64,000 nucleotides of DNA from an uncultured delta proteobacterium (GTDB taxonomy: Bacteria > Myxococcota_A > UBA9160 > UBA6930), in contig CAVQUJ010000008.1 in the NCBI GenBank assembly GCA_963716895.1, positions 828 through 64,827 on the forward strand, given 5' to 3'. The translations under genes were made by a program, and so were the position numbers. The stretch's first letter is position 1; every line of letters starts with the position of its first letter. Below the pieces are notes generated by a model. That model was not told the DNA's origin, did no database searches, and saw nothing but the letters and a program-made list of their open reading frames with translations. Shown one piece after another: positions 1 to 64,000 of this stretch.

Positions 1-30
1 AGCTCGCGCTCCGTCTCACTCCTTCGGACC

Positions 31-76
31 CTTCCCAAGCCGAGGGTCGCGGGTTCGAATCCCGTCTCGCGCTCCA
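31..76 (+). repeat. 3' half of tRNA-Gly(CCC), att-like fragment (not a complete tRNA)
   Basis: cTTCCCAAgccgagggtcgcgggTTCGAATcccgtctcgcgctCCA gives the anticodon loop, T-arm and 3' acceptor strand with CCA. The upstream bases cannot form a D-arm or the 5' anticodon stem. Confidence 0.85.
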
Positions 77-492
77 AGATTCCCGTGCTGTGTCGCGCGT
101 CTTCGTCGCTGACCGCTTTCGGCCTTCGGGCTCTCGAAATCGCGAGGGTGCGCGGGGGGTGCGTCTTCGGCCGTCGAGGTGCGTGCCGGAGCGCCGAAGT
201 CCGGCGTTGCCCACGGCGGCGATCGAACATGACGATCCGGCGATCGAGCGGCCTTCGCCGTGCGCTGCGAAACGCAATCGCAGCCCTAGCGCCCGACGCA
301 CGCATGGCCGAACGCCGTGACCTAGGCGGTTTGGTGGGTCCGGGTCGGGCGTCCTGGCACATCTGCGCCATGCGCTGCCGTCGCGCTTCGACGTAGACAG
401 CGGGCGGCTCCCCAACTACGAGACGGCACGGCCGTTCCCACCCAGGAGACCCGAATCATGGTTGGAGCACGACGATCGAATGGCGATATCCC

Positions 493-1536
493 GTGGTTCG
501 CCAGCAGCTGCCGAACGACGGACTCTGGCTCGCGGGCCTGCTCGGCTTGGCCCTCCTGCTCGCGACGAGCGCGAGTGCCGCCTCTCGTGCCGGATTCTGC
601 ACGTCCACGGCACGGGCCCAACTCGTGGGCTGCCGCGGCGACGCGGTCGACGAGTTTTCCACTGCGACCGCAATCTGCATCAACGAGAGCGATCCGGTGG
701 ATCGCGCTCAGTGCAACCAGGACGCCGCGACCGCCCGGGACGAGAAGTCTCAGCTCTGCGAGGATCAGCTCGCGTCGCGGATCGCGGTGTGCAGAGCGCT
801 CGGCGAGGGTCGCTACGACCCGAACTTCGACGAGGCGAACTTCGTGCGCGACTTCCGGCACCCGGGCGTCTCGAACCCCTACCAGCCGCTCACGATCGGT
901 GACACCTGGGACTACAGCACCGGGACACAGACGGACCACATCGAGGTCACGAGCGAGACGAAGCGAATCGACGACGTAACCTGCCTGGTGGTGCGGGACC
1001 GGGTGAAGGAGGACGGCCAGCTGATCGAAGACACCGACGACTGGTTCGCGCTAGCCCGCAGCAACGGAGACGTCTGGTACTGCGGCGAGGAGGTCAAGGA
1101 CTATGAGACCTTCGATGGCGACCGGCCGCCGAAAGCCGGAGCTCGTGGCCATCGACGGCTCCTTCAAGGTCGATCGCGACGGCGCCAAGGCGGGCGTCAT
1201 CGTCGCCGCGGCTCCGGTCCTGGGCCGCCTCACTCGCCAGGAGTACGCGATCGGGGAGGCCGAGGATCTCGCCGAGGTCGTCGAGACCCACTACGTCTAC
1301 GGCAAGCGGCCCGAGCTCGACGCGCTCGTGCCGAAGGACCTCGCCGACCACCTGTGCGGGCCCGGCTGCGTCGTCACCCGGGAGTTCTCGCCGCTCGAGC
1401 CCGACGTGGTGGAGCACAAGGTACTACGCGCGCGGGATCGGGGTGTTCCTCGAAGACGGACGTGGATACCGGGGAGGTGAACCGGTTGGTCGACTGCAAC
1501 TTCGATTCGCGCTGCGACGCGCTGCCGCAGCCGTAG
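493..1536 (+). CDS. Secreted hypothetical protein (Cys-rich N-terminal part plus conserved uncharacterised domain), frameshifted near 1135 and 1440
   Basis: Signal-peptide-like N-terminus. Motif string NPYQPL...VVRDRV...EDTDDWFA...GDVWYCGE continues in the 1103..1480 frame as DGSF...DGAKAG...RQEY..GEAEDLAEV. Confidence 0.7.
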   Translation: MVRQQLPNDGLWLAGLLGLALLLATSASAASRAGFCTSTARAQLVGCRGDAVDEFSTATAICINESDPVDRAQCNQDAATARDEKSQLCEDQLASRIAVCRALGEGRYDPNFDEANFVRDFRHPGVSNPYQPLTIGDTWDYSTGTQTDHIEVTSETKRIDDVTCLVVRDRVKEDGQLIEDTDDWFALARSNGDVWYCGEEVKDYETFDGDRPPKAGARGHRRLLQGRSRRRQGGRHRRRGSGPGPPHSPGVRDRGGRGSRRGRRDPLRLRQAARARRARAEGPRRPPVRARLRRHPGVLAARARRGGAQGTTRAGSGCSSKTDVDTGEVNRLVDCNFDSRCDALPQP

Positions 1537-1611
1537 CCCCGGCGTCGCAGGTTCGATCCTTGGCCAGGGCGAAAGGAACCTGCCGAAGCTGTCGGCGGAG
1601 GCCGGAAATGA

Positions 1612-1637
1612 GGGGCCGCCTGGGGCCGTGGGGCCGT
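1612..1637 (+). promoter_or_regulatory. Triple direct repeat GGGGCCG(cct/t), putative integrase arm-type sites
   Basis: ggggccgcct-ggggccgt-ggggccgt starts 115 bp upstream of the anticodon of a tRNA half. The same 10/8/8 architecture recurs at 4172-4197. Confidence 0.6.
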
Positions 1638-1724
1638 GGCTGGACGCCGCTCCGTGCCGCTCCTTGCAGGCCCTTGCAACGCGCCGCGCGCAAGCCCGCG
1701 TCACTCCTCGGTGTCGGGGTCGAC

Positions 1725-1767
1725 CTTACAAGCAGGGGGTCGCAGGTTCGAGCCCTGCCGCGCCCAC
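1725..1767 (+). repeat. 3' half of tRNA-Val(TAC), att-like fragment
   Basis: CTTACAAgcagggggtcgcaggTTCGAGCcctgccgcgcccac gives the anticodon loop, T-arm and acceptor 3' strand. There is no 5' half. Confidence 0.85.
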
Positions 1768-1876
1768 TCCGAAGTGCGCGAGGGTGCTCGCTTCTACGGA
1801 GCGCTTTGCGGCGGGAGGCATCCGCGGGGAAGAGGGCCCGCCTGCGCGTCGCCAGGGCCCATCGCTGCAGGAATTG

Positions 1877-1912
1877 CGACGGGGTAGCCGAGTCGTCTCG
1901 GCTGCCCCGTCG
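1877..1912. terminator. Strong hairpin, probable terminator
   Basis: cgacggggtagccgag-tcgt-ctcggctgccccgtcg forms a 16-bp stem with one mismatch/wobble, immediately after the stop of a minus-strand mini-ORF. Confidence 0.55.
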
Positions 1913-1915
1913 GCT

Positions 1916-2032
1916 TCACAGAGCGCGACGACCGCCTTGCACCGTGTCGGGAAACGTGCGGCCCTTCACCGAGCCGCTCACCTTGCACTTCTCGGGCCTC
2001 GCGGTGCCGATGTACGAATCGGTGCAGGTCAC
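1916..2032 (-). pseudogene. 38-codon coding-like fragment (VTCTDSYIGTARPEKCKVSGSVKGRTFPDTVQGGRRAL)
   Basis: GC3-rich codon usage, no clear RBS, followed by a hairpin. The family is not recognised. Confidence 0.35.
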
Positions 2033-2090
2033 CCCAACCCCAGACGGCAATCGACTGAAACGATGCGGCGTATGTCAGCGACGGGTCGTC

Positions 2091-2907
2091 CTAGAATCGC
2101 AACCCGAGGCCCACGATCAGCGACGGTCCGAATTCCGCCTTCACGTGGTTGGAGAGCGCCTGATCGTCCTCGTAGTACATCTGCTCGAACGCGATGCCGC
2201 CGAAACCTTCGAGGCCCACGCGGTCGAGGTCGATCAAGCGGTACTTGGCGACGAGCTGCTCGGTGTAGATCTGCCCCAAGGAAGAGATCGGCAGCGTCGC
2301 CAGCACGGACCCGTCGATGCCGAAGCGCCCGCGGCCCGGCCGCCACTCGCCCTCGAGCCCGAGCTGCGCGTTGACCTTCGTGTAGCTGCGGTCCGTCGTC
2401 TGGCCTGCACCCTGGCAGCCGATAGTGGAAGTCCCACACCGTGGCGCCGAGCGAGGGCCACAGCGTCCACTCCCCCTCGCTCCCCAGCGTGAAGCGGTGG
2501 CGATATCCGAATCGATACCAGTTCAGGTCCACGTCGGACGAAACGTGCGTTCCGGCTGGGAAGGTCTGGCCACGGCTGATCAGCGCCTGATCGAGCGTCG
2601 CGCTGCCGGACATCTGGATGAGCTGGAACCCCGCGTAGATCTCTTCGTTCCGGTAGGCCGCGATTCCCGCCACGTCGTAGATCGAGGTGTCGCTGATGCC
2701 GATCTCGTCCAGCGTGGGACGTTGGCTGCTGCTGGTCCCCGGCTGCCCGCCCGACGGCGTCTGCACGTAGCCATCGATGCCGCCGTAGAGGTACGAGCCC
2801 TGCAACGAGAAGCGCCAATTCGACTCGACCGGTTGCGCTCGGGCCGCCGACGCAGCCAGCAGAGCGCTCAGCAGCAGGATCCGAGGCCAAGGCGTCCACA
2901 CTCGCAC
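2091..2907 (-). CDS. Outer-membrane beta-barrel protein (frameshift near 2410)
   Basis: Signal peptide, alternating beta-strand pattern, C-terminal GLGLRF with terminal Phe. ORFs 2029..2907 and 2091..2306 are joined. Confidence 0.7.
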
Positions 2908-3238
2908 GAGAACCCCTAGCGCGGCAGGAACCCACGAAACACGCCAAGGCGACGATGCTAGGCGGCGCGCGATCGGCCCCGGCTGAAGGTTCGTTCATGA
3001 AGGCCGCCATGAAGGCCGCCTTCATCTCGGTGGCTGGTGTGGCGGCCGTCGGCGGCTCGGGAATCCGGTGAAGTGAGTTGGGGCGCGGAGAGGCTTCGCC
3101 GGAAAGAGCATCGGCCAGCATCGCGGCGCGTATGGGCCAGACGCCGTTTGGCGCGGCTGCTTTCAGGCGCCTGCAACGCTGGGTGACGAGCACCAGCGTG
3201 GAGGAAGCCGCGAATCGACAGCTAGGCTGCCGGATTGG

Positions 3239-4010
3239 ATGGGGAGCCTAGCCAGATACGCCTTGGCCGTTCTGTGCGCGCTTGCGGTTGTTGCCGGGGC
3301 CGCTCGCGCCGGCGCGCCGTTCGTGACCGACGACCCCGAGCCCGTCGAGCCCGGGCACTGGGAGGTGTTCCTCGCCGCGCAGCCCGCCCACGACCCGGGC
3401 GGCTGGTCCGGCACGGCCCCGTTCGTGGACGCGAACTGACGGCGCGGTCGAGAACCTGCAGCTCCACCTGATCGTGCCGCTCGCCTTCGACGCCGCCGAG
3501 CACGGGCGGAACAGCTACGGCTACGGCGACACCGAGGTCGGAGCCAAGTTCCGCTTCGTCCAGGAGAGCGAGCTCCGCCCGCAGGTGGGCGTGTATCCGC
3601 TCGTCGTCCTGCCCACCGGCAACGAGGCGCGCGGGCTGGGCGGCGGACGCGTGCAGGCCTTCCTGCCCGTATGGGCGCGCCTGGCAGAAGAGCTGGGGCG
3701 AGCCGGACCGCGCCTGGACCACGTACGGCGGCAGCGGCTACTGGATCCATCCCGGCAGCGGCAACCGCGATTGGTGGTACGTCGGGGCGCTCTGCAGAAG
3801 CGGCTCAGCGACTGGCTGACGCTCGGCGCGGAGGTCTACCACAAGACCGCCCAGGAGACAGACGCCAACGGCTCCACTTGGCTGAACGCCGGCGCGATCG
3901 TCGACCTGGACCAGACGGCCCACCTGCTGGCGTCGGCCGGGCACAACGTGGAGGGCGCGAGCGGCTTTCAGGCGTACCTCGGCCTGCGCTTCAACTTCGC
4001 GATGCCGTAG
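3239..4010 (+). CDS. Putative outer-membrane 'transporter' family beta-barrel (frameshifted near 3435 and 3680-3790)
   Basis: Signal peptide then APFVTDDPEPVEPGHWE, GYGDTEVGAKFRF, LPTG..RGLG.G, and a C-terminal beta strand YLGLRFNF. Confidence 0.7.
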
Positions 4011-4064
4011 GCCGGTCGATTTCCCGCCAGCCTGTTTGACGAACGGATGAAGGAGGTCGACGCC

Positions 4065-4154
4065 ATGCACGCACTCGTCTCGCGCGAGGAATGGCTCGAG
4101 GCCCGCAAAGTAGAGCGAGGCAGCGAACGAGACCCTGCGAATGGCCGCTACTGA
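4065..4154 (+). pseudogene. Truncated DUF899-like (thioredoxin-like family) 5' stub
   Basis: AGGAGG RBS at 4051-4056, then MHALVSREEWLEARK, the typical DUF899 N-terminus. Similarity is lost after 15 codons and the ORF stops at 4154. Confidence 0.6.
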
Positions 4155-4171
4155 TAGGTGGCTCGAGGCCA

Positions 4172-4197
4172 GGTGCCGTCTGGTGCCGTGGTGCCGT
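4172..4197 (+). promoter_or_regulatory. Triple direct repeat GGTGCCGT(ct), putative integrase arm-type sites
   Basis: ggtgccgtct-ggtgccgt-ggtgccgt starts 111 bp upstream of the anticodon of the second tRNA-Gly half. Confidence 0.6.
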
Positions 4198-4279
4198 CTG
4201 CGACGCCGCGCGTGCCGCCGTGCGCCGCGTCTCCGCGCACCCGACGCAAGCTCGCGTGCTTGCTCACTGCCTTCGGGCC

Positions 4280-4324
4280 CTTCCCAAGCCGAGGGTCGCG
4301 GGTTGGAATCCCGTCTCGCGCTCC
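4280..4324 (+). repeat. Second 3' half of tRNA-Gly(CCC), att-like fragment
   Basis: Near-identical to 31-75 (T-loop TTCGAAT changed to TTGGAAT, terminal A lost). The upstream ~30 bp also resembles 1-30. Confidence 0.85.
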
Positions 4325-4485
4325 GCGGATTCGCGTGGATCCGCTTCGACGTCGGATAGCGGCTCGCTGTCGCGCCGTTCGTGACGTCGCTGAGTGGTCA
4401 CGGTGCGATTTCGGGCCGGCCGTCCTGCTCGCGCTCGAGCGAGCGCGCGCTTGATGGATAGGAAGGACCCCCACTGGGCTGGGAA

Positions 4486-4667
4486 GTGGGGGGACTTGTG
4501 AGGGGACTCCCCTCAGATTCGGCCACGCGAGACCACAGGGAGCCAAAGTGAGGGGACCCGTAGACACGCGACTTCGCTCAAGTTACCGTCGGCGCTTTGG
4601 AAAGTGGGGCGCGTCGGGCACGTTCACACCGCGGAGGTCGCAGGTTCGAGCCCTGCACGCCCCACCA
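4486..4667 (+). mobile_element. attR-like right end of a genomic island in tRNA-Val(CAC): arm repeats plus displaced 3' tRNA half (4621-4667)
   Basis: gtgRggggac(t/c) at 4486, 4498 and 4548. cgTTCACACcgcggaggtcgcaggTTCGAGCcctgcacgccccaCCA has no D-arm and lies 22 bp before an intact tRNA-Arg. Confidence 0.75.
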
Positions 4668-4689
4668 GCCCGCCTCCCGTCGGTGCCTT

Positions 4690-4766
4690 GGCCCAGTAGC
4701 TCAGTTGGATAGAGCGCCTGCCTCCGAAGCAGGAGGTCGCAGGTTCGACTCCTGCCTGGGTCACCA
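4690..4766 (+). tRNA. tRNA-Arg(CCG)
   Basis: Full cloverleaf: acceptor GGCCCAG/CTGGGTC, D-arm GCTC..GAGC, anticodon loop CTCCGAA, T-loop TTCGACT, encoded CCA. Confidence 0.97.
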
Positions 4767-4848
4767 GCCCGCCCGCCGCGTCAACCGCGTCAAGGCCGGG
4801 CTTCGGTGTGCCGATCCACCCCGGGGAACGGGTGCGCGAGGACGAGTC

Positions 4849-6568
4849 ATGGAGCGACGCGGCAGCGACCGCATCCGGCGCCGGATCTCGTGCGCGTTCG
4901 AGCACGAGGGCCAGCTCCGCGATGCGCTGGTCGTGGACCTGTCCGCGGGCGGCCTGTTCCTCCAGACCGACGCCGCGCTCCCGCTCGGCAGCGAGCTCAC
5001 GCTCCGCCTCCGGCCCGAGGGCTTCGGCGAGCTCGAGCTCCGCGGCCGCGTGGCGCGCCGGCGTTTCACGCCGGCAGTGATCTCCTCGCTGCTTCGCCGC
5101 GGCGTGGGCATCCAGCTGCTCGCCGCCCCGGAGAGCTATCGCGAGCTGCTCGGCGGCACCGAGGCGGCACCCGAGGCCGCATGGTCGGCCCTCTCGGATC
5201 TCGAGCCGCCCTTCGAGCCGCGCTGTGCCGGAGCCGGCGTGTCGCTGGACATCGCGGTCGCGGCCGAGGCGCCGGCGGCGCCCGAGACCGTCGACGAGCC
5301 GACGCTCGAGCTGCGCCACGCGCCCCCCGCGCGCCGAAGAGGCGGATGAGGAAGAGGCGGAGGCGCCCGAGAAGATGCTCGCGGAGTCCGCGCCGGTGCC
5401 TGCGGCGCCGCGCTGGGCGCCCGAGAGTCGCTGCCGGGCGGATGCGCTGCTCATCCACGACGGCGAGCTCGACGACGTGCAGGCGCTGCTCGAGGCGATG
5501 GGCGCCAATGCGGTGCGCCAGCCCACGATCGAGCCGAGCGGCTTCACCGACTGGGAGAGTCCGCCGCGCCTGATCGTGGCCAGCGGACGCAGCGCGCTGC
5601 GTCTCTCTATCGGCACGAACGTCGAAGGGCAGGGCATCGTCACCATCGCCGTGGTGGACAGCGAATCGCAGACCCTGTGCGGCATGCTCCGCCGCCAGGG
5701 CTTCCGCTACGTGGTGCGACGGCCCGTGCACCACGAGGCGCTGCGCCTGCTGCTCGGGCGGGCGCTGTTTCGTGGGCGCGAGCGCCGCGACGCGGCGCGC
5801 ATCTCGCTCGGCTGCGAGGTCGGGCTGCGCTTCGGCCTGCGCCGCAAGCCCGCCACGCTGCTCGAGCTGTCGCGAACGGGCTGCCGCGTGCTCATCCCGG
5901 AATGGGTGGAGCGGGGCGCGCGCCTCTCCGTGCGCATCCCGACGGCCGTCACCGGGAACCGCCCGCTCTCGCTCGTGGGACGCGTGGTCCGCAGCGAGCG
6001 CCAGCGCCGCGCGAGCAGCGAGCCGAGCGTGGCCGTCGCACTCCGCTTCGACCGGCTCGACGCCGAGACGCGGGCGCGCCTCGATGCCCTGATCGCGGCC
6101 CACTCGCTCGGCCCCACGCCCCTCGACCGCAGGGACGCGGCGCGTCCCGCGGCGGCCACTGCGGCTCCGTTCAGCGGCGAGAGTGATCGCCGGCGCAGCC
6201 CGCGCGTGCCCCACCGCCAGGAAGTGATCGCGCTCGAGCCCGAGCTCTCGCGCGTGCGCCACACGCTGCTCGGCATCGACCTCTCGCTCGGCGGCATCCG
6301 CGTCGAGCCGCATCCCGAGCTCGCGCTCGGCGACCGCGTGCGCATCGCGATCTACGACGCGGCTTCGAACGCCTCGCTGGTCGTGGATGCCGAGGCCGTC
6401 CGCGACCAGGGCGCCCAGGGCGTCGTGCTCCGCTTCAAGAACGTGCCCGACGACGCGCGACTCCAGATCGAACGCATTCTCGCGGCCCCGCCGCAGATCG
6501 AGTCCGCGGGCGCCGCGGCCGGCAGCGGCGTGGTGGTCGCCGAGATGCTCGAGCAGCAGACGGTCTGA
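4849..6568 (+). CDS. Multi-PilZ-domain protein (frameshift near 5330)
   Basis: Three RxxxR...(D/E)xSxxG motifs: RRGSDR/DLSAGG, RRDAAR/ELSRTG, RRRSPR/DLSLGG. Confidence 0.8.
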
Positions 6569-6591
6569 ACGCGCCACGGTATCGTGCGCTC

Positions 6592-7440
6592 GTGATCGGC
6601 GTGGGCGTGAATGCGTGGGTGTGGACCTCGCCCTTCACGGCGAGTTCGGTGGAGCTGATCGCGCGCGCGCAGGCGATGGGCTTCGACGCGTTCACCATCC
6701 CCGTCGAGGATCCGGCGGCCATCGACGGCGACGCCGTCGGCCGCGCGCTGCGCGACAGCGCTCTGCGCGTCCACGTGACCGGCGCCTACGGGCCGACGCG
6801 CGACCTCACCCACGACGAGCCGCGCTTCCGCGAGGAGAGCCTGCGCTACATCGCCGACACCCTGGCGCTGTGCGAGCAGTGGGGCGCGCGCCTGCTGGTC
6901 GGGCCCTGCTACTCCGCGGTGGGCAAGCGCCGCCACGTGCCGCCCGAGCAGCGCCAGGTCGAGTGGGAGCGCGCCGTGGTGGGGCTCCGCCGCGCCGGCG
7001 CGATGGCGGCGGACCACGGCGTGGTGCTCGCCGTCGAGGCGCTGAATCGCTTCGAGACCGACCTGGTCAACACCGCGGAGCAGCTGGGCCGCCTGCTGCG
7101 CGACGTCGGCCACCCGGCGGTGAAGGCGCACCTCGACACCTTCCACATGCACATCGAGGAGAAGGACGTCGCCGCGGCGGTGCGCCGCGTTGCGCCACAT
7201 CTCGTCTATGTGGACGCCAGCGAGAGCGATCGCGGCACGCCCGGTAGTGGGCAGGTGGATTGGAGCGGCCTCGCGCGCGTGCTCCGCGAGATCGACTACG
7301 CGGGCGACTGCGTGATCGAGTCGTTCACGCCGGAGTGCCGGACGATCGCCGCCGCGGCGGCGATCTGGCGCCCGCTCGCGCCGTCGCAGGACGCGCTCGC
7401 GCGCGACGGCCTCGCCTTCCTGCGTGGCCTGCTCGCCTAG
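6592..7440 (+). CDS. Sugar phosphate isomerase/epimerase (D-psicose/D-tagatose 3-epimerase-like)
   Basis: EALNRFET, LDTFHMHIEE, ESDRGTPGSG, IESF, WR metal/catalytic motifs. Confidence 0.9.
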   Translation: MIGVGVNAWVWTSPFTASSVELIARAQAMGFDAFTIPVEDPAAIDGDAVGRALRDSALRVHVTGAYGPTRDLTHDEPRFREESLRYIADTLALCEQWGARLLVGPCYSAVGKRRHVPPEQRQVEWERAVVGLRRAGAMAADHGVVLAVEALNRFETDLVNTAEQLGRLLRDVGHPAVKAHLDTFHMHIEEKDVAAAVRRVAPHLVYVDASESDRGTPGSGQVDWSGLARVLREIDYAGDCVIESFTPECRTIAAAAAIWRPLAPSQDALARDGLAFLRGLLA

Positions 7441-8207
7441 CGAGAGGGCGGCTTGATGCGGACGCCCGTGATCTGGTTCACGTAGACCTTCCACGGGTAG
7501 TGGTCGCCCTCGCCGGCCGAGCCTTCGACGCGGAAGTGCTGGGTGAGCGCCCGCCGCCAGTGGTCGGAGAAATTCGGCGGCGTCATGTGCGGCATCTTGC
7601 CGTGGTGGAACGTCACGTCGCCGAGGGCGAGCGGGCAGGCGACGCGAGCCGCTTCGTCCACCTCGCAGACGAGCAGGTCGCTCTGCACGTTGTCGGCGGC
7701 GCGGTGCGGCAGCACGCCGAGCTTGTGGGCGCCCGGCACGAAGTGCATGCAGCCGTCCTGCTCGTCCACCGCATGCAGCGGCATCCAGCAGGTGATGCCG
7801 CGCTCGTCGAGGTTGCGTCCCCAGTAGGCCTCGTCCTGGTGCCACGGCGTCTGCGCGCTCTCGTTCGGCGGCTTCGCGAGGAACTGGTCGTACCAGAACT
7901 CGACGGGCTTCCCGAGCAGGCTCGAGGCGAACTCCCGCGCCCAGATGCGGAAGCGCTCCTGCGAGAGATCGACGCCGATCAGGCTCGGGCTCGATTGCAC
8001 GATGCGGAAGCGGCGCTTCTCGCGCGGCGTCGCCGCGTCCCAGGCCCAGTCGAAGGCCACGTGCTCCTTGTTCTCGAGGATGCGCTCCGTGGCGCGCTCG
8101 AGCGTGCCGAGGTGGGTGGGGTCGATCGCGCCCCGCACGACGAGGAAGCCGTCGCGGCGGAAGCGGTCGATCTGCGCGGGGCTCGCGGCGGGGTAGGGCG
8201 TGGGCAT
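7437..8207 (-). CDS. Phytanoyl-CoA dioxygenase (PhyH) family 2OG-Fe(II) oxygenase
   Basis: FRRDGF, WHQD, GCMHFVPGAH, GDVTFHHG..PH...N.S...RRA. Confidence 0.9.
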   Translation of the reverse strand: MPTPYPAASPAQIDRFRRDGFLVVRGAIDPTHLGTLERATERILENKEHVAFDWAWDAATPREKRRFRIVQSSPSLIGVDLSQERFRIWAREFASSLLGKPVEFWYDQFLAKPPNESAQTPWHQDEAYWGRNLDERGITCWMPLHAVDEQDGCMHFVPGAHKLGVLPHRAADNVQSDLLVCEVDEAARVACPLALGDVTFHHGKMPHMTPPNFSDHWRRALTQHFRVEGSAGEGDHYPWKVYVNQITGVRIKPPSR

Positions 8208-8217
8208 CGAAAGCGAT

Positions 8218-8243
8218 TTGACCAGAAACGTCCGAATAGTCAA
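8218..8243. promoter_or_regulatory. Inverted repeat, probable TetR operator / divergent promoter
   Basis: TTGACCA-N12-TAGTCAA lies in the 37-bp gap between the divergent PhyH and TetR genes. Confidence 0.5.
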
Positions 8244-8244
8244 G

Positions 8245-8919
8245 ATGGCGGCCATGCCCCGCCAGGCCCCGCTCCGCACGCGGCGTCCGAGCTCGTCGCC
8301 GGCCCGCGTGGCGGGGCGGGAGCGGCGCCGCCGGCGGATTCTCGAGGCGGCCGCGGAGCGCTTCGCCACGCACGGCTTCGCGAAGAGCTCGATGGACGAG
8401 ATCGCGAGCGCGGCGGGTGTGTCGAAGGGCCTCATCTACGACCACTACCCCTCGAAGGAGGATCTCCTCGACGCGGTGTGGCAGGGACTCGTCGATCGCT
8501 GGGCCGAGGCCACGCTGCGCACGAAGCTCGCGGACGGAGACTTCGCGGCGTCGATCGGCGCGGCGCTGCGCGCCTCGATCCGCTTCGTGGAGGCGGACCC
8601 GCTGCTGCACCGCATCCTCGCGCAGGACCCCGGCAGTCTCGTGCCGCACGGGCGCGAAGGCATCGCCGCCTTCGCGCGGCTGTATCGCGCGATGCTCGAG
8701 CCGGTACTCGCGCGCGGCAAGCGCAAGGGAGAGCTGCGCCGGGATCTCGACGTGGCGCACACCGCCGAGACGATCTGGTGGATCCATCATGCGCTGATCC
8801 GCGAGCTGTTCGTGGGCGTCGCGCGCGCGCCACGCGCGGACGCGTCCGCGCTGGTGGAGGGCGCGCTCGCGCTGGTCGTGCAGGGGCTCCTCGCGCCGGC
8901 ACGGACGCGCCGCGCGTGA
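8245..8919 (+). CDS. TetR/AcrR family transcriptional regulator
   Basis: ILEAAAERFATHGF...MDEIASAAGVSKGLIYDHYPSKEDL HTH. Confidence 0.92.
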   Translation: MAAMPRQAPLRTRRPSSSPARVAGRERRRRRILEAAAERFATHGFAKSSMDEIASAAGVSKGLIYDHYPSKEDLLDAVWQGLVDRWAEATLRTKLADGDFAASIGAALRASIRFVEADPLLHRILAQDPGSLVPHGREGIAAFARLYRAMLEPVLARGKRKGELRRDLDVAHTAETIWWIHHALIRELFVGVARAPRADASALVEGALALVVQGLLAPARTRRA

Positions 8920-10520
8920 AGCGGCGCGCGGCGCTGGCGCACGGGCTCCTCGCCGCCGTGCTCGCGACGAGCGCCGCCGCGCAGAGCGTGGGGCCGACGG
9001 AGATCATCGGCCCGTGGCTCGGCCCCGCCGCCGCCCAGCAGCCGGACGCGCTCGCCTTCTACGGCACCGACCTCGGCTGGACCTTCGAGCACGCGGGCGC
9101 GCTCCAGATGCTGTTCGGCGACACCTGGTTCCACGCGCGGACGCTCTGCGGGGGCGCGCCGAGCAACGACGACGTGCAGGTGACGCTGCCCCTCGAGCCG
9201 CCCGCCGTGTTACCGCCGCCGTTCCGCTTCGCGCGCAGCGACGGGCGGGCGGAGCCGGATCGCATCTTCGTGTACCGCGCCGGCGCCTCGCTGGCGATGG
9301 GCTTCGGCCAGGTGCCCATCGCCGGCTTCAGCGACGGGGCGCGGGCGGTCGGAATCTTCGGGCGCTGGGACCCGGTGCGTTGCACGGCGGCGGCCGCGGG
9401 CGCTCCCCCGAGCTGCGGCGGCGCCGGCGACGGCCTCGTCTGCTCACCGCACCTCGGCCAGTGCACGCCGTCGCTGCTCGGCATCACCACGGTCTGCGAC
9501 CTCGAGTCGGGTGCCGGCTGCCAGCTCACCCAACGCTGCGAGCCCGTGCTGCCCGGGTATTGCGTCGATCCGCAGAGCCCGCAGGGAGGCGGCACGCGTG
9601 CGAGCGAACGCCACACCGTCGCGCACGAGATCGAGTTCGGCGTCCAGCGCGCGCTGCGCAGCGCCTCCTACGATTCGATCGCGAGCTGGCCGACGCATCG
9701 CTTCCTGAATGCGACCGCGCGCACCGTCGCGCGCTTCAGCGGCCGCACGAGCGGCAGCGACTACCGGCTCGGCCACGGCGCGCTGCTGATCTGGGGACGG
9801 CCCGGCTACTCGGCCGAGGGCGCGCGCCAGGCGCCGCTCTCGCTGCTGGTGCACGACCTCCCGATCCGCACGGACGCTGCGGGGCAGTGGGAGTTCCAGC
9901 CGCGCTACTTCGCCGGCCTCGACCCGGAGACGCGCGAGCCGCGCTGGTCGCGCCGCGCCGCCGATGCGGCCTCGCTCGCGCTCGACGGCGAGGTCGGGGG
10001 CAGCCCGCTCGAGAAGTACCCGATCGTGAATCAGCTCAGCGTCGCGTGGGTGGGCGCGCCGATCGAGCGCTGGGTGATGCTCTACGCCGGCGACGTCGTC
10101 GACCTCGCGCTCGAGGATCCGGCGCACGCGCGGCCGGGGCCGGAGCCGGGCGCGGTCCAGATCCGCTTCGCCGCGCAGCCCTGGGGCCCGTGGACGCCGC
10201 CGGTGCCCGTGCTCGGGCCGGGCGCGCCGGACCGCGCGGGCTCGCCGTACGGGCCCGGCGGCGTGCTGTTCCACGAGGACTGTGAGGATGCGCCGGGGGC
10301 GCCGTGCGCGAAGAGCGACCCGAAGCGCCCGCTCTCGGGCTTCCTGCCGGGCTGCGTGTCGGTGCCCTTCTTTCACGACCGCGGCCGCTTCTACGGCGCG
10401 AACCTGATCGCGGAGTACACGCGGCCCGACGACGCCGGCGGCGTAGACGTCCATTGGAACATCTCGACCTGGAACCCCTACGGCGTGGCGCTGGTGCGCA
10501 CGAAGCTCCGGCCGAACTAG
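8916..10520 (+). CDS. Secreted DUF4185-like beta-propeller protein with Cys-rich insert
   Basis: Signal peptide, GTDLG, LFGDT, PWGPWT, YG.N, ISTWNPY.V motifs. The GTG start overlaps the TetR stop. Confidence 0.65.
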   Translation: MKRRAALAHGLLAAVLATSAAAQSVGPTEIIGPWLGPAAAQQPDALAFYGTDLGWTFEHAGALQMLFGDTWFHARTLCGGAPSNDDVQVTLPLEPPAVLPPPFRFARSDGRAEPDRIFVYRAGASLAMGFGQVPIAGFSDGARAVGIFGRWDPVRCTAAAAGAPPSCGGAGDGLVCSPHLGQCTPSLLGITTVCDLESGAGCQLTQRCEPVLPGYCVDPQSPQGGGTRASERHTVAHEIEFGVQRALRSASYDSIASWPTHRFLNATARTVARFSGRTSGSDYRLGHGALLIWGRPGYSAEGARQAPLSLLVHDLPIRTDAAGQWEFQPRYFAGLDPETREPRWSRRAADAASLALDGEVGGSPLEKYPIVNQLSVAWVGAPIERWVMLYAGDVVDLALEDPAHARPGPEPGAVQIRFAAQPWGPWTPPVPVLGPGAPDRAGSPYGPGGVLFHEDCEDAPGAPCAKSDPKRPLSGFLPGCVSVPFFHDRGRFYGANLIAEYTRPDDAGGVDVHWNISTWNPYGVALVRTKLRPN

Positions 10521-12197
10521 GGCGCGCGCCAGACGCTCTCGCCGCCGATGATCGTCTCGAGCACGGGAATGGCTGCGAGGTCCGCCGGGTTCTCGGCGAG
10601 CGGCGAGCGGCCGAGGATCACGAGGTCGGCGAGCTTGCCGGGCTCGAGCGAGCCCTTCGAGTCCTCCTCGAAGCCCTGGAAGGCCGCGTCGATCGTCACC
10701 GCGCGCAGCGCCGAGGTGACGTCGATGCGCTCCTCGGGGCCGAGCTCCTGCCCGCTCGTGGTGCGCCGGTTCACCGCGGCCCACACCAGCCGCAGCGGGT
10801 CGAGCGGCACGACCGGCGTGTCGCAGTGGAGCGTGAAGCGCACGCCCTTCTCCTGCGCGGTGTGCGTCGGGCTGATCCGCGCGGCCCGCTCCGGGCCGAG
10901 GAAGCGCTCGCGGTGACGGTCGCCCCAGTAGTAGGTGTGGAGCACGAAGAAGCTCGGGATCACGCGCAGCTTCTTCATGCGATCGAGCTGGTCCGGGCGC
11001 GTCATCTGCGCGTGCACGATGATCGGGCGCGCGTCGAGCTCCGGGTCGCCGAGCTGCGCGGCCTCGATCGCATCGAGCGCGTCGTCGATCGCCGCGTCGC
11101 CGTTCGCGTGGATCGCCACCTGGAGCCCGGCCGCGCGGTAGGCCGCCACGCGTTCGCGCAGCTCTTCCTTCGGATAGCGCGGATAGCCGCGCGCCGTCGG
11201 GATCGTCGCCGGGCGGCACGAAGTACGGCTCGCGCAGGTATGCGGTGTAGCCCTGGATCGAGCCGTCGCTGATCAGCTTCACCGCGCCGAAGTGCACCCA
11301 GAGCGGATCCGTGCTCGGCAGCGAGGCCGTGCCGGCCAGCACCGCGTCCATCAGCTCGACGCCCGGCCAGATCACGAGCCGCAGCGGGATCCGGCCGAGC
11401 CGCGACAGCCACACGAGCTTCAGCAGCTCCTCGGTGGCGTAGCCCACCTGCGCGGTCGTGACACCGGCGGCGAGCGTGCGGCGGTTGGCCTCGTCGACGA
11501 TCGCGAGGCTCCCGCGCAGGCCGGGCTTCATCACCTGCGCCATCACGGGCTCCATGGCCGTCTCTTCGAGCACGCCGGTGGGCTCGCCGTTCGCGTCGCG
11601 GCGGATGCGGCCGCCCGGCGGGTCCGCGGTCCCGCGGTCGATGCCGAGCAGCGCCAGCCCGCGTCCGTTCACGGAGGCGAGATGGCCGGAGACGTGGACG
11701 ATGCCCACCGGGAGCTCCGTGGACACGCGGTCGAGGTCTTCGCGCGTCGGGTGGCGGCTTTCCGCGAGCAGCGTGTCGTCGTAGCTCATGCCGACCACCC
11801 ATTCGCCGGGCTCCTTGCCGGCGGCCTGCTCGCGCAGGCGATTCACGAGCTCGTCGAGGTTGTGCACCGTCCCGATCGGGGGTGCATTGAGGTCCGCCGC
11901 GCGGGCGTAGACGCCGGAGCCGGGATAGTGGCCGTGCGCGTCGATGAAGCCCGGCAGCAGCGCGTGGCCGTCGAGCTCGATCACGCGCGCGCCGGCGCCG
12001 GCCCAGCGCTCCACCTCGACCTCGCTGCCGACCGCGCCGATGCGGTCGCCCTCGACGCCGAGCGCTTCGACGACGCGATTCTGCGGGTCGAGCGTGAGGA
12101 TCGAGCCGCCGCGATAGATCGTCTTGCCCGCCGGCGGCCCGCCGCACGCGGCGACCACCCCTGCGCACGCCACGGCGATCGCGCGAGCGAAGCTCAT
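10517..12197 (-). CDS. Amidohydrolase 3 (YtcJ-like) lipoprotein (frameshift near 11190)
   Basis: PGFIDAHGH, SGH..SVN, KLISDGSIQGYTA, HANGDAA, HAQ, GSLEPGKLADLVIL. Lipobox-like VAAC. Confidence 0.88.
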
Positions 12198-12248
12198 CGG
12201 CGCGCATGGTAACCCGCGCCGGGGACGGACCTCGGGTGCGGAAGCGGA

Positions 12249-12718
12249 GGTCCGGGGCAGGGGCCGGGAGGGGTCACTGCTCCGGTGCTCGACGTGTCGG
12301 CGTACGGAGCGGGTGGAAGAAGAGCGGGGCCATGCGAGCTCTACCGGCCACGCTCGCTGCGCTCGCGACTCCGTTGTCGTGGCCGCCCCTCGTGATTCGC
12401 TCGCCGTGCGACCGCTGCCTCCCAGACCGCACCTGCGCAGCAACGCCCTCCCATCCCCCGCGCCTCGGAGACGGCACGACGGACGCGCCGTCTCAGAGGC
12501 GCGGGGGCGGGAGGGCGTTGCTGCGCAGGTGCGGTAGTAGAGGAAGCGATCGCACCGCTCCCGGTCACGAGAGTGGGTCGCGACAACCGAGTCGCGAGCG
12601 AGTCTTCGAGCGAGCGTGGCCAGTCCCAGGGCGAGGCCGGTCACCTTCTCCACCCGCTCCGCATAGCGACACGTCGAGCACCGGAGCAGCGACCCCTCCC
12701 GGCCCCGGCCTCCGGCCC
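12249..12718. repeat. Long imperfect foldback palindrome, copy 1 (two inverted ~230-bp arms)
   Basis: 12426-12452 is the exact reverse complement of 12509-12535. The termini ggggccgggaggggtc.ctgctccggtgctcgacgtgtcg / cgacacgtcgagcaccggagcag.gacccctcccggcccc also pair. Confidence 0.9.
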
Positions 12719-12719
12719 G

Positions 12720-13696
12720 TCAGCCCGCGGGCCCGAGGCGCCGCCGGATCGCCTGCTCGAACTCGCGCACGGCGGCGCCTGCGAACTGCTCGCGCAGCTC
12801 GGTGAGCTTCGGGTGGCCGGCGCGGCTCTCGGCGTCCCACTCGTCGGCGAAGCGGCCCGAGGCGATGTCGTCGGTCAGCTCGCGCATCGCGTCGCGAGGT
12901 CGAGGTGGTCGTAGGCGCCGCGGCGCGAGAGCTGGCCGTACTGGCTCGTCGGCGAGTGGAACTCGAACTGGCGCGCGTAGCCGACCTCGCGCAGCGAGGC
13001 GGTAGTTGCGCTCCACCTCGCCCGAGAGCACGAGCTCCGTCATGATCGCCTCGAGCGGGATGCCGTGCTCGAGCATCGACGCTGACGAAGGCGCTCGTTC
13101 ACGTGCGTCAGCGCGGGCGACGAGCACCTGCTCGACGGCGAGGTCGAGCACCGCCTCCTGGTGCGGCGTCAGCTCGATCGCGCCCTGGCGCAGCCCGCCG
13201 ATCGCCTTCGCGACCGCGAGCGTGCGCGGCGAGCGCCCGGCCGGTCGCGTCGCGGTGCACGCCGACGGCGGTGATGAAGCCGATGCCCTCCTCGTAGCAG
13301 CGGCGCACCTCGGGCCCGAGCATGCGCGGCGCGACCATCCCGACGTCGCCCGGCGGGTCGAAGCGGTCGAAGGCGAGCGTGTAGCCGCTCGCGACGATCG
13401 GTGAGGCCGTCGTCGCGGCGGCGCGAGCGGCGAGCGACGGGATCACGTCGTCGGGCACGAGGACGCAGACGATGTCGGCCGTCGCTCGCGGCCGCGACGT
13501 CGGCGGGCGGCGAAGCCGTCGGCGCCGCGCCTGCTCGCGCGTCGCGTCGGCGCGCACGCAGACCTGCACGTCGACGCCGGAGTCGCGCAGGTTGAGCGCC
13601 CACGAGCGGCCCTGGTTGCCGTAGCCGACCACGGCGACGCGCTGTCCGCGCAGCGCGCTCGAGGTCGGCGTCTGCTTCGCGGTAGATCGTCGTCAT
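12720..13696 (-). CDS. ilvC: Ketol-acid reductoisomerase-like protein (several frameshifts)
   Basis: MTTIYREADADL, GYGNQG..WALNLRDSG, LVPDD, ASGY, MVAPRMLG..VR..Y..G, DL..EQ, HSPTSQYG. Confidence 0.7.
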
Positions 13697-13782
13697 GCGC
13701 GTCCTCCGTGACGGGCCAGCGTATCGGAGCCCTCTGGCGCGCGCCGGGTCGCGCCGGCATGTTGCACCGACCGGGAGGCTCG

Positions 13783-14680
13783 ATGCGCGCACGTTTCGTC
13801 GGAGTCGGGCTCGCCGCCGCGCTCGCCGTCCTCGCGCCCGTCGCCCTCGTCGCGGCGGAGGTCGCGGCGCCCCCGGCACCGCCCGCGCCCGAGGCCGCCG
13901 CCGTGTGGATCGAGCGGATGCTCGCCGCGCAGCGCCTCGGCGACACGCTCGCGGCGCGCATTCGCGCGCACACCGTGGACTACACGAAGAGCGAACGCGA
14001 CGTCGTGATCGACCTGATCCGCGACGCGCGCGGCCCCACCATGCGCACGGTGGTGGAGGTGCGCGAGGCCGATCCGGAGAGCCACACGCGTCCGGTCGTC
14101 TTCCGCATCGACTCCTTCGCCGACGGCAACCTCGTCTCCTGGCTCTGGGACATCCGCTGGCAGCGCTTCGTCAAGATGTCGGGCCTCGAGGGCACCGAGA
14201 ACTTCGACGGCACGCACTTCCACCTCGAAGACCTCGGCTTCGCCGGCCTGCGCGAAAGCAAGAACGGCAGCGTGAAGGAGCTCAGCGAGCCCGCCGGCGC
14301 CGTCGAGATCACGAGCGGCGCCTATCACCACTACGGCCGCGTCGAGACGCGCATCGACCGCGCCACGGGGCTGCCGCTGCGCACGCACATCTACGACGGC
14401 ACCGGCGCGCGCATCTGGGAGATCGAGTTCGAAGACGTGGAGACGATCGGCGGCAAGCCGATCCCGACGCGCATGCGCACGCTCAACCCCGTGACGCGCG
14501 AGCGCTCGACGCTCGAGTGGGCGCAGATCGCGGTCGGGCCTGCGGATCCCGGAGGAGGCCTTCGACCTCGAGTACCTCGACGCCGTGATCCGCCGCGGCG
14601 GCGACCCGATCCAGCTGCCCGAGCCGCCGAAGCTCACGCCGTTGCCGAGCGCGGCCGCGGAGGGCGCGCCGCGCCCCTAG
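13783..14680 (+). CDS. Outer-membrane lipoprotein-sorting (LolA-like) protein (frameshift near 14540)
   Basis: Signal peptide, F.GT.F..EDL, IDRATGLP, IP..M...N......ST.L motifs. Confidence 0.6.
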
Positions 14681-15735
14681 CCCGGCGAGCGCGCGCACGC
14701 GCTCGAGCGCGGCGGCGGCGAGGCCGTCCACCTGGGCCTTGAAGGCGCTGGTGTCGGCCGGCCTTTCCCATCACACCCTTCAAGTAACGCGCGAGCACGC
14801 CTTCGACGATCGCCGCGAGCCGCCAGTACGAGAACGCGCGGTAGTAGTCGACCTGCGAGACGTCGCGCCCGGTGAGCTCGCGGTAGTGCGCGAGCATCTC
14901 GCGCCGGCTCGGGAAGCCGCCCGCCACGGTGGGCGCGAGCGCGGCGCCGCGGCTCTCGGGCCCGCTCTCGCCCGGCTCGGCCCAGTTGTTCATCAGGTAG
15001 CCGAGGTCGGCGAGCGGATCGCCGAGCGTGCACAGCTCCCAGTCGAGCACGGCGGCGATGCGCGCGTCGCTGCCGGTGAGCATGTTCCCGAGCCGATAGT
15101 CGCCGTGCACGACGCCGGAGCCGTGCTGCTCCGGGATGCCGGACTGCGAGCGCCTCGTACACCTCCTCCATCGCGGGCAGCTCGCGCGTCTTCGACTGCT
15201 CCCACTGCGTGCGCCAGCGCTTCAGCTGGCGCGGCACGTAGCCCTCGCGCCGGCCGAGGTCGCCGAGGCCGATCGCGTCGACGTCCACCGCGTGCAGCCG
15301 CGCGAGCACCTCGATCACGTGGCGGCCGAGCCCGCGCCGGGCCTCGTGGCGGGGGATGTGCTTCTCGACGGTGCCGCCGCTGGTCGAGCACCACGCCCTC
15401 GACGAAGGCCATCACGTAGAAGGGCGCGCCGTTCACGCTGGCGTCGCTGCACAGGCCGAGCGCAGGCGGCACCGGCACGCCGGTGCCGGCGAGCGACGCG
15501 ATGATGCGGTGCTCGCGACCCATGTCGTGCGCGGTGGCGAGCACGGCGCCGAGGGGAGGGCGGCGCAGCACCACCTTGCGGCCCGGCGGCGTCCGTCACG
15601 GCGTAGGTGAGGTTCGAGTGTCCGCCGGCGATCAGCGCGAAGCGAGAACGGCGGTCGCAGGCCCCGCACGTTCTTCGCGAGCCAGTCGGTGACCGGCCCG
15701 GCGTCGATGCCCTTCGGGACGCGCCGCTCGCTCAC
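14677..15735 (-). CDS. Aminoglycoside-phosphotransferase-like (ACAD10/11 N-terminal type) protein, frameshifted
   Basis: GGHSNLT, VLRRPP, AHDMGRE, HGDYRLGN, VLDWELCTLGDPLADL. Confidence 0.85.
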
Positions 15736-16512
15736 TTCGGCGCGAAGCGCTGGCCGCCGTCGAGGCGGATCGTCGAGCCGTTCAGCATCGGGTTCTCGAA
15801 GATCGCCTGCGCCATGCGCGCGTACTCCTCGGGCCGGCCCATGCGCTTCGGGAAGGCGGCGTCCTTGGTGAGCGCCGTCCTCCATCTGCCTGCGGGATGC
15901 CGCGCGTGAGGCCGGTGTGGAACAGGCTCGGCGCGATCGTCATCACGCGGATGCCGAGGCTGCCGAGGTCGCGCGCCATGGTGAAGGTCATGCCGGCGAT
16001 GCCGGCCTTGGCCGCGGTGTAGGCGACCTGGCCGATCTGCCCCTCGAAGGCGGCGATCGAGGCGGTCATCAGGATCACGCCGCGCTCGCCGTTCTCGTCG
16101 GGCTCGTTCCGGCTCATGCGCTCGGCCGCGAGCCGCGCGACGTTGAAGCTCGCGACCAGGTTGAGGTCGATCACGCGCGCGGAAGGCGTCGAGCGGATGC
16201 GGGCCCTCCTTCGCGAGCGTGCGCTTCGCGATGCCGCCGCCGGCGGTGTTCACGCAGAAGTGGAGCGCGCCGAGCGCGTCGCAGGCGCGCGCGATCGCGG
16301 CCTCGGTGCCGGCGAAGTCGGTGACGTCGCACGGGTAGAAGCGCGTGCCGCCGCCGAGCGCGGCCGCGACCTCCTCGCCCTTCGAGCTCGGGCAGGTCGA
16401 GGATCGCGACGCGCGCGCCCTCGCGCACCAGCATCTCCGCCGTGGCGCGCGCCATGCCCGACGCGCCGCCCACCACCGACGCCGTCTTGCCTGTCTCCTG
16501 CTGATCTGCCAT
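15732..16512 (-). CDS. SDR, 3-hydroxyacyl-CoA dehydrogenase type II (HSD17B10-like), frameshifted
   Basis: [60 protein letters not shown]. Confidence 0.88.
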
Positions 16513-16529
16513 CGCCGTTCCTCCTCCAG

Positions 16530-17734
16530 CTTCCGCTTCGTGATCAACAGACATCCGCCGAGCGGGCCGCCGCCGGCCGCGGCGACCGCGACCTCGGGTC
16601 CGCCCGGCACCTGGCGCTCGCCGCCTTCGCCCCAGAGCTGCACGCACGCCTCGTGCAGGAAGCCGTAGCCGTGCAGGCGCCCGGCCGAGAGCTGGCCGCC
16701 GTGCGTGTTGAGCGGGATCTCGCCGTCGAGCGCGATGCGCGCGCCGCCCTCGATGAACGGCCCGCTCTCGCCCTTGCCGCAGAAGCCGAGCGCCTCGAGC
16801 CACGCCATCGTGATGAAGCTGAAGCCGTCGTAGCACTCGGCGACGTCCACGTCGGCGGGCGTCAGGTCGGTGCGCGTTCCACAGCATCTTGGCGGCGTCG
16901 CGCAGCGCCATCGTGGTGAGGTCGTCGAACTGGTCCCACGACGGGCGGCCGTGCAGCGCCGCGCCGACGGCCTCGACGCGCAGCGGCGCGCTTGCGCAGG
17001 TCGCGCGCGGCGTCGACGTGCGAGACGCACGAACGCGGTGGCGCCGTCGCACCGGCACGTCGCAGTCGTACAGGCAGAAGGGCGTGCTGATCACCGCGCG
17101 GCGAGGTAGTCGTCGAGCGTGAGCGGGTCGCGGTAGATGGCCTTCGGGTTCATCGCCGCGTTCCTGCGCGCGTTGAGCGCGATCTACGCCATCTGCTCGC
17201 GCGTGGTGCCGAACTCGTGGAAGTGGCGCTGCGCGAACATCGCGATCCAGCACGCCGCGGAGGCGGCGCCGTAGGGCAGCGTCCACTGCAGCATGCCGGC
17301 TGCGCGCGGCAGCGCCGCCGCGCCCGCCGCCGCCCATGCCGATGCCGGCGCGCGGGCCGCTCGCCCTGCGCGCTCGACTCGAACACGCTGCGGAAGCACA
17401 GCACGTGGCGCGCGTAGCCGGCGGCGATCGCGGCGCAGGCGGTGATCACCGAGCCGAGCTGGCCCGAGGTCTCGGGCCCGCCCGCCCACCAGTTGAGGTC
17501 GAGGCGCAGCGCCTCCTGCACGTCGGTGACGCCGGCGCCGCTGAAGCCGGGCGCCGCGTTCATCATGCCGGGGTAGGTGGCGACGCCGTCGATGTCGGCG
17601 CGCGAGAGCCCGGCGTCGGCGATCGCGGCGAGGCAGGCGTCGAGCGTGAGGTCGAGCGGGTCGCGCCCGAGCCGGCGCCCGACGTCCGACTGGCCGATGC
17701 CGGTGATCGCGGCCTTCCGTTCGAGGATCTCCAT
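16530..17734 (-). CDS. Thiolase-family protein (SCP-x/Ltp type), frameshifted; 3' end approximate
   Basis: [48 protein letters not shown]. Confidence 0.85.
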
Positions 17735-17735
17735 C

Positions 17736-18159
17736 TCAGCTCCTCACGGGCTCGAACAAGGGCAGGAACACGCCGTCCTCGCGCTCCTCGAAGAGCACGC
17801 GCACGGGCAGATCCATGCGCAGCTCGCTCCGGCGTGCAGTTCACGAGGTTCGTGGTGACGCGCAGCCCGCGCTGCTCCTCGATCTCGACGATCGCGATCA
17901 CGTACGGCGGCTCGAAGCCGGGGATCCAGGGATGGTGGTTCACCGTCCAGGTGAGCAGCCGCGCGCGGCCCGACACCGCGGCCGGCGCGAGCTGCTTCGA
18001 GAGGCAGTCGGGGCACACGGGCGAGGGCGGATGGACGTACGTGCGGCAGCTGCCGCAGCGCAGGAAGCAGAGCTCGCCGCGCGCGCCGCCCTTCCAGTAG
18101 TGCTCGTTCTCGGGCGTCACCAGCGGCAGCACCCGGAACGGCCGCTTCGCTTCGCTCAC
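17736..18159 (-). CDS. DUF35 Zn-ribbon/OB-fold protein (thiolase partner), frameshift near 17830
   Basis: CGSC...PP..VCPDC, SGRA.L.TWTV, PY.IA.VE.EEQ...R..TN, LPLF.P. Confidence 0.85.
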
Positions 18160-19314
18160 GCGGGCGCCCCACGCCCGGGGCCCGGGGCTGGCGCCCCGTC
18201 GACGAGGCCGGTGAAGCCGTAGCCGGCGTGCGGGCCGAGCAGGATCTGCTCGAGCAGGCCGACGCCGCGTCTTCGCACCGAGCTTCGCGCGCACGAGGTT
18301 GTGGAGGTGCTGGTGGAACGGGTTGCCGGGCTGGAGGTCACTCTCCTTCCAGCTCTCGCCTTCGACGGCGAGCTCGCCCTGCCAGATGCCGTGGCCCCAG
18401 CGCGGGTGCGCGTAGCCGAGGCCGTTCATGTTGAAGCGCAGCACGGTCTCGAGCTCCAGCGTGGTCCTGGCGCCGCCGTGCGGGAGGACGTCGAACTCGG
18501 CACGCTCGATCCAGCGCGTGCCGGGGCGGAAGACGAGGCGCTCGCCGAGCGCCTCGAGGTGCACGAAGCCCGGGCGCGCTCGGGTCGGCCACCGGCTCGG
18601 GATTCGCCGACACCGGCACGCGCATGCCGTCGGCGTTCCAGCGCTCGCCGTTCGGGCGCTGGAAGTAGCCGAGCAGCCGGCATTCGTCGTCGAAGTGGAT
18701 CGGCGCCCAGAGCCAGGCGACCTGCGGCGGGTCGGCGGGCCGGCCCGGCGCCGCGGCGCCCACCGGCCGCACGCCCCACGAGCGGTCGCGCGTCGCGTAC
18801 GTGCGCGACGGGCTCGCACTTCGTCTCGACGCCGCCGGCGCGCACCCAGCCCTGCCACGTGCCGAACTGCGTGAAGCGCGTCATGTCGATCAGGTTGCGC
18901 GTGGTGGTGCCGAACTTCATGCGCGCGCGCGCCTCTTCGAGGGCAGGCGCGCGCGACACGAACAGCAGGTCGGCTTCGACGCCGGTGTCGTTGCGCACGA
19001 GCGGTGAGGCGCACCCGCCGCATCGGCTCCTCGATCACGAGGCGGAACGGCCCGACGCTGGTATCGCTCGGCTCGCGCGGCGCGAGCCGCGAAGCGTGGA
19101 ACGCGTGCTGCTCGCCGTTCGCGAGGATCGAGAAGTGCGCGTCCATCACCTGCTGGTGCGGGTACAGCCCGAGCGCCGCGCCGAAGTAGAAGCGCGCGTC
19201 GCGATCGACGCCGTTGAACCAGTAGCGGTCGTACGCGTTCGGATCCGAGGTGACGCGGTGCGCGATCGGCTCGGGCGTCTGGTGGATCGGGTAGTCGTCG
19301 AAGCGCGAGAGCAT
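18156..19314 (-). CDS. Conserved hypothetical beta-rich protein, frameshifted
   Basis: MLSRFDDYPIHQTPEP...YDRYWFNG...LGLYP, RDRSWGVR, GLGY.HP.WGHG.W.GE. Seen in lipid-catabolic loci; function unknown. Confidence 0.65.
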
Positions 19315-19380
19315 CGGGCCTCCGGAGGAGCGCGAGTCTATGCCAGGGGGCGGCGACGGCGCGAGGGATCGAACGGCGGA

Positions 19381-19963
19381 GTGCGGGGCAGGGGGCCGGG
19401 AGGGGTCGCTGCTCCGGTGCTCGACTTGGGTGGTGCGCGGAGCGGGTGGAAGAGGTGACGGACCCTTCGAGCTCTACCGGCCACCGCTCGCTCGCAGTCC
19501 TCTCGCCGTCGTGGGACCTCACGCTGGCTCGCTCACGCTCGGTTGGCGTGGCCGCCTCTCGTGACGCCGAGCCGTGCGACCCGTTCTCCGATACCGCACC
19601 TCCACAGCAACGCCCTCCCGTCCCTCGTGTCTCTGGAGACGGCACGAAGCCGACTACCAACCCCCCCCTTTTTTGAATGGGGGGGTCACAGGACACCGCG
19701 CAACATCTCGCGAGTCACGGGGACGGGAGGGCGTTGCTGTGGAGGTGCGGTACCAGACTCGGCGACCGCACGCCTCGTCGTCACGAGAGGCGGCCACGCC
19801 AACCGAGCGTGAGCGAGCCTTCGTGAGGGCTCACGACGAGGAGTGGGCTGCGAGCGAGCGGTGGCCGGTAGAGCTCGAACGGCCCCTCACGCCTCCACCC
19901 GCTCCGCACACCGACACGTCGAGCGCCGGAGCAGCGACCCCTCCCGGACCCCTGCCCCGGACC
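19381..19963. repeat. Long imperfect foldback palindrome, copy 2 (two inverted ~260-bp arms, ~65-bp spacer)
   Basis: 19592-19624 is the exact reverse complement of 19720-19752. Same conserved blocks as copy 1. Confidence 0.9.
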
Positions 19964-19964
19964 C

Positions 19965-21073
19965 TCAGCCGGTCTGGTAGATCAGGTACCCGTCGCCGTC
20001 GCGGCGGACCTCGGCGGCGCCGGCGAGGCGCAGGTGCTCGAGGTGGGCGTACGTCTCGCTCTCGGCCATCTCGCCCCAGCTGCGCGGCTTGAACAGCTTC
20101 TGCGAGAAGGCCTGCACCGTGGCGGGCCCGATCTCGCGCCCGATGCGCTTCACCGTGTCGAGCCGGTCGTAGTGATGCTGCTTGATGGCCTGGCAGCGGC
20201 CGGCGAGATCCGTGAAGGGATGGCCGTGCGCGGGCAGCACCAGCTTCACGTCGGGCACGGCGGCGGCCTGGTCGAGCGAGTCGAAGAAGGTGTCGAGCGG
20301 GTCCTTCGAGAGCGCGAGCCCCGAGATGTGCGGCGTGATCGACGGCAGCACGTGGTCGCCCGACAGGAACAGCCCGTCCGCCGGGTCGTGCAGGCAGATG
20401 TGGTCCTCGGTGTGGCCGGGCGTATGCCGGATCACCCACTCGCGCCCGCCGACGCGCAGCACCTCGCCCGCGCGCACCGGCTTCGTCACGGCGGGCACGA
20501 AGGAGCTGCCGAGCCAGCGCGCGAGCCGCCAGCGGAGCCGCATCTTGAGCGGCGGGCGCGGATGCTGCCCGCCCCACGGCGTCCGGTGGTTCCAGCCGGT
20601 GAGCACGCTGCGGTGCGCCTCGTCGTTCTCGCCCGAGGCGGAGAGGTCGTCGACGGAGACCTCGGGATCCTGCGTCGCCTCGATCACGCCGAAGCGGAAC
20701 GAGCGGTGCGCCACGACCGCCGCGCCCGATTCGCGCGCGAGCCGCGCCGCGCCGCCGAAGTGGTCGGGGTGCGAGTGCGTGACGATCACGGTGTGGACGT
20801 GCTTCGGCTCGAGGCCGGCCTGCGAGAGGCGATCCAGGATCGCCTTCCAGTTGCTCGGCGTCGGGCAGGCCCGGATCGACCACCGCGGCGCCGCGCTCGT
20901 CGATCAGCGCGTACATGTTCACGTGGCCGAGGCCGGGCATGCGAGATCGGGAGCTGCATGCGCAGCACGTTCGGCGCGAGCTCCGTGATCTCGCGCTGCG
21001 CCGTCTCCTGCTCCTGCTTGTGCGGCTTCGTCGGGTGAGCGTGGTCGTGGCTGTGCGCGTGGCCGTGATCCAT
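19965..21073 (-). CDS. MBL-fold metallo-hydrolase (frameshifted near 20830-20950)
   Basis: THSHPDHFG, HTPGHT.DH, SGDHVLP.ITP, LPAHG; His-rich N-terminus. Confidence 0.88.
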
Positions 21074-21150
21074 TGCGCGCGCAAGGTAGAGGTTCGCGAG
21101 CGCGGGCGCCGCCCCTTTGTGCCAACTTCGCGCGCCGAGGAGGACGACGG

Positions 21151-22111
21151 TTGGCTCGGCTCGGCATGACGATTCCGCTCCAGACGGTTCCGCTGCTCGA
21201 GCACGAGCGCTTCGTGAAGGAGCTCGAGCAGCTCGGCTACACGGACGTCTGGACCAGCGAGGCGCAGGATCTCGACGGCTTCGTGCCGCTCGCGCTCGCC
21301 TCGCAGTGGGCGAAGACGCTCCGCCTCGGCTGCGCCTGCTTCCCGGTGCAGACGCGCGGGCCGGCGGTGTTCGCGATGAGCGCCGCGGCGCTGGCGCTCG
21401 CCGCGCCCGGGCGCTTCGTGCTCGGCATCGGCTCGTCGTCCGAGTTCATCGTGAAGCACCAGAACGCGCGGCCGTTCGAGAAGACGTACGCCTACACGCG
21501 CGACATGGCGCGCTTCCTGCGCGCGGCGCTGCGTCACCAGAAGATCAGCCACGAGTACGAGAGCTTCACGGTGCGCGCGCTTCCAGCTGCGGCGCGAGCT
21601 GCCCGAGCCGCCGAAGATCGTGATCGCCGCGCTCCGCCCCGGCATGCTCGAGCTGGCCGGGCGCGAGGCCGACGGCGTGATCCTGAACTACGTGGCGCCC
21701 GAGGACGTGCCCAAGGTGGTCCCGCACGTGAAGAAGTACGGCGAGTCGAAGGAGATCACGGCGCGCATCTACGTCTGCCCCACGCGCGAGCCCGAGAAGG
21801 TGCGCGCCGTGGCGCGCGCGTCGATCGCGGCCTACTTCGCCGTGCCGACGTATCGCGCCCACCAGGAGTGGCTCGGCAACGCACCGCTGTTCGAGGCGAT
21901 GTGGGAGCGCGCGGCCGCCGGCGACTGGAAGGGCGCGCGCGCCGCGCTCTCGGACGAGGCCGTCGACCGCTACTACATCCACGGGCCGGCGGAGTACTGC
22001 CGCGAGCGCATCGCCGCCTACCACGCCGCGGGCGTGGACACGCCGATCGTCGGACTCGTCGAGGAGGCGATGGACCCGACGGAGGCCGCGCGCCTGCTGG
22101 CGCCGCGGTAG
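21151..22111 (+). CDS. LLM-class (luciferase-like, possibly F420-dependent) oxidoreductase (frameshift near 21575)
   Basis: GYTDVWTSE, TRGP, PGRFVLGIGSSS, AALRPGMLELAG..ADG. RBS GAGGAGG precedes TTG 21151. Confidence 0.85.
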
Positions 22112-22115
22112 CGCG

Positions 22116-23130
22116 GTGGAGCTCGCCGAGCTCGAGACGCGCCTCGTGCCCTTCGCGCGCGCGAAGTACGACGACCCCGCGGCCGAGGTGTCCGCGGTGC
22201 ACAAGATGCCGGGCCACGCGGGCTTCGCGTACGGCTTCACGGCCCTGAGCCGCGGGCGGAGCGAGTCCTGGTTCCTGCGCCTCCCGCCGCCGAACGTGTC
22301 GTGGCAGGGCACCGCGGACGTGCTGCGCCAGGTGGAGATCCTGAACGCGCTCGACGCCAGCGACGTCCCGCACTGCTCCGTGCGCTGGTCGGGCGAGGAG
22401 CTCGACTGGTTCGGCCGGCCCTACTTCGTGGTGCCGAAGCTCGCGGGCGACGTGCTGCGGCTCGGCCCGGGCGAGTGGGGCACGAAGCTGCCCGCCGAGA
22501 TGCTGCGGTCGATGGCCGCGCAGGCGATGCGCGCGCTGGCCGGCGTCCACCGCGTGGACTGGCGCACGACGCCACGCCTCGGCGCGCCGATCCCCGCCGG
22601 CGACGACGTGGTGCCGCTGGGACCGCTTCCTGCCCAAGGTGGCGGAGCCCGCTCGCTTCGCGCTCCAGCCGCGCGTGCGGGAGCGCCTGCTCGCGACGCT
22701 GCCGAGCGACGCGCCCGTCGGTGTCTTCCACGGCGACTTCCAGGTGGGCAACCTCTTCTACGCGTTCGAGGGCCGTCTGCTCGCAGTGATCGACTGGGAG
22801 CTGGTGGGCGTCGGCGCGACGCTGAACGACGTCGGCTGGATCGCGACCTTCAACGATCCCTTCGCCTGGGCGGGACGTGGGCGCGGCCCGGGACCGGGGC
22901 ACGCCGACTTCCCCGGCGCGGACGAGCTGGTCGCGCTCTACGCCGAGGCGTGGGGCGAGCGGCTCCCCGATCTCGGCTGGTACCGCGCGCTCGCCGCCTA
23001 CAAGTTCGCGATCATCAGCGGCTTCAATCTCGGGCTGCATCGACGCGGCAAGCGTCACGATCCGCTCTGGGAGGTCGTCGCGGAGTCGATCGAGCCGCTG
23101 TTCGCGCGCGCGGCGGAGCTGCTCGGCTAG
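22116..23130 (+). CDS. Phosphotransferase (APH-like) family protein (frameshift near 22615)
   Basis: GHAG, FLRLPP, HGDFQVGN, IDWEL, YKFAII. Confidence 0.85.
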
Positions 23131-23226
23131 CCGCCCAGCTCCACCTCGAGCGTGTGGCGCGCGCCGTCTTGCGCGAGCAGGGGCGCAGACCGTCCGGGAT
23201 CGGTCCGTTGCAGCGTCACCCGCGCC

Positions 23227-24798
23227 TCAAGGCAGAGCGAAACGCGCCGCGCCGGGCGCGCCCGGCAGCGCCAGACGCGCCCGGCCGCTCGCGCACAGAT
23301 GCTCGAGCAGCAGGTAGATCGTCTCGGCCTGCTCCGGCGCGCCGGCCCGCGCCGCGATCTGCTCGGCGCTCTGCGGCTCGCGCGCGAGCGCCGCGAGCAC
23401 GCGCCCTTGCAGCGCGAGCGCAGCCCCGGCCGCCTTCTTCCCGGCCTCGACGCCGGGCTGGTCGTAGGCGTTGATGCCGACGAGGCTCGCGTAGAGACCC
23501 ACCGTGCGCTCGAACAGCGCGATCAGCGCGCCGAGCGAGGGCGCATCGACGCGCGGCAACGTCAGCGTGATCGACTCGCGCTCGTTCTCGGCGAGGGCCG
23601 TGCGCGTGCCGAGCCAGAAGCCGTGCAGATAGTCGCCGGCCGTGATGCCCGGCTCGACCTCGAGCGCGCTGCCACCCGGCTCGAGCACGCGCACGAAGAG
23701 CGCGAAGAAGTCGTTCCGCCCGTCGCGGAGCTGCTGCACGTAGGCGTGCTGATCGGTCGAGCCCTTGTTGCCGTAGACGGCGAGCCCCTGCTCCACGCGC
23801 CGGCCGGCGAGGTCGAGGCGCTTGCCGAGCGACTCCATCACGAGCTGCTGGAGGTAGCGGCCGAGCAGGCGCAGGCGGTCCTTGTAGGGCAGCACCACCA
23901 TCGCCTTCTCGCCGCGGCCGCCGGTCGCGTGATGCCACATCAGCGCGAGCAGGGCGGCCGGGTTGCGGCGCGCGTCGCGGAGGCGCGTCGCCTCGTCGCA
24001 GGCCGCAGCGCCGGCGAGGAGGCCGTCGACGTCGAGGCCCTGGAGCGCGGCGGGCAGCAGGCCGACGACGGACAGCTCGCTCGTGCGGCCGCCGACCCAC
24101 TCGAACATGGGGAAGCGCGCGAGCCAGCCGGCGGCCTCGGCCTCGCGGTCGAGCGCCGAGCCGGGCAGGGTGACGGCGGCGGCGTGCGGCGCGAAGGGCA
24201 GGCCGGCCGCGGCGTACGCCTCCGCGGCGAGACGCATGCCGTTCCGCGTCTCCGCCGTGCCCCCGCTCTTCGACGTGACGAGCACGAGCGTCTCCGGCAA
24301 TGCGCTCCCGAGGGCGGCGAGCGTGCGCGCGATGCCGTCCGGGTCGGTGTTGTCGAAGAACGCGACGCGCATGCGGTCGGCGGCGGCGCGGCCGAGGGCG
24401 TCGGCCACGAGCATGGGGCCGAGCGCGGAGCCGCCGATCCCGATCACGAGCAGCTGCGTGAAGCGCGCGGCGCGCGGCGGCTTCACCCGGCCCGCGTGCA
24501 CGTCGCTCGCGAAAGCCTTCACCTGCGCCACGGCGGCGCGGATCTGGGCCGCGATCGCCGGCGTCGGCGCGCGGTCCGGCGCGCGCAGCCAGTAGTGGCC
24601 GACCGGGCGGCCCTCGTCCGGATTCGCGGTCGCGCCGGCCTCGAGCGCGGCCATCGCGTCGAAGGCGCGCTCGAGCGCCGGCTCCATCCGCGCGAGGAAC
24701 GCCTCGTCGAAGCGCATGCGGCTCGGGTCGAGCGTGAGCGCCGGCGGCACCGGGCAGAGCGTGGCCTGATAGCGCTGCCACAGCGCGCGAGACGTCAT
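23227..24798 (-). CDS. pgi: Glucose-6-phosphate isomerase
   Basis: [64 protein letters not shown]. Confidence 0.95.
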
Positions 24799-24805
24799 GT
24801 GCGGC

Positions 24806-25318
24806 TCAGGATGAGCGAGGATCCGCCTCCGCCGCAAGGAGCGCGCGCTTGCGCCAGCTACCGAAGCGATAGCCCCCCACGCCGCCCGACTTCGGCACGA
24901 TGCGGTGACACGGCACGGCGAGCGGCACGGGATTCGCGGCGCAGGCGCGGGCGACGGCGCGCGCGGCGCGCGGCTGGCCGAGCGTCCCGGCCAGCTCTGC
25001 GTAGCCCAGCGTCGAGCCGCGCGGGAGCTTGCGCAACGCGTCCCAGACGCGGCGCTGGAAACGGCTGCCGGCCACGTCGAGCGGTACGCGCGCGGCGTCG
25101 CCGCGGCCTTCCACGGCCGCGGCGAGCGTGTCGGCCCAGCGCGCGACGCGTGCGCCGCCGCGCTCGAACGTGGCGCACGGCAGCTCGCGCGCGAGCGCGG
25201 CGCGTAGCGCGGCCTCGCTCGTGCCGAAGCGGACCTGGCAGACGCCACGCCCGCTCGCCGCCACGAGCAGCAGGCCGAGCGAGGTGGCGCGGGTCGTATA
25301 CGCGATGGCTTCGGTCAT
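24806..25318 (-). CDS. ogt: Methylated-DNA--protein-cysteine methyltransferase
   Basis: [23 protein letters not shown] active site, GGYR.G..RK. Confidence 0.93.
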
Positions 25319-25449
25319 GGCTTCCTCCGGGCGGCGACGGGAGGTTCGCGGGCGCGCGCCCGCGCGACTGGCCGGAAACGGCCATCGCCCCGAGCCCATC
25401 GTGTCCGAAAACGGCGAGTCGCGGGCCGCCCGTCGGGCATACTCGCGGC

Positions 25450-26910
25450 GTGATCCCCGAAGCCGACGTCTGCTACCGGGCCCTGTCGAGCCGCGATGCG
25501 CGCTTCGACGGCCGCTTCTTCACCGGCGTGGCCAGCACCGGCGTCTACTGCCGGCCGGTCTGCCCGGCGCGCACGCCGCTCCGGCGGAACTGCCGTTTCT
25601 TCCCGTCCGCGGCCGCCGCTGCGCAGGCGGGCTTCCGGCCCTGCCGGCGTTGCCGGCCCGAGGCCGCGCCGGGCAGCCCCGCCTGGCAGGGCACCTCCGC
25701 GGCCGTGGGCCGCGCGCTGCGCCTCCTCGGCGAGGGCGCGCTCGACCACGGCAGCGTGGACGAGCTCGCCGCGAAGGTGGGCGCCGGCGGTCGCCACCTG
25801 CGCCGCCTGTTCGAGGAGCACCTCGGCGCCTCGCCGCTCGCCGTGGCGCAGACGCGGCGCGTCCACTTCGCGAAGAAGCTGCTCGACGAGACGGGCCTGC
25901 CGATCACGGAGATCGCGCACGCGGCGGGCTTCGCGAGCGTGCGCCGCTTCAACACCGCCATGAAGGGAGTCTGGGGCGCGCCGCCGCGCGAGCTGCGCCG
26001 CCGGCGGATCCTCCGCGAGGCCTCGGCCTCGCTCACGCTGCGGCTCGCGGCGCGGCCGCCGTTCGACGGTCGCGCTGTGCTCGCGTATCTCGCGCAGCGC
26101 GAGCTGCCCGGCGTCGAGCAGGTGAGCGCGGAGGGCTACCGGCGCAGCGTGGAGATCGGCGGCGAGCGCGGCGTGATCGCGGTGACGCTCGATCCGAAGG
26201 CGTCCGGCGTGTGCCTGACGCTGCCGGCGCAGCTCGTCCCCGAGGCGGCACGCATCGCCGCGCGCGTACGCCGGCTCTTCGATCTCGACGCCGACCCGGC
26301 GCCGATCCGCGCGCAGCTGCGCCGCGACCCGGCGCTGGCGGCCAGGCTCCGGCGCCGCCCGGGCCTGCGCGTCCCCGGCGCATGGAGCGGCTTCGAGCTG
26401 GCGGTGCGCGCCGTGCTCGGGCAGCAGGTGACCGTGGCCGGCGCGTGCACGCTGGCGGGCCGCATCGCCGCGGCGCACGGCGCGAAGCTCGCGGCGGCGG
26501 AGGGCGCGATCGCGCATGTGTTCCCGACGGCCGCGACGCTCGCGCGCGCCGAGCTCGCGGGCCTCGGCCTCACGCGCGCGCGCAGCGAGGCGCTCGGCGC
26601 GCTCGCGCGCGCTGCGGCGTCGGGCGCGCTCGACCTCGAAGGCGGGCAGCCGCCCGACGAGGTGCGGAGGCAGCTGCTCGCGCTGCCGGGCATCGGCCCG
26701 TGGACGGCGGAGTACGTCGCGCTGCGTGCGCTCGGCGAGCCGGATGCGTTCCCGGCGAGCGACCTCGGCTTGCGTCGCGCCCTCGGCCCGCCGGGGCGCC
26801 CACTTGCAGCCGCGGAGCTCGAGGAACGCGCGAAGGGCTGGCGGCCCTGGCGCGGCTACGCGGCCATGCTGCTCTGGGCCGCAAGCCGGGTGCAGCCCGG
26901 CGCGCAGTGA
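25450..26910 (+). CDS. alkA: Ada Zn/AraC domain - AlkA DNA-3-methyladenine glycosylase fusion
   Basis: RDARFDG.F, YCRP.CPAR, GFRPCRRCRP, AraC HTH, LPGIGPWTA.Y, DAFPASD.G, WRPWR.YA. Confidence 0.92.
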   Translation: MIPEADVCYRALSSRDARFDGRFFTGVASTGVYCRPVCPARTPLRRNCRFFPSAAAAAQAGFRPCRRCRPEAAPGSPAWQGTSAAVGRALRLLGEGALDHGSVDELAAKVGAGGRHLRRLFEEHLGASPLAVAQTRRVHFAKKLLDETGLPITEIAHAAGFASVRRFNTAMKGVWGAPPRELRRRRILREASASLTLRLAARPPFDGRAVLAYLAQRELPGVEQVSAEGYRRSVEIGGERGVIAVTLDPKASGVCLTLPAQLVPEAARIAARVRRLFDLDADPAPIRAQLRRDPALAARLRRRPGLRVPGAWSGFELAVRAVLGQQVTVAGACTLAGRIAAAHGAKLAAAEGAIAHVFPTAATLARAELAGLGLTRARSEALGALARAAASGALDLEGGQPPDEVRRQLLALPGIGPWTAEYVALRALGEPDAFPASDLGLRRALGPPGRPLAAAELEERAKGWRPWRGYAAMLLWAASRVQPGAQ

Positions 26911-26968
26911 GCCCCCGCGAGGCTTCGCCTCGCGCGAGGCGAACGGAGTCACGACCGCTGGGCGCCGC

Positions 26969-29282
26969 TCAGGGCTGGCCCGCTTCGAGGCTCGCGAGCA
27001 ACGCGCGCGCGCGCGCGTCGTCGGGCCAGGCCGCGACGAGGGCGCGCGCGTGGCGCAGCGCCGCCTCCCGCTGGCCGTGCTGGTGCGCGAGAAAGGCGGC
27101 GGCGGCGCGCAGCTCGCGGTCGCCGGGGCGCCGCTCGAGCGCCGCCTCGAGCGTGGCGAGCGCGCGCTCGGGCTGGCCACGGTCCTCGAGTGCGAGCGCG
27201 AGGCCCTGTGTGAAGCGGCCGTTGTCCGGCGCGAGCTCCGCAGCGCGCGCCAGCTCGACGAGCGCTTCGTCGCGACGCCCCGTGCGGATCTCCAGCAGAC
27301 CGAGCGCGAAGTGCGGCTCGGCGAGGTCGGGCGCAACTGCGAGCGCCTGGCGGAGCGCCGCTTCCGCGGCGTCCTCGCGGCCGGCGGCGCGCTCGAGGTC
27401 CGCGAGGTTCACGTACGCCGGCACGAACCAGGGCGCGAGCCGCAGCGCGGTCTGGAACTCGCCGCGCGCGGCGTCGAGGTCGCCCTGCAGCGCGTCGAGC
27501 CCGCCGAGGTTCACGTGCGCCTCGGGGCGATCCGCGTTCACGATCTGCGCGGAGCGGTACTCGGCGAGCCCGGCGGCGAGGCGCGTGCGCTCCTCCGGCC
27601 GGAACAGGTGCCGCCGGCACGTCGGCCAGCACGCGCGCGGCGTCGATGCGCACGGCGCGCAGCGGGTCGTCGAGCAGCGGCTTCACGGCGGCGAGCCGCG
27701 TGCCGGGCTCGACGCCCCGGACGGCGCCGAGCGCGCCGAGTCGGACGAGCGGATCCGGGTCGGCGAGCCCGCGGCGGATCGCCTCGGCCGTCTCCGGCAG
27801 ATCGGGCGCGGCGAGCAGGGTGAGCGCGGTGGCGCGCGCGATGCCCGGCTGCTGCGCGTCGCCGGCGAGCGCCACGAGCGCCGGCTCGGCGCCGGGCAGC
27901 CGCTCGCGCCCTGCGTGGAGCGCTGTGCCGTAGTGCGGCGTGAGGCTCCGGCCGGACGGGAACCAGCGCTTCACCGCCGCGGCGGCCCAGCGCGCGGGCT
28001 TCCCGGTGTGACAGTCGGTGCACGTGTTCGGCGTGCCGATCGCCTCGGACAGATCCGGCCGCGGCACCCGGAACGAGTGGTCGTGGCGCACGTCGACGCC
28101 CATGTACGTGCGGGCGGGCATGTGACACGCGACGCAGGCGCTGCCCGCCGAGCCGGCTTCGTGATGGTGATGCGCCGGCACGTCGAAGACGGCGGGGCTG
28201 TGGCACTCGCCGCAGAGCGCGTTGCCCTCCGCGCGCAGCGCGAGGCGGTGCGGCTCGTGGCAGTCGCTGCACGTGACGCCGGCGGCGTACATGCGGCTCT
28301 GCACGAACGAGCCGAAGTCGTAGACCTCGCCGCGCATCTGGCCGTCCGCCTCGTAGAGGTCTGGCTCGAGCAGGGCGGGGCGGTGCGTGTCGAGCAGCGG
28401 CTCGCCCGCGACGCGTCCCTCGGCGAGCTGCGTGCGCCGCGCGTGGCAGGGCGCGCACACCTCGAGCTCGGTGTGCGCGGGCAGCGGCGGCTCGCGGTGC
28501 GCGATCGGCGCGCCTGCCGCGTGCACCCAGCGCGCGCCGTCGTCGCGGAGGCGCACGGTGAGGCCCGGCTCGCCCGCGCGGTCGCCTTCCGCCCATGCCA
28601 CGTGGCGCGAGCCGGGGCCGTGGCAGGCCTCGCACGCGACGTCGAGGTCGGCCCACGTCGTCTCGTACGAGTCGCGCGCGAGGTCGTAACCGCGGCGCAG
28701 GTCCGTCGAGTGACACTCGGCGCAGCCGCTGTTCCAGTTCTGCGAGAGCTTCGTCCAGTGCAGCACGTCGCTCGGCGGGATGGCTTCGCCCGGGTAGAGC
28801 GAGTACCAGCGCTGGCCGCCCGCCGCGCGCGGCCGCGCGTCCCATGCGATCGAGAGCGCCTGGCGCCGCCCGCCCGGCAGGGGCAACAGCAGCTGCTGGA
28901 GCGGCGCGAAGCCGAACGTGTAGGAGACCGGGAAGTCCGCGAGGCGCCCGTCCGGCCCCTCGGTGTTCACGAATGCCTGCCCGTCGCGCTCGAAGAAGGT
29001 GGTGACGACGCCGTCCTTCTCGAAGCGCGCGTTCGCGAAGTCGCCGAGGCGCGCGCTCGGCTCCTCCATGGCGCGATCGTGGTCGGAGCCGCGCCAGGCC
29101 TCGGCCTCGGGCGCGTGGCAGCCGGCGCAGCGCGCGGCGCCCACGTACGCGAGCGCCTGCGGGGCGGGCGCGAGCGCCGCCGGGGCGGCGGCGCCCTGCG
29201 CCGGCTCGCGCGAGCGCTCGCAGGCCGGCGCCAGGAGCAGCAGCAGGGTGAAGAGGAAGGCTCTCGCCAGCTCAGTCCTCAC
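26969..29282 (-). CDS. Octaheme c-type cytochrome lipoprotein with HEAT/TPR C-terminus (frameshift near 27610)
   Basis: Eight CxxCH motifs (CAGCH, CAECH, CEACH, CAPCH, CSDCH, CGECH, CVACH, CTDCH), lipobox-like APAC, TPR repeats in 26969..27541. Confidence 0.88.
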
Positions 29283-29693
29283 CCGACTCGTCGACCTCGA
29301 CGCGGCCGGTGAGGCGTCGCCACAGGTGGCCCCAGGCTACGCCCAGCGAGAGCACGCCAGCGAGACAGACGAGCGCGATCCAGGTCACGGCGTTCGCGCC
29401 GCCGACCGGGAGCACGCCCGAGTCGGCCAGCCACCACACCAGCGTCCCGAAGAACGCGCAGGCCAGGATCAGGCCGAGCAAGCCGAGCGAGCGCAGCGTC
29501 GCGATGACCAGCACGGCCCAGCCGATCGCGAGCACCACGCCCACGAAGGCGTGAACCGGCCCCGCGTGCCGTCCGCGAGCGAGGCGCGCACCCAATGGAA
29601 GAACGAATGGCCCGTGGGGTTGAAGGTCGCGAGCACCACCACGAGCGCGAGCAGGAAGCGCGCACCGAACACGAAGCCCGAGCGCTGGGCCAT
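29272..29693 (-). CDS. Small membrane protein (DUF6524-like), frameshift near 29555
   Basis: ATFNPTGHSF.HW, ATLRSLG, W...RRLTG.V.VDE; four hydrophobic segments. Confidence 0.6.
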
Positions 29694-29708
29694 GCGGCTC
29701 GTTCCTCC

Positions 29709-30920
29709 TCAGATCACGCCCTTCTCGCGCAGCGCGCTGATGCGATCCCAGTCCCAGCCGAGCACGTCCATCAGGATCTCCTCGGTGTGCTGGCCCAGCT
29801 CGGGGGCGGGCGTGCGCACGGAGCCCGGCGTCTCGGAGAGCTGCACGGGCACGCCCACCATCTTCGTGGGCCCGTGCTGCGGGTGGTCGATCGTGACGAC
29901 GTAGTCGTTGGCCCGCACCTGCGGGTCGTCGGGCAGATCGTCCACGCTGTTCACGATCGTGTAGATGTAGTCGCCCGGATCGTCGTTCAGCAGCTTCAGC
30001 CAGTCCGCGCGCGGCTTGCTCGCGAACGCGGCGTCGATGATCGCGACGCAGGCCGCGGCGTTTTGCGCGCGGGCGCCGAGGTTCGCGAAGCGTGGGTCGG
30101 TGGCGAGCTCCGGGTGCCCGATGGCGCGCGCGAAGTCGGGCCAGTAGCGGTCGCTCTGGAGCATGGCGAGCGCGAGCCACTTGCCGTCCGCGCAGCGGTA
30201 GTGGTTCCAGAGCGGGTTCATGGCGCGCGCGCGGAAGCTCCGCGGCATCGCCACGCCCGCCATCAGCTTCATCGAGACGGACAGGCCCTGGAGGAACAGC
30301 ATCGAGCCGAGGTGCGAGCCGTTCACCTCCTGCCCGAGGCCGGTGCGCTCGCGCGCGAAGAGCGCGGTCATCACGCCGTAGGCCAGCATCGCGCCGCCCA
30401 TCTGATCCGCGATGCCGCCGGAGATCCCGAGCGGCGGCATGTCGGGCTCCCCGGCGGCGAGCATGATGCCGGAGCGCGCGAGGCCGAGGTGGTCGAAGGA
30501 GGGCTCGCCGCTCTCGGGCCCGAGCGGGCCGTAGCCGGTGGCGCTGGCGTAGATGAGGCGCGGGTTCTTCTCGCGCAGCGTGGCGTAGTCGAGCCCGAGC
30601 CGCGCGGCCACGCCCTGGCGGAAGTTCTGCACGAACACGTCGGACTTCTCCGCGAGCGCGTAGGCCACCTCGCGGCCTTCCGTCTTGCTGAAGTCGAGCG
30701 TGATGCCGCGCTTGTTGCGGTTGTGCGATTCGAAGTACCAGTTCGCGCGCTTCACCTCGGCGCCGCCCGCGGCGACCAGGTTCCGGCCCGGGTCGCCGAC
30801 GCCGGTCTGCTCGATCTTGATCACGTCGGCGCCCATGTCGGCGAGCATCGACGAGCAGATCGGGCCCTGCTGCCAGATGGTCCAGTCGAGCACGCGGATG
30901 CCTTCGAGGGGCAGGGACAT
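29709..30920 (-). CDS. Family III CoA-transferase (CaiB/BaiF)
   Basis: PLEGIRVLD, GDPGR, NRNKR, QNFR.G, GYG..GP, FD, APELGQHT. Confidence 0.93.
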   Translation of the reverse strand: MSLPLEGIRVLDWTIWQQGPICSSMLADMGADVIKIEQTGVGDPGRNLVAAGGAEVKRANWYFESHNRNKRGITLDFSKTEGREVAYALAEKSDVFVQNFRQGVAARLGLDYATLREKNPRLIYASATGYGPLGPESGEPSFDHLGLARSGIMLAAGEPDMPPLGISGGIADQMGGAMLAYGVMTALFARERTGLGQEVNGSHLGSMLFLQGLSVSMKLMAGVAMPRSFRARAMNPLWNHYRCADGKWLALAMLQSDRYWPDFARAIGHPELATDPRFANLGARAQNAAACVAIIDAAFASKPRADWLKLLNDDPGDYIYTIVNSVDDLPDDPQVRANDYVVTIDHPQHGPTKMVGVPVQLSETPGSVRTPAPELGQHTEEILMDVLGWDWDRISALREKGVI

Positions 30921-30940
30921 GGGGCGTCCTCCTTCACACG

Positions 30941-32580
30941 CTACTGGAGGTAGTTCGAGCCGCCGAGGCGGACGGCCTTCGGGTCCATGCGCACGTGCAC
31001 GATCGCGAGCTTGCCGGACGCGAGCGCCGCGTCGAGCGCGGGCCGGATCTGCTCGGGCCGCTCCACGTACGCCGCGAAGCCGTCCACCATCTCGGCCATC
31101 TTCTCGTAGCGCGCGGGCAGCAGCGAGGCGATGCGCGGCGAGCCGGGCGGCAGCATGTGGTCCTGGATCATGTGCCCTGCGATGCCCTCGTTGTTCGCGA
31201 CCACGAACACGGGATGGGCGCCGACGCGCTGAGCCGTCTCGACGCACATCGCGGCGGCGCCGAACGCGTAGTCGCCGAGCACGGCGACCACCGGCGCGTC
31301 CGGGCAGGCGAGCTTCGCGCCCACCGCGTAGGGTGCGCCGACGCCCATGCAGCCGGTGGTGCCCGCGTTGAGGCGGCCGCGGTTGCGGTAGGACGGCAGC
31401 ACGGTGCGGCACACGCCCATGATCGTCTCGCCCTCCTCGATCACGATCGAGTTGCGCGGCAGCGCGGCCTTCACCTCGTTCACGAGCCGGTAGGGCTGGA
31501 TCGGGATCGAGTCGTCGGCTGAGCGCCTTCGCCGCGCCGGCCTCGTTCTTCGCGGCGGCCGCGCGCAGCCCGCCGAGCCAGCTCGAGCCGGCGGAGCGCA
31601 GCTTGCGGCCCGCGAGCGCGCCGCCGAGCTGCTCGGCGGCGACGGCGGCGTCGGCCACGATCGCGGTGGTGAGGCTCGCGCCCGAGTACGCCTCCTCGGC
31701 CTCGACGTCCACCTGCACGATCTTCGCGCCCGCGGCGAAGCGGCGGCCGAGGCCGAAGATCCAGTTGAAGCGGCCGCCGAACATCACGATCACGTCGGCG
31801 CCCGCGAGCGCCTGCGAGCGCGCCGCGTTGGCGAAGTTCGGGTGATCGTCCGGCAGCGTGCCGCGCGCCATCGGCGACGTGACGTAGGGGATGCCGAGGT
31901 CGACGAGCTTCGCGAGCGCGGGGCCGGCGTCGGCCCAGGCCGCGCCCTTGCCGATGAGCACGAGCGGGCGCTCGGCGCTCTCGAGCAGATCCGCGGTGCG
32001 CGCGATGGCGTCGGGGTCGGGGAAGGCGCGCGTGATCTCCGGGCGCGCTGCGCAGCGTCACCTGCTCCTCGGGCACCTTCTTGCCGACCAGGTGGCCGGG
32101 GAAGTCGAGGTAGACGCCGCCCGGGCGGCCTTCCACGGCCTTGCCGAGCGCGAGGTGGATCCACTCCGCGATGCGGTCGGTGCGATCGACCTGGCCCGTC
32201 CACTTGCACGCGGGCTTCGCGAGCGCGAGCTGGTCGAGCTCCTGGAAGGCGCCGAGACCGAGCGTGCCGCCGAACGCGGAGCCGCCGAGCACGACCAGCG
32301 GCAGCGCGCTCGCGGTGGCGACGTAGAGCGGCGTGATCGCGTTCGTCAGCGCCGGGCCGGAGCCGACGATCAGCACGCCGGCCTTCCGCTTCTGGTAGCC
32401 CCAGGCCTGCGCCATGAAGCCGCCGTTCAGCTCGTGGCGGCACCCCACCACTTGGAGGCCCGCCTCCTGCGAGCCGGCGAAGAGCTCGATCATCGGCCCG
32501 GCGACCACGCCGAACACGGTGTCGATGCCTGCCGCACGCAGCTGGCGCGCCGCGATCTGTCCGCCGTGGATCTCCGCCAT
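30941..32580 (-). CDS. Thiamine-diphosphate enzyme (oxalyl-CoA decarboxylase / 2-hydroxyacyl-CoA lyase-like), frameshifted
   Basis: RHE, SGP..TN, GAFQE.DQ, GRPG.VYLD.P, GGR.NWI, AGT.G.MGVG..YA, GDYAFG...NN. Confidence 0.85.
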
Positions 32581-32674
32581 GGTGAACTTGCCTCCGCGCT
32601 GCGGCGTAGCACATCGCATGGGTGCAACGTAGACTGGGCCCCCGCTGCCCCCGCGCGCCCGGAGGCCGGAATCT

Positions 32675-33371
32675 GTGATCGAGCTCCGCAATGTGTCGCG
32701 CTTCTACCAGCGCGGGGCGGACGATGTGCACGCCCTCGAGAACGTCTCGCTCGAGATTCCGGCGGGCCGCTTCGTCGCGCTGATGGGGCCCTCGGGCTCG
32801 GGCAAGTCCACCCTGCTCAACATGCTGGCGGGCCTCGATCGGCCTTCGGACGGCGAGATCACCGTGGCGGGCCGCAAGCTCGGCGACCTCTCCGAGGACG
32901 AGCTCGCCGAGTTCCGCGCCGCGCACATGGGCTTCGTGTTCCAGTTCTTCAACCTGATCCCGGTCTTCTCGGCGCGCGAGAACGTGGAGCTGCCGCTCCT
33001 CCTCACGCACCTGAAGAAGGCGGAGCGCCGCGAGCGTGCCGAGACGGCGCTGCGCATCGTGGGCCTGTCGGAGCGCGCGAATCACATGCCCGCGCAGCTG
33101 TCGGGCGGCGAGCAGCAGCGCGTCGCGATCGCGCGCGCGATCGTGACCGACCCCGAGATCGTGGTGGGCGACGAGCCCACCGGCGACCTCGACGCGAAGA
33201 ACGCGGAGGAGGTGCTCGGCCTGCTGCGCACGCTTGAAGCAGGAGTTCGGCAAGACCGTCGTGATCGTGACGCACGATCCACGCGCCGAGCGCTACGTGG
33301 ACGAGGTGTACCTGCTCGACAAGGGCGTATTCATGGGCTCGCGGCCGGGCGGTGGAGGTGGAGCGCGATGA
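32675..33371 (+). CDS. ABC transporter ATP-binding subunit (MacB/LolD type), frameshift near 33235
   Basis: [31 protein letters not shown]. Confidence 0.93.
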
Positions 33372-34536
33372 TCAAGTTCCTCCCGTTCGTGCTCCGCAAC
33401 CTGTTGCGCAACAAGCTGCGCTCGCTGCTGACGGGCGGCGCCATCATGCTCGCGATCGCGCTCGTGTGCGTGTTGCGCACCGCGCCCGAGGGCTTCGACG
33501 CCTTCCTCAACTCGCTCGCGAAGAACAGCCGCATCTCCATCCACAACACCGCCGGCATCGTGTACGGCATGCCGTATGCCTACCTCGGCCGCATCCGGTC
33601 GGTGCCGGGCGTGGTGGGCGCGGCGAGCTGGAGCTGGTTCGGCGGCGCGGTGGATCGCGACAAGGGAGTGACCTTTCCGAACTTCGCCGTCGATGCCGAC
33701 ACCATCGGCGTCGTCTTCGAAGACCTCGGCATCGATCCGAAGGCGATCGAGCACTTCCGCACCCATCGCGACGGCGCGCTCGTGGGCCACATGACGATGA
33801 ATCGCAACGGCTGGAAGGTGGGCGACGAGATCGCGCTGTCGAGCACCGTCTACCCGGTCGACCTCACGTTCCGCATCTCGGGCGAGATCCCGGCCGAGCA
33901 GGATCCGCGCTTCTGGTTCCAGCGCGACCTATCTCGAGGAGGCGCTCAAGGCGAAGGGCATCCCCTTCGACCAGGTCGGCATGATCTGGGCGCGCGTCGA
34001 CCAGGCCGAGCAGGTGCCCGGCGTGATGAAGCAGATCGACGCCATGTTCCGCAACAGCGACGCGGAGACGGAGTCCGAGACCGAGAAGAGCTTCTTCCAG
34101 AACTTCTTCTCGATCCTCCAGGGCTTCATCGCCGTGTTCCTGATCGTGAGCTGGCTCGTCACGGGCTGCATCGTGTTCATCGCCGCGAACACCGCGAGCA
34201 TGGCGGTGCGCGAACGCCTGCGGGAGCTCGCGGTGCTGAAGGCGATGGGCTTCCGCTGGCGGCTGCTGTTCGGCACGCTGCTCGCGGAGGCCACGCTGCT
34301 CTCCACGCTGGCTGGCGCGATCGGAGCGCTGCTCTCGCTGTCGTTCACGCACGTGCTCGGCACGATGGCGAACACCACGCCCGCAGATGGGCCCGCTGTC
34401 CGGCTTCATCGTCACGAACTGGATCCTGGTGCAGGCGCTGTTCATCGCGTTCTTCGTGGGCATCCTCTCGGGCGTGGTGCCCGCCTTCGGCGCGGCGCGG
34501 CGCAGCGTGGCGTCGACGCTGCGCGAAGTGTTCTAG
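33368..34536 (+). CDS. ABC transporter permease (MacB/FtsX type), frameshifted
   Basis: RN.LRS.LT, ER.RE.AVLKA.GF; hydrophobic segments. Confidence 0.88.
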
Positions 34537-34544
34537 GTACCGCC

Positions 34545-35725
34545 ATGGCGCTTCCCTTGAGCTACCCGCTGCGCAACCTGGCGCACCGGCGCCTGCGCAC
34601 CTCACTCACGGTCGCCGTGGTCGCGCTCGTCGTGATCGCGACGACGCTGTTCCTCGGCCTCGTCACGAGCATGCGCCGGACGCTGGCGACCACCGGCTCG
34701 CCGGACAACCTGATCGTGCTGCGCAAGGGCTCGGACAACGACGGCTCGAGCGCGGTGCCCGCTCGAGGCGTTCCAGGCGCTGCGCTTCTTCGACGGCGTC
34801 GCGCGGAACGCCGCCGGCGAGCCGCTGGCGTCGCCGGAGCTGGTCGTGCAGCCCTTCTTCTTCACCGAGGACGGCGGCCGCGAGAACGTGCTCGTGCGCG
34901 GCGTGGAGCCGATCGCGCTCGGCGTGCACGACGAGGTGCGCATCGCCGAAGGGGCGCATGTTCGTGCCGTCGCAGGGCGAGGCGGTGGTCGGCCGGGGCG
35001 TCGCGAGCCGCTACCGCGGCACCGAGCTCGGCCACGAGCTGCGCTTCGGACGCCGCGCCTGGAAGATCGTCGGCATCCTCGAATCGGGCGGCTCCTCCTT
35101 CGAGAGCGAGGTGTGGGTGGATGCGCGAGATCTCGCCGCCGACGCCAAGCGCACCGTTCCGTACTCGGGCGTGCGCCTCAAGATGGCGTCGGGCATCGAT
35201 CGGGACGCGTTGATCCGGCGGATCGAAGACGACCCGCGCTGGACGCTCGGCGCGAGTCTCGAGACGGCGTACTACGCGAAGCAGGCGGAGAGCGCGAACT
35301 TCTTCATGGTGTTGGTGGTGTTCCTCGCCGTGGTCGCCGGCTTCGGTGCCGCCTTCGGCGCCACGAACACGATGTACGCGGCCGTGCAGGCCCGCATCGC
35401 GGAGATCGGCACACTTCGTGCGCTCGGCTTCTCGCGCGGCACGGTGCTGCAGGCCTTCGTGGTCGAGTCGATCGCGTTGGCCGTGCTCGGTCTGCTGGTG
35501 GGCGTGGCGATCGCGGTGCCGCTGGCTTTCGTGGTGTCGAAGGCGCTCGGGGGGATCGCTTTCGGCCTCTCGACCTTCAGCACGAGCGTGATCACCCTGC
35601 GGGTGAGTCCCTTCGACATCGCGGTCGCCGCACTCCTGGCGCTCGCGATCGGGCTCGGGGGCGGCCTCGCGCCGGCGTGGCGCGCGGCGAGGCTCCGCCC
35701 GGTCGAAGCGCTGCGGAAGGGATAG
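34545..35725 (+). CDS. ABC transporter permease (MacB/FtsX type), frameshifted
   Basis: [31 protein letters not shown]. Confidence 0.88.
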
Positions 35726-35731
35726 GGACGC

Positions 35732-36946
35732 ATGCCCGAGATCTCCCGCACGCTTCGCGACGAGCTGCACTCGCTCCGCATCGACCGCAAGACGTCGAAG
35801 GCGCGCGGCGGCCCGCCGCGTTGGGTTTGGCTCGCGGGTGCCGCGTTGCTCCTGCTGGTCGCGGGGGTGCTCGCGTGGCGCGCGACGCTCGGGCGCATGC
35901 CCCGCGTGGAGGTCGCCATCGCGGCGCGCTCGGCGCCCGGCGCCACCACGGCGGGCCCGGTGCTCACCGGCTCGGGGTACGTGGTGACCGGCGAGAAGTA
36001 CATCTCGATCGGCGTGCGTATCCCGGGCCGCGTCGACGCCTATCTGGTGGACGAGTCGGAGCGCGTGACGAAGGGGCAGCCGCTCGTGCAGCTCGATCGC
36101 CGCGACTACGACGCCGCGATGCACCAGGCGGAGGCGAGCCTCGAGCTCGCGCGCGCCACGGCGGAGCTGCGCCGGCTCGAGGTCGAGCGCTTGCGCATCC
36201 TGCGCCGCCAGGACGTCGCCTCGCAGTCGCAGCTCGACGTGAAGGAGAGCGAGCTGCGCGTCGCGAACGCGCAGGTGCGGCAGGCGGAGGCGGAGATCGC
36301 CAAGGCCCGGGTGAACCTCGACTACACCACGCTGCGTGCGCCGACGGACGGCGTGATCCTCGCGAAGCTCAAGGAAGTGGGCGAGATGGCCGTGCCCGGC
36401 GGCTTTGCGGGCTCGGGCGACCTGATCCGCATGGCGAACCTCGAGGACATGCGCGCCGAGGTGGACGTCAACGAGATGGACCTCGGCAAGGTACGGCTCG
36501 GCCAGCAGGCGGAGGTGGTGCCCGACGCCTTCCCGGATCGGAAGTACTCGGCCCAGGTGGTGAAGCTCTATCCGCAGGTGAACCGGCAGAAGGGCACGCT
36601 CAAGGTCGAGGTAGGCATCCCCGAGGCGGACGAATGGCTGCGACCCGACACGAGCGTGCGCATCGTCTTCCTCGACGACGCGAGCCGGCGACGGCGGACG
36701 GCACCGCGACGACCGTGACGGCGCCGCGCACGGCGCTGCGCACCGAGGCGGGCGCGAGCTACGTCTGGGTCGTGACGGACGGGCGCTTGCGGCGGCAGCT
36801 GATCACGCTCGGGCGCGACGTCGGCGACCAGGTGGTGGTGGAGCAGGGCCTGCTCGGCGGCGAGGCGCTGGTGACGGGAGATCCGGGCGATCGCGCTCTC
36901 CGAGGGGCAGCGCGTCGAGATCGCCTCCGCGGGGACCGCTCCGTAG
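35732..36946 (+). CDS. Efflux periplasmic adaptor (MFP) subunit, frameshifted near the 3' end
   Basis: N-terminal TM, SGYVV, V..G..L..LD, RAP.DG, DVNE.D, PDAFP, NRQKGT. Confidence 0.88.
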
Positions 36947-36990
36947 CTCGACGGCGAGTGGCGATTGCTAGTGTGACGCGCGTGGTAGGG

Positions 36991-38918
36991 GTGAACCCCA
37001 CGAGCCCCGCGCTGGGCGAGCCGCGCGGGCCAGCGCGCGGCGGCTATTTGGCTGCGCTCGCGCTCGGCGCGCTCGGCGTCGTCTACGGCGACATCGGCAC
37101 GAGCCCGCTCTACGCGCTGCGCGAGTGCTTCCACGGCGAGTACGCCGTGGCGCCGACGCCCGGAGCAACGTGCTCGGCGTGCTGTCGCTCGTCTTCTGGT
37201 CGCTGATCGTCGTGATCTCGATCAAGTACCTGGTCTTCGTGATGCGCGCCGACAACCGCGGCGAGGGCGGCATCCTGGCGCTCGTGGCGCTCGCGGTGCC
37301 GCGCGACGTTGCCCCGGGCGGCTCGGCGTGGGCGCTCGCGCTGCTCGGCCTGTTCGGCGCCGCGCTGCTCTACGGCGACGGCATGATCACGCCGGCGATC
37401 TCGGTGCTCGGCGCCGTCGAGGGCCTCGAGGTCGCCGACGCCGGCGCTTCGAGCCGCTGCGTCGTGCCGATCACGGTCGCGATCCTGATCGGCGCTCTTC
37501 TCGCTCCAGCGCCGCGGCACGGGCAGCGTCGGCGCGCTGTTCGGCCCGGTCATGGTCGTCTGGTTCGTCGACGATCGCCGTGCTCGGCGTGCGCTGGCAT
37601 CGTCGCAGCGAGCCCGTCGGTGCTCGCGGCGCTCGTCGCCGCGGCACGCCGTCGCGTTCTTCGTCGAGCAACGGCTGGCAGCGGCTTCCTCGTGCTCGGC
37701 GCGGTGTTCCTGGTCGTCACCGGCGGCGAGGCGCTCTACGCCGACATGGGCCACTTCGGCGCGGCGCCCGATCCGCCTGGCCTGGTTCGCGCTCGTGCTG
37801 CCGGCGCTGCTGCTCAACTACTTCGGGCAGGGCGCGCTCGCTGCTCGAGCGACCCGGCGGCCGCATCGAATCCGTTCTATCTGCCTGGCGCCCGACTGGG
37901 CTGCTCTATCCGCTCGTCGCGCTCGCGACCGCGGCCACGGTGATCGCGTCGCAGGCGCTGATCTCGGGCGCCTTCTCGCTCACGCACCAGGCGATGCAGC
38001 TCGGCTACTGCCCGCGCCTGCCGATCGAGCCACACCTCGGCCGCGCGAGAGCGGCCAGATCTACGTCCCGCCGGTCAACTGGGCGCTGATGGTCGCGTGC
38101 GTGCGCGCTCGTGATCGGCTTCGGCTCGTCGGCGAATCTCGCCGCCGCGTACGGCATGGCGGTCACGGCCACGATGGTGATCACGACGGCGCTGCTGTGC
38201 GTCGTCGCGCGGCGGCGCTGGGGCTGGGGCCTGGGCGCGGTCGCGCTCGGCGTCGTGTTCCTGCCGGTCGACCTCGCCTTCCTCGGCGCCAACCTGCTCA
38301 AGATCGAGGACGGCGGCTGGTTCTCCGCTGCTGGTCGCGGCGTTCGGCTTCACCTTGATGAGCACCTGGAAGCGCGGGCGCGCCGTGCTGCGCGAGCGGC
38401 TCGAGGAGACGGGGCTTCCGCTCGAGCTCTTCCTGCCCGACCTCGAGACCAGCAAGCTCCCGCGCGTGCCCGGCGCCGCGGTCTTCCTGTCGGGCGACCC
38501 GCAAGGCACGCCGCTCGCGCTGCTGCACAACGTGAAGCACAACAAGGTGGTGCACGAGCAGAACGTGCTGCTCACGCTGGCGACGGAGGACGTGCCCTTC
38601 GTCGCGGACGAAGACCGCGTCACCTTGAAGCCGCTCGGCCACGGGTTCTTCCGCGTGGTCGCGCACCACGGCTTCATGGACCTGCCGGACGTGCCGAAGC
38701 TGCTGCGCAAGGTGCGCTCCGCGGCGCTGCCGATCGACCTCGAGCGCACGAGCTACTTCCTGGGGCGCGAGCGCCTGATTCCGTCCGGCCATTCCGGGAT
38801 GGCGCGCTGGCGCGAATGGATCTTCTCGGTGATGTCACAGAACGCGCAGAGCGCCACGACCTTCTTCCACATCCCGCCCGGCCAGGTGGTGGAACTCGGC
38901 GCGCAGGTCGAGCTCTAG
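36991..38918 (+). CDS. kup: Potassium uptake protein Kup (many frameshifts)
   Basis: [67 protein letters not shown]. Confidence 0.93.
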
Positions 38919-40126
38919 CCCGCCGCCCGCACCCGCACGCCGTCGGCGAGGCGATCGCTCGGGTGGAGGACGACGACCGCGCCCGCCTCGAGGCCGCCGG
39001 TGAGCTCGGCCTCGAACGGGCCGCGCGCGCCCACCTCGACCTCGCGGAGGCGCACAACGCCGCCGTCCACCACGAACACGGCCCAGCCCTCGCCGTGGCG
39101 GAACAGCGCGCTCGATGGCACGCGCAGTACGTCGTCGGCCTGCCAGACGACGATGCGCGCCTCGAGGCGGAAGCCGTCGCCGAGGCCGGTGGGCGGGTCC
39201 ACGAAGTCGCCGATCACGTTCACGCGCTGCTCCTCCACGCCGAGCGCGGAGACCTTGGTGAAGCCCGAGGGCTCGACGCGGCGCACGGTCGCGCGCAGCG
39301 GCTGGTCGCCGCCCCAGTCGTCGATCCAGAGATCGGCGCCCGGTTGGATCTTCACGGCGTCGGCCGAGAGCACGTCCACCACGATCTCGATCGCGGTGGG
39401 GTCGCCGAGGTCGAGCAGCGGTGCGCCCGCCATCACGATGCGCTCGCTCTCCTCGTGGATGCGGAGCACGTGCCCCGCGACCGGCGCTCGCACGTCGATG
39501 CAGTTGCCCGGCGTGGCGCAGGGGTCGTCGAGCGCTTGCGCCGACGCGCTGCGCGAGGCGCGCGCGGCCATCAGCACGGCACGCGCGGCGTCCGCTTCGT
39601 GGTCGGCGGCGGCGGTCGCGAAGCGCGCCGCCTCGCGCTCGCGCTGGGCGCGCGTGCGATCCAGATGCGCGCGTTCGAGCGCCTCGTCGGATTGCACGCC
39701 CGCCTCGCGCAGGCGCTGCGCACGCTCGAGGTTGCGCTCGGCCTGCGCGAGCGCCGCGTCGGCGAGCGCTGCGCGCGCATCGGCGCCGCGCCGCGCGTCC
39801 TCGGAGGCCTCGAGGCGGGCGCGGGCGGCGGCCTCGTCGCGCGGATCGAGCGGCGCGGGGACGATGCGCGCCACCACGTCGCCCACGGCCACCTCGTCGC
39901 CCGCGTCGAGCTCGATGCGCAGCAGGCGCCCCGCGGCAGGGGCGGCCAGGACGAAGCGCTGGCGCACGCGCGTCTCGCCCTCCTCGTCGACCGTCAGCTG
40001 GAGCGGGCCGCGCGTGACGCTGCCGGCTTCGATCGGCACGGCCGGCGGCCGCAAGGCCCACCAGCCGAGCAGCGCGAGCGCGAGCGTGGCGAGCGCGAGG
40101 GCCAGGCGGCGGCGTGTGGGGGTCAC
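38915..40126 (-). CDS. Efflux/HlyD-type periplasmic adaptor
   Basis: [35 protein letters not shown]. Confidence 0.9.
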
Positions 40127-40128
40127 GA

Positions 40129-42486
40129 CTACTCCCGGGTCTTCAGCACGGCCACGAGGTCGAGGTGGTCGAGGCGGCGCCGGACGATCGCAGTGGAGGC
40201 CGCCGCCGCACCGATCACCACGGCCACCGCGAAGGCATGGCTCTGGCTCGTGATGACGAGCGGGATGCGGAACAGCTCCCACTGGTAGGCGGAGGCGATC
40301 GCGGCGCAGAAGCCGTGGCCGATGGCGAGGCCGAGGGGAAGCGCGAGCCCGGTCAGCAGCGCCTGCTCGCCCAGCAGCAGCGTCGCGACCTCGCCGCGCG
40401 TGAAGCCGAGCACGCGCAGGCTCGCCAGCTCGCGGCCGCGCTCCGAGAGCGCGATCCGGGCCGCGTTGTACACCACGGCGCACGCGATCACCGAGGCGAA
40501 GCCGATCAGCACCGTCGTGAAGATCGCGAAGCTGCGGGCGAGCGTCTCCTCGAAGCTCTGGAGCATGGCGCTGCGGCTGGTGGCTCCCGCCACCGCGGGC
40601 ATGCGCTTCAGCGCCGCGTCGAGCACGGGCTTGCGCCTCGGGTCGACCTGGAGGAACGCGCCGCTCCACGTGCTCTGCTCGCGCAGCAGGCGGTGCAGCG
40701 TGCCGGCCTCGAGGTACGCGTTCAGGCCCAGCAGCTCGTCCACGAGTCCGGCGACCACGAGCTCCCGCTGCGCGCGCTTGCCTTCGAGCACCTCGACCGT
40801 GAGCCGGTCGCCCGGTGCGACGCCGAGGATCGAGCCGAGCTTCTCCGTGAGGATCACGCCGTCGGGAGCGAGCTCGTGCGGCCGGCCGTCGGCGCCGAGC
40901 ACGCGGCGCAGCTCGTGGCCGGGCACGAGACCGAAGAGCGGCACGCGCCGCTCGGCGTGCTCGAAGCGCAGCCGCACGGGCGCCACGCGGAAGGGCTCGG
41001 CGAGCAGCACGCCGGGCAGCGCGGCCACCGCATGGCGCGCGTCCGAGCTCAGCGGCTCCTGGAAGACGACGGTGAGGTCTTCGCGCTGCACGCCGCGGAA
41101 CTGCAGGTCGTTCATCGTCTGCACGGCGTCGACGAAGAAGCGGCCGACCAGCAGGATGGCGACGGCGAGCGCCGTGCCCAGCACGGACAGGCCCGCGCGC
41201 ACCGGCCGGCGCGCGAGGTTGCGCCAGATCATGCGCGCCGCGGCGGGCAGGCGCCGGCCGAAGCGCGAGCGCTCGAGCCAGCCCGCGGAGAAGCGCGCCG
41301 GCGGCTCGGGCCGCATCGCCTCGGCGGGCGTGAGCGCGAGCACGCGCCGCACCGCGCCGAGCGCGCCGGTCAGCGCGGCGAGCGCGCTCACGCCGATGGC
41401 CGCTCCGATCACGGTCGGCCCGGGCGAGAACCGGAGGACGGGGAAGCGATAGAACGTCACGTACATCTCGTGGATGCGCGCGCCGAGCCACAGCCCCGCC
41501 AGCACGCCGATCGCCGCGCCGATCGCCACCGCCACGAGGGCGAAGCCCAGGTAGTGCGAGGCGATCGCACGATCCGGGTAGCCGAAGGCCTTCAGCACCG
41601 CGATCTGCTCGCGCTGCGTGGCGACGAGCCGCGAGAGCACGACGTTCAGCAGGAACGCCGCGACGCCCAGGAAGATCGCCGGGATCACGGTGCCGAACAC
41701 GCGGTTCTGGGCGATCTCGTCGGAGATGAACCGATGCGAGAGCTGGTCTTCGCGACCGTACGCGCCGAGGCCGCCCCAGGGCTCGAGCAGGTGATCGAGA
41801 CGCGCGATGACTTCGCGCTCGCTCGCGCCGGCCTCGAGCGTGAGCGCCACGTCGTCGAAGGCGCCCTCGAGCCGGAAGGGCGGGCCGAGCGCGTCGTTGC
41901 TGGCCCAGAGCACGCCGAAGCGGCGGTTGTCGGGGAACAGCGCCGCACCCTGGATCTCGTAGATGTACTCGGGCGAGAGCGCGACGCCGACGATGCGCAG
42001 CTGCTGCCAGCGGCCGTGCAACACGGCGCCGAGCGTGTCGCCGGGCACGAGGTGATTGGCGTCGGCGAAGGCCTCGCTCACGAGCACCTCGTCGCGGCGG
42101 CCGGGCTCGATCCAGCGCCCGCGCCGCAGGTGCAGGTCGTTGAGGATCGGCACGCGTCGCTCGGGGATGCCGATCATCCGCCCGATGGCGGGCTCCTCGA
42201 GGCCCGGCACGTCGAGCGTCACCTGCGGCGACGATGCGCGTCTGCACCGCGGCCACGCCGGGGATCGCGGCGATGCGCGCCCGCAGCGCATCCGGCGCGC
42301 GCTCCAGCCCGGCGAATACGTCGGCGAAGCGATAGCTGGCGTAGTAGGTCGACTGCGACAGCGCCAGGGATTCGTACGCGGAGCGCGTGGTGACGACCAC
42401 CGCGACGCCACAAGCCACCACCAGCGCGATCGCGCCGACCTGGCCGCGCAGGTGCCAGAGGTCGCGCAGCAGCTTGCGGCGTAGCG

Positions 42487-42493
<7 letters not shown>
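40129..42493 (-). CDS. Duplicated FtsX-type ABC permease (frameshift near 42230)
   Basis: [40 protein letters not shown]. Confidence 0.9.
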
Positions 42494-43200
<707 letters not shown>

Positions 43201-43223
43201 GCGCGTCTCCGCGGCGTCTCGTG

Positions 43224-44402
43224 TCAGGAGCGCCCGGAGGCGAGCCGCCTCAGCTCCGCGAGCCAGCTCGCGACCTCGGGCGGGAGCTCGCCTTCGCCAC
43301 CCGATCCCGTGTAGCCGAGCAAGGTGGACTCTTCGAGCACCACGTAGGCGCGGCGCGCGGGCGGCGAGCCGGGCGCGGCTCGGATCGCCGCCTCGAGATA
43401 CGCCTCGGGCTCGGTGAGCCAGGGGCTCGAGCCGATGCGCAGCTCGGTCACGCCGAGCAGGTAGTAGGCCTCGGCGGAGTCCTTGGTCGGCTTGCCGGCC
43501 GCCGTCACCGCACGGTGTAGCAGGCCCGACGCGACGAGGTCGTTCACCAGTCCGGCGCGGTCGGCCGGGAAGCGGCGCACGGTCGCCGCGCCTTCGAGCA
43601 CCTGGCGCGCGCGGGCCACCTCCTGCCCGGGGGGCGTCGGCACGTCGAGCTTCGCGAGCGCGCCGACCCAGATGCCGACCAGCTCGTCCAGATAGGCCGG
43701 AAGATCGGTGCTCTTGCGCCACGCCTCGAGGTGCTGGCGCGGACGCGCGAGATCCCCGCGCACGCGGATCGAGATCGCGAGGTAGTCGGACAGGTAGCCG
43801 CCGAGGTCGAGCTGGGCCGGCGTCAGCGGCGGCTTCGAGTCCTTCGGCGCCAGCAGGCTCTCGTAGCTCTCGAGCGCCAGATCGAACTGGCGCGTCGCGA
43901 CCTGCAGGCGCACGCGTTCGTCGAGCGGCAGCTTGCTCGCGTCCACCGCGTTCCAGAGCGACTTGCCGAGCTCCGAGTCCTTGCCGTAGGGGAGCCGCGA
44001 GTGGCAGCTCACGCAGTCGTCCGCGAGCTCGCCGAGCAGGAAGCGAGCCTCCTCGAAACGGCCTGTCTCGAAGCGGTGCTCGACCTCGTGGGCGTCGAGC
44101 GCGAGCGCGCTGGCGAGATGGGCGAAACCGACGTCGCGCCCGCGCGCGTGGTCGGAGAGCGCGGTGGCGCCGTCGCGCAGGCGGCGGAGCGCCTGCTCGA
44201 GCCGCGCTCGGTTGGCCTCGGCCGCGAACTCCTCGGGCCGCAGCGAGAGGGGCAGGGCGACGCGCAGCGCTTCCACCATTTCGCTCATGCGGGCGCGGGT
44301 GGCCGCCTGTTCCGACTCGGCTCCGGGCGCCGCGTGGCCCGCGGCCGCGCTCACCAGGATCGAGACGAGGAGCATCGACAGCGTGACTCGCACGCGCACC
44401 AT
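43224..44402 (-). CDS. Secreted monoheme cytochrome c (helical-bundle type) with helical/TPR-like C-terminus
   Basis: Signal peptide, a single CVSCH after a helical region, AEAYYLLG...YLE..IR..P.S..A..AY. Confidence 0.65.
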
Positions 44403-44571
44403 CACTTCCCTCCCACCGGGTTCCGGCCGCAGGATGCACGCTGCATGCCGGTTGCGCCCGTCCTCCGGCGCCTGTCGCCCCGCGCGCTGCGGCGCCGGGC
44501 CCCAACGCGAGGCGCCCGGCCTCGTCCTGTCGGCGGTTGACCCCGCCTTGCGCGCCTGCTTGGATGGCGTC

Positions 44572-45483
44572 ATGCACGGCAGCGGGGCGCGGCTCGCGGC
44601 AACCTACTCGATCGTCGCGCGCGACAGCGCGAGCGGCGAGATCGGGGTCGGCGTGCAGTCCCACTACTTCTCGGTCGGAAGCGCGGTGCCGTGGGCGCAG
44701 CCCGGCGTCGGCGCGGTGGCCACGCAGTCGATCATCGAGATCTCGTACGGCCCGAAGGGGCTCGAGCGCCTGTCGGCCGGTGCGCCGGCACCGGCGGTGC
44801 TGGCCGCGCTCGTCGAGCAGGATCCGGGCGCTGCGCTGCGCCAGGTGGCCGTGATCGATGGGCAGGGGCGCGTCGCCAGTCACTCGGGCGCCCTCTGCAT
44901 CCCCGCCTTCGGCCACGCGCAGGGGGAAGGGTGGAGCGCGCAGGGCAACACCCTCCGCTCCGACGCGGTGTGGCAGGTCATGGGGCCGGCGTTCGAGCGC
45001 AGCCGCGGCTCGCTGGGCGCAAGGCTCCTTGCGGCGCTCGAAGCGGCGGAAGCCGCGGGCGGCGACGTGCGCGGGCGCCAGAGCGCGGCGGTGCTGGTCG
45101 TGGCGGGCGCTCGGCCCGCGAATCCGTGGGAGGGCCGGCTCGTCGACCTGCACGTCGAGCATCACGCGCGCCCCCTGGAGGAGCTGCGCCGCCTGTTCAC
45201 CATCCATCGCGCGCACGAGCTGTTCGACGAAGCGCGGCGCCACTTCGGCAGCGGGGACTTCGAGACGGCGCTCGGCCTGCTCGAGCAGGCCCGCAAGCTC
45301 GATCCGGACGACGTCGAGTTCGCGTTCTGGACGGGGGTGGCCTTCGCGAACGCCGGCCGGCACGAAGAAGCCCGGCGCTGGCTCGCGGAGGCCTTCGCCG
45401 AGGATGCGTCGTGGCGGGAGCTCGCGCGCCGGCTCGCGACGATCGGGCTCTTCTCGGGTGGTCCCGAGCTGATCGAGTCATGA
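44572..45483 (+). CDS. DUF1028 (Ntn-hydrolase-like) protein with C-terminal TPR
   Basis: [40 protein letters not shown]. Confidence 0.88.
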
Positions 45484-48400
45484 CGGCACCGCTCGGCGCT
45501 CCGCGCGGGAAGCAGATCGCCGCAACGGCCCTGTTCGCCGACCTGGTGGGCTTCGCGGCGCTCGCCGGGGAGTTCGGGACGGAGCGCGCCTACGGGGTCG
45601 TCACGCCTTGTCTGCGCATCCTCGACGAGGTGGTGCGCAAGCACGGCGGCTCCGTCGACAAGTACAGCGGCGACAAGCTGCTCGGCGTGTTCGGCTACCC
45701 GCTCCCGCTCGAGGACCACGCGCTGGCCGCCGCCCGCGCCGCGCTCGAGATGCGCCGGCGCGTGGCGGAGTACGCACGCGAGCTCGGCGTGGACGTCGAG
45801 CTCCACGCGGGCATCAACACGGGCGAGCTCGTGGCGGGAGACATCCGCGGACCCGTGGTGCGCGAGTTCCACGTGCTCGGCGACGTCGTGAACACGGCGG
45901 CGCGACTCAACGCGAAGGCGCCGCCCGGCGCGATCTACGTCGGCGAGGCGACGTTCGAGGCGACGCGGGCGCGTCTCGCGTATCGCACGCTGCCGCCCTT
46001 CGTGCTCAAGGGGAAGAGCCGGCCGGTGCCCGCCTTCGAGCTGCTCGGAGGCGACGCCGTCGCCGTGGGGAGCCTCGGCCACGAGGGCTCGTCCGTTCCG
46101 CTCGTCGGGCGCGAGCGCGAGCTCGTGCAGCTGCGCGAGGCGGCGGTGGAGCTACGCGCGGCCGGGGGTGGCTGCATCGCGCTGGTCGGACCCGAGGGCA
46201 GCGGGAAGTCGCGGCTGCTCGCCGAGCTGGCGCGCTTACCCGAGCTGGCGGGCGCGCGGCTGCTCCAGATCCAATGCGTGCAGATCGATCGGGAGTCGCC
46301 GGGGCGCGCTGCGGCCCAGCTCGCGAGCCGCGTGCTCGGGCAGGAGGTCGAGTCCTTCGAGGGCGTGGCGAAGGCGCTGCCCGCCGTGTTCGCGGAGACG
46401 GCGCGCACGCCCCACGTGCTCGCGCTCGAGGACGCGCACACGCTCGATCGCGAGGCGCTCGCACTCGTCGAGGCGCTGCTGGCGGGGCTCGGGGCGAGCC
46501 GTCTCCTCACCCTGCTGACCTTCCGCGACACCGTCGACGACGGGTACGGACGTCTCGCCGCTGCGGCGCAGCGCGCCGGGGTGGGCTGGCGCGAGCTGGT
46601 GCTCCCGCCGCTCGACGCGCGCGCCTCCGATGCGCTGCTCGATGCGCTGGCGGTCGAAGGCCTCGACGACGACACGCGCGCGCTCGTGCGCGAGCGCGCC
46701 CACGGCAGCCCCGGCCGCCTGTTGCTCGGCGCGTTCGGCGCGGCGGCGCTGCGCTCGGAGCGCGAGCTGGAGCAGCGTGAGGAGAAGCGCCGCCATCGCT
46801 CGCGCGAGGCCGAGCGGCGCCGCGCGGCGGTGCTGTTCGCCGACATCAGCGGCTTCACGGCGATGACCGAGAGCGCGGGCGCCGAGAAGGCGTATCCGAT
46901 CGTGGCCGGCGCGCTCGCGCTCCTCGACGAGGTCGCGCGACGCCACGGCGGCACCGTCGACAATTACCTCGGCGACTGCGTGATGGCGCTGTTCGGCGTG
47001 CCGGAGGCGATCGAGGACGCGCCGCGCGCGGCGGTGAACGCCGCGATCGAGATGCGCGAGCGCATCGCGCGCTACAACGACGAGCTCGCGCTCGAGCCGC
47101 GGCTCTCCGTCCACTCGGCATCGCCACCGGCCTCGGCATCGCGGGCGACGTCAGCGGCCCGCTGATCCGCGAGTTCGCGGTGATGGGCGAGCACGTCGAT
47201 CGTGCGGACGAGCTCACCCACGTGGCCGAGCGCGGCGAGATCTACGTGGACGTCGAGACGCACCGCTTCACCGCGCCCGTGTTCGACTTCGCCCCGGGCC
47301 GCGAGCTGCGCCTGCGCGACCGGCCGAGCCGGCTCCCTGCTACGAGGTGCGCTCGCGCCAGACGCGCGTGCACCGCGCGCGGCTCGGGCACGAGCGCCAC
47401 GTCTTCTCCGAGCTGGTCGGACGCGAGACCGAGCTCAGCGCGCTCCGGGCCGCGCTCGCGGCGCTGCACGCCGGGCGCGGCGGCATCGTCCAGCTCGTCG
47501 CCGAGGCGGGCGTCGGGAAGTCGCGTCTCGTGACGGAGCTCGCGAATGACGACGCGGCGCACGGCGTCCGCTGGCTGCTCGGCCGCTCGCTCTCGACCGG
47601 GCGGAACGTCGCGTTTCACCCGTTCGCGGATCTGCTCCGCAGCTGGGCGGGCGGCAGCGACGACGAGACGGAAGCCGAGGAGAGCGCACGGATCGCGGAG
47701 GCCGCCGGCGCGCTCGCGCCCGACCTCGCGCCCGAGATCCTGCCCTTCCTGCTGCGCATGCAGGGCCTGCCGCTCGCGCCGGCCGACGAGCGCCGTCTCG
47801 CGGAGATGCCGCCGGACGCGCTCGAGCGCATGACGCGCCGGGCCGTCGCGGAGGTGCTGCGCCGGGAGGCCCGCGCGAGGCCGCTGCTGGTCGTGATGGA
47901 CGATCTGCACTGGGCGGACCAGTCGTCGCTCGAGCTGCTCGAAGCGCTGCTGGCGACTGGTCGAGGAGGAACGCCTGCTGTTCCTGCTGGCGGCGCGACC
48001 GGGCTGGGCCGACAGCGCGGGCCGCATCCGCAGCCGCGCGCGCGAGGCGCATGGGGAGCGGTACGTCGAGCTCGTGCTCGCGCCGCTCGGGCCCGACGCG
48101 GTGCGTCGCATGGTGCGCAACCTGTTCCGCGGCGGCGACGTCCCCTATGCCACGCGCACGCTGATCGAGGAGCGCGCTCACGGCAATCCGTTCTACCTCG
48201 AGGAGGTGGTGCGCGCGCTGGTGGACCAGGGGGCGGTCGAGTATCGCGACGGCGCCTTCCACGCCACGCACGCGCTCGACAGTGCGGACATCCCCGGCAC
48301 GATCCAGGAAGTCGTGATGGCGCGCGTGGACCGGCTGCCGCCGGAGCGCAAGGCGCTGCTCCAGGTCGCCGCGGTCGTGGGCGGGAGCTTCCACACCGCG

Positions 48401-50179
48401 GTGCTCGAGGAAATGGGCGTGGCGAAGGGCGAGCTGGCCGCCTTGCTCGCCGAGCTGTGCGAGGGCGAGTTCCTCGTTCCGTCGGATCGCCTCCGCGGCG
48501 AGGAGCACTCGTTCAAGCACCCGCTGATCCAGGAGGTGACGTACGACTCGCTGCTGAAGGAGCGCCGGGAGGCGTTGCACCTCGCCGCCGGCGAGGCGAT
48601 CGAGAGGCGGCTGCTCGGCGCGGCAGCCGGCGTCGATGCCATGCTCGCCTACCACTTCGGGCGGGGCGGCGCACCGGAGCGCGCCGAGGAGTACCTGTTC
48701 CGCGCCGGCGACGAAGCCGCGCGCGCCGCGGCCTCGAGCGAGGCGCTGCACTTCTTCCAGGAGGCGTCCGAGCTCTATCTGAGACTGCACGGCGAGGGCG
48801 GGGATCCGCGCAAGCAGGCGCGGCTCGAGAAGAGCGTGGCGCTCGCGCTGTTCAACCGCGGCCGCGAGCCGGAAGCGGTGCCGCACTTCGACCGCGCCCT
48901 CGAGCATCTCGGCGTCCCGATCGCGAAGAGCGCGCTGGCCGCGCAGCTCCGCTTCGGGGGCGATCTCGCGCGCGTGCTGCTGCGGCTCTACCTGCCCCTC
49001 GGGAGCCGGCAGCGTCCGGCGGGCGAGCGGGAGCGCGAGGTCGTCGAGATCATGTTCCGCCGCGCGCTCGCCCAGACCACCGCCGACCCGACGCGCTTCC
49101 TCTTCGACAGCATGGCCACGCTGCGCCGGATCGTGCGCCTGGATGCCCGCACGATCCCGAGCGCGGGGCGCAACTACGCGGGTAGCGTCGGCATCTTCTC
49201 GTACGGCGGCGTCTCCTTCGGCATCGGACGCCGCTTCCTCGCGGAGGCCGAGCCGCTGCTGGAAGGGCAGCCGGACGCGCAGGACTACCTCTACTACCGC
49301 TGCATGCGGTTCATCCATCACTTCCTGGCGGGCGACTGGTCGGAGGCGCACGAAGTCTCCGAAGACGTCCTCGACGCGCACGTGCGCGCGGGCCACCTGT
49401 GGGAGGTGGCGGCCTACCTGGGACTGCTCGGCGAGAAGCGGATCCGTTGCGGGGACTTCGCGGGCTTCCAGCAGGTGCTGCGCCGCAACGACGAGCTCGT
49501 GGAGGGCTTCGGCTACCAGGACGCGCGTCTCGGCGGGATGGGCGACCAGGTGTACCTGCTGCTGGAGCAAGGGCGCTTCGAGGAGGCGGTGGGGGCGGCC
49601 GACGCCTACCAAGAGGAGAGCCCGCAGGCCCTGCTGCACGTGCTCGCGCTCGGTGCGCGGGCCGAGGCGCAGGCGCGGGCCGGGGCGCTCGACGAAGCCG
49701 CCCGCACCCTGGCCCGCGGCGACTCCGTGCTGGCTGCCATGGGACTCGGCCAGGCGATCCCGTACCACGTGAGCTTCTTCCACACCGCGCGGTACCTGTT
49801 CGACGTCACCGCGCTGGAGGCCTCGGGCAAAGCCGAGCGCGGGCTCCGCCGAAGCCGGAGCAAGGCCCTCGGCACGGTCGCGAAGGTGGCCTCGCGGCGC
49901 CCGCAGGTCTACCGGCTCGCGGGACGAGAGGCCTGGCTGCGGGGGCGGCGCGGGGCCGCGACGCGCTGGTGGGCGCGCTCCCTCGCGGAAGCCGAGCGCC
50001 TCGGCGCCCGCCCCGAGCTCGCGCGAACCCTTCACGAGCTCGGGATCCGGCTGTCACCCGAGGAGCCTGCTCCCGGCGGCCGGACCGGCGCACAATGCCT
50101 CGCCGAGGCGGCCGCTCTCTACCGGGAGCTGCACCTCGAGCGGGACCTCGAAAATCTCGAGAAGCGAGCGCCCGCCTGA
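45480..50179 (+). CDS. Tandem class III cyclase-AAA/STAND-cyclase-AAA/STAND-TPR protein (frameshifts near 47115, 47340, 47960)
   Basis: FADLVGF/DKYSGD/NTAARL, GRERE..GPEGSGKS..LED, FADISGF/DNYLGD, GRETE..AEAGVGKS..DDLHWAD, GNPFYLEE, FKHPLIQEV.Y. Confidence 0.8.
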
Positions 50180-50315
50180 GCCCAGGCGGGCTGGTTTCGA
50201 GGGCCTCGGGGAAGAAGCCCCCAAAATAGGGGTTGAGGCCGCCGCCCGGACCCAGGGAGAATGCGCGGATTACCACGCTGTTCCTGCTGGGGTGCCCCCG
50301 GTCGAGGAGGCCACC

Positions 50316-53300
50316 ATGCTCTCGGTGTTTCACCGTACGCGGATCGCGGCGGTTTCTTGTCTGTTCTTCGCCGTAGCCGTGCTGGCTCCGCATGCCGCGT
50401 GGGCGCCGAGCTGCAACGTGATCGACTTCAGCGCGGTGAAGCAGCGCACCCAGACCGTCATCGGGGGCAACACCATCTCGACGCTCGTCGCGAGTCCGAT
50501 CGCGGCGCCCGGTGACGCCGTGCTGCTCGAAGCCGACTTCGGCTGCAAAGTGGGGACGGGCTTCGATCCGAATCCCTTGCTGAACACGGTGACGGTGGAG
50601 GTGCAGAAGTCCGTCGTCGGTGCGAACGGCCATGCGCTGTTCGCGGATCCGGGCCTCGCGACCTCGTTCGCGAGCTTCGTGGTGGCGAGCGCGAGCGTGA
50701 AGGTGCTCGACTGCCCGCCCGGGCTCGGCTGCAACGCGCTCCAGTTCACGATGCCCGACTCCGGCTTCGCCGGGCCGGCGCGCATCACCGTGACCCGCGC
50801 CGGTCAGGTGGTGGCCCGCATCTTCGAGATCGCGACGCGCACGGGATCGTGCGACGTCGACGCGCCCGACAGGCTGTTCGAGACGTTCACGCTGCTGCCG
50901 CCGCACAACGTGCTGCAGGCATCCGAGACGGGCGCCGCGAACCCGGCGCTGCGCGGCGCGCTCGCCGGCAACGGCAGCCTGCTGATCCCGCTCCAGCACG
51001 TCATCTTCGGCGCGGCGAGCGTGATCGCGACGGCGACCACGGCTACCGGCCCGGAGCTCGACAAGATCCCGAACGGGCGCTTCCTGCGCGCGCTGAACCA
51101 CCTCGGGCGGCCGCTGCCCGCGATCCACCGCCTGATTCCGTTCGGCGCCGGCAAGGCGCTCTTCTCCACTGCAGACGTCGAGCGCTCGACGCTGCAGGTG
51201 CTGCAGGTCGATCCGGACGGACTGAGCACAGACGTCTATCCAGACGACTTCCACGACTTCCGGATCGGCGTGACGGCGCCCGGCGGCAGCGCCGCGCCGG
51301 TGCAGTTTCCGAACCCTGTGATCGTCAAGTTCGAGAGCGCCTCCCCGCTCGTCTCGCTGCGCTTCAACGAGCAGACCGTCGCGGTCGGCGTGAGCGAGGA
51401 GCTGCTCGGCGACCTGAACGCGGACACGGACTCCTCCGACCTGCTGCTCTCGGCCACCGATCTGGCGTCGGGCAAGATGACGGAGACCGGCCAGGCCATC
51501 GCGCGGATCGCGGCGTCCCCGCGCGTGCCCGTCGTGTCGGTGGGTGGCGACGTCGTCGCGTTCCTCGAGTCCGAGGCGCTGTCGGCACACCGCGATCTGA
51601 ACGGCGACGGCGAGGTCGACGACCAGGTGGCCCGGATCGTGAAGGCTGCGGTGCCGCTGAACCCCGGCGTGCCCGTCAACACCAGCGCGGCACCGGAGCG
51701 CGCCATCGACGGCAGCCAGCTCGCCATCTCGCAGGATCTCGTGTTCTTCCGCACGCCGGAGAACGCCACCGCGCCGCACACCACCGTGCGCGTGAGCGAC
51801 GTCAACGGCATGGGTGGCAACGGCGCTTCCGACGAGCCCAGCATCGACGGCTCCGGCTCGCACGTGGCCTTCGCCACGCGTGCGTCCAATCTCGTGGGCG
51901 GCACGAGCGGCGCGCATCGCCAGATCGTCGTCACGGATCGCTTCTCCGGCGCGCACACGCTGGTGAGCGCAGGCAGCGGCGGCGAGGGCAACGCCGACTC
52001 CTTCGAACCGGCTCTCAGCCCGGACGGCACACACGTCGCCTTCACCTCCGCCGCGGCGAACCTGGCTGCGGGAGCGCAGGTGGTGTGGGAGCACGGCGTG
52101 GACGTCCACGGCTATTCACTCGGCCTCTCCTTCGCGACCCTCTCCTTCGCGACCTTCGGCCTCGCTCCGGGCGTGGACGACGTGCCCGGCGTCGACTACT
52201 CGCCGTGCACCGCGTCGTCGCCCGGGATCTCGTTCAGCTTCGCCCACGACGGCAGCGTCACCGGCAGCCTGGGGACCTCGAGCAGCGGCGCCTGCGCGTT
52301 CAGCGCGCAATTCTTCGGCACGTACTCGCTCTCGCCAGGCCCCCTGCACGTCGGGAGCATCATCACCGTCGATGCCGCGCTGACCTCGTTCAGCGGCGTG
52401 CCGCCGCTGCCGGAGCAGCTCACCGGCCTGCGTCTGTTCTCGGTGAATACCGTCTCGAGAGTGAACGGGCTGTCCTTCGATTTCGTCGGCGGCTTCGAGC
52501 TCGTCGCCAACGCCGGCGTCGCGAGCGAGGCGGCGCAGGTCTACGCACGTGCGGTCGGCGCAGGCGCCCCGCTCGAGCTCGTGAGCGTGGCCGACGGCGG
52601 CGGTGCCGGCGACGGCGCCTCTGGCGGGCCTGCCATCAGCGCAGGCGGCGCACGGGTGGCCTTCGCATCGCTGGCCGAGAACCTGGTTCCCGACGACGGC
52701 AACGGTGTGTCCGACGTCTTCGTTCGCGACCTCGACGGCGAGCTCACCGAGCGCGTGAGCCTCGCGAACGGCGGAGCCGAGGCCGACGGCGCCTCGCTGG
52801 CTCCCGCCATCACGCCGGACGGCGGCCTCGTGGCGTTCGCGTCGGAAGCCTCGAACCTGGTCGGGCCCGGCGCCGACACGAATGGCGCCAGCGACGTGTT
52901 CGTGCGCGATCTCGCGGCCGCGACCACCGAGCGCGTGAGCGTGCCCGCCCCCGGCGGCTCGGCGAGCGGGGCGTCGGCGGCGCCGGACGTGAGTGACGAC
53001 GGCCGCTTCGTGGCGTTCGAGTCGGCAGCCAGCCTCGTGCCCGAGGACAGCAACGGACTGGTCGACGTGTACGTGCGCGACCGCCTCGAGCAGAGCACGG
53101 AACGCGTGAGCGTGGCGAGCGGCGGCGAGCAGGCCGACGACGGGTCCTTCGGCGCCTCGATCAGCGGCGACGGGAGCTTCGTGGTGTTCACTTCGCTGGC
53201 CGGCAACCTCGTGCCCGGCACGCCCAGCGGCGCGAACGTGTACCGGCGCAATCGCCTGACCGGAACGGTCGAATGGCTGAGCGTCGGAGCCGCCGCCGGC

Positions 53301-55145
53301 AACACCAGCGCCACGCCCGATGCGAACACCAACGGCCTCTCCGTCGCCTTCGCGTCGAACGCCTCGCTGGTGATGAACGATTCGCCGACGCTGGACGTGT
53401 TCGTGCGCGAGACCGGCTGGGGCGACGACCTGAACGACGACGGCGACACGATCGACTCGCTGCTCCAGGCGTTCGCGGCCGACGATCCGCTGCCGGGGCT
53501 GCGGCCGGGTGCGCGCGTCGCGGCGGCGTTCGCGACGACCGGCTTCGGGCGGGCGCTGGTGGGCGTGCCCGAGGCGTCCCAGGGCGGCGCGAACCGCAAC
53601 GCGACGAGCCGGATCGTGGGAGCCGCCGCCGACGGCGACAGCGACGCCCTCGACACGGTGCTCGCACTCTACGACGGCGCGAGTGACCAGCTCCAGAACC
53701 TGGGCGTGGCCGGGAAGGGCGGGGCCGTCTCGGACGTCGCGCTCTGCGCCCTCGTCGACGAGGCCCAGCAGAACGGGGCGGACTTGAACGGAGACGGCGA
53801 CCACGACGACGCGGTCCTCGTCACCGGCGAGCTCGCGACGCTGCTCGCCTCGCCCGGCTCGAAGGCGCTCACCAACACGGGCATCGCGGCGAGCCAGACG
53901 CTCGCCGCCTCCTCGCTGTGCGTGTTCCTCGCCAAGGACGCGGGCAACGTGCTCGAGTTCTACGACGTGCACACGGGCGCGGTGGTGAGCACGGGCCTGC
54001 CGGCCACGCGCTTCATGGTCGGGCCCGAGCAGAACCTGGTGGCCTTCCGCGTCCCGGAGGCGGGCATCGGCGACCTGAACAACGACCGCGACACGAACGA
54101 CGAGGTGATGCACCTCGTCTCCACCTCCGCCGTGTTCGGGGCGGCGAACGGCGCGGTGATCACGGCGCAGGTGGCGAACCTGGGCCTGCAGGGCGTGGAC
54201 TGCGATCTGCCGGCCTGCCTCGCCCTCCCGCTGGGCTCGATCCTGGGCGATGGGAGCGTGTCGTTCCTCGGCACCGAGCCGGGGCAGACGCGCGATCCCG
54301 ACAACTGCCTCAAGACGAACAGCGTCGGGTGCGACTTCAACGGGGACGCGGACGCGATCGACACGGTCGTCCACCTGGTGCGGACGCGCCCGGCGAGCTC
54401 GCCGCCCGAGGTGACGGCGCAAGGCACCGTGGCGCTCTCCTCGATGGGCACGCAGGACGCGAGCCCGTTCCCGGTGGAGGCACCGAACGGTCTCGTCCAC
54501 ACCCTGCAGATCACGGAGTGCGAAGCCGCCCAGCTCGCCTGCCCCGAGACGCGCGCCAAGCCGCCGCAGAACGGGCGGATCGGGCCGCCGCTCACGTACT
54601 GCGAGTCGCGCTACGACACGGACTTCTCGGGCGACCTCGATTGCGCGACGTTGCGCAACTTCGTCGGCGTGGACACCGACGCGGACGACATCCCCGACTG
54701 GTTCGACCCGGCGGAGCTCGTCGCCAATCCGTCACCGGAGGACCGCGACGGCGACGGCGTCAGCGATGACATCGACCGGATGCCGGACAGCACGCCCCCG
54801 TGCGAGCAGAGCTGCGACCTGAACGAGGACCACAGCATCGACAAGCGCGACGTCGACGCGATCCTCGGCGCCGCGGCGGCGGGTGGGCAGGTCCAGGGCG
54901 GGGCGCTCAGCCCGGAGTGCAGCGACCGGCGCGATCGCAACGGCGACCGCCGGATCACCTTCCTCGACGCGTCGCTGTGCAAGGCCGCCTGCGATCGGCC
55001 CGACTGCTCGCCGCCGCCTCCGCCTCCGGCCCCCGCGCCGCTGGCGCCGGCCGCGGGCGCTCCGGCGTGCGGCATCGGCGGCGAGCTGGCGCTGCTGCTG
55101 CCCGCGCTGCTGGCGGCACGCCGCTGGAAGCATCGCAAGCCCTAG
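50316..55145 (+). CDS. Giant secreted surface protein: TolB/PD40-like propeller repeats, many DxNxDG Ca-binding loops, dockerin-like domain, Cys-containing C-terminal sorting tail
   Basis: RBS GAGGAGG, signal peptide, repeated S..G..VAF.S.A.NLV..D.NG..DVFVRD units, C-terminal CGIGGELALLLPALLAARRWKHRKP. Confidence 0.8.
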   Translation: MLSVFHRTRIAAVSCLFFAVAVLAPHAAWAPSCNVIDFSAVKQRTQTVIGGNTISTLVASPIAAPGDAVLLEADFGCKVGTGFDPNPLLNTVTVEVQKSVVGANGHALFADPGLATSFASFVVASASVKVLDCPPGLGCNALQFTMPDSGFAGPARITVTRAGQVVARIFEIATRTGSCDVDAPDRLFETFTLLPPHNVLQASETGAANPALRGALAGNGSLLIPLQHVIFGAASVIATATTATGPELDKIPNGRFLRALNHLGRPLPAIHRLIPFGAGKALFSTADVERSTLQVLQVDPDGLSTDVYPDDFHDFRIGVTAPGGSAAPVQFPNPVIVKFESASPLVSLRFNEQTVAVGVSEELLGDLNADTDSSDLLLSATDLASGKMTETGQAIARIAASPRVPVVSVGGDVVAFLESEALSAHRDLNGDGEVDDQVARIVKAAVPLNPGVPVNTSAAPERAIDGSQLAISQDLVFFRTPENATAPHTTVRVSDVNGMGGNGASDEPSIDGSGSHVAFATRASNLVGGTSGAHRQIVVTDRFSGAHTLVSAGSGGEGNADSFEPALSPDGTHVAFTSAAANLAAGAQVVWEHGVDVHGYSLGLSFATLSFATFGLAPGVDDVPGVDYSPCTASSPGISFSFAHDGSVTGSLGTSSSGACAFSAQFFGTYSLSPGPLHVGSIITVDAALTSFSGVPPLPEQLTGLRLFSVNTVSRVNGLSFDFVGGFELVANAGVASEAAQVYARAVGAGAPLELVSVADGGGAGDGASGGPAISAGGARVAFASLAENLVPDDGNGVSDVFVRDLDGELTERVSLANGGAEADGASLAPAITPDGGLVAFASEASNLVGPGADTNGASDVFVRDLAAATTERVSVPAPGGSASGASAAPDVSDDGRFVAFESAASLVPEDSNGLVDVYVRDRLEQSTERVSVASGGEQADDGSFGASISGDGSFVVFTSLAGNLVPGTPSGANVYRRNRLTGTVEWLSVGAAAGNTSATPDANTNGLSVAFASNASLVMNDSPTLDVFVRETGWGDDLNDDGDTIDSLLQAFAADDPLPGLRPGARVAAAFATTGFGRALVGVPEASQGGANRNATSRIVGAAADGDSDALDTVLALYDGASDQLQNLGVAGKGGAVSDVALCALVDEAQQNGADLNGDGDHDDAVLVTGELATLLASPGSKALTNTGIAASQTLAASSLCVFLAKDAGNVLEFYDVHTGAVVSTGLPATRFMVGPEQNLVAFRVPEAGIGDLNNDRDTNDEVMHLVSTSAVFGAANGAVITAQVANLGLQGVDCDLPACLALPLGSILGDGSVSFLGTEPGQTRDPDNCLKTNSVGCDFNGDADAIDTVVHLVRTRPASSPPEVTAQGTVALSSMGTQDASPFPVEAPNGLVHTLQITECEAAQLACPETRAKPPQNGRIGPPLTYCESRYDTDFSGDLDCATLRNFVGVDTDADDIPDWFDPAELVANPSPEDRDGDGVSDDIDRMPDSTPPCEQSCDLNEDHSIDKRDVDAILGAAAAGGQVQGGALSPECSDRRDRNGDRRITFLDASLCKAACDRPDCSPPPPPPAPAPLAPAAGAPACGIGGELALLLPALLAARRWKHRKP

Positions 55146-55223
55146 GGAACGGAGTTGCCCAAAAATAGAAGAAGTTTCGCGGTGTGGTCCGCAGATCACC
55201 GCGATCTCCCAGGGTTTTTCGGC

Positions 55224-55239
55224 CGGCACGTGTCTTGCT
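55224..55239 (+). promoter_or_regulatory. Sigma-54 (-24/-12) promoter
   Basis: CGGCACGTGTCTTGCT has GG-N10-GC with GGCAC and TTGC, ~50 bp upstream of the PEP-CTERM gene. Confidence 0.7.
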
Positions 55240-55287
55240 CCGTCGGTCGCCGAGCCTGGGGAGGGACTCTCAGGGAAGGGGTCTATC

Positions 55288-55911
55288 GTGAAGCGGCTGT
55301 GGAAGCTGTTGTGCTTGACGCTCGCGTTGCTCGGGGGCGTCTCCCCCGCTGCCGCTTTGCCCCTGACGCTCAGCCTCGTTGCGTCGGACACGAGCCTCGT
55401 CGCCGGGCAGAGCTTCACGGTCACCGTCGTCGTGGGCGGGTTGACCGAGTTCGACGGCGACGTCGTGCAGGAGATCGCGCTCGAGAGCTTCGACCTGAGC
55501 CTCCAGTTCGACACGGGCCGTCTCCAGTTCACGTCGCTGGCCTTCGGCGGCAGCCTCGGGGATCCGAACGACGCGTTCGAGACGTTCCTGAGCGGGCCGG
55601 GCAATCCGAATGGCACCGGCGTCGTGTCGCTGGGCGAGTTCTCCTTCCTGACCGAGTCCCAGCTCCTCACCTTGCAGAACGCACCCTTCACGCTCGCCAC
55701 GATCGGGCTGCAGGCGTACGAGACCGTCGGCGGCACCCAGCTCCAGCTCATCAACCTGGGCGCGAGCTCGCTCGGCGGCGTCGCCGGCCGGCCGCTCGGC
55801 AACCTGCTCCAGGCGCCGAGCGCGCTGCTCGTGACGGTCGTGCCCGAGCCGGCCACGGCGGCGCTCGGGCTCTTGACCCTGGCGCTGCTCGCGCGCCGCG
55901 CCCGCGCCTGA
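55288..55911 (+). CDS. PEP-CTERM protein with cohesin-like domain
   Basis: Signal peptide, G.SFTV.V.V..L...FDL.LQFD...L......G..LG, FTLAT, and terminal VPEP-TM-RRARA. Confidence 0.85.
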   Translation: MKRLWKLLCLTLALLGGVSPAAALPLTLSLVASDTSLVAGQSFTVTVVVGGLTEFDGDVVQEIALESFDLSLQFDTGRLQFTSLAFGGSLGDPNDAFETFLSGPGNPNGTGVVSLGEFSFLTESQLLTLQNAPFTLATIGLQAYETVGGTQLQLINLGASSLGGVAGRPLGNLLQAPSALLVTVVPEPATAALGLLTLALLARRARA

Positions 55912-55953
55912 GCTCCGCGCCCGCCCCACGCGGCGTCGTATGCTCCGGCCTCC

Positions 55954-57528
55954 ATGCGCCTCTCCGTCGGGCTGGCTGCCACCGCGCTCTCCGCGCTGCT
56001 CTACGGGCTCGCCTTCCCGCCCCTCGAGTGGGGCTTCGTCGCCTTCGTCGCGCTGGTGCCGTTCCTCGTGGCCCTGCGCCGTCTCGGCCGCCGCGACGCG
56101 CTGCTCTGCGCCTTCCTGTGGGCCGAGCTCGCGTCGCTCCTCGTGGCGAACGCGCTGCCCGACGCGGTCGAGACCTACTTCCTCCAGCCGCGCTGGCTCT
56201 CCTGGCTGTTCGCGATCGGCGTCTGGGCCGGGACCGGCTCGCTCTACTACGTCGGCTTCGCCGCCGCCTATCGCGGCACCAGCGGGTGGCCGGCCGCGCT
56301 CCAGCCGTGGCTCGCGGCGGCGGCCTGGACGGCCTTCGAGCTCGCACGCGGCCGCCTGCTGAACGACACGGGCTGGTTCGTCGGCAACCCGTGGGCCCTC
56401 GCCGGCTACTCGCAGGTCGGCTTCCCGCCGTTCGTGCAGGTCGCCTCGCTCACGGGCATCTACGGCGTGAGCTTCGCGCTCGTCGCGGTGAACGGCGCGC
56501 TCGCCGAGCTGTGGCTGCGGCGGGGCGAGACGCCGCGGCCGCGCACGTTCCTGGTGCTCGGCGCGGGCGTGGCCCCGGCGCTGGCTTCGCTGGGCTTCGG
56601 GGTCGCGGCGTTGCGCGCTTCGGGCGAGCCGGCCGAGCCGGGCGTCTCGGCCGCGCTGGTGCAGGCGGACGTCGATCTGGGCTCGCGCTATCGCCCGGAG
56701 CTCTACGGCCAGAACCTCGACGCGTACCTCGGCCTCACGCTCCAGGCGATCGAGCAGGTGCACCCCAGGCTCGTGATCTGGCCCGAAGCGGCGCTCACCT
56801 TCCACCTCGACGAGGAGCCGCTGTTCCGCGAGACGATCGCCCGCGTGCTGAGCGCGGGCGACACCGAGCTGGTGACCGGAGGGCCGTGGGGCATCCCCGG
56901 AGACGACCCCGTGTACACGAACAGCGTGTTCGTGCTCGACCCGCGCGGCGAAGAGCGGGGCCGGTACGACAAGCAGGTGCTCGTTCCCTTCGCCGAGTTC
57001 ACGCCCCTCGGTGCGATCGACCTCGTGCGCCGCAACTTCGGCCGGATCCGCGTCTTCTCGCGCGGACCGGCGACGGCGCCCCTGCCGACGCGGGCAGGGC
57101 GCGCGGGCATCCTCGTCTGCAACGAGGCGATGCTGCCCGAGCTGGCGCGCCGCCGCGTGCTCGACGGCGCCGAGATCCTGGTGAACCCCTCGAACGACTC
57201 GTGGATCGCCCATCGCAACTGGTCCCGGCTCGCGTTCCACATGGCGCTGGTGCGCGCGATCGAGCAGCGCCGGTATCTGGTGCGCGTCTCGACCTCGGGC
57301 CCGTCGGCGATCGTGGATCCCTGGGGCCGCGTGCAGATCGAGAGCCTGCCGAAGTCGCGCGCGGTGATCGCGGGCAAGGTCCACCCGCGGCGCGAGCTCA
57401 GCCTCTATGCGCGAGCGGGCGATGCCTTTGCGCTCGGCTGCGCGGTGGCGGTGGCGCTGGCGCTCGCGGCCCGCGCAGGTCCCAGGCGAGCCCGCAGGCC
57501 TCGAGGCCCCGCAGCGCCAGCCAGGTGA
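55954..57528 (+). CDS. lnt: Apolipoprotein N-acyltransferase
   Basis: Multi-TM N-terminus, PW...GYSQ, WPE, YDK..LVPF.E, CNE catalytic triad, ND.W, R.IE.RR. Confidence 0.9.
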   Translation: MRLSVGLAATALSALLYGLAFPPLEWGFVAFVALVPFLVALRRLGRRDALLCAFLWAELASLLVANALPDAVETYFLQPRWLSWLFAIGVWAGTGSLYYVGFAAAYRGTSGWPAALQPWLAAAAWTAFELARGRLLNDTGWFVGNPWALAGYSQVGFPPFVQVASLTGIYGVSFALVAVNGALAELWLRRGETPRPRTFLVLGAGVAPALASLGFGVAALRASGEPAEPGVSAALVQADVDLGSRYRPELYGQNLDAYLGLTLQAIEQVHPRLVIWPEAALTFHLDEEPLFRETIARVLSAGDTELVTGGPWGIPGDDPVYTNSVFVLDPRGEERGRYDKQVLVPFAEFTPLGAIDLVRRNFGRIRVFSRGPATAPLPTRAGRAGILVCNEAMLPELARRRVLDGAEILVNPSNDSWIAHRNWSRLAFHMALVRAIEQRRYLVRVSTSGPSAIVDPWGRVQIESLPKSRAVIAGKVHPRRELSLYARAGDAFALGCAVAVALALAARAGPRRARRPRGPAAPAR

Positions 57529-58249
57529 GGTCGAGCTCGCCGGGCGCAATGCCGTGCCGCGCCCAGCCAGGCTCGGCGTGGTGGTTGTTATGCCAGCCGT
57601 CGCCGAGCGTGAGCCAGGCGAGCCACGGCAGGTTCCGGCTCTGGTCGTGGCCGGGGAAGCGCTGGTGTCCGAAGCGGTGGCCGAGCGAGTTCACGGCGAA
57701 GGTCAGGTGATAGAGCAGCACGGTGCTCACGCAGAAGCCCCAGACCAACCACTCGGCGCCACCGGCTGCGAACAGCGCCGCCGCCAGGGAGACCGGCGGC
57801 AGCCAGTGGAAGCGCTCGAGCCAAGCCAGCTCGGGCTCGCGCGCGAGGTCGCGCACCGCCTCGAGCGGGGTGCGCATGTGCTTCCGGCACAGCAGCCAGC
57901 CCGCATGCGCCCAGCCGAGTCCCCGGACGGCGGGGGAATGCGGGTCGCGCTCGGCGTCGGTGTGTCGGTGGTGCAGGCGATGGTGGCCGACCCACCAGAG
58001 AGGCCCGAGCTGCGCGGCCGAAGCGCCGAGCCAGGCGAGAGCGAAGCGGGTCGTGCGCCCGCAGCGAAACGAGCCGTGCGCGAGGAGCCGGTGATAGCCC
58101 GCAGTGAGCCCGAAGGCGCGCACGAAGACGAGCGCGACGCACACGGCCACGGCTCCGGCGCTCACTCCGGTGAGCAGCGTCGCGGCGCACGCCACGTGCA
58201 GCGCGAGAAGCGGCACGCACACGCGCGGGTCGAGGCGCTCGTCCGCCAT
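57398..58249 (-). CDS. Acyl-CoA/lipid delta-9-type fatty acid desaturase
   Basis: His boxes HRLLAH, HRLHH, HNNHH; DPHSP. Confidence 0.9.
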   Translation of the reverse strand: MADERLDPRVCVPLLALHVACAATLLTGVSAGAVAVCVALVFVRAFGLTAGYHRLLAHGSFRCGRTTRFALAWLGASAAQLGPLWWVGHHRLHHRHTDAERDPHSPAVRGLGWAHAGWLLCRKHMRTPLEAVRDLAREPELAWLERFHWLPPVSLAAALFAAGGAEWLVWGFCVSTVLLYHLTFAVNSLGHRFGHQRFPGHDQSRNLPWLAWLTLGDGWHNNHHAEPGWARHGIAPGELDLTWLALRGLEACGLAWDLRGPRAPAPPPPRSRAQRHRPLAHRG

Positions 58250-58258
58250 TTCGGGAGC

Positions 58259-59320
58259 CTAGGCCGGCTCCTGCCGCGTCGCCCGAGCGCGAGCGCGCGC
58301 CAGCGCGCCGTCGCTGCGCCACATGTAACAGCTGTCGGGATAGCCACCGACGCTGAGTTCGCGCGGGATGGAACCGGGAGACGCCCTCTCGCCGGAGAAG
58401 TGCGCCACCAGCCGGTGCGAGAGCGCGGCGAGGCACTGGATCGCGCCGGGCGCGAGGTTGAGCAGCGCGTCGCGCAGGGGCTCGTCCGCCGCGCCGTCGC
58501 CGAGCTGTGCGAGCACGCGCGCGGCCATCCCGCGGAGCGCGGGCCCGCCGACGAGCGCGGCGGTCACGTCGCCGCGGCTCCGCCACGCGGAGGTCGCGAG
58601 CGTGGTGGGATCGCGCTCGCGTTCGACGGCGTCGAGGGCCTCGAGGCGGCTCACCCCGGCGTCGAGGCGCGCGAGCACGCGCACCTCGTGCTGGCGCGCG
58701 AGCCGGTCGAGCGGCCAGCGCACGGCCGCTTGCGGCCTCGTCACGAACTCGGAGAGCTGGAGCGCGACCTCGATCGCGCCGTCCTTGCTCTCGAAGCCGT
58801 CGAGGAAGAGGGCGCGCTTCGCGATGCGTTCGCCCGCGGCGCGCGCGTCGAGCTCGGGGTCCGCGGCGAGGACGCGCGGCACGCTCGCGCCCATCAGCTG
58901 CGCGAGCGTGAGCAGGTGCGAGCAGCCGAGCGCGCCGCCGAACACCCCGCCGAGCCGGCGCACGAAGCCGGCGTCGAGCGTCTCGCCGACCAGCGCCTGG
59001 AGCCGCGGCGCGGGGTCGCGGCAGGAGTCGCCGCCCGATGCCGGCGTCGCCTCGAAGGCCACCGTCGGCTGCGCGGCCGCGAGGCGCTCGATGCGCGCGC
59101 TCGTGGCGTCCACCTCGAGCGAGAGCTGCATGTGGTGGATGAAGCCGGCGGTCTGGAGCTCTCCGCCGGTCGGCACGAAGCCGCATTTGCGGAGGTCGAG
59201 GATCACGCCCTCGACCCGGATGCGTTCGCCATCGCCACGGAACGTCTCGACGGTGAGCGTGCGTGTGTGCAGCGGAAGGCCGCTCGCGACGAAGGGCTCG
59301 AGGGGCCGGTCCGCAGGCAT
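58259..59320 (-). CDS. DUF2889 family protein
   Basis: LHTR, IHHM, C....L.G, GCSHL..L, terminal DSCYMWR.DG. Confidence 0.75.
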   Translation of the reverse strand: MPADRPLEPFVASGLPLHTRTLTVETFRGDGERIRVEGVILDLRKCGFVPTGGELQTAGFIHHMQLSLEVDATSARIERLAAAQPTVAFEATPASGGDSCRDPAPRLQALVGETLDAGFVRRLGGVFGGALGCSHLLTLAQLMGASVPRVLAADPELDARAAGERIAKRALFLDGFESKDGAIEVALQLSEFVTRPQAAVRWPLDRLARQHEVRVLARLDAGVSRLEALDAVERERDPTTLATSAWRSRGDVTAALVGGPALRGMAARVLAQLGDGAADEPLRDALLNLAPGAIQCLAALSHRLVAHFSGERASPGSIPRELSVGGYPDSCYMWRSDGALARARARATRQEPA

Positions 59321-59342
59321 GGACGCGCAGTATAGTGGCCCG

Positions 59343-60152
59343 GTGCGCGCGCCCGAATCGCTGGTCGACCTGGCCCGCTATCCCGTGCTCGAGCTCGGCT
59401 CCGAGCGGGCGCGGGAAGTCGTCGCGGTCGGGCGCTGCGAGCTCGCGCAGCGCGGCATGGCCGTGCTGCCGGGCTTCCTGCGCGCGGACGCGTACGCGAA
59501 GCTCGCCCTGGAGTGCGACTCCCTCGCGCCGCGCGGCCATTTCTCCGAGGTCCACGGCACGCCCTACATCGACGTGCCCGATCCCTCGCTGCCGGAAGGC
59601 CATCCGCGGCGCACCCTCGGCCGCACGGCGCTCACCGCCGTGCCGTACGACCGCTTCCCGGCGGAGAGCGGTCTGCGCGCGCTGTACGAGTGGGATCCGC
59701 TGCTGGAGCTCATGCGCGTGCTGCTCGGCCGCGAGCGCCTGTTCCGCTACGCGGATCCGCTCGGCGCGCTGAACCTGGCGGTGATGCGCGCCGGGGACGA
59801 GCTCGCCTGGCACTACGACCAGACCGACTTCGTGGTCTCGCTCGCGATCCAGTCGAGCGAGGCGGGCGGAGACTTCGAGGTGGCGCCGTGGATCCGCAGC
59901 GCGGACGACGAGAACTACGCAGCCGTCGCGCGGGTGCTCGCCGGCGAGCCCGGCGCGGGTGTCTCCACGGTGCCGATGACGCCGGGCACGCTGCTGCTCT
60001 TCGAAGGCCGCCGCTCGCTCCACCGCGTCTCGCCGATCCGCGGCTCGCGGGCGCGGCACGTGGCGTTGCTCGCCTACGACACGAAGCCCGGCACCGACAG
60101 CTCGCCGCTCCTGAAGCGCGCCCGCTACGGCCGCGTGCCGGGAGAGGCATGA
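59343..60152 (+). CDS. 2OG-Fe(II) oxygenase (BesD/HalD-like fold, HxD hydroxylase type)
   Basis: DLARYP, WHYD..DF.VSL..Q....GG.FE, PG.L.LF.GR.SLHRVSP, R. Confidence 0.8.
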   Translation: MRAPESLVDLARYPVLELGSERAREVVAVGRCELAQRGMAVLPGFLRADAYAKLALECDSLAPRGHFSEVHGTPYIDVPDPSLPEGHPRRTLGRTALTAVPYDRFPAESGLRALYEWDPLLELMRVLLGRERLFRYADPLGALNLAVMRAGDELAWHYDQTDFVVSLAIQSSEAGGDFEVAPWIRSADDENYAAVARVLAGEPGAGVSTVPMTPGTLLLFEGRRSLHRVSPIRGSRARHVALLAYDTKPGTDSSPLLKRARYGRVPGEA

Positions 60153-60661
60153 CGGGCGACGCCGTCGAGATCGGGGAAGCGTTCGTCGGAACCGGCGCCG
60201 AGGCCGCCCACGTGAACACCGTGCTCGGCGCCCGCAGCGGGCCCGTGGGCACCGCCTGGGCCACCGCGCTGGCCACGCCGTCGGCCGGGCACGCGCCCTT
60301 CGTGGCCGTGGTGCGGCCGGGACTTCCCGCCAAACCCCTCACCTTGTTCGTGAACAAGGCCGCCATCGCCGGCGAGCGCCACGGCCAGCTCACCTGGGGC
60401 GCCGCCCAGGCCGGCGTCGCCAGCGGCGTGATGGACGCCGTGGCCGCGGGCGACGTCGCGCCGAGCCAGGTGGATGGGCTCGCGCTGATCGCCGCCGTGT
60501 GGGTGGACCCCGAGGCGCGCGACGCCGACGCCGTCTACCGCAACAACCGAGAGGCGACGGCGCGGGCGCTGGCCGCGGGACGGCGTCGCTCTCCTGCGCT
60601 GGCGGACGTCCTCGCCGCGCGCGCGCAGCCGAGCAACCCGTTCTTCACCCCGGGCTCGTGA
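60149..60661 (+). CDS. fae: Formaldehyde-activating enzyme family protein
   Basis: IGEAFVG.G.EAAH...VLG...GPVG.A.A.AL....GH, KP.T.FVNK, WGAAQAGVA.GV, VY.NN..AT..A. Confidence 0.85.
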   Translation: MTGDAVEIGEAFVGTGAEAAHVNTVLGARSGPVGTAWATALATPSAGHAPFVAVVRPGLPAKPLTLFVNKAAIAGERHGQLTWGAAQAGVASGVMDAVAAGDVAPSQVDGLALIAAVWVDPEARDADAVYRNNREATARALAAGRRRSPALADVLAARAQPSNPFFTPGS

Positions 60662-60737
60662 CTACGCTCGCCTGCGGCTCGCTGCGCGCGCCGCCAGACG
60701 GCGGCGCTTGCTGGCCGGCCGTGCAGCCGCCGGTCGA

Positions 60738-60906
60738 GTGCCTCTGAGCCAGTCGGCAAGCGGTGCGTCCGCGCCGCGCGCAGCGAGCGGAGCGAGCGTG
60801 CCTCTGAGCCAGTCGGCAAGCGGTGCGTCCGCGCCGCGCGCAGCGAGCGGAGCGAGCGTGCCTCTGAGCCAGTCGGCAAGCGGTGCGTCCGCGCCGCGCG
60901 CAGCGA
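60738..60906 (+). repeat. Perfect 60-bp tandem repeat, ~2.8 copies
   Basis: Unit gtgcctctgagccagtcggcaagcggtgcgtccgcgccgcgcgcagcgagcggagcgagc, with identical copies and no spacers. Confidence 0.95.
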
Positions 60907-61999
60907 TCATCCGGAGAAAGGTGGTCTTGATCGTTGATGACGCCCACAAACTGTATCTCCGTACCTGAATGAGCTGTCGAAGCTATTCATGGTCGAAGAG
61001 AACGGCACCCGGTTGTTAAGCATCGTTTTTTTTGGGGGAAAGCCGATTCCTCGACCTCCTGCACGATGAACCGAACCCGGAGCTTGCGGAGGGCGTGCTC
61101 CGCCGTTATACGCTCGATCCGCTGACGAAAGAAGAAACCTCCAGTACATTCAATACCACCTCCAGCGTGCCCGGTGCGAAAGGGAGCTGTTCGAGCCAGG
61201 GGCAATCGAGGAGGTCTTCGCGTATTCGCAAGGGGTCCCGCGCCTGATCAACAGGGCCTGCGATGCAGCCCTCTCCAGAGCCTATTACTTGGGGGAGCAA
61301 CTCGTCCTGCCGGATACGGTGAAAGAGGCCCTGAATTTGATGCCCGCAGAGAAAACCGTGCCTGCCGGGAGTGTCCCGGATTTCTCGTTCACAATGGGTG
61401 CGGCGGCAAATCGCGAGAGGGATGAAGATGCGGACGAGGAGGACGAACCGGGCATCCCGGTAGGACGGTTGAGGAAGCGCGAGCGGAGTCCCAACAGTCT
61501 TGCATACGCGATTCTCGGTGTTGTTGTCGTCGCGTCAGTCGGTGTCGCGTTCATGTTTATGAAAAGCAGCGAACAGAGGGTTCCGGCAAGCGTGACCGAG
61601 AAGAAAATAGAAGTGCCTCAAGCGAGCCCCGCAGTTCGGGGTACGGTGACGCCCCCCGAGGAGATGACTCGGGCTTCGGAGATCCCCGCGCAGCAGCAGG
61701 CGCCCGGAGTGACCGCCGAGGGAATAACCCGCAAAGGCCAGGAAGTCAGGGCCGTGAGGAAGAAAACACGGGAGACTGCGGCGTCGAGGCAATTAACGGG
61801 GAAAATCCGGCAGGCGCCGGCGGCGAGCCCGAGCCGGGAGGCCGTGACTCCCGGAGGAGTTTCACCGGGAAGCGATGTGGGGCGCAGCACTTCAGGGGAC
61901 AGCGGAGAGACTTCAAGTCGGGAGCCCGCGCGTCAGGGCACGGAAGAGATGGAGTCGGGCAAGGTAATTGACTGGCTGATAAAAAAACGTTCAGAATAG
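60907..61999 (+). CDS. ExeA/AAA_22-family ATPase, 5'-truncated and frameshifted, with TM and low-complexity C-terminus
   Basis: VVLIVDDAH (Walker B), L.PLT..ET, GVPRLINRACDAAL, then a TM segment. Walker A is missing at the junction. Confidence 0.75.
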
Positions 62000-62209
62000 A
62001 AGTAGTCTTCTGGATTACGAGATTTCTTCTCGCCCGGCTCCGTCCAGGCTAGTGCTATTCTTGATCATGTGGGTCTTACACAGAAAACGGAAAAACACGG
62101 TGTTTAGGAACCCGTCTTCATGATTCTTCATGGACTATGTTTTATTGACCTAGCAGAATCAGGAGATTGAGAAAGTAAGTTTTCTGACAAATAGCAGGTG
62201 GAAGGGGGG

Positions 62210-62244
62210 AAGGCAGAGTCGAATTGGCACTGCCTTTTTCTTTT
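62210..62244 (+). terminator. Rho-independent terminator
   Basis: aaggcagagtc-gaatt-ggcactgcctt stem followed by a T-rich tract. Confidence 0.55.
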
Positions 62245-62256
62245 CTACTGATTACC

Positions 62257-63601
62257 TGACAAGTGTCAGGACATCGTAGACAGAAAAATGTGCCACGACA
62301 TCGTAGACAACGGTACGACGATAAAGGTTCTTTAACAACTTAATATCACTGCGGTCATACTAATGGGCACCGAATCTCTCATCCGGGAGGTGTCCATGCG
62401 AAACGATCTCGAGCAAGAGCGCCAATGGGCTGTACAGCGGTATCTCAAAGGGGAAAAACCCGCCGCGATTTGCGCCTCTCTGGGGCGTTCGAGGCCCTGG
62501 CTCTACAAATGGTCAGCCCGCTTCTCTACGGGAGATCCCGGCTGGTTCCAAGACCAGTCCAGGCAGCCGCGCAGCAACCCTCTGCGCACCCCTGCCGAGA
62601 TCGAAGGGATCGTCAAACTGCTTCGGCTCAGCCTGTATAACGACGATCTGTTCTGTGGTGCCCAGGCGATTCAATGGGAGATGGACGAGATGCATCTCCG
62701 CCCCGTGCCCTCCCTGCGCACCATTGGTCGGATTCTAAGCCGCCACGATCTGACCCATCGCCGTACAGGGCGTTACGAACCGAAGGGGAAGGTCTATCCG
62801 GAGCTGCCGGCCCTGCAGCCCAACCAGACCCATCAGGCGGATCTGGTGGGCCCTCGTTATCTGAAGGGTCCGGTCCGATTCTACAGCCTCAACGTCGTCG
62901 ATCTTCGAACGGCTCGTTGCGGTCTGGAGCCCTTGCTGAGCCAATCCGGGCAGAGCATCGTCGATGCGCTCTGGGCACTCTGGAGAAGGATGGGCATCCC
63001 CCGCAATCTTCAGGTGGACAACGCCTGGTCTTTCTACGGCAGCCCGGCTCACCCCCGCGGCATGGGCCCCCTGATTCGGCTGTGCCTGCACCACAGGGTG
63101 CAGCCGTGGTTTATCCCCATGAACGAACCGTGGCGCAACGGGGTTGTCGAGAAGTTCAACGACCACTACGACCAGAAGTTCTTCCGTAAGGTCATGATCG
63201 CCTCGGCCGACGAGTTGATGCAGGCCTCGCTGAGCTTTGAGCAGAAGCACAACAGCCGCCATCGCTACAGCAAGCTCCGGGGCAAGACCCCGCTGGAGGT
63301 CCTTGCGCAGACGGGCAAGAAGTTACGGTTCCCCAAACAGGAGCATGCCCCTCGTCTACCTCTGAAGAAGCCGGAGGCGGGATGTTTCCACGTGGTGCGA
63401 TTCATCCGCAGTGACCTTCGCCTCAACGTCTTCGGCGAGCTTTTTACAGTACCTTCGCAGCTGCAGTATGAATACGTTGTGGCAACGATCGATGTGAAAG
63501 AACAGAAACTAAAGATCTTCCTCGATCACCAACAGATCGAAGAATATGCTTATAAAATCAGATAGTGCAATGAAGTGTCTACGATGTCGTGGCACTTAAC
63601 A
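62257..63601 (+). mobile_element. IS481-family insertion sequence
   Basis: 26-bp imperfect terminal IRs (62257-62282 vs 63576-63601, 22/26 by eye). Flanks attacc / agtacc look like a 6-bp TSD with one mismatch. Confidence 0.85.
62396..63565 (+). CDS. IS481-family DDE transposase
   Basis: HTH (SR.WLYKW..RF..G...DQSR.P), D(QADL)-D(QVDN)-E(NGVVEKFN). RBS GGAGG precedes ATG 62396. Confidence 0.9.
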   Translation: MRNDLEQERQWAVQRYLKGEKPAAICASLGRSRPWLYKWSARFSTGDPGWFQDQSRQPRSNPLRTPAEIEGIVKLLRLSLYNDDLFCGAQAIQWEMDEMHLRPVPSLRTIGRILSRHDLTHRRTGRYEPKGKVYPELPALQPNQTHQADLVGPRYLKGPVRFYSLNVVDLRTARCGLEPLLSQSGQSIVDALWALWRRMGIPRNLQVDNAWSFYGSPAHPRGMGPLIRLCLHHRVQPWFIPMNEPWRNGVVEKFNDHYDQKFFRKVMIASADELMQASLSFEQKHNSRHRYSKLRGKTPLEVLAQTGKKLRFPKQEHAPRLPLKKPEAGCFHVVRFIRSDLRLNVFGELFTVPSQLQYEYVVATIDVKEQKLKIFLDHQQIEEYAYKIR

Positions 63602-63733
63602 AGTACCTACTACTCTTTACCTCATTAAGGCAAAGTAGATTGAAGATAACTCATAGTAATCGAGTATGGCTGCCCCTTCATATTCTAGTTCCGATAAAGA
63701 GGCTTGATGCGTTTACAAAAGTGGATAATCAGA

Positions 63734-64000
63734 TTAGGCAGCTTTCGACTGTACAATACCAATTAGTTCGCACGCGTTGTCGAGCTCTGCGAACAAGAGG
63801 GTCATGGCTTCCTCGAAATCCTTATTCGTGAATCCAAACCGGCTCATGGCCTCATCGAGCCTGTGATAAGACAGACCGTCCGTACCGACGCCTATGCCCA
63901 TCATGAGACATGCTTGATCGGCAAGATAAATTAACCAAGGCACAGGGCTTACGGTCACAGGATGACAATCCGGCCGGTGATGATAAGTGATGGCTTGCTG
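63734..64000 (-). CDS. C-terminal part of an HDOD-domain protein (runs off the window)
   Basis: QQAITYHHRP...IYLAD..C.MMGIG.G.DGL.Y. Confidence 0.75.
   Translation of the reverse strand, partial: QQAITYHHRPDCHPVTVSPVPWLIYLADQACLMMGIGVGTDGLSYHRLDEAMSRFGFTNKDFEEAMTLLFAELDNACELIGIVQSKAA

Follow-up and report, generated by a model that had tools for sequence, protein, structure and literature searches.

What kind of mobile structure leaves four 3' halves of tRNA genes on one strand within 4.7 kb is the question raised by the left end of the window, the 64,000-nt stretch of contig C8 that was analyzed here. A sequence-only reading had taken the row for a tRNA-based analogue of an integron. Intact tRNA genes of the genome were called with ARAGORN and compared with the halves by BLAST within the genome. 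On the plus strand follow a tRNA-Gly(CCC) half at window 31-78 (48 nt, 100% identity to C1:9968-10015), a tRNA-Val(TAC) half at 1724-1775 (52 nt, 100% identity to C10:47664-47613, reaching 8 nt beyond the tRNA end), a second tRNA-Gly(CCC) half at 4280-4324 (44 of 45 nt, the single mismatch lying in the T-loop) and a tRNA-Val(CAC) half at 4621-4670 (50 nt, 100% identity to C2:2625-2576), with E-values from 1e-16 to 2e-23. These matches establish which tRNA each site derives from and confirm the four halves where they had been placed; in each case tRNA identity begins 1 nt 5' of the 7-nt anticodon loop, in agreement with the earlier description. The sole tRNA called by ARAGORN in the window is tRNA-Arg(CCG) at 4690-4766, and three of the four halves that lie away from their cognate tRNA in this genome fall within these 4.3 kb. 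A fifth, degraded tRNA fragment is possible at about 1539-1570 on the plus strand, where a T-arm-like segment is closest to tRNA-Arg(TCT) (27 of 32 aligned columns, a score reached by 4 of 300 random 65-mers).

The rightmost site can be accounted for in conventional terms. The Val(CAC) half appears to be an ordinary attR core, the displaced native 3' half of tRNA-Val(CAC), and the intact tRNA-Arg(CCG) on the plus strand beside it is the native neighbor and right border of an outer island. The spacing between tRNA-Val(CAC) and tRNA-Arg(CCG) is 18-31 nt in the three family or order relatives fetched (3/3), half, spacer and tRNA-Arg are covered by one match in at least 16 of 40 relatives, and the border is syntenic with a same-genus genome. 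The native gene that follows tRNA-Arg is split, as are the cargo genes described below; it is a single ORF in genome G001. Three copies of the arm-type repeat GTGRGGGGAC at window 4486-4557 (plus strand), 64-135 nt upstream of the half (3 versus 0.04 expected), are assigned to the element inserted in tRNA-Val(CAC). Two further copies lie beside the intact tRNA-Val(CAC) on C2, and the two Val(CAC) sites together hold 5 of the 10 copies in the whole genome. The C2 site is the putative attL of the outer island: it comprises the rebuilt tRNA, the matching arm motif and a tyrosine integrase gene in pieces at 1883-2143 and 2205-2369, which lie in different frames, its ORF stopping 30 nt from the 3' end of the tRNA. 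Of the intact tRNA-Val(CAC) and tyrosine integrase that the earlier reading had proposed to look for, both turned up on C2, the integrase frame-broken. The half itself is on C8, and the C2-C8 link spans a contig break.

The three inner halves are of a different type. Both Gly(CCC) halves, like the Val(UAC) half between them, are the cores of attP-type junctions, numbered 1 to 3 from left to right, each composed of P arm, core and P' flank. A P-arm profile was built from 6 sites, the three window arms among them, and searched with nhmmer. All three arms lie on the plus strand: that of the first Gly junction (C8:730-855) begins ~97 nt left of the window and ends at window 1-30, that of the Val(TAC) junction covers 1591-1720 (C8:2418-2547; E 9e-25) and that of the second Gly junction 4149-4274 (C8:4976-5101), the E-values of 1e-23 to 9e-25 being those of training members of the profile. 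Across the genome the search returned its 6 sites and a seventh, at C10:1375139-1375250 (E 1.7e-4). The conserved arm consists of direct repeats, GACGCAAGC.CGCGTCACT and the core, directly upstream of the anticodon loop, a layout that the window sites fit. Alignment A3 holds ten P arms from 5 genomes: the three window arms, C5 Arg(TCG), C10:1.375 Mb and five arms from four other genomes.

Direct repeats upstream of the halves had been noticed before; they exist, but the distance of ~110-140 bp given for them does not hold, most lying nearer the half. GGTGCCGT is present in three copies upstream of the second Gly half, at a distance of 84-109 nt (C8:4999-5024), and in four upstream of the first, at C8:740-773 just left of the window; the Val(TAC) half is preceded by two copies of GGGGCCGT, 88-103 nt away. 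Allowing at most one mismatch, GGTGCCGT has 23 matches versus 9.0 expected, a count reached in 0 of 200 shuffles. Arm plus core of the two Gly junctions form direct repeats with 84.6% identity over 169 nt, the sole internal repeat of the stretch.

Support on the P' side is strong at the first Gly junction only. Three arm-type GGTGCG sites lie downstream of its half at window 146-186 on the plus strand, the 31 nt of C8:971-1001 match the P' arm of an element at C10:1.368 Mb with 90% identity, and the minus strand of these sites encodes an 18-residue remnant of an integrase tail, the only match of the family integrase to the stretch in tblastn (E 0.23, not significant alone). Downstream of the second Gly half there is a lone P'-type site, CGGTGCGATTTCGGGCCGG at window 4401-4419 (plus strand), which makes the support weaker than at junction 1. 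At the Val(TAC) junction the evidence is collinearity of the flank at window 1768-2242 (plus strand) with the Val(TAC) element on C10, interrupted by large deletions: C8:2551-2631, 2706-2762, 2764-2862 and 2870-3069 match at 83-94% identity (counterparts at 1337-1416, 3337-3395, 3624-3719 and 4459-4658 of reverse-complemented C10:41000-49000), so that this flank corresponds to the tRNA-proximal side and interior of that element.

The inner junctions belong to a second element family, recognizable by an HTH gene beside the conserved P arm. The P arm of the first Gly junction is adjoined by an HTH gene (C8:116-727, minus strand) with 65% identity to a second copy at C10:1374505-1375191, beside which the seventh P arm lies. 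HTH homologues were found in 12 of 193 genomes of the order, the source genome included. In all four relatives fetched with context (4/4), HTH gene and P arm abut a tRNA half, with its intact cognate tRNA on the same strand 2.8-13 kb upstream. A full integrase turned up in one of these four copies; mini-elements of 2.8-4.9 kb that lack an integrase have nevertheless kept HTH gene and att sites, and since such mini-elements are common in relatives, non-autonomous mobility is possible. The fullest copy, 13 kb in genome G192, runs in the order tRNA-Arg(CCT), integrase, Prim-Pol/PriCT/AAA_25 protein, cargo, HTH gene and half. A complete family member holds a tyrosine integrase and a primase-polymerase/helicase along with cargo, its HTH gene adjoining the P arm, and different members target the anticodon loops of different tRNAs. 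In the source genome, the C10:1.368 Mb element, to which the seventh P arm belongs, bears at both ends core repeats (L019 6083-6110 and 13256-13283) and arm repeats (L019 6197-6224 and 13146-13173) and carries an integrase whose ORF crosses P' arm and core into the target; this target is the 3' end of a gene for a DDAH-like protein rather than a tRNA.

The modules between the sites measure 1.7, 2.6 and 0.34 kb, much as first described, and PF00589, tblastn and Pfam searches bear out that integrase, replication and transfer genes are now missing from them; the mobility genes have been lost. Cargo gene A (window 493-1536, plus strand) encodes a secreted protein without a Pfam match; two pieces of it match a paralogue on C7 in a single frame, and DNA alignment with this paralogue revealed three 1-nt insertions, near 1123, 1420 and 1453. 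Cargo gene B (2091-2907, minus strand) occupies at least two frames and also lacks a Pfam match; its last 50 residues share 80% identity with a remnant at C10:44342-44491, and with its signal-peptide-like start and terminal F it presumably resembles an outer-membrane beta-barrel protein. Cargo gene C (3239-4010, plus strand), spread over several frames, is similar to the MetA-pathway outer-membrane channel family (PF13557, E 9.5e-5), the one Pfam match, a weak one, among the ORFs of the stretch. Errors of assembly may account for the frameshifts in the cargo genes.

PF00589 has seven matches in the genome, none of them on C8. They include one broken gene, one without the N-terminal domain and one in two frames; two high-scoring matches we take to be of Xer type. 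The genome's one family integrase lacks the N-terminal 105 residues present in its 445-479-residue homologues, which are labelled Myxococcales or Deltaproteobacteria, and all members of its group extend into one and the same target, a protein gene rather than a tRNA. An intact element integrase was not found in the assembly, from which it could be absent because the genome is 76% complete.

Window 1-4670 is probably the right part of a composite, stripped island at the anticodon loop of tRNA-Val(CAC), formed by cointegration of attP-bearing elements and later deletion. An outer element with GTGRGGGGAC arm sites would have inserted at the loop, and copies specific for Gly(CCC), Val(UAC) and Gly(CCC) would have been concatenated head to tail inside the island. 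The Gly-Val-Gly order could have arisen by homologous (Campbell-type) recombination or by cointegration between related elements, each cointegrated element bringing along its unused attP; subsequent deletion would have removed the integrase and replication modules. One observation speaks against a Campbell-type origin: modules 1 and 2 share no duplicated homology segment of the kind that such an insertion ought to leave behind. We infer that the sites arrived by cointegration and that the stretch is immobile today.

It is possible from the site structure, though unlikely, that the modules are instead working non-autonomous elements, CIME-like or satellite-like, excised in trans by a family integrase, for instance between the two Gly(CCC) junctions, which form direct repeats. 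This amounts to the earlier reading stripped of its integron platform. All three junctions retain P arm and core plus some or all of the P' side, and the integrase genes are cleanly gone; random decay would seldom leave both flanks without integrase debris, a state that fits selection for usable sites. The mini-elements of relatives, still equipped with HTH gene and att sites, and the incompleteness of the assembly point the same way. Against this, the assembly yielded no intact element integrase, the sole family integrase belongs to the group that reads into a protein gene, and the presumed partners in excision have diverged, arm and core of the Gly junctions being only 84.6% identical and the second core carrying the T-loop mismatch. 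Quite unlikely, too, is a still-working multi-attP cointegrate whose Gly junctions could release a 4.25-kb circle with an integrase supplied in trans. If it were true, the circle would carry cargo and two attPs that differ in tRNA specificity, and could dock at tRNA-Gly(CCC) or tRNA-Val(UAC). Cargo would then pass, by way of such mosaics, from one tRNA-specific island to another that is otherwise separate from it, and the element lineage would gain a route to change or widen its target.

Chromosomal rearrangement deserves equally little credence: here related islands at different tRNA loci would have undergone homologous recombination that moved attR-type ends to this place, with no circular cointegrate. 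Another misplaced half, of tRNA-Arg(TCG), does lie 97 nt after tRNA-Ser(CGA) on C6, two genes that are not neighbors in the relatives examined, and the excerpted tycheposon preprint describes island-confined rearrangements and an inversion between element copies (bioRxiv 10.1101/2020.12.28.424599). However, P' sequence rather than host flank follows at least the first Gly site, on C1 the sequence after the intact tRNA-Gly(CCC) agrees with the window over ~10-13 nt only, and three separate exchanges within 4.3 kb would be required. An assembly artefact, in which strain variants or repeats of this metagenome-assembled genome would have been joined into a chimera, is very improbable: C8 does begin only 827 nt left of the window, C1 and C9 are 87-97% identical variant copies bridging the ends of other contigs, and frameshifts are frequent, but the 4.7 kb hold four sites whose cores differ, a genome of the same genus shows synteny at the right border, and several misjoins are unlikely to stem from so little when the only shared repeat is 169 nt at 85% and the assembly has a 3-Mb contig.

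Among known systems, the integron was the analogy first proposed. Three parts of that proposal stood: the halves are evidently recombination sites of tyrosine-integrase elements with crossover at the anticodon loop, arm-type repeats accompany them, and the modules in between are now devoid of integrase, replication and transfer genes. The single platform capturing cassettes that are mobilized in trans did not, and each half traces largely to an independently decayed island, a finding that runs against a tRNA-based integron. Integron-like capture is not supported because the Val(CAC) half is apparently an attR with its attL on C2, because the inner halves lie in attP-type junctions of a family placed, in 4/4 relatives, between an intact tRNA and the half belonging to it, and because neighboring cores differ, which makes mutual recombination impossible by the usual mechanism, and no intact element integrase was found in the assembly. 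Integrons have an IntI-type tyrosine recombinase gene beside the array, an attI site and a Pc promoter, and each of their cassettes is closed by an attC site, an imperfect inverted repeat that folds when single-stranded. The likeness is superficial, a row of small modules with recombination sites on one strand: IntI-type integrase, attI and Pc are all absent, the sites are tRNA 3' halves after direct arm repeats instead of attC, and the modules, unlike integron cassettes, hold 0-2 genes on either strand. Myxophage integrases of the Mx8 type were reportedly treated by Tojo et al. in 1996 and 2003. As excerpted, the Islander paper notes that the Mx8-type integrase gene extends across attP (PMC4383910); the integrase ORF of the C10:1.368 Mb element and its public homologues likewise runs through P' arm and core into the target, a likeness drawn by description, with the C10 copy targeting the 3' end of the DDAH-like gene, not a tRNA.

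In the same excerpts, Islander defines island ends as an intact tRNA gene and a displaced 3' fragment, recognizes an anticodon-centered crossover class, and demands, for each island, an integrase and a fragment that comes from the very tRNA gene of that island and shares its orientation (PMC4383910). The Val(CAC) pair on C2 and C8 would fit this pattern if joined across the contig break, whereas the Gly and Val(TAC) halves, whose cognate tRNAs are on C1 and C10 and which have no integrase, fall outside it. CIMEs, in the part of the source used here, have lost integration and transfer genes, keep their att sites and stand in tandem at the 3' end of a tRNA gene (PMC5704250); the window resembles them in its kept att sites and missing integration and transfer genes. 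Tandem accretion as described there joins att sites of one specificity at a single target gene (PMC5704250), unlike the present order Gly(CCC), Val(TAC), Gly(CCC), Val(CAC), whose inner three lie away from their cognate tRNA. Tycheposons, according to the excerpted preprint of Hackl et al., combine a tyrosine integrase, a primase/helicase replication module and cargo at tRNA genes, with full and partial tRNAs flanking them, partial tRNAs between neighboring elements of an island, and remnants with further partial tRNAs (bioRxiv 10.1101/2020.12.28.424599). The present island has a high-GC bacterial host, unlike tycheposons, and the window lacks both the replication and the integrase module; the tycheposon islands in these excerpts each have their own tRNA and integrase, and a mixed-core stack is not among them. 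By module content the G192 copy, with integrase, Prim-Pol/AAA_25 and cargo between full and partial tRNA, is nonetheless like a tycheposon, and the locus as a whole belongs to a well-known type of genomic island, unusual in the mixture of its sites, rather than to a new integron-like system.

ARAGORN detected 62 tRNA genes in the genome, one of them in the window, tRNA-Arg(CCG) at 4690-4766. BLAST assigned four forward-strand window stretches to 3' halves of other tRNAs: 31-78 corresponds to tRNA-Gly(CCC) of contig C1 (48 nt), 1724-1775 to tRNA-Val(TAC) of C10 (52 nt), 4280-4324 again to Gly(CCC) apart from one mismatch, and 4621-4670 to tRNA-Val(CAC) of C2 (50 nt). Read from the sequences, tRNA identity starts 1 nt ahead of the anticodon loop in all four, and the direct repeats upstream are non-random. 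BLAST and the repeat tests thus bear out the positions, identities and upstream repeats of the sequence-only reading; its repeat distances did not hold. Rfam, run on C8:1-6000 at E-values up to 1, recognised none of the halves; besides the intact tRNA-Arg, it gave just two weak matches attributed to chance.

Each of the 62 tRNAs was split into a 3' and a 5' part, and both were searched against the genome. Outside intact tRNA genes, this census yielded 14 separate 3' fragments with a length of 30 nt or more and no 5' fragments. Nine of the 14 follow their cognate tRNA on the same contig, in the same orientation (Arg-CCT, Arg-TCG, His-GTG, Arg-TCT, Val-TAC, Gly-GCC and three times Thr-CGT), one (Val-CAC) has its cognate tRNA on a different contig, and four are misplaced, three inside the window and one on C6. 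By this census, the halves cannot be taken for a repeat scattered genome-wide regardless of cargo. On C6, a tRNA-Arg(TCG) 3' half (256537-256581, locus L036) sits 97 nt past an intact tRNA-Ser(CGA), and in the relatives examined these two tRNAs are on separate contigs or far apart. Relatives also hold arrays of a single isotype: in G005 the intact Gly(CCC) gene is accompanied by four halves (contigs C125, C268, C269 and C373), and in G006 the Arg(TCG) 3' half is matched four times along contig C107, at spacings of 10-24 kb.

The Val(CAC) half lies 22 nt upstream of tRNA-Arg(CCG). In three relatives (G009, G031 and G018) the tRNA-Val(CAC) and tRNA-Arg(CCG) genes are separated by 18-31 nt, and in at least 16 of 40 relatives one continuous match covers half, spacer and tRNA-Arg. 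Because the two tRNAs are adjacent in relatives, the half would be the native 3' end displaced by an insertion, and, judged by sequence, it is an ordinary attR. On C2 the intact tRNA-Val(CAC) follows pyrG, an order also found in the same-genus genome G001, which shows homology to this C2 stretch. An integrase ORF on C2, spread over at least two reading frames, ends 30 nt from the 3' end of that tRNA, and the motif GTGRGGGGAC, present in 10 copies genome-wide, occurs twice beside the C2 tRNA and three times upstream of the C8 half. We conclude that C2 and C8 probably carry the two ends of one island across a contig gap; the window occupies C8:828-64827, and C8 extends for only 827 nt to its left. 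At C2:1-1166 the beginning of a serine recombinase gene recurs in truncated copies, 94-100% identical to the region C4:84090-85432, which contains a Resolvase-domain gene, and this repeat is a likely cause of the C2 contig break. Between its tRNA-Val(CAC) and tRNA-Arg(CCG), G001 carries an unrelated 9.4-kb stretch in which the T-arm motif is absent, and the contig bearing it has no PF00589 match.

A second family of elements accounts for the inner halves. The 130 nt upstream of six halves align: the two Gly halves, the Val(TAC) halves of the window and of C10, the Arg(TCG) half of C5 and one Thr(CGT) half. An nhmmer profile built from these six P arms, used in place of a strict motif-plus-repeat scan that found the two Gly arms only, recovered all six and a seventh at C10:1375139-1375250. 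The seventh adjoins an HTH gene 65% identical to the HTH gene at C8:116-727, just left of the window. The HTH protein has no PHROGs family and a single Pfam match, HTH_28, below cut-off (E 0.0098); an initial guess that it was a small terminase was dropped.

The seventh arm belongs to a 7.2-kb element at C10:1368001-1375283 (6002-13283 of locus L019), which has core and arm repeats at both ends, an integrase and cargo. Its target is the 3' end of a DDAH-like gene, and the integrase ORF passes through the P' arm and core into this target. The integrase lacks the N-terminal 105 residues of its 445-479-residue homologues; all its public homologues share the same C-terminal tail, antisense to the DDAH-like target, which points to an integrase group directed at a protein gene, not a tRNA. 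At the tRNA-Val(TAC) locus (C10:41000-49000, L017) lies an integrase-less 3.6-kb element whose methyltransferase and neighbouring gene share 94% identity over 1.5 kb with cargo carried by the C10:1.368 Mb element; further on at the tRNA locus, past an epoxide hydrolase gene, comes another T-arm fragment, of 26 nt.

At 70-110 nt past the first Gly half lie GGTGCG sites that share 90% identity with the C10 element's P' arm; the Val(TAC) half runs into sequence matching the flank of the intact tRNA-Val(TAC), beyond which come segments in the same order as inside the C10 Val(TAC) element; and the second Gly half has a single similar P' site. From these flanks we derive the layout, left to right, of HTH gene, P, Gly core, P', gene A (493-1536, forward), P, Val(TAC) core, P' flank, genes B (2091-2907, reverse) and C (3239-4010, forward), P, Gly core, P' remnant, outer-element arm, Val(CAC) half and tRNA-Arg. 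By layout, the Gly, Val(TAC) and Gly sites are attP-type junctions of the second family. As the sequence-only reading had stated, no integrase or replication gene remains among them (PF00589, Pfam and tblastn searches). Right after the gene A stop codon, at ~1539-1570, lies a degraded T-arm-like fragment, nearest to tRNA-Arg(TCT), possibly the remains of a fifth att site, from a class with T-arm crossover. A 29-residue ORF before the second Gly arm looked like a truncated DUF899 start, a reading that no paralogue supported and that was dropped.

HTH homologues were found in 12 of 193 genomes of the order, the present one counted. In all four relatives examined with context, a tRNA half directly adjoins the HTH gene and P arm, and its intact cognate (Arg-CCT twice, Lys-TTT and Gly-GCC) is found 2.8-13 kb upstream in the same orientation. 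In an alignment of ten P arms from five genomes (A3), direct repeats are followed by a GACGCAAGC.CGCGTCACT block that leads into the anticodon loop. The 13-kb copy in relative G192 has genes for an integrase of 411 residues and for a Prim-Pol/PriCT/AAA_25 protein of 804 residues; tblastn found no full integrase in the other three copies, one of which keeps only an integrase tail remnant after the half. These elements form a family spread across several genera of the order, marked by the HTH gene and a conserved P arm, with tRNA cores that are interchangeable. The HTH alignment found no relatives in the wider genome-contig or viral-contig collections, and the exact Gly junction pattern had 0 matches in the former. 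The metagenome-contig collection held two loci with an HTH match, neither with a tRNA by ARAGORN; at one (L024), different repeats and no tRNA core lie beside the HTH gene.

The assembly comprises 10 contigs (5.35 Mb, 72% GC) with completeness rated 76%. Contigs C1 and C9 (~23 kb each) share 87-97% identity with the contig ends of C3/C4 and C5/C10 that they overlap, and look like strain-variant bridging contigs; the sole intact tRNA-Gly(CCC) of the genome sits on C1. Gene A differs from its C7 paralogue by three 1-nt insertions, and genes B and C contain frame changes too. The native gene after tRNA-Arg(CCG), at window ~4848-6568, is split over two frames, and its G001 counterpart is a single ORF of ~630 residues. 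By long-ORF coverage, C8:1-5448 falls at the 7th percentile of 2124 windows, and many other regions score zero. Completeness of 76% in just 10 contigs, together with the split native gene, suggests an indel-prone assembly. Given that split and the many regions lacking long ORFs, the frame breaks in the cargo genes may be assembly errors, which weakens pseudogenes as a sign of decay, and we therefore left them out of the evidence for it.

Because neighbouring cores differ, the order cannot come from repeated insertion into one tRNA. If a circular Val(TAC)-specific element entered a resident Gly element flanked by Gly junctions, one Campbell-type homologous insertion would yield exactly Gly, Val, Gly; alternatively, a cointegrate of related replicating circles would give the same order, and subsequent deletions would have removed the integrase, primase and HTH genes. 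We infer such a Campbell-type or cointegrate origin plus deletion; the duplicated homology expected from a Campbell-type insertion was not seen in the stretch. The sequence-only reading had instead proposed non-autonomous cassettes mobilised in trans. Two observations speak for such mobilisation, which we consider quite improbable: the junction flanks are cleanly retained, and mini-elements without an integrase are frequent in relatives. Present-day activity of the sites looks unlikely, given the seven PF00589 matches in the genome: two high scorers, which we take to be Xer-type, one broken gene and the C2 gene, each matched in two pieces, and the C10 copy, N-terminally short and seemingly directed at a protein gene. 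Were the sites active, mixed-site mosaics would offer a route for cargo exchange among islands.

As it stands, the stretch is an ordinary island with an unusual arrangement. It indicates that an island can gather docking sites of several specificities and that a tRNA fragment within an island does not necessarily mark insertion into that tRNA; mapping methods that match each fragment to its cognate tRNA would treat such stacks wrongly. Among known systems, Islander (PMC4383910) covers displaced tRNA fragments, anticodon-centred sites and tandem arrays of the same tRNA as standard features, and modules that have lost the integrase but retain att sites are called CIMEs, which accretion joins (PMC5704250). 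No stack of complete junctions with different tRNA cores was found in the published texts searched, whose supplements may hold mixed tRNA fragments. Tycheposon islands, as described in part of their report, contain neighbouring elements and remnants with partial tRNAs, with one tRNA per island (bioRxiv 10.1101/2020.12.28.424599), and the G192 copy, with its integrase, primase-helicase and cargo, has a layout like that described for these elements.
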